A DNA stretch of 19,102 bases from a virus (IMGVR_UViG_3300024350_000008), one strand, 5' to 3'. Counted from the stretch's first letter, positions 1 through 19,102 are shown. Notes: a model not told the origin generated them from the sequence alone. A program made the numbers and translations.

Positions 1-558
1 CACAGCAAATGTTCCTTCATAACCTATCTGATCTTCTCTCTTTATATGAACAATGTTATACTTCTCTCTAAACTCATGTATAACATTCTCTACTATATAG
101 CTAGGAATATCTCTAGCCCAAGAGTATTTCTGTTCTGTCTCAGCACCACCATTAGTTTGCATCAAAAAAATAGGCTTATCAGAAACAAATTTTTTGCTAA
201 AGAAATCTATTTCTCTCTGTGTAAGAAATAGCTCTCCAACAGTCTTTGTTACTGGTAAACCGTACAAATTACACCATGTTTCAATAAGGTGTTCATCTTG
301 TTTAATGTGCTTTGCTTCCAAGTATGGATCGTGTGCAAATACCATAATCTCTTGATTCTCAATGTATTCCTTATAGAAATAAGCCTGTTGTCCAAAAGCG
401 TATGCTCTGTCAACATTCTTATTACCTAAGAATACATCTGGATAACCAGAGACAACAATAAGTTTACTATCAGGATACTTAGCCTTGATAGAAGCACAAA
501 TGGCGGTACCAGCAATCACCTTGCCAATACCGCCATTAATTTGGAATATTATATTCAT
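1..558 (-). CDS. Glycosyltransferase, GT-B fold, family 9 (heptosyltransferase-like); 3'-truncated at the window edge; absent from the supplied ORF track
   Basis: Manual translation from ATG at 558 is open for 186 codons to base 1: MNIIFQINGGIGKVIAGTAICASIKAKYPDSKLIVVSGYPDVFLGNKNVDRAY...HLIETWCNLYGL...KPIFLMQTNGG...SWARDIP...NIVHIKREDQ. The N-terminus follows the GT9 pattern (beta strand, GGxG, helix, K..YP..k.i.v). The later 'ifl.q..gg...r.w' stretch resembles the start of the second Rossmann domain. Confidence 0.8.
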   Translation of the reverse strand, partial: MNIIFQINGGIGKVIAGTAICASIKAKYPDSKLIVVSGYPDVFLGNKNVDRAYAFGQQAYFYKEYIENQEIMVFAHDPYLEAKHIKQDEHLIETWCNLYGLPVTKTVGELFLTQREIDFFSKKFVSDKPIFLMQTNGGAETEQKYSWARDIPSYIVENVIHEFREKYNIVHIKREDQIGYEGTFAV

Positions 559-563
559 GTATG

Positions 564-592
564 GTTGATTTTACCTCCAAAGGTAAACCAAC
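564..592 (-). promoter_or_regulatory. Stem-loop overlapping the -7 promoter element and ending 5 nt before the GT start codon
   Basis: Minus strand GTTGG-TTTACCT-ttgg-AGGTAAA-a-TCAAC: a perfect 7-bp inner stem (570-576/581-587), a 4-nt loop, and a 5-bp outer stem with one G-U pair after a 1-nt bulge. No U-tract follows. Confidence 0.55.
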
Positions 593-608
593 TATTTTGA
601 ATAACAAA
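578..608 (-). promoter_or_regulatory. Bacteroidota primary-sigma promoter for the glycosyltransferase gene
   Basis: Minus strand reads TTTG (608-605), a 19-nt spacer, then TACCTTTG (585-578). This is an exact match to the -33 TTTG / -7 TAnnTTTG consensus, 19 nt upstream of the ATG at 558. Confidence 0.75.
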
Positions 609-612
609 ATTT

Positions 613-834
613 TTATTCAGCTTTTAATTGAGCTAAACGAGCTTTATGCTCATCAATTTTAGCTTGCAATTCTGCTGCTTTTTGCTCAGGAGTTTTTGCT
701 GCCTCAGCTGCTGCTGCTGCTTCTTCCTCAGCTTTTCTTTGTGCAATAAATGCTTGCATTTTAGCTTTTCTTGCTAATTCAATTTCTAATTGAGTTGCTC
801 TTAATTCTGCCTCTAAGGCTGTTAAATCTGCCAT
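613..834 (-). CDS. Small Ala/Glu/Lys-rich coiled-coil hypothetical protein (73 aa)
   Basis: Co-oriented with its neighbours, A-rich leader (aaaaaaataaaatatt-ATG), heptad-like helical sequence. No recognisable family. Confidence 0.7.
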   Translation of the reverse strand: MADLTALEAELRATQLEIELARKAKMQAFIAQRKAEEEAAAAAEAAKTPEQKAAELQAKIDEHKARLAQLKAE

Positions 835-853
835 AATATTTATTTTTTTATGT

Positions 854-3826
854 TTAAACTAAATTGTTTCTTTTGATTATATCCTCTAAGGTAGCTATTT
901 TTTGTTCTTGAGCATCAAATTTAGCACTTAATTCTTGTAATGCTTTAGTAAGAACTGGAATTATTTTCTCTGGACTTAGAGACATTTCATCACTCTCTGC
1001 ACTTCTACCTACTGCTTCTGGTATAATTGGTTCAACCTCTTGAGCTATGAAGCCAATTTGTCTATTACATCCTCTAGTTTCTCTTGCTGTTTCATTCCAG
1101 TCAAAGCTAACAGGGTTCAGTTTTTTAACATCACACAACCCATAAGAAAGACCACAGATGTTTGTTTTTAAACGTATGTCAGAGCTATTTCTAACAATCA
1201 CACCATTTGTTCCAACACATAAAGCAACTGTTGTACCTACAAGATTACAAGCCCACAATTGGTTTGATGCAAAAGAACAAGCAATACTGTTAACAATACA
1301 ACATCCAAATACTCCTGAATAATTTCCAGAGGCTGTATTACCCATACCTCCTAGGATTACTGATTGGCTACAACAAACCGTGTTAAAATAACCACCTCCA
1401 ATAAATGAACCATCACCGTCTACTATATTACTACCACCTCCAACTACTGCAGAATAGTATCCACGAGCAGCATTCTGGTATCCATTACCAATAAATGATG
1501 AGTAACCACTAGCACTATTTGCACATCCACCAACAATAGTTGAGTATTGATTACTAGCAAAGTTAGAAGTACCGCCTCCAATAAATGTATAATATGCACT
1601 AAATGAGTTGTTGTAATTAGGGGCAATACAGTTACCAGTACCACCCACAATAGTTGCAGTATTTGAATACCCATCTATTATGTTATAACTTCCTCCACCT
1701 ATAAATGAACGCTTAGAACAAACTGTATTATTACACCCACCTACTATTGCTGAATAAGCTGGATGAATTGTATTACTACGGCCACCTACAATATTTGAAT
1801 TATTTGAGCAAACTGTATTATACTGTCCACCTCCTATAAATGAGTTTGAAGAACCTATACTTCCAGTGATGGTTGTAAAATCACAATAGAAAGAGGAGCA
1901 AGTCGTTGCAATTACAGTGGCAGGTATCCAGCCGTAGTAGTTACTCACAGTAACCTGTCCTGTCATTAGACCATAAGTGGCTGAGTTCATCGTTACTGTA
2001 GAACCATTTGGGAACATTGATGTAACATCTCCGTAAGAGCTATTTAATTGCAAATAGCCCATTCCATATAAATTGGAATTTGTTATATTATATGTACAAG
2101 ACACATATTGTGCTGCTGTGTTATTTGTACCTCCTACTATACTTGTAGCTAATCCTCCGTTTGTATTACATTGTCCACCACCTGCAAAGCTATAATCTCC
2201 ACATGCAGTATTACTAACTCCACATCTAAGTGTAGAATTACAACCTGCACCTGCAACCATAATTCCACCACCACCTGCAGTGTATGGAACTAACATTCCA
2301 TTTGCATCAGTACAAACAGCACAACCAGCAGTTGCTAAGTTAGCTGCAATTAATCTATTGGCTTTGAATGAACAAGCTACAGAGTTAGTTAATCCGCAGC
2401 CAAATACTGCACTATATGGAGCAGATGCTGTATTACCCCTACCACCTAATACTACTGAGTTATAACCACTTGCTGTATTTAATAAACCGTTAACAATTGC
2501 TGAATAAGATCCACACGCTTGGTTACCATCTCCTCCACCAACAGTTGAGTTTTGTCCATAAGTATAGTTATAAGTACCACCTGCAATAGATGAACAGTCT
2601 CCTCCATTCACATTAAACCTTCCTCCACCAATAAATGAATAATTTGAAGATATAGTATTATATTGTCCACTTACTATTGCTGAATGTATTCCACAAGCTG
2701 TATTATACATACCTGCTCCTATAAATGATTCACCAGCGCCAGCCGTATTAAACGCTCCTGTACCAACAAATCCTCCATAATATGCTACGTTGCAATAACC
2801 ACTACTAACAGTTGAATAACCAATACCAGCAATATTACACTCACCACCACCTATAAATGCGGAATATCCTCCTGATATTGTATTATATCTTCCGCCAACA
2901 ATAGCAGATGAGAGTGTATTACATGTTATGTTATTATTATATCCTGATAGTATGGTAGATGAACCAGCTGAGTTTGGATTCCAACAGTTGCTACTAATAG
3001 TATTACAGAATCCTGATAAAATACTTGAATTTTGTGAACAAACAGTATTAGTATTTCCTCCACCAATAAAAGCATTTGTGGTATACATGCCGCTTATGGT
3101 GTTATAGTAACCTCCAGAAATAGTGTTTGTATTATAATCACTACTAATAGTATTACAGTTACCTCCACCAATAAAGTGAGCTTGGGCTGTTCCATATGTT
3201 CCAGCAGTAATAGTATTATAGTTACCTCCAGAAATTGTATGAGAAGAACCACAAATTATATTATAAGATCCTCCACCAATAAAGCTCCAACCCTCATAGC
3301 CTGATAATGTTAAGATTTGATTACACTCTCCTCCAGCTATAGTAGAAAATCTAGTTTGATTTATATTAAATTTTCCACCTACAATTGCTGAGTTACATGT
3401 ACCATTACTATTACTGATTATATTTAGATATCCACCACCAACAAATGAGTGACACCCACCAGCTGTATTACATTGACCACCTCCAGCAAAACTATAATCA
3501 CCTGGTGCTGTATTATTAACACCACATCTAATAGAAGAACAAGTACCAGAACCAGCAGTAAAGATTCCTATTCCACTAGTTCCACTTGGGCCAGGGATGC
3601 CAGATAACGTGATGGTCCAATTAGTTATAACACCTGCGTCTCCACAAAATTGACAAGGTTTAAGAACTAGTTCTCCAGTTCCACTATTATATGAAACAAT
3701 TTCACCCCATATGTAAGAATTAACACCATCATACAACTGCACAAAGTCGTTTGCATTGAATGACAATCCTGTTTGGGTAGTAAGGGTTATATTGTCATAA
3801 CATCCACAAGGAGAGCAATTAGGCAT
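854..3826 (-). CDS. Tail fibre / receptor-binding protein with about 35 S-F/A-I-G/V-G-G-x-x-N repeats and a C-terminal intramolecular chaperone (peptidase S74)
   Basis: 14-16 aa repeats such as SFIGGGxxNT resemble trimeric beta-roll (YadA-head-like) repeats. The C-terminus has SDIRLK...LNPVSFDW...IGFIAQEVE...IIPVLTKALQEL plus a coiled coil, the S74 signature. Confidence 0.88.
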   Translation of the reverse strand: MPNCSPCGCYDNITLTTQTGLSFNANDFVQLYDGVNSYIWGEIVSYNSGTGELVLKPCQFCGDAGVITNWTITLSGIPGPSGTSGIGIFTAGSGTCSSIRCGVNNTAPGDYSFAGGGQCNTAGGCHSFVGGGYLNIISNSNGTCNSAIVGGKFNINQTRFSTIAGGECNQILTLSGYEGWSFIGGGSYNIICGSSHTISGGNYNTITAGTYGTAQAHFIGGGNCNTISSDYNTNTISGGYYNTISGMYTTNAFIGGGNTNTVCSQNSSILSGFCNTISSNCWNPNSAGSSTILSGYNNNITCNTLSSAIVGGRYNTISGGYSAFIGGGECNIAGIGYSTVSSGYCNVAYYGGFVGTGAFNTAGAGESFIGAGMYNTACGIHSAIVSGQYNTISSNYSFIGGGRFNVNGGDCSSIAGGTYNYTYGQNSTVGGGDGNQACGSYSAIVNGLLNTASGYNSVVLGGRGNTASAPYSAVFGCGLTNSVACSFKANRLIAANLATAGCAVCTDANGMLVPYTAGGGGIMVAGAGCNSTLRCGVSNTACGDYSFAGGGQCNTNGGLATSIVGGTNNTAAQYVSCTYNITNSNLYGMGYLQLNSSYGDVTSMFPNGSTVTMNSATYGLMTGQVTVSNYYGWIPATVIATTCSSFYCDFTTITGSIGSSNSFIGGGQYNTVCSNNSNIVGGRSNTIHPAYSAIVGGCNNTVCSKRSFIGGGSYNIIDGYSNTATIVGGTGNCIAPNYNNSFSAYYTFIGGGTSNFASNQYSTIVGGCANSASGYSSFIGNGYQNAARGYYSAVVGGGSNIVDGDGSFIGGGYFNTVCCSQSVILGGMGNTASGNYSGVFGCCIVNSIACSFASNQLWACNLVGTTVALCVGTNGVIVRNSSDIRLKTNICGLSYGLCDVKKLNPVSFDWNETARETRGCNRQIGFIAQEVEPIIPEAVGRSAESDEMSLSPEKIIPVLTKALQELSAKFDAQEQKIATLEDIIKRNNLV
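857..1183 (-). other. Peptidase S74 / intramolecular chaperone domain, autocleavage site S-D-I-R-L-K at 1183-1166
   Basis: The S-D-x-R-L-K Ser/Lys dyad, GFIAQE and terminal coiled coil are all present. Confidence 0.85.
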
Positions 3827-3891
3827 GTTGATATATTAAGGTTGTTTTGTAAATTTAATTATATTGGTTGAGTTGTTGTAGTGGTTGTGGT

Positions 3892-3933
3892 ACATGTACC
3901 AATTTGTGTCAACATATACCAATTTGTGTCAAC
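3892..3933. repeat. 20-bp tandem duplication at the 3' end of the 905-aa gene
   Basis: acatgtaccaatttgtgtcaac (3892-3913) versus acatataccaatttgtgtcaac (3912-3933), 21/22 identical. The 17-bp cores at 3897-3913 and 3917-3933 are identical. Confidence 0.95.
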
Positions 3934-6626
3934 GTTGTACCATTATCAGCATAAGGATTTCCTACAGAATCACAGTTACAGAATTGACCAGTTGGGTCAC
4001 CACTGCTTAATGTAATTGTTTGAGGATCACCAGTATAACAGTTGTAATAATGAATCACATCACCTCCTTCAGGAATAGTTGCTCCATTATACTCCCAATT
4101 TCTACAGTTGGCACATACAAAAGCGGTAGTAGTAGTGGTTGTTGTACATTCTACCAAAGGTAGTGTGATTGCACTTGAGCTTGTACCAACATACACTGAA
4201 GACGCACCACTTGTTCCACTAGTACCGCTTGATCCACTTGTACCTGAACTTCCATCCACACCAGATGTTCCGTTGATTCCTGAGGTTCCAGATGAACCAG
4301 ATGTGCCATCAACTCCAGAAGTACCTGATGTTCCATCCACACCACTTGTACCTGAAGTTCCACTAGTACCATCAACACCTGATGTTCCTCCTGTTCCATC
4401 AGTACCTGATGTTCCACTTGTTCCACTAGAGCCTGCTGTGCCTGAACTACCAGAGCTTCCAGAAGACCCAGACGATCCACTAGTTCCTGCAGTGCCAGAG
4501 GTTCCGCCACTACCGTCAGTACCACTTGTACCAGCACTGCCACTAGATCCAGAAGATCCAGATGTTCCACTGGTTCCCCCACTACCATCTGTTCCTGAGC
4601 TACCTGCTGTACCGCTTGTGCCTGAAGATCCAGCTGTACCACTGCTACCAGATGATCCAGAGCTGCCAGAACTTCCACTCGTACCTGTAGTGCCACTCGT
4701 ACCACTGGTTCCTCCTGAACCATCAGTGCCGCTAGTGCCTGATGTACCTGATGTAGCGCTTGTTCCACTACTACCAGATGTACCTGTGGTGCCAGACGTA
4801 CCAGATGTACCATTAGATCCATTAGTACCAGATGTACCTGAAGTTCCAGATGTAGCACTTGTACCAGATGTTCCAGTGGTTCCTGAGGTGCCTGAGGTGC
4901 CTGTAGTTCCAGACGTGCCATCTATTCCACTTGTACCAGATGTGCCACCAGTACCTGATGTGCCTGTTGTACCACTACTACCACTTGAACCAGAAGTTCC
5001 TGTAGTACCAGACGTACCTGCTGTAGCAGACGTACCACTTGTTCCAGAAGTACCATCTGTACCGTTACCACCTGTAGCACCATCTAGGTTCACTTCCCAA
5101 GATGAATATGTACCAGAGCCAGTTTGTCCAGTCACTTGGAAGCTTAAGCTACCAGTGTTTGGATCATATGATGTAACGACTGCTTCATTGTGTTTGAAAG
5201 CATCGCCTGAATAAGTTATAATGATTGATTGCCCCAGAGTGTATGCCAGTCCTGTACCCACTGTAATAGTGCCTGTACCAGGAGGGGCTTGTATTGTATA
5301 TGTGGTGGAGGATGTTGTAGCAAATCTATCACCACTCAAACCTGAAGATCCTGATGTACCTGTAGTACCACTTGTTCCAGAAGTGCCTGATGTAGCACTC
5401 GTACCACTGGTGCCGCTTGTTGCACTTGTACCAGATGTACCGCTTGTACCTCCAGATCCGTCTGTTCCACTGGTTCCTGAAGTGCCAGAAGTACCACTTA
5501 TGCCAGTGGTTCCTGATGTGCCACTTGTTCCTGCAGTGCCACTAGTACCAGACGTACCTGCTGTACCATCTGTACCACTGGTTCCAGCTGTACCACTGGT
5601 TCCTGATGTACCTGTTGTACCAGCAGTTCCACTTGTGCCTGACGTACCTGATGAACCTCCTGTACCATCAGTGGCAGATGTACCACTTGTACCACTACTG
5701 CCAGATGTTCCTGTAGTTCCGCTTGTTCCACTTGTACCTGTAGTACCTGAAGATCCAGAAGTCGCACTCGTACCACTTGTACCTGAAGTTCCTCCTGTTC
5801 CATCAGTTCCAGAAGATCCTGATGTACCAGAGGTGGCAGAAGTACCTGACGTACCACTGGTACCACCTGTACCATCTGTTGCTGACGTACCTGATGTACC
5901 ACTTGATCCACTTGTTGCAGACGTACCACTTGTAGCACTTGTACCGCTTGTACCTGTGGTTCCACTAGATCCTGAGGTAGCTGATGTACCAGACGTGCCT
6001 GATGTGCCGCCAGTACCATTTGTACCGCTTGTGCCTGATGTTCCACTGGTTGCACTCGTACCACTCGTACCAGTGGTACCAGAAGTACCTGTTGTGCCGC
6101 TTGTACCAGAACTACCAGCTATGCCACTAGTTCCACTCGTAGCGCTTGTACCACTGGTCCCACTGGTCCCACTGGTTCCTGAGCTACCGCTTGTACCAAA
6201 CGTTCCATCTGCACCTGAAGTACCACTGGTCCCACTGGTTCCAGAAGTTCCAGAAGTTCCAGAGCTTCCTGCCAAACCATTGGCAAAAGCTGCTTCTATT
6301 TTCTCAATGACTGTCTGAACATTATCGTTGGTGTTAATTTTTGTATAGATCAAATTGGGTCCTTCATAGAACACACAAGTGGCGTTCAATATAATTGGAC
6401 AAGGGTTAGCAGCACATATGACTGGGCTGGTTGTAAAAGAATCATTTTGGCTATGATTGCCAAAGAGTTTAGATATGAACGGTACTTTGTCTGAATCATT
6501 AACTGGTTCAGGATCAGGCACATAGGTATATATCGGTGTATTATCTACACAGTCAGGAGTTGACTCACCTGAAGTACCAGATGTGCCACTACCCCCATAT
6601 TGGAGTATATTAGGAAGTACGTTCAT
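3909..6626 (-). CDS. Collagen-like Gly-Thr-Ser repeat tail fibre/whisker protein (905 aa)
   Basis: Two G-X-Y tracts (aa about 120-432 and 516-807) are separated by an 83-aa beta domain. It also has a Cys-containing N-terminal domain, a poly-Thr linker and a Cys-rich C-terminal domain. It lies between tail-type genes. Confidence 0.75.
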   Translation of the reverse strand: MNVLPNILQYGGSGTSGTSGESTPDCVDNTPIYTYVPDPEPVNDSDKVPFISKLFGNHSQNDSFTTSPVICAANPCPIILNATCVFYEGPNLIYTKINTNDNVQTVIEKIEAAFANGLAGSSGTSGTSGTSGTSGTSGADGTFGTSGSSGTSGTSGTSGTSATSGTSGIAGSSGTSGTTGTSGTTGTSGTSATSGTSGTSGTNGTGGTSGTSGTSATSGSSGTTGTSGTSATSGTSATSGSSGTSGTSATDGTGGTSGTSGTSATSGTSGSSGTDGTGGTSGTSGTSATSGSSGTTGTSGTSGTTGTSGSSGTSGTSATDGTGGSSGTSGTSGTAGTTGTSGTSGTAGTSGTDGTAGTSGTSGTAGTSGTSGTTGISGTSGTSGTSGTDGSGGTSGTSGTSATSGTSGTSATSGTSGTSGTTGTSGSSGLSGDRFATTSSTTYTIQAPPGTGTITVGTGLAYTLGQSIIITYSGDAFKHNEAVVTSYDPNTGSLSFQVTGQTGSGTYSSWEVNLDGATGGNGTDGTSGTSGTSATAGTSGTTGTSGSSGSSGTTGTSGTGGTSGTSGIDGTSGTTGTSGTSGTTGTSGTSATSGTSGTSGTNGSNGTSGTSGTTGTSGSSGTSATSGTSGTSGTDGSGGTSGTSGTTGTSGSSGSSGSSGSSGTAGSSGTSGTAGSSGTDGSGGTSGTSGSSGSSGSAGTSGTDGSGGTSGTAGTSGSSGSSGSSGSSGTAGSSGTSGTSGTDGTGGTSGVDGTSGTSGTSGVDGTSGTSGVDGTSGSSGTSGINGTSGVDGSSGTSGSSGTSGTSGASSVYVGTSSSAITLPLVECTTTTTTTAFVCANCRNWEYNGATIPEGGDVIHYYNCYTGDPQTITLSSGDPTGQFCNCDSVGNPYADNGTTLTQIGIC
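4206..5081 (-). repeat. Gly-X-Y (GTS/GSS/GTD) coding repeat tract 2, about 97 triplets
   Basis: 9-bp period degenerate repeat with Gly at almost every third residue and occasional Ala substitutions. Confidence 0.9.
5331..6269 (-). repeat. Gly-X-Y (GTS/GTT/ATS) coding repeat tract 1, about 104 triplets
   Basis: 9-bp period degenerate repeat. Some runs are near-exact, e.g. ccactggtc x3 near 6151-6179. Confidence 0.9.
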
Positions 6627-6634
6627 GTTCTAAA

Positions 6635-7030
6635 TTAATGTACGATTTTCAATACGTCACCTGTACGGTACACTTGACCTTGGAGTAAACCACCCAAAAT
6701 GGCAGCAGCATTATCAGCATATTCAGGGGCTCCTGTGTAAGGAACAGAAAGAAGAATCCTCCAGTCTAAGGCTCCTGTGCCTGTAGTTTGGGCATAATAA
6801 AGATTCTTGGGTCCACTGGTTCTTAAATAGAGCTGTCCCAAGTAGATGGCTCCAGCTGTAGGAGCACCAGATCCTGTTACAGGAACCAGATTGTCATTAA
6901 TCTTCTCTAACGCAACCTGTAAAGAGTCTAGGGGGTTTACGTCAATGTTAGTCAAATAGTCACCGTTATAAAGAACGCACAGAGCATTCTCATAGGTGGC
7001 ACATGTTGGGCAAATTGCAGCAGTACGCAT
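6635..7030 (-). CDS. Small tail-associated structural protein (131 aa)
   Basis: The N-terminal C..C...N-A-x-C-V-x-Y-x-G module is shared with the 905-aa fibre. GSGAPT...GQLYL...LYY...W resembles a common phage fibre segment, and the C-terminal YADNAAA..GL..G..YRT...LKI motif resembles those of Bacteroidota phage tail proteins. It stops 8 nt before the next ATG. Confidence 0.65.
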   Translation of the reverse strand: MRTAAICPTCATYENALCVLYNGDYLTNIDVNPLDSLQVALEKINDNLVPVTGSGAPTAGAIYLGQLYLRTSGPKNLYYAQTTGTGALDWRILLSVPYTGAPEYADNAAAILGGLLQGQVYRTGDVLKIVH

Positions 7031-7035
7031 ATAAG

Positions 7036-7065
7036 CAAAATTAGTTGTTAGTAATGTATTTTCAA
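7036..7065 (-). promoter_or_regulatory. Probable Bacteroidota-type promoter for the fibre operon
   Basis: TTG (7065-7063), a 19-nt spacer, then TAATTTTG (7043-7036). Same spacing as the promoter at 578-608. Only 5 nt separate it from the ATG at 7030. The AT-rich context raises the chance-match risk. Confidence 0.55.
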
Positions 7066-7097
7066 TGAGTTATGAAGAAATAAACGACATAATATAG

Positions 7098-10000
7098 CTA
7101 TCGTATACCATAGTTCTTTTGCATCTTTATACCCAGGTCTTTGGCAGCATCTGGGTAGAACATTGGGAGGTAACCAACCATCTGATTGGTGAATGGGAAG
7201 GTACGCATCCAATACTTGATAACATATGTATCTTTTACAGTTTTCTCATCACCTTCTATAAGAGCCCAGTTTTCTACAAAGAAGTTACCCAGTCCCTTTC
7301 TGAAGTTCTCAATCAGGGAGATGGCTGGGAATATGTTTCCAGATACAGTTTTGAGGATGGCTGTAGGATCGTAGAAATAGCTAATCTCATCCTTAAACTT
7401 ATCAGCCATCTTTACAAGGAACCTATATTGGTTCTTGACAGAAGGATCTTCCTCATCATCTGGAAGGTTCTTTATGCCTGCCACAAGGATGAGTAGGCTT
7501 ACGTAGAATATTACGTCTATTATCTGAGACCTAATGTTTCCTCTGACAAGATCTATAAACTGTGCCTCTGTCATATCTAGTTCCTTGCCTGTGTCCTTCT
7601 TATATTCATCCCTCTTCTTTTCATAAAGCTGTCTCATGAATTCAACCCCTCTCTCATTAGCCACTAGAGATCCATGGAGATTACCTAACATTCTGAATAG
7701 GTCTTCCTTGATAATCCTAAACACCATTCTTGTTCTTCCCCATTCGTAGGCATCAGAGGCTGAATTGTATTTAACATTACCAAATCTTACATCAATCAGA
7801 CGAGGAATCCAGTTTTTAAACACCATGAATGACTTACCATATACACTCATGTTTATCATTCTGAGATCATCTTCTGACAAGTTACCAAGCGCAGCTTTGC
7901 TCAGACTTTGTACGTTCCTTCTGAGATCAACAACACTTTGTGACTGTTGCTCAACACCAGGTATAACTAGTTTATTATCAACGATTTGTGAAACTTTTAA
8001 TACACCCTTCTCTTCAACAAGTTTCTTAACATCCTCCTCAAATTGATTCTCTAGGCTTTTTCTTTGCTCCACCCCACCAGCATATATGTTTGCATATTTA
8101 GGCTGAGACCTTAGGTATTCTCTAGCATTCACCACTTCTCCATCTTGAACAATAGTGTTCTTGAGGAAGGAAAGGAAGTTGGCAGTTTGTACATTCCAGT
8201 CAGACTTTCTCATAAGGAACATCAGCCCATCTTGTAAACTCTCCTGTGTCAATGTGCTGAGAGAAAGCTTCTTTGCAAACTCCCTGTTATAGTTTTCTGT
8301 CAGAGGGAGGAAGTATTCAAGAGCAGCTATTATTTTCTTTTGGTTAGGAACATTGAGCTTCTGTGTGAATATCTCAAGCTCACTAGCCAGATAATCACCC
8401 TTGGTGAAATACTTACCAGAGTTGATGATAGACTGAGCATTACCACCAAAGAAGTTGGAAGATGCTGACAGGAGGTTTAGTCCAAGAGCACTCAGCTGGA
8501 ATGTGCTGTTCAGATTGTCAATAACCTTATTAACACTCACTTGTCTTTCAGACAGACCCTCTGGGAATACGTTTATTCCAAGCTTCTTGTTCAATGTCTC
8601 ACCCCAATTACCAAGCTTTCCAAGCAGCTGATCAAATGTCTCACTTGTAACATATCTCTGACCATATATGATGGATTTCATCATATCATCGTAGAGCTTG
8701 GAGTTTTCATTATTGTCTGGAGTGTATTGGAGAACATCATCTTTGTATTCTGTTTTTCCAAATATAGAGGTGGCAATTGCCTTCTTGTTCCTCTCAACAC
8801 CAGACACAAGTCTCAACTGATCCTCCATCTGTTTCAAATACTTATATCTAATGGCTGCCTCATTATAGAAAGCCATTGTCCTGAACAGGTCTTCGCTCAC
8901 TTCTCCTTCTATAGGAGATGTGAAATACTTAGGGATGACATTGATGGGTTTGCCTGACAATGGATCAGTTTGACCATATCCTATATCTCCTTCATCAATA
9001 GATATGCTTCTGAAGAACTGTTCACCAAGTCTAACGTTTCCTCCCATTACAAGTTTCTCTGTAAGGGTTTTTCTTACAAATGGCAGGAACACCCTAGCGC
9101 TGTCTCTTCTTATATATCCAAGATCTCTGTATTCTTCGTTCTTGTCTCTAATGTAATTATAGAAATCAAGAGCAGCTTTGTTCTTTGGATCGTTCAGCTC
9201 TTTCCATTCTTTAGACACCCATTTCTCTGCTGCATGTTTCTTTACAAGATCATAAAGCAACCATCCTGGAGATTCTGTAGTGGTTGTGTTGTATAAAGCT
9301 CTAGCCTGGTTTATTTCATATTTAAGCTCATTTGGAAGATCTGCAGGATTCTTTGTCTCCTCATATCTCTGCATTCTTGCAGCTTCTTCTTGGTTCTCAA
9401 ACACCCTAGGTCTGTCAATAATTCTTTGTATCTCTTCCTTGAGCTTCTCAGAAAGGTCTTTGTTGTATTCAGCAACATTGATGTTAGCTCTCACCCAATC
9501 ATAATCCTTAGCCTCTATCTTCTTCTTAAGGGTGGAGAAGAACTCAGGATTGAACTCATCAATAAGCTCGTTCTTTCCTTTCTTCTTGATAATATCAAAA
9601 TAGCTTTTTGCTGTAAGTCCTTTAGATCTTGCCCATTTATCGTAGGCTTCCTTTATAGACAGCAGTCTTTTGTTCTCGTTGATTGCCTCCATTCCAGAAT
9701 AAGCAAACGCTTTGTTTGCCTTTTTGTAAAGGATTTGTATAGCTCTTGTCTGTAATGTTGATGTGGTTCCAAAGAGTTTTGTAAAACCTTTTATTATTTT
9801 CTCTGGAGACAACAAGGAATCTATTCCTTCAGACTTAGCAACTATTTCAGAAGCAAAGTTGTTTATAACACCATCCTCACCTTCTAGCTCATTCATAAGA
9901 GATCTGGCAGCATCTGCTGTCTTTCTTAAGTCTTCATTAAGCTTTGCATCCTCTTCTGACAGTTCTTCTGGGAACAGAAATCTCAAATCCACATCAAGAT

Positions 10001-12110
10001 TGGTGTAGGTTCTCAAAGACTCCTGTGCTGTAATAAGATCTGCAGCAAACTCACTAACCTGTTGGTCTGTGAAAGACTTAGGATCTTTTCCTTCAAACTC
10101 ATTCTTATATCTCTGTAGGAGCTTCTTTATCTGTATGTTTAATATCTTAGCTTGTCTAAGTAGAGGTCTCACCTCTCTCTTCATCTGAAGATGTCTGATT
10201 GCCTGGAACAGTGAGTTGAGCTGTTCTCTTTTGCTCAATGTTTCAGAAGGCAACACTCTTCTCTCAGAAAACTTTTTGTATACAGCATTGAGTTTTTCAA
10301 GAATGCTGTCAAGCTTTTTGCTACCTGTTTTCTCATCAATCAAAGCAAGAGGTAATAAATAATCTTCATCAATGTTGTTCACCACAACATCTCCAATCCT
10401 CACCTTCTCAAGCATTGGAAGAACACCAGACCTTGCATCCCCTCCTGTGTAAATAGCCTGTATAGGAATCATCCTAGTCTGTTCAAAGTTTCCAGGCTTA
10501 ACACCATACACGCTCTTTAGGATGAGCTTATACTGGTCCATTTGTATTCTCCAGCTATTGACATTATACCAAGGAATCTCTTGGAATTGATCTGTCTTAA
10601 TAGCCATGAACTTCCAGTCAAGAACATATGTATTTCCTTCTGGTGTAATAGCAAGGAAGTCCACTGTACCAGCTATAGATCTGTTAGGATCGTAGATGGT
10701 CACCTCACTAGCAAATCTCACCTTACCACCACCCTGAGCATTGATCACTCTAATTCTTTCTTGTAGATTGTCCTTCAGAACACTAAACATAGACCTGTCT
10801 GAAGCAGGCACCTTGGCTAATGCTACATCCTCATCCAAAGGAACATCTCTTACAAATCCGTTCTCATCTATGAACATGCCAAATGCAAGTTCTAGATATT
10901 TATGGCCAGCTGTACCCTTCTCTTTCTTAAGTTCATCAAGTGCCTTTTGGTAGTCACTCTTTGTTAAATCCTTCTGGTCACGCTGTCTGGAATACCAATC
11001 TTTAGAAAGATCTGTCACCCTTCTTCTGATTTGCTTTCCATCTATGAAGTATCTCTCAACTTCCTCACCATCCTCTATAACAGTTTTTTTCTCTATCTTA
11101 GAATCCACCTCTTTTATTTTATTAAAGATGGTGGTCTGTGGATCATTTGCCTGCTGAAGGAAAGCTAAATCTATATCAGCTCTGATGTCATCCGCTGTAC
11201 CTATTTTCTTTCCAGAGATGATGTCCATAGCTGCCTGGTCAAATCCACTCTTTGTGAATAGTCCTTTGAGCCATTCCATAATCTTTCCCCACCAACCAAG
11301 TGCTTTCTCAAGGTTCTGAGGATTGTCCACAGCTCCCTCACGGTTCTTAATAACCACCTCAGCCAACACCTTTGCTATAGCCTCGTCTTTAAGTTTGAGG
11401 ACATCTGGCTTACCATCCTTTGTCTGATAGAGAGGATCAGACGCATAGTCAGCAAACACTTGCTTTAATATCCTATAGTTGTTTATCTCACTCAACAGCT
11501 TCTTGTAAAGGGCTGGGTTTGTTTGCTTTATAATCTCAACAGCAAAGTGCATTGCTTCCTCAGGAAGAGCTTCAGCCTCTTTACCCTCTACCACCTGTAT
11601 AAGCTTCTGCATAATAAGAGCTACACCATTTGCATTCTGCTTCTCACCATTTACAACAATCTGTTGCATAGGTTTGATGTTAACACCAATACGATTGAGG
11701 AAGTCTTTTATCATGGCCACAGTGGCAGGAGAAGCTTTTGACATATCTAAGTCTTCCTTCTGTAACATAGCATTCTTAGGATCTGTCTTTTGTTCTTCAG
11801 GAAGTCTATTGTATTCGTGTTCTACATAATTAGGATTGACATCCAGAGTTATTGTAACTGGATCATAATCAGAAACGTTTGTAACATATCCAGTTACAGC
11901 ATTATTAAATGACTTTCTAACTTGTGCCAGCTTTCTTTTAGCTATATTCAAGGCTTGAGTTCTACTCAAAGCTTTTGTCCCAGCAGCATCCACTTTACCA
12001 TTTATTCTTATGGTGTCATCAGATATACGGGAATAAGTGTACCTACCTTCAAACATTTCGTTGAAAGCTTTGTCCAATATTGCCTTTTTAACATCTAGTC
12101 TACAAGCCAT
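7098..12110 (-). CDS. Large probable virion ejection (cargo) protein with a degenerate zincin-like domain, a PD-(D/E)xK nuclease domain and C-terminal hydrophobic helices (1670 aa)
   Basis: LPEEAMHF...KDEAIAK...WWGKIMEWLKGLF (zincin/MPTase-like); KGTAGHKYLE...AGTVDF...YVLDWKF...QMDQY (PD-(D/E)xK); VIFYVSLLILVAGI (hydrophobic). It is adjacent to and coupled with the virion RNAP gene, as for crAss-like cargo proteins. Confidence 0.72.
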   Translation of the reverse strand: MACRLDVKKAILDKAFNEMFEGRYTYSRISDDTIRINGKVDAAGTKALSRTQALNIAKRKLAQVRKSFNNAVTGYVTNVSDYDPVTITLDVNPNYVEHEYNRLPEEQKTDPKNAMLQKEDLDMSKASPATVAMIKDFLNRIGVNIKPMQQIVVNGEKQNANGVALIMQKLIQVVEGKEAEALPEEAMHFAVEIIKQTNPALYKKLLSEINNYRILKQVFADYASDPLYQTKDGKPDVLKLKDEAIAKVLAEVVIKNREGAVDNPQNLEKALGWWGKIMEWLKGLFTKSGFDQAAMDIISGKKIGTADDIRADIDLAFLQQANDPQTTIFNKIKEVDSKIEKKTVIEDGEEVERYFIDGKQIRRRVTDLSKDWYSRQRDQKDLTKSDYQKALDELKKEKGTAGHKYLELAFGMFIDENGFVRDVPLDEDVALAKVPASDRSMFSVLKDNLQERIRVINAQGGGKVRFASEVTIYDPNRSIAGTVDFLAITPEGNTYVLDWKFMAIKTDQFQEIPWYNVNSWRIQMDQYKLILKSVYGVKPGNFEQTRMIPIQAIYTGGDARSGVLPMLEKVRIGDVVVNNIDEDYLLPLALIDEKTGSKKLDSILEKLNAVYKKFSERRVLPSETLSKREQLNSLFQAIRHLQMKREVRPLLRQAKILNIQIKKLLQRYKNEFEGKDPKSFTDQQVSEFAADLITAQESLRTYTNLDVDLRFLFPEELSEEDAKLNEDLRKTADAARSLMNELEGEDGVINNFASEIVAKSEGIDSLLSPEKIIKGFTKLFGTTSTLQTRAIQILYKKANKAFAYSGMEAINENKRLLSIKEAYDKWARSKGLTAKSYFDIIKKKGKNELIDEFNPEFFSTLKKKIEAKDYDWVRANINVAEYNKDLSEKLKEEIQRIIDRPRVFENQEEAARMQRYEETKNPADLPNELKYEINQARALYNTTTTESPGWLLYDLVKKHAAEKWVSKEWKELNDPKNKAALDFYNYIRDKNEEYRDLGYIRRDSARVFLPFVRKTLTEKLVMGGNVRLGEQFFRSISIDEGDIGYGQTDPLSGKPINVIPKYFTSPIEGEVSEDLFRTMAFYNEAAIRYKYLKQMEDQLRLVSGVERNKKAIATSIFGKTEYKDDVLQYTPDNNENSKLYDDMMKSIIYGQRYVTSETFDQLLGKLGNWGETLNKKLGINVFPEGLSERQVSVNKVIDNLNSTFQLSALGLNLLSASSNFFGGNAQSIINSGKYFTKGDYLASELEIFTQKLNVPNQKKIIAALEYFLPLTENYNREFAKKLSLSTLTQESLQDGLMFLMRKSDWNVQTANFLSFLKNTIVQDGEVVNAREYLRSQPKYANIYAGGVEQRKSLENQFEEDVKKLVEEKGVLKVSQIVDNKLVIPGVEQQSQSVVDLRRNVQSLSKAALGNLSEDDLRMINMSVYGKSFMVFKNWIPRLIDVRFGNVKYNSASDAYEWGRTRMVFRIIKEDLFRMLGNLHGSLVANERGVEFMRQLYEKKRDEYKKDTGKELDMTEAQFIDLVRGNIRSQIIDVIFYVSLLILVAGIKNLPDDEEDPSVKNQYRFLVKMADKFKDEISYFYDPTAILKTVSGNIFPAISLIENFRKGLGNFFVENWALIEGDEKTVKDTYVIKYWMRTFPFTNQMVGYLPMFYPDAAKDLGIKMQKNYGIR
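10400..11050 (-). other. PD-(D/E)xK (RecB/Cas4-like fold) nuclease domain inside the 1670-aa protein; boundaries approximate
   Basis: GTxxH..E helix (10902-10916), catalytic Asp in GTVDF (10659-10661), D-W-K (10611-10619) and a downstream QxxxY helix (WRIQMDQY). Confidence 0.8.
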
Positions 12111-15100
12111 TATTTACATTTTTCGTCTTTAATGTCTAGATCTTTATTAGGAAACTCTTTAGCAGATATCTCTTCATTTCCTTTTCTATAGTCACTCACT
12201 CTTTTTGAAGCACTGGTCAGATCATTCACAATATCATTAATTGCACCTCTTATAGCTTTAGCAGGTGATTTATCATATATGTTTTCATAATGAAGCCATA
12301 TCATTTTTGCCAAAAGAGTTTCATTATCAATACTAGCATCTACAACATTTCCATCTTCATCAAACTCACGAGGTGTTGGAACCTTATTCAAAAACTCAAG
12401 AGCTTCCTTGTTTTTACCTTCTGCAATTAATCTTTCACCCTTGTCAATGTTTTCTTTGTAGGTCTTGAAATCTTCAAATACATAATTCAATTTAAACTCA
12501 TTATCAATAAGACCTATCTCATAAGCTTCACCTACTGTTGAATTTTCTTCAGCCAAGTTTATTGTAATTAACTCATTTATATCTGTGTCACTAACTTCTT
12601 CATCAACTAATTGTGAAGGTACAACTTGTTTTTCAGCTTTAACAACGCCACTAAAATAATTTATAATGTCCTCATCAGGAATCTCATTATCAATCTGAAC
12701 AGTTCCATTGTTGTATATAGAACGTCTGTTGTCAGCATAGTATTCAGAAGCACGGTTGCCATCTCCCAACAGGTTTACAAGCTTGTATACATATTCTCCC
12801 TTATATGTTGTTACAGGATTACCCAAAGCATCTCTCACCTTCTGATAGCCATACACATTATCTACAGATAGGTCTCCTGACTTTCTTCTGTTGTAGACAG
12901 CTGCATTTGTTATGGTGAGACCTGTTTCCATGTCAACCAATTCTCCAAGGTTTTCAATGAGTGTGATTCTACGAACCTTCAAAAACTCGTATTGTGCATC
13001 TGAAGAGTTAAACTTAGGATCAATCAACATTATTCTCCTGTCAAGGTCATCTTTGATTCCCAATTCTTTTATTGCCCCAAATGATGGAGATTTATATCTG
13101 TAATATTGATTGCCATATTGGTCTTCAAAAGGTGCTACACTTTCATCTTCAAACAGCTTTATCTTAGCTACAGGCATCACATTATCATCGTTCCAGTTGT
13201 TCTTTTGGAAAGCTCCTTTAGAGAACAATTGTACATCCAATGTTGGAGCCAGAGAATCAATAATAGGCTTCACCTTCTCAGAATACTTCTCTGGAGGAAT
13301 AATGTTCTTTATGGATATAGAAGAGTCATAAACTCCCTGTATCAGAGCCACCTTAACAATGTTGTTGAAGAGGTCAGGATCAACATCATTCAGCTCTCTC
13401 ATCATCTCTGTGTAAATGTTCTCATCTACAGGATCTGTTATCTTCACTCTAGTTTTGATGCTTTGAGCACCTCCCTCTCTATCACCAGTTACAACTTGGA
13501 GCTCGTTAAGTATTCTCAATGTTGGGTATTTCTTCTTTGCCTGCTCAAGCTGTTTAGCTACAGAGTTGTCTCCAAGTGTTAAGCTTGCAAGCTCCTCATT
13601 TAGATTGGTCTTGGTTTGAATGATGTAATCAATGAAGCTAGCCTTGAGTTTACTTGCCACCTTCTCAAAGTTCTCATCTGCCATAAAGTCCACTTCTTCA
13701 TAAGGTGTTAATACTGAGTCAGTTATCACTCTAAACTTGTCTTGCTCAGTCTTAATTATCTCTCCCATAGAAGACATCATCAAGTCAATCAAGTCTCTTT
13801 GGTTACCTATAAAGGAAGCATTGAGGATTTTCTCTGCACAGCAGAAGATGTTTTTCTGTTGAGCAATTCCTGTTTTGGTTTGCTTCCTTGAGAAGGAATC
13901 TGAGTTTCTTGACTTAGATGTGTCATAGTTGATGGCTTGTGTAAGTTTGTAACTATACTGAGCCATCTTGGCATATTTCAAAAACTCATCAAGGATGTTA
14001 TGCTGTTCAGCATTCTGTTCACTCGTGAGACTTTCTTTTGCGTATTGTTCAATATTATTATCAAAGTTTTTTATATCTATACCCACTGTGTAAGTGAGTG
14101 AGGATGTAGTGGGGAAGAAAGCTTTGACAGCTTTTACGTTTGCAGAAGAGAACAATCTCTTGTCTCCTTTTCCTTCCAGATAAGAAATGTACTTTCTGAT
14201 GATGGGCTGGTTAATAAACTTAGAAACGTATGCACCTGATCCAATTCTCTCAAGGAACATGGTTGGACTTATCAGCAAATCTGAATAGATGATATCCATG
14301 ATGAATCTATCCTTAGACACATCAAGAACAGCTGTACCATATCCAGCAAGTCTGTCAGAAATGTATTGATTGTTTCCATCAGCAGTTTTAGATCCAGACA
14401 ATGAAAGACGTTCTATTCCATTGATATTCACAGTGTTATGTGGAAGAACTATACTACCATTTCCAATAATTGACCTCTCAAAGTCAGACAACTGTGACAG
14501 TTTTAAAGGATCTAGATGAGTTTGGGTTTTTTGGAATAGAGAATGAGAAGTGATGTTTGTAGCAACAATACCTATCCATGCCTTACCTGTGATGAAGTCA
14601 TTTCTAAGTGTGGTCATGTATGTACCATCCAGAAGTCTGTTCTTCACCTTATCAGTATCTATTCCTCTAAGTCTGTTTATTTCATTTGCCACTTCCTTCA
14701 AACCAGCATCATTGGTAGGAACAAGTCTTCTATCATAGTTGCCAGGAAGGGTGAGCATATTCTCAAGAGTTTGGAAGTATTCATTCTCAAGAGCACGGTT
14801 GTACATGTCGTTCACATATCTATCTCTCATAGTAGCTTGGAGATTTGCATCTCCTAAACTTTCAAGTTCCTTTATAAGGACATCAGCACGATCTTCTGCT
14901 GTAGCATCTTCAAGAAGCAAATCCAGAAGGTCTGAGTATCTTTCTACCAGATTGTTTGGATCTTCAAGTCCCAGGTCAAGGATTTGCAGAGCATCCAATA
15001 TCTCAGCTTTATTCACCTTCTTCTTCTCAAGTCTATCATCAAACACCTTACCAAAGAAATCCTTTGTAGCTTCTTCAGAGCCAAGGTATTTAACCAAACG

Positions 15101-18100
15101 AACATTACCATTCTTGTCTACATATATAGACTTGAGGTAGGTGCTCATCTTATCAAAGTCAAAGTCAAGACCTGCTTTTGTTGTAAGTTCTGAAGGAACA
15201 ATTACAACATCTCCCATGAATTCTGGAAGGAAACCTTTTATTCTATATGTGTCAATCTTATTCTGTGCATCACAAGGAACACGGAAAGCAACACCCTGTA
15301 TTATTTGTTTGCCCTCTGGAGTGCTATTCAGGTATTCTAGAATAGACTCATCTGTTGGGAATCTTCTCTTATTAAACTTGCTCTTATACTTATAAGGAAG
15401 CAATATCTCAATATATGGATCGTCCTTTGTATAGAACTTAAGTTCTGGGTTTGGAGCATTTGGATCTCTCTTTCCTTTCTCCCAAAGAGTGACAGATGAC
15501 ATAGCCTTAGGCCCACCGTTCAACTTAGGACTCACCAAAGACTTATTCACCATTGAGTAGAGAATGTCCTTAATCTGCGTGTAGTGTGTAGATGCTTCAA
15601 AAGGAATAGGGAACTGTTTGTTCTCGTCCAACTGGATAGCATATTTCACATTCTCAGAAAGTTGTCTTCTGAAGAATTCACCCTCAAGAGTTTCTGCAAC
15701 AGCCACAGGATCAACAAGTTTAAATCCATCTCCCAAATCTTTAAGACCAAGCTTGTTTAGAAGCTGCTGATACTTATTGTCATGATACCTCTTGGTAGCA
15801 TCTATGTAATCTTTGTATGCCTTCTCAGCACCAGCTATAGCCTCTTTACCATTATTGAAGAAGTCCATGCTAGATATCTTTGAAGGCTGAGATCCCCACG
15901 TTTGATCCTTAGGATTCTCATAAGAGTTTTCCACCTGAATACCAAGAGCTTTCCAAGGCACCTTAACAAAGTTGTCAAATGGAGCATCGTTAAACTGATT
16001 GTTGGCATAGAGGTTCTGAAGCTTCTCAGCACCCAGCTTTCTACCACTAACCATTACAGCATAATCAACCTTCTCCTTCCACATCTTAGTGTAAAGCTTC
16101 TCAAGGTTTCTTCCCTGAACAGCTTTGTAATATATAGGAAGCTGTGCAAACTTATCAACTACGAGATTAATGTTTGTTGAAGCAGCTTTGGTTCCTGTAG
16201 CAACTGGCTTAAGCTTTTCAAGCACAAACAAAGGCTCAGGCTTCTTAAGACGTTCTTGATCAAGCTTTCTTAATTGCTCATTCTTATACTCATAGCCTGG
16301 CATATTCTGTCTGGTGTAAGCCATTTGCCATTGATGCCATTCTTCAGCTTCTTCTGGCCACTGTGCATTCTTGAGCTTAAGCTCTCTGTATGCTGTATCC
16401 ATCAGCCAAGAATCAGCATCTGCCTCATTCACTTCTTTATACAGTGGAGTTGAGAACTCAATATCCTTCACCGTGATGGTGTTAGCGTAGTCTTTGTGTA
16501 AATGATAACCAAGTTCTTCAGGATCCAAGGACACATCACCCACCTTGTTATACTCATCATTCAATGAGCTGTTATACTCAGGAGTGTCAAATGTCACTCT
16601 TCTTGGAGAACCAAATGACTTCACACGTTTGGTTTCATCAAGAATGTTATCCTTTATCTTGAACTGATATGGATCACCAAATAGAATTTTGTGGAACTCT
16701 ATATTAGCAATCATATAGTTCATCCTGGCAAACGTTAGAATATTATTAACACTTTCTTCTGAAAGTTTAAATTTATTCAAAGAAACATTCTTGCTATTAG
16801 TGAAACTATCATCAAGCTTTGGATAGGCATACATGTTTGGATCATCTTGCTCACGTTTAGAAAGCAGAACGATCTGGCTTTCTGACATAAGAGCTTCTCT
16901 GGTTCTAGTTACATTTTCTTCAACAGATATTTTAACCATCTCATTGATCTTCTCTGTAACATCCTCACGATCTATGTATTCTTTTATTTGGTCAATAGAC
17001 TCTCCTGCTTCAATTCTTTTGTTTATTTCGTTGAGTACAGCTGAAGGAACCAGTTCTCCAGCGCTGTTATATGTTGAGAGTATATCCTTGAAGAAACGAA
17101 GTTCTTTTGCTTTGTTTCCAATGTTCCTAATCTTAGACCTGTTCTCCCAATCCAAAGCAACATTTATGTCATCTATCAAATAGCCCTTGAACACCTTGTA
17201 AAGTCTGTTCCAAGATCTGCCATTCTTGATGTCATCAAATGTAATATAGTTGCCCATGTTCATCATCCACTCTGTAGATGAATCTGCAGGGAGCATTATA
17301 TAGTAGTTTCCTTTTAGGTTCTGGTTGATCTCTTGGGTCATTCTTTGTCCAAGAGGTAAACTGTTGGTTGTCTTACCAGTGTTTGTGTTGTTGTTCTTCT
17401 CACCCTGTATGTACGAAACCTTGATTAGCCTCATCTTTGTACCATCAGCCTTGTAGAACAGTCCATTCTTCATTAGAGAAATGCTGTTCTTAGAGAAGAT
17501 GTCTTGGAGTTCTGGTCTCATAGAAATCAAATCCTCAAGAGTTTCTGCCTCATTGAATTCATTTTCAAACACAGAGAAGTAGTTGTTCTGTGTATAGGTT
17601 TGAAGTCTTGATCCATCCACACCAGGATAGGTGCTATCGGTGAGAGGATTGGTTGATTCTATCAAAAGGTTGGCTAGAGCAGATACATAAGAATTGATAC
17701 CTAGTTCTTTTCCACTCACTATACCTATCTCTTTTGTTCGTTTCAGATAGGTGTATATGTTTCCTACAGCTTCTGAGAACTCGTCTTTACCCTCATCCTT
17801 TAGATTAGCATAGTCACCTAGAGTGAATGTAATGCCAATCTTAGACAAGAACTCAATCTGGTCTTCAGGATTCTTTGGCATGCTTGTTGGGTAAACTTTC
17901 TCATTCGTATTAACCTCGTACGTTTTCTTCTCCTTGTTCCATTTTACAATTGAGTTAGGATCTTTGGACAACGTTTTGATTCCCTCATACCATCCGTATT
18001 CAATTTCTTTTGCAGCAGTGAACTGATTGGCAGGAGCTGTATAAACCTGACTTCCTGTTATATATTGTGCAAGTGCTTCAGGCTTTTGCAAGCTGAATGT

Positions 18101-19102
18101 CTGGAAGAAGTTGATGAACAATCTCCAGTCAGCATCTTTAAAGTTTGTGAAATCCACTTCACCTGTGTCCAGATTACCACCAACGTATTGGAAGAATCTA
18201 ACAAAGTCAGCATCATATTTGGCTAGGTCAGAAAGCTTCTTACCCATCAATTTAGGATTGGTGGTGTTAGCCAGCTTACTGAATAGCGTGCTGAATACCC
18301 TTCCATATCCTGCCATCTTAAATCCTAGCACACTAGATGTGATTTCTCTTTCTGGGAGTTTTAAGGATGTAGAGTTTTGCTGGTTGGTGGGTTTTGTCTT
18401 AGGCATAACATATGCCAAGAACTTTATAGGGAATGGAGAACTCTTCTTCCAATTGACAGAGAATGGTTCTGGGGCATAGGCAAGTCCTGTAGTTCCCTCA
18501 GAGTTGATGTTTAATAGATCCTCTTCGTTATAGTTGATTCCTATTGTACGAAGACTGTCTATTGTTCTCTTCTTGAGCATGTTCCATGTAACATCAGACA
18601 TCTGCTGTCTTTTATTCTCCCTGATGTATTCTTGCTCAATAGTGTTGAACACTTCTCTACCAGTGATTGGGTTGAGTTTGAATATGGATTTCTTGCTTCC
18701 TCCAAATAGGATTCTGCCAGAACGAATTATCATGTCTTGTACAAAGTCATATGCCTGAGTTTCTGTAAGTCCAGGAATACGCATATATTCAGGAATGTCT
18801 CTTTGCACTCTCTCAGGAACCTTGAACTCTTTAAACTTGCCAGATTCAATTGCTTTGAACAACTGTTCCTTCATAGAAGGTTTCTGTACAAATTGCTTGA
18901 AGAATTCTATAATGCTTCTGAAGAATGCTAACACTCTTTCTCCCAGAGACTTGGCTTTTATCTTACCAGCTCTGAACTCAGCATAGTCATCCAATATTCT
19001 TTCTTTAGCCTGCTGGTCTGTAGCATCAGCATAGTAGATTTTCTTTCCTGAAGCTCTGTCTGTAAACTGACCAGACTTAGCTTTGAACTCCTCTAACAAT
19101 AA
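12110..19102 (-). CDS. crAss-like virion RNA polymerase (single-chain two-barrel RNAP), 5'-truncated at the window edge
   Basis: Catalytic AGLDFDFDKM (DxDxD at 15152-15166) is preceded by AFRVPCDAQN (15260-15289) at the spacing seen in crAss-like RNAPs (RIP.Q...GSDFDIDK). Upstream conserved-like blocks are ADADSW, KPVATG...DKFAQLP, SGRKLG and LGIQ...GSQ..K. The frame stays open at 19102-19100 (TTA), so the listed TTG start is an edge artefact. Confidence 0.88.
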   Translation of the reverse strand, partial: LLLEEFKAKSGQFTDRASGKKIYYADATDQQAKERILDDYAEFRAGKIKAKSLGERVLAFFRSIIEFFKQFVQKPSMKEQLFKAIESGKFKEFKVPERVQRDIPEYMRIPGLTETQAYDFVQDMIIRSGRILFGGSKKSIFKLNPITGREVFNTIEQEYIRENKRQQMSDVTWNMLKKRTIDSLRTIGINYNEEDLLNINSEGTTGLAYAPEPFSVNWKKSSPFPIKFLAYVMPKTKPTNQQNSTSLKLPEREITSSVLGFKMAGYGRVFSTLFSKLANTTNPKLMGKKLSDLAKYDADFVRFFQYVGGNLDTGEVDFTNFKDADWRLFINFFQTFSLQKPEALAQYITGSQVYTAPANQFTAAKEIEYGWYEGIKTLSKDPNSIVKWNKEKKTYEVNTNEKVYPTSMPKNPEDQIEFLSKIGITFTLGDYANLKDEGKDEFSEAVGNIYTYLKRTKEIGIVSGKELGINSYVSALANLLIESTNPLTDSTYPGVDGSRLQTYTQNNYFSVFENEFNEAETLEDLISMRPELQDIFSKNSISLMKNGLFYKADGTKMRLIKVSYIQGEKNNNTNTGKTTNSLPLGQRMTQEINQNLKGNYYIMLPADSSTEWMMNMGNYITFDDIKNGRSWNRLYKVFKGYLIDDINVALDWENRSKIRNIGNKAKELRFFKDILSTYNSAGELVPSAVLNEINKRIEAGESIDQIKEYIDREDVTEKINEMVKISVEENVTRTREALMSESQIVLLSKREQDDPNMYAYPKLDDSFTNSKNVSLNKFKLSEESVNNILTFARMNYMIANIEFHKILFGDPYQFKIKDNILDETKRVKSFGSPRRVTFDTPEYNSSLNDEYNKVGDVSLDPEELGYHLHKDYANTITVKDIEFSTPLYKEVNEADADSWLMDTAYRELKLKNAQWPEEAEEWHQWQMAYTRQNMPGYEYKNEQLRKLDQERLKKPEPLFVLEKLKPVATGTKAASTNINLVVDKFAQLPIYYKAVQGRNLEKLYTKMWKEKVDYAVMVSGRKLGAEKLQNLYANNQFNDAPFDNFVKVPWKALGIQVENSYENPKDQTWGSQPSKISSMDFFNNGKEAIAGAEKAYKDYIDATKRYHDNKYQQLLNKLGLKDLGDGFKLVDPVAVAETLEGEFFRRQLSENVKYAIQLDENKQFPIPFEASTHYTQIKDILYSMVNKSLVSPKLNGGPKAMSSVTLWEKGKRDPNAPNPELKFYTKDDPYIEILLPYKYKSKFNKRRFPTDESILEYLNSTPEGKQIIQGVAFRVPCDAQNKIDTYRIKGFLPEFMGDVVIVPSELTTKAGLDFDFDKMSTYLKSIYVDKNGNVRLVKYLGSEEATKDFFGKVFDDRLEKKKVNKAEILDALQILDLGLEDPNNLVERYSDLLDLLLEDATAEDRADVLIKELESLGDANLQATMRDRYVNDMYNRALENEYFQTLENMLTLPGNYDRRLVPTNDAGLKEVANEINRLRGIDTDKVKNRLLDGTYMTTLRNDFITGKAWIGIVATNITSHSLFQKTQTHLDPLKLSQLSDFERSIIGNGSIVLPHNTVNINGIERLSLSGSKTADGNNQYISDRLAGYGTAVLDVSKDRFIMDIIYSDLLISPTMFLERIGSGAYVSKFINQPIIRKYISYLEGKGDKRLFSSANVKAVKAFFPTTSSLTYTVGIDIKNFDNNIEQYAKESLTSEQNAEQHNILDEFLKYAKMAQYSYKLTQAINYDTSKSRNSDSFSRKQTKTGIAQQKNIFCCAEKILNASFIGNQRDLIDLMMSSMGEIIKTEQDKFRVITDSVLTPYEEVDFMADENFEKVASKLKASFIDYIIQTKTNLNEELASLTLGDNSVAKQLEQAKKKYPTLRILNELQVVTGDREGGAQSIKTRVKITDPVDENIYTEMMRELNDVDPDLFNNIVKVALIQGVYDSSISIKNIIPPEKYSEKVKPIIDSLAPTLDVQLFSKGAFQKNNWNDDNVMPVAKIKLFEDESVAPFEDQYGNQYYRYKSPSFGAIKELGIKDDLDRRIMLIDPKFNSSDAQYEFLKVRRITLIENLGELVDMETGLTITNAAVYNRRKSGDLSVDNVYGYQKVRDALGNPVTTYKGEYVYKLVNLLGDGNRASEYYADNRRSIYNNGTVQIDNEIPDEDIINYFSGVVKAEKQVVPSQLVDEEVSDTDINELITINLAEENSTVGEAYEIGLIDNEFKLNYVFEDFKTYKENIDKGERLIAEGKNKEALEFLNKVPTPREFDEDGNVVDASIDNETLLAKMIWLHYENIYDKSPAKAIRGAINDIVNDLTSASKRVSDYRKGNEEISAKEFPNKDLDIKDEKCK

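Follow-up and report, generated by a model that had tools for sequence, protein, structure and literature searches.

A putative protein-glycosylation module follows the tail-fiber genes of a river phage related to the crAss-like phages

Phage-encoded glycosyltransferases reportedly decorate the virion proteins of mycobacteriophages Che8, Corndog and Myrna in the cytoplasm, in work attributed to Freeman and colleagues; the targets are said to be capsid and tail-tube proteins, and the enzymes to come from other glycosyltransferase families than those considered here. In the exosporium protein BclA of Bacillus and in the cuticle collagen of Riftia, Thr O-glycans on G-X-Y repeats replace hydroxyproline as the stabilizer of the helix. 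In Escherichia coli the BAHT enzymes TibC and Aah (TIGR04414; PDB 4RAP/4RB4; PMC4358343) are cytoplasmic and use an ADP-heptose-type donor, and their genes adjoin those of the Ser/Thr-rich repeat surface proteins TibA and AIDA-I. The known BAHT substrates are classical β-helical autotransporters; neither a collagen helix nor a trimeric roll of the YadA type is among them. Within TibC, D110 is catalytic (the D110A mutant is inactive) and C339, C342, C358 and C370 are the iron-finger cysteines (PMC4358343).

The window that we have analyzed is a stretch of 19,102 nt (IMGVR_UViG_3300024350_000008) from a river phage that is a relative of the crAss-like phages. It contains two tail-fiber genes, encoding P0001 and P0002, with which the late structural operon closes; a module of about 12 genes follows. 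Only the first gene of this module, GT288, extends into the window (Table 1). There is no terminator-like site between the fiber genes and GT288, and P0001 and GT288 lie 3.3 kb apart in a single operon. The preliminary description placed a glycosyltransferase directly after the fiber genes; it does follow them, but with a 73-residue ORF in between that is conserved in some relatives. The window's own record is 78 kb in length, and the BAHT gene falls past its end. This gene was assigned through the near-identical contig L003 rather than the window's own contig. The 13,190 nt that L003 (110 kb) shares with the window's genome are 99.985% identical, and L003 runs past the end of that genome and carries the BAHT gene.

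Table 1. Positions of the fiber genes, their domains and the adjoining genes within the window
Feature	Position	Strand	Details
P0001, collagen-like fiber, 905 aa	3909..6626	-	anchor, block 1, small globular module, block 2, poly-Thr, Cys-rich C-terminal domain
P0001 N-terminal anchor domain, aa 1-116	6279..6626	-	motif CPIILNATCVFYEG
P0001 collagen-like block 1, aa 117-434	5325..6278	-	106 triplets, mainly G-T-S
P0001 collagen-like block 2, aa 516-809	4200..5081	-	98 triplets
P0001 sole poly-Thr run, aa 828-834	4125..4145	-	T x 7, precedes Cys-rich C-terminal domain
P0002, Cys-rich tail fiber, 990 aa	854..3826	-	
P0002 β-roll repeat region, aa 90-850	1277..3559	-	left-handed YadA-head-like roll
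P0002 Peptidase_S74 chaperone domain, aa 882-939	1010..1183	-	motif SSDIRLKTNI
Coiled-coil ORF, 73 aa	613..834	-	Ala/Glu/Lys-rich, between fiber gene and GT288
GT288 (GT9-fold protein), N-terminal 186/288 aa in window	1..558	-	full gene L002:2324-3190:-, ends 308 nt left of window

Gly accounts for 25% of P0001, Thr for 23.5% and Ser for 22.7%. Its two collagen-like blocks together comprise 204 consecutive, in-phase triplets (612 residues), in which the first position is Gly in 190 and Ala in 14, X is Thr in 154 and Y is Ser in 144. The long G-X-Y register matches the Pfam Collagen model (PF01391) with E = 4.5e-63, and the repeat pattern is far above chance. The protein of about 600 residues of Gly/Thr/Ser triplets in the preliminary description is thus present, but the several poly-Thr linkers ascribed to it come down to one run of seven Thr. 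Pro is absent from all 204 triplets, and neither Hyp nor another known collagen stabilizer is evident in them. P0001 resembles BclA and the Riftia collagen in its collagen-like G-X-Y repeats with Thr. In the GPT repeat of BclA, however, X is Pro and Y is Thr, whereas the repeat of P0001 is G-T-S, with no Pro and with 14 substitutions of Ala for Gly, and the enzymes differ too. The anchor domain is common to the first fiber gene of related phages, irrespective of the type of repeat that lies downstream.

P0002 is a fiber of a different kind. It has a small N-terminal β module, two blocks of repeats of about 15 residues (S-x-I-G-G-G-x-x-N-T-x-S), a Peptidase_S74 intramolecular chaperone (51.8 bits against a Pfam cut-off of 22) and a C-terminal coiled coil. 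A predicted model of residues 90-520 (pLDDT 82) has the regular short strands of a left-handed parallel β-roll. Its best matches among solved structures are the heads of UspA1, BpaC, BoaA and AtaA, with UspA1 at the top (36% identity, E = 1e-5). Earlier mention of Ser/Thr-rich scaffold fibers in the plural therefore suits P0001, but not the YadA-head-like roll of P0002.

To the left of the window, where the preliminary description had recommended looking for more sugar enzymes, there are indeed BAHT, heptose-pathway-like, methyltransferase and PAPS/sulfotransferase genes. P0281 lies about 3.6 kb away on L003, and comprises 1150 residues with SAM methyltransferase, GT4 and BAHT domains. Residues 810-1137 score 259.7 bits against the equivalog TIGR04414 (cut-off 200, E = 4e-77), spanning positions 26-372 of the 374 in the model, and this C-terminal domain matches TibC (4RAP) with E = 1e-45. 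The sequence SKSLGD aligns with GTLGD110 of TibC, so that the catalytic Asp is kept, and CHGC...WCPVHKGTDRQWEC aligns with CYGC...WCPRHKNTDRQFEC of TibC, keeping all four iron-finger cysteines (TibC Cys339/342/358/370). Judged by its sequence, the last domain of P0281 is a bona fide protein O-heptosyltransferase domain of the Aah/TibC type, and is predicted to be cytoplasmic with an ADP-heptose-type donor.

As in the E. coli systems, the enzyme gene adjoins that of a Ser/Thr-rich repeat protein. In every relative examined the BAHT gene adjoins the fiber module, and in the unrelated Microcystis phage Mel-JY01 it adjoins a Ser-rich 'structural protein'. Unlike TibC and Aah, P0281 is phage-encoded, its BAHT domain is fused behind methyltransferase and GT4 domains, and its neighbors are tail fibers, one a collagen-like helix and the other a trimeric roll of the YadA type, rather than classical type Va autotransporters. 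The phage cluster also brings genes of its own for sugar nucleotides, methylation and sulfation. A literature search on phage BAHT enzymes returned no paper.

Beside the BAHT gene the best matches are to HldE kinase, HldE adenylyltransferase and HldD epimerase, together with a cupin isomerase. All three heptose-gene matches fall under their NCBIfam equivalog cut-offs, scoring 125 for rfaE domain I (cut-off 345), 99 for rfaE domain II (181.5) and 179.5 for heptose_epim (274.6). GmhA (SIS_2) was not found in four near-complete relatives, in a search that detected the controls, and the cupin isomerase is present in the cluster in its place. The sugar could therefore differ from heptose. The cluster also encodes an FkbM methyltransferase, an APS kinase, a small nucleotidyltransferase, a DUF2061 protein and a NoeE-like sulfotransferase. 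The sulfotransferase gene follows GT288; its product of 273 residues scores 63.2 bits against PF13469 (cut-off 27) and 46.3 bits against PF00685 (cut-off 22), and matches NoeE with E = 7e-9, under the equivalog cut-off. A related cassette occurs in the Prochlorococcus phage P-SSM2, where homologues of GT288, the kinase, adenylyltransferase, cupin and epimerase (23-46% identity) are likewise placed between tail-fiber-like genes. P-SSM2 differs in adding GmhA and a carbamoyltransferase, and a search of the phage collection gave no BAHT match in it.

GT288 was said to be GT9-like, and at the level of the fold this holds. The predicted structure (AlphaFold, pLDDT 97) has a GT-B fold, and its best structural matches are the GT9 proteins 3TOV, WaaF and WaaC (3TOV, 1PSW, 2H1F; E = 1e-12 to 1e-9), with Swiss-Prot WaaF at E = 1e-12 and TibC at 1e-7. 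GT288 differs from WaaC, WaaF and WaaQ (CAZy GT9, PF01075) in its length of 288 residues, against about 320-350, and in having no Pfam match; the gathering score of PF01075 is not reached, and RfaQ is matched at E = 0.016 only. One fused member of the family does score 22.9 bits against PF01075 (cut-off 22). The C-terminal D-S-x-x-x-H donor-site motif is shared with the Waa enzymes. In GT288 it reads DSFGQHAAAAL, corresponding to D-S-G-x-M-H-x-A-A-A, and MDSFGQHAAAAL aligns with NDSGLMHVAAAL of WaaF; D207, S208 and H212 are invariant or almost so in the family.

The opposite holds for the GT9 catalytic Asp (WaaC D13, TibC D110). The family signature is GG(I/V)GK, and Lys13 of GT288 occupies the position of that Asp, aligning with the Asp of LGD in the BAHT domain. 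At least 90% of the 78 family members have Lys here, and P-SSM2 has Arg. This places the chemistry of GT288, and even its activity, in doubt. Some members of the family are fused to FkbM methyltransferase or GT25 domains. The sulfation module and this Lys-type branch of GT9 are the contribution of this window.

The partners of GT288 are fibers and a sulfotransferase, not core-LPS genes as for the Waa enzymes. In 64 of 68 viral loci a sulfotransferase is no more than 3.5 kb away from it. The 6 kb upstream contain a β-roll ORF in 30/41 viral loci and in 20/29 from MAGs, whereas downstream the figures are 4/41 and 2/29, and the association of GT288, sulfotransferase and an upstream YadA-head-like fiber extends over phages and Bacteroidota MAG contigs. 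In Pelagibacter phage HTVC111P the GT288 homologue comes directly after an S74 tail fiber. Homologues also adjoin fiber-like proteins in one genome of Ancylomarina and in L134, an unclassified MAG with a locus similar to those of Parcubacteria-labelled MAGs. We infer that GT288 and the sulfotransferase make up an optional pair accompanying β-roll fibers.

The association with collagen-like repeats follows the BAHT gene. Among genomes at least 90% complete, which are related and not phylogenetically independent, a collagen-like fiber of at least 39 triplets is present in 11/11 of those with BAHT and 0/4 of those without. The co-occurrence of the GTS-repeat fiber with the GT9-like gene that had been anticipated fails, since three relatives of 100% completeness have 79 to 866 collagen triplets without GT288; conversely, four complete genomes with GT288 lack a large collagen-like fiber. 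GT288 and BAHT are each found without the other, and thus need not share one substrate.

With fiber genes standing beside some 12 sugar, methyl and sulfate genes, a relative of the adhesin heptosyltransferases included, the phage probably sugar-coats its own fibers by means of a cytoplasmic protein-glycosylation module; we put the probability at roughly 55%. Glycosylation of virion fibers, as the preliminary description had it, remains the best reading, now backed by the BAHT and cluster genes, while its pairing of GTS fiber with GT288 is not supported. The phage enzymes would make or boost ADP-heptose, and in the cytoplasm the BAHT domain would add heptose to Ser/Thr of the fibers, either ahead of their assembly or in the course of it. 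The glycan might then be extended by the GT4 domain and GT288, and decorated by the methyltransferases and the sulfotransferase, with PAPS supplied by the phage APS kinase. P0001 appears to be the acceptor best backed by co-occurrence, and P0002 that best backed by analogy with AIDA-I and TibA. The benefit is likely to be stabilization of a proline-free triple helix, or shielding of a protease or immune type, or adhesion. Such a scheme would share with the mycobacteriophages the use of phage-encoded glycosyltransferases on the phage's own virion proteins, reportedly shown there and proposed here from the genes; it differs in its BAHT/GT9 and GT4 enzymes, its fiber targets and the added heptose pathway and sulfation. 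General O-glycosylation in Bacteroidota, earlier offered as support, is periplasmic and so has no bearing on virions, which are assembled in the cytoplasm.

The cluster might instead remodel an envelope glycan of the host, be it the LPS/LOS core, the capsule or some other, against superinfection or the sticking of progeny to debris, an alternative already raised in the preliminary description. Host-glycan-modifying genes of temperate phages, such as those for seroconversion, often adjoin tailspike genes as well, so adjacency alone is ambiguous. Among solved structures and those of Swiss-Prot entries, GT288 comes closest to the LPS heptosyltransferases WaaF, WaaC and WaaQ, the cluster encodes a small predicted membrane protein (DUF2061), and the homologous cassette of P-SSM2 has been read as LPS biosynthesis that alters the host cell surface (PMC1079782). 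Yet the best-identified transferase of the cluster is an equivalog-level protein O-heptosyltransferase and no LPS enzyme, and the catalytic Asp of the LPS heptosyltransferases is missing from GT288. MAGs labelled Parcubacteria, Taylorbacteria, Saccharibacteria and Chloroflexota, which are lineages without LPS, encode GT288 homologues, and the homologues of Chitinophagaceae adjoin secreted repeat proteins, not core-LPS genes. Among the cluster genes scanned there is no flippase, polymerase, ligase, lipid-carrier transferase or other lipid-carrier enzyme. The genes end a late structural operon, and no integrase is seen in the available part of the phage genome. We consider remodeling of the host envelope unlikely.

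In the exact pairing first suggested, GT288 itself would attach O-glycans to the (Gly-Thr-Ser)n blocks of P0001. This draws on their common operon and on a collagen-like ORF within 10 kb of GT288 in 16/47 viral loci. Several relatives moreover fuse collagen and β-roll parts in one giant fiber, so that a fiber-linked enzyme could meet both. Collagen is nearby in only 2/38 MAG loci, however, and with the complete genomes that have one partner without the other and the change of the catalytic Asp to Lys, we think this pairing very unlikely. It is similarly hard to credit that the module glycosylates host proteins (adhesins or T9SS cargo), changing the host surface during infection. BAHT enzymes do modify bacterial surface adhesins in nature (PMC4358343), and in Flavipsychrobacter chromosomes GT288 homologues adjoin T9SS-sorted NHL-repeat proteins. 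In phages, however, the enzymes consistently adjoin the phage's own fiber genes, the chromosomal loci too have β-roll proteins resembling the phage fiber directly upstream, and there is no evident benefit to a phage that lyses its host. Hypermodification of phage DNA, or another non-protein target, is the most improbable of all; T-even DNA is glycosylated by GT-B enzymes, but the genes stand at the structural/lysis junction, away from those for replication, and the targets of BAHT, FkbM and NoeE-like enzymes are proteins or sugars.

Returning to glycosylation of the phage's own fibers, a more specific form of it is possible and is put forward tentatively. The tail fibers might carry sulfated, O-methylated heptose glycans, with GT288 and the sulfotransferase acting as a two-enzyme module for YadA-like β-roll fibers and adhesins, in several unrelated phage lineages and in Bacteroidota chromosomes. 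If true, this would be the first sulfated glycoprotein of a phage virion and would explain the purpose of phage sulfotransferases, and GT288, of the Lys-type branch of GT9, would form with the sulfotransferase a module unrecognized before.

The window corresponds to positions 2633-21734 of a virus record of 78 kb (estimated completeness 67%), on which genes for terminase, portal and major head protein are present. The closest terminases are those of a Leptolyngbya phage (39%), of Cellulophaga phages phi17:2 and phi4:1, and of crAss-like phages from Bacteroides, Flavobacterium and Azobacteroides. All genes of the window are on the minus strand. The sole PHROG match of the 1670-aa protein is a weak one to an exonuclease (E = 4e-5, residues 396-539). 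River metagenomes and metatranscriptomes contain the same DNA, and metatranscriptome contigs from four samples span the whole stretch, joining GT288 (the GT9-fold protein), the 73-aa ORF and the 3′ end of the fibre gene; contigs from RNA libraries can be carried-over DNA, and this coverage is not taken as proof of expression. Over positions 861-1001, which take in the 3′ end of the P0002 coding sequence and the spacer, the river metatranscriptome assemblies include two variant contigs with six differences in 141 nt, which suggests microdiversity among strains at the C-terminus of the fibre.

Features of the window and of the region to its left (unprefixed positions are those of the window; L-numbers are fetched contigs)
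Feature	Position	Strand	Context
Giant ORF, virion-RNA-polymerase-like		-	first in transcription order
1670-aa protein	7098-12110	-	second
P0005, 131 aa	6635-7030	-	third
P0001, collagen-like fibre, 905 aa	3909-6626	-	fourth
P0002, beta-roll fibre, 990 aa	854-3826	-	fifth
Coiled-coil ORF, 73 aa	613-834	-	between P0002 and GT288
GT288, first 186 codons	1-558	-	last; cut by window edge
GT288, full gene, 288 aa	L002:2324-3190	-	
Sulfotransferase, NoeE-like	left of window		same record, after GT288
Short APS kinase	left of window		same record
Nucleotidyltransferase, 132 aa	left of window		same record
DUF2061 protein	left of window		same record
ADP-heptose-6-epimerase-like gene			same record; convergent, cut by contig end
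FkbM methyltransferase	L003		past record end
P0281, 1150 aa	L003, ~3.6-7.0 kb left of window base 1		after FkbM
Cupin, 128 aa, mannose-6-P or lyxose-isomerase-like	L003:17634-18020	+	in heptose cassette
Adenylyltransferase, HldE-domain-II-like	L003		after cupin
Kinase, HldE-domain-I-like	L003		after adenylyltransferase; lysis genes next

The preliminary description had noted a fibre rich in Gly, Thr and Ser, and this is borne out in P0001, which has 204 consecutive triplets, all in phase, divided between two blocks (residues 117-434 and 516-809). The X position is threonine in 154 of them and the Y position serine in 144; alanine replaces glycine 14 times, and proline is absent. The protein matches Pfam Collagen with E = 4.5e-63, and its PHROG matches are collagen-like tail fibres. 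The poly-Thr linkers described earlier reduce to a single Thr7 run, upstream of the Cys-rich C-terminal domain. P0002 is a fibre of another kind, Cys-rich and built from SxIGGGxxNTxS repeats of about 15 residues with a Peptidase_S74 chaperone domain. In the predicted model (pLDDT 82) the repeat region forms a beta-roll like that of the YadA head, and the best match is the UspA1 head, with 36% identity. There is a weak resemblance (26% over 68 residues, E = 7e-4) between the globular module that separates the collagen blocks of P0001 (5082-5324) and the N-terminal module of P0002 (3560-3826). P0005 and the N-terminal anchor of P0001 (6279-6626) have a Cys-containing motif in common, C..NA.CV.Y.G...N..D..Q..EKI. 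The two are 40% identical over 35 residues (E = 4e-6), and P0005 and P0001 may share a docking site on the tail.

A GT9-like transferase had been placed directly after the fibres. The 73-aa ORF comes first, then GT288, whose model (pLDDT 97) has a GT-B fold with GT9 enzymes as the best structural matches and TibC lower in the list. The full protein has no match in Pfam, and the truncated fragment in the window has none in Pfam or PHROGs. One search returned 2763 family members, another 697 clusters at 50% identity, and some members are fused to an FkbM methyltransferase or a GT25 domain. The motif at the donor site is conserved. Thus the fold stands, but the catalytic Asp of GT9 enzymes is replaced by a lysine that is nearly invariant in the family; the sequence GGIGK of GT288 aligns with LGD of the BAHT (Aah/TibC-type protein O-heptosyltransferase) domain discussed below. 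We read GT288 as a predicted glycan-building enzyme with altered chemistry and not a standard heptosyltransferase.

Further sugar enzymes were looked for to the left of the window, and genes of BAHT, heptose-pathway-like, FkbM and sulfotransferase/APS kinase type are found there. Five genes follow GT288 in the same record. Contig L003 (110 kb) is 99.985% identical to the record over 13,190 shared bases and extends beyond its end, and through it we located P0281, whose gene lies outside the window's own contig. In this enzyme a SAM methyltransferase and a GT4 domain precede a C-terminal BAHT domain. The latter reaches 259.7 bits against the Aah/TibC equivalog model (cut-off 200) and matches TibC with E = 1e-45, keeping Asp110 and all four iron-binding cysteines, which are essential in TibC (PMC4358343). 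Judged from sequence, no other single finding argues as strongly as the BAHT domain that protein would be the target of glycosylation by this cluster. Every one of the sugar-pathway matches falls under its cut-off. GmhA (SIS_2) was not found in four near-complete relatives, and the cupin may stand in, as a non-orthologous enzyme, at the first heptose-pathway step.

The co-occurrence analysis drew on three sets of loci: 72 viral ones that carry a GT288 homologue, 35 viral ones that carry the anchor domain of P0001, and 64 taken from bacterial genomes and MAGs. A sulfotransferase follows GT288 in 64 of 68 viral loci. In the 6 kb upstream of GT288 a beta-roll ORF is present at 30/41 of the viral loci and 20/29 of those from MAGs, against 4/41 and 2/29 downstream. 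A collagen-like ORF of at least 30 triplets is nearby at just 16/47 of the viral loci and 2/38 of the MAG loci. The expected co-occurrence of the GTS-repeat fibre with the GT9-like gene fails in three 100%-complete relatives, which have 79-866 collagen triplets, no GT288 and no match in a beta-roll search that was positive in four of five GT288 genomes used as control. All three carry a P0281 homologue. Collagen-like fibres show no positive link to GT288, being present in 8/12 genomes with it versus 3/3 without. Eight of the 12 GT288 genomes (at least 90% complete) have a BAHT domain and four lack it; these four have no large collagen-like fibre, the maximum being 27 triplets in a small protein. 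Over the 15 near-complete genomes the collagen-like fibre is present in 11/11 with BAHT versus 0/4 without. As these genomes are related to one another, their counts are indicative and not statistics. The exact pairing of GT288 with P0001 is therefore very probably wrong, and GT288 tracks beta-roll fibres and the sulfotransferase.

Homologues of GT288 occur in similar settings elsewhere. In Pelagibacter phage HTVC111P the gene lies directly after a YadA-like S74 tail fibre, and in Ancylomarina after a 1495-aa S74 fibre. Cyanophage P-SSM2 (AY939844.2, 227282-244025) has homologues of GT288, the cupin, the adenylyltransferase, the kinase and the epimerase between two tail-fibre-like genes. Flavipsychrobacter chromosomes encode beta-roll repeat and T9SS-sorted NHL proteins, then a GT288 homologue and then an FkbM methyltransferase. 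In an unclassified MAG (L134:6220-10906) the sulfotransferase-GT288 pair adjoins a 670-aa protein with a weak match to the Peptidase_G2 chaperone domain, and the pair is also present in MAGs labelled Parcubacteria, Taylorbacteria and Saccharibacteria (L131, L136, L137, L141). One complete phage (L036) has GT288 with neither sulfotransferase nor BAHT, after a 2550-aa Ser/Thr-rich S74 fibre of another repeat type. From these contexts, therefore, the constant partner of GT288 is a fibre or adhesin gene, mostly of beta-roll type. We rejected synteny within one phage clade as a sufficient account, since Pelagibacter podophages, a cyanomyovirus, one Ancylomarina genome and the chromosomes of Chitinophagaceae all show this polarity.

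Some of these loci have other features. The Flavipsychrobacter MAG modules (L090:4449-9664, L117:4812-8933) encode a Cys-rich beta-roll protein that lacks an evident signal peptide, together with a T9SS-sorted NHL-repeat protein and a GT288 homologue; L090 also has the FkbM methyltransferase, and genes for an IrrE-HTH protein and a serine recombinase lie close by. The pair in L134 also adjoins the housekeeping genes Kup and BipA. In L036 a 289-aa Laminin_G_3 protein with a concanavalin-like lectin fold (8122-8991, plus strand) lies between fibre and GT288.

The BAHT gene abuts the fibre module in every relative examined. In a set of 50,697 deposited phage records, only three huge uncultured phages and Microcystis phage Mel-JY01 have the domain; in Mel-JY01 it ends a 1226-aa 'FkbM methyltransferase' right after a Ser-rich structural protein. 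Relatives also encode proteins of 127-175 aa that contain long stretches of poly-Thr or Thr/Pro (L161:15746-16129, L148:14894-15421, L174:18296-18751), after the fibre gene and beside the BAHT gene, which could be further mucin-like acceptors. To our knowledge, protein heptosylation by BAHT enzymes is established only for adhesins of enteric pathogens, and phage virion glycosylation has experimental support only in a few mycobacteriophages. A literature search found no paper on phage BAHT enzymes, and none on phage fibre glycosylation, crAss-like sulfotransferases or phage PAPS genes that describes such a system. The function of phage sulfotransferases has explicitly been called unclear (PMC10580990).

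The most likely reading, to which we give a probability of about 0.55, is a predicted cytoplasmic system for fibre glycosylation. The BAHT domain would attach the first, O-linked heptose to the fibres, the GT4 domain together with GT288 would lengthen the glycan, and methyl and sulfate groups would decorate it. The favoured candidate acceptors are P0001, on the ground of co-occurrence, and P0002, on those of analogy and association with GT288. The original proposal is thus partly supported: its idea of fibre glycosylation is probably right, but its pairing of enzyme and fibre is not.

The main rival is that these enzymes remodel glycans of the host envelope. The name 'LPS gene cluster' for the P-SSM2 genes is in keeping with this, but part of that cluster may be a virion-glycosylation module rather than one for host LPS, and the BAHT domain speaks for protein as the target; we regard the rival as rather unlikely. 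The general O-glycosylation system of Bacteroidota was rejected as the fibre modifier because it acts in the periplasm.

If fibre glycosylation is correct, a phage BAHT enzyme with its own sugar supply beside the fibres would mean that environmental phages widely coat their receptor-binding fibres with sugar. This would bear on host range, stability, shielding from antibodies and proteases, and the prediction of fibre structure, and would explain the stability of proline-free collagen-like fibres. The tight pairing of GT288 with a sulfotransferase provides a concrete, testable context for phage sulfotransferases. The shared cassette suggests that the long-standing 'LPS genes' of P-SSM2 may need re-reading. 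To the theme of BAHT and fibres the window adds a sulfation module and a Lys-type GT9 branch tied to beta-roll fibres.
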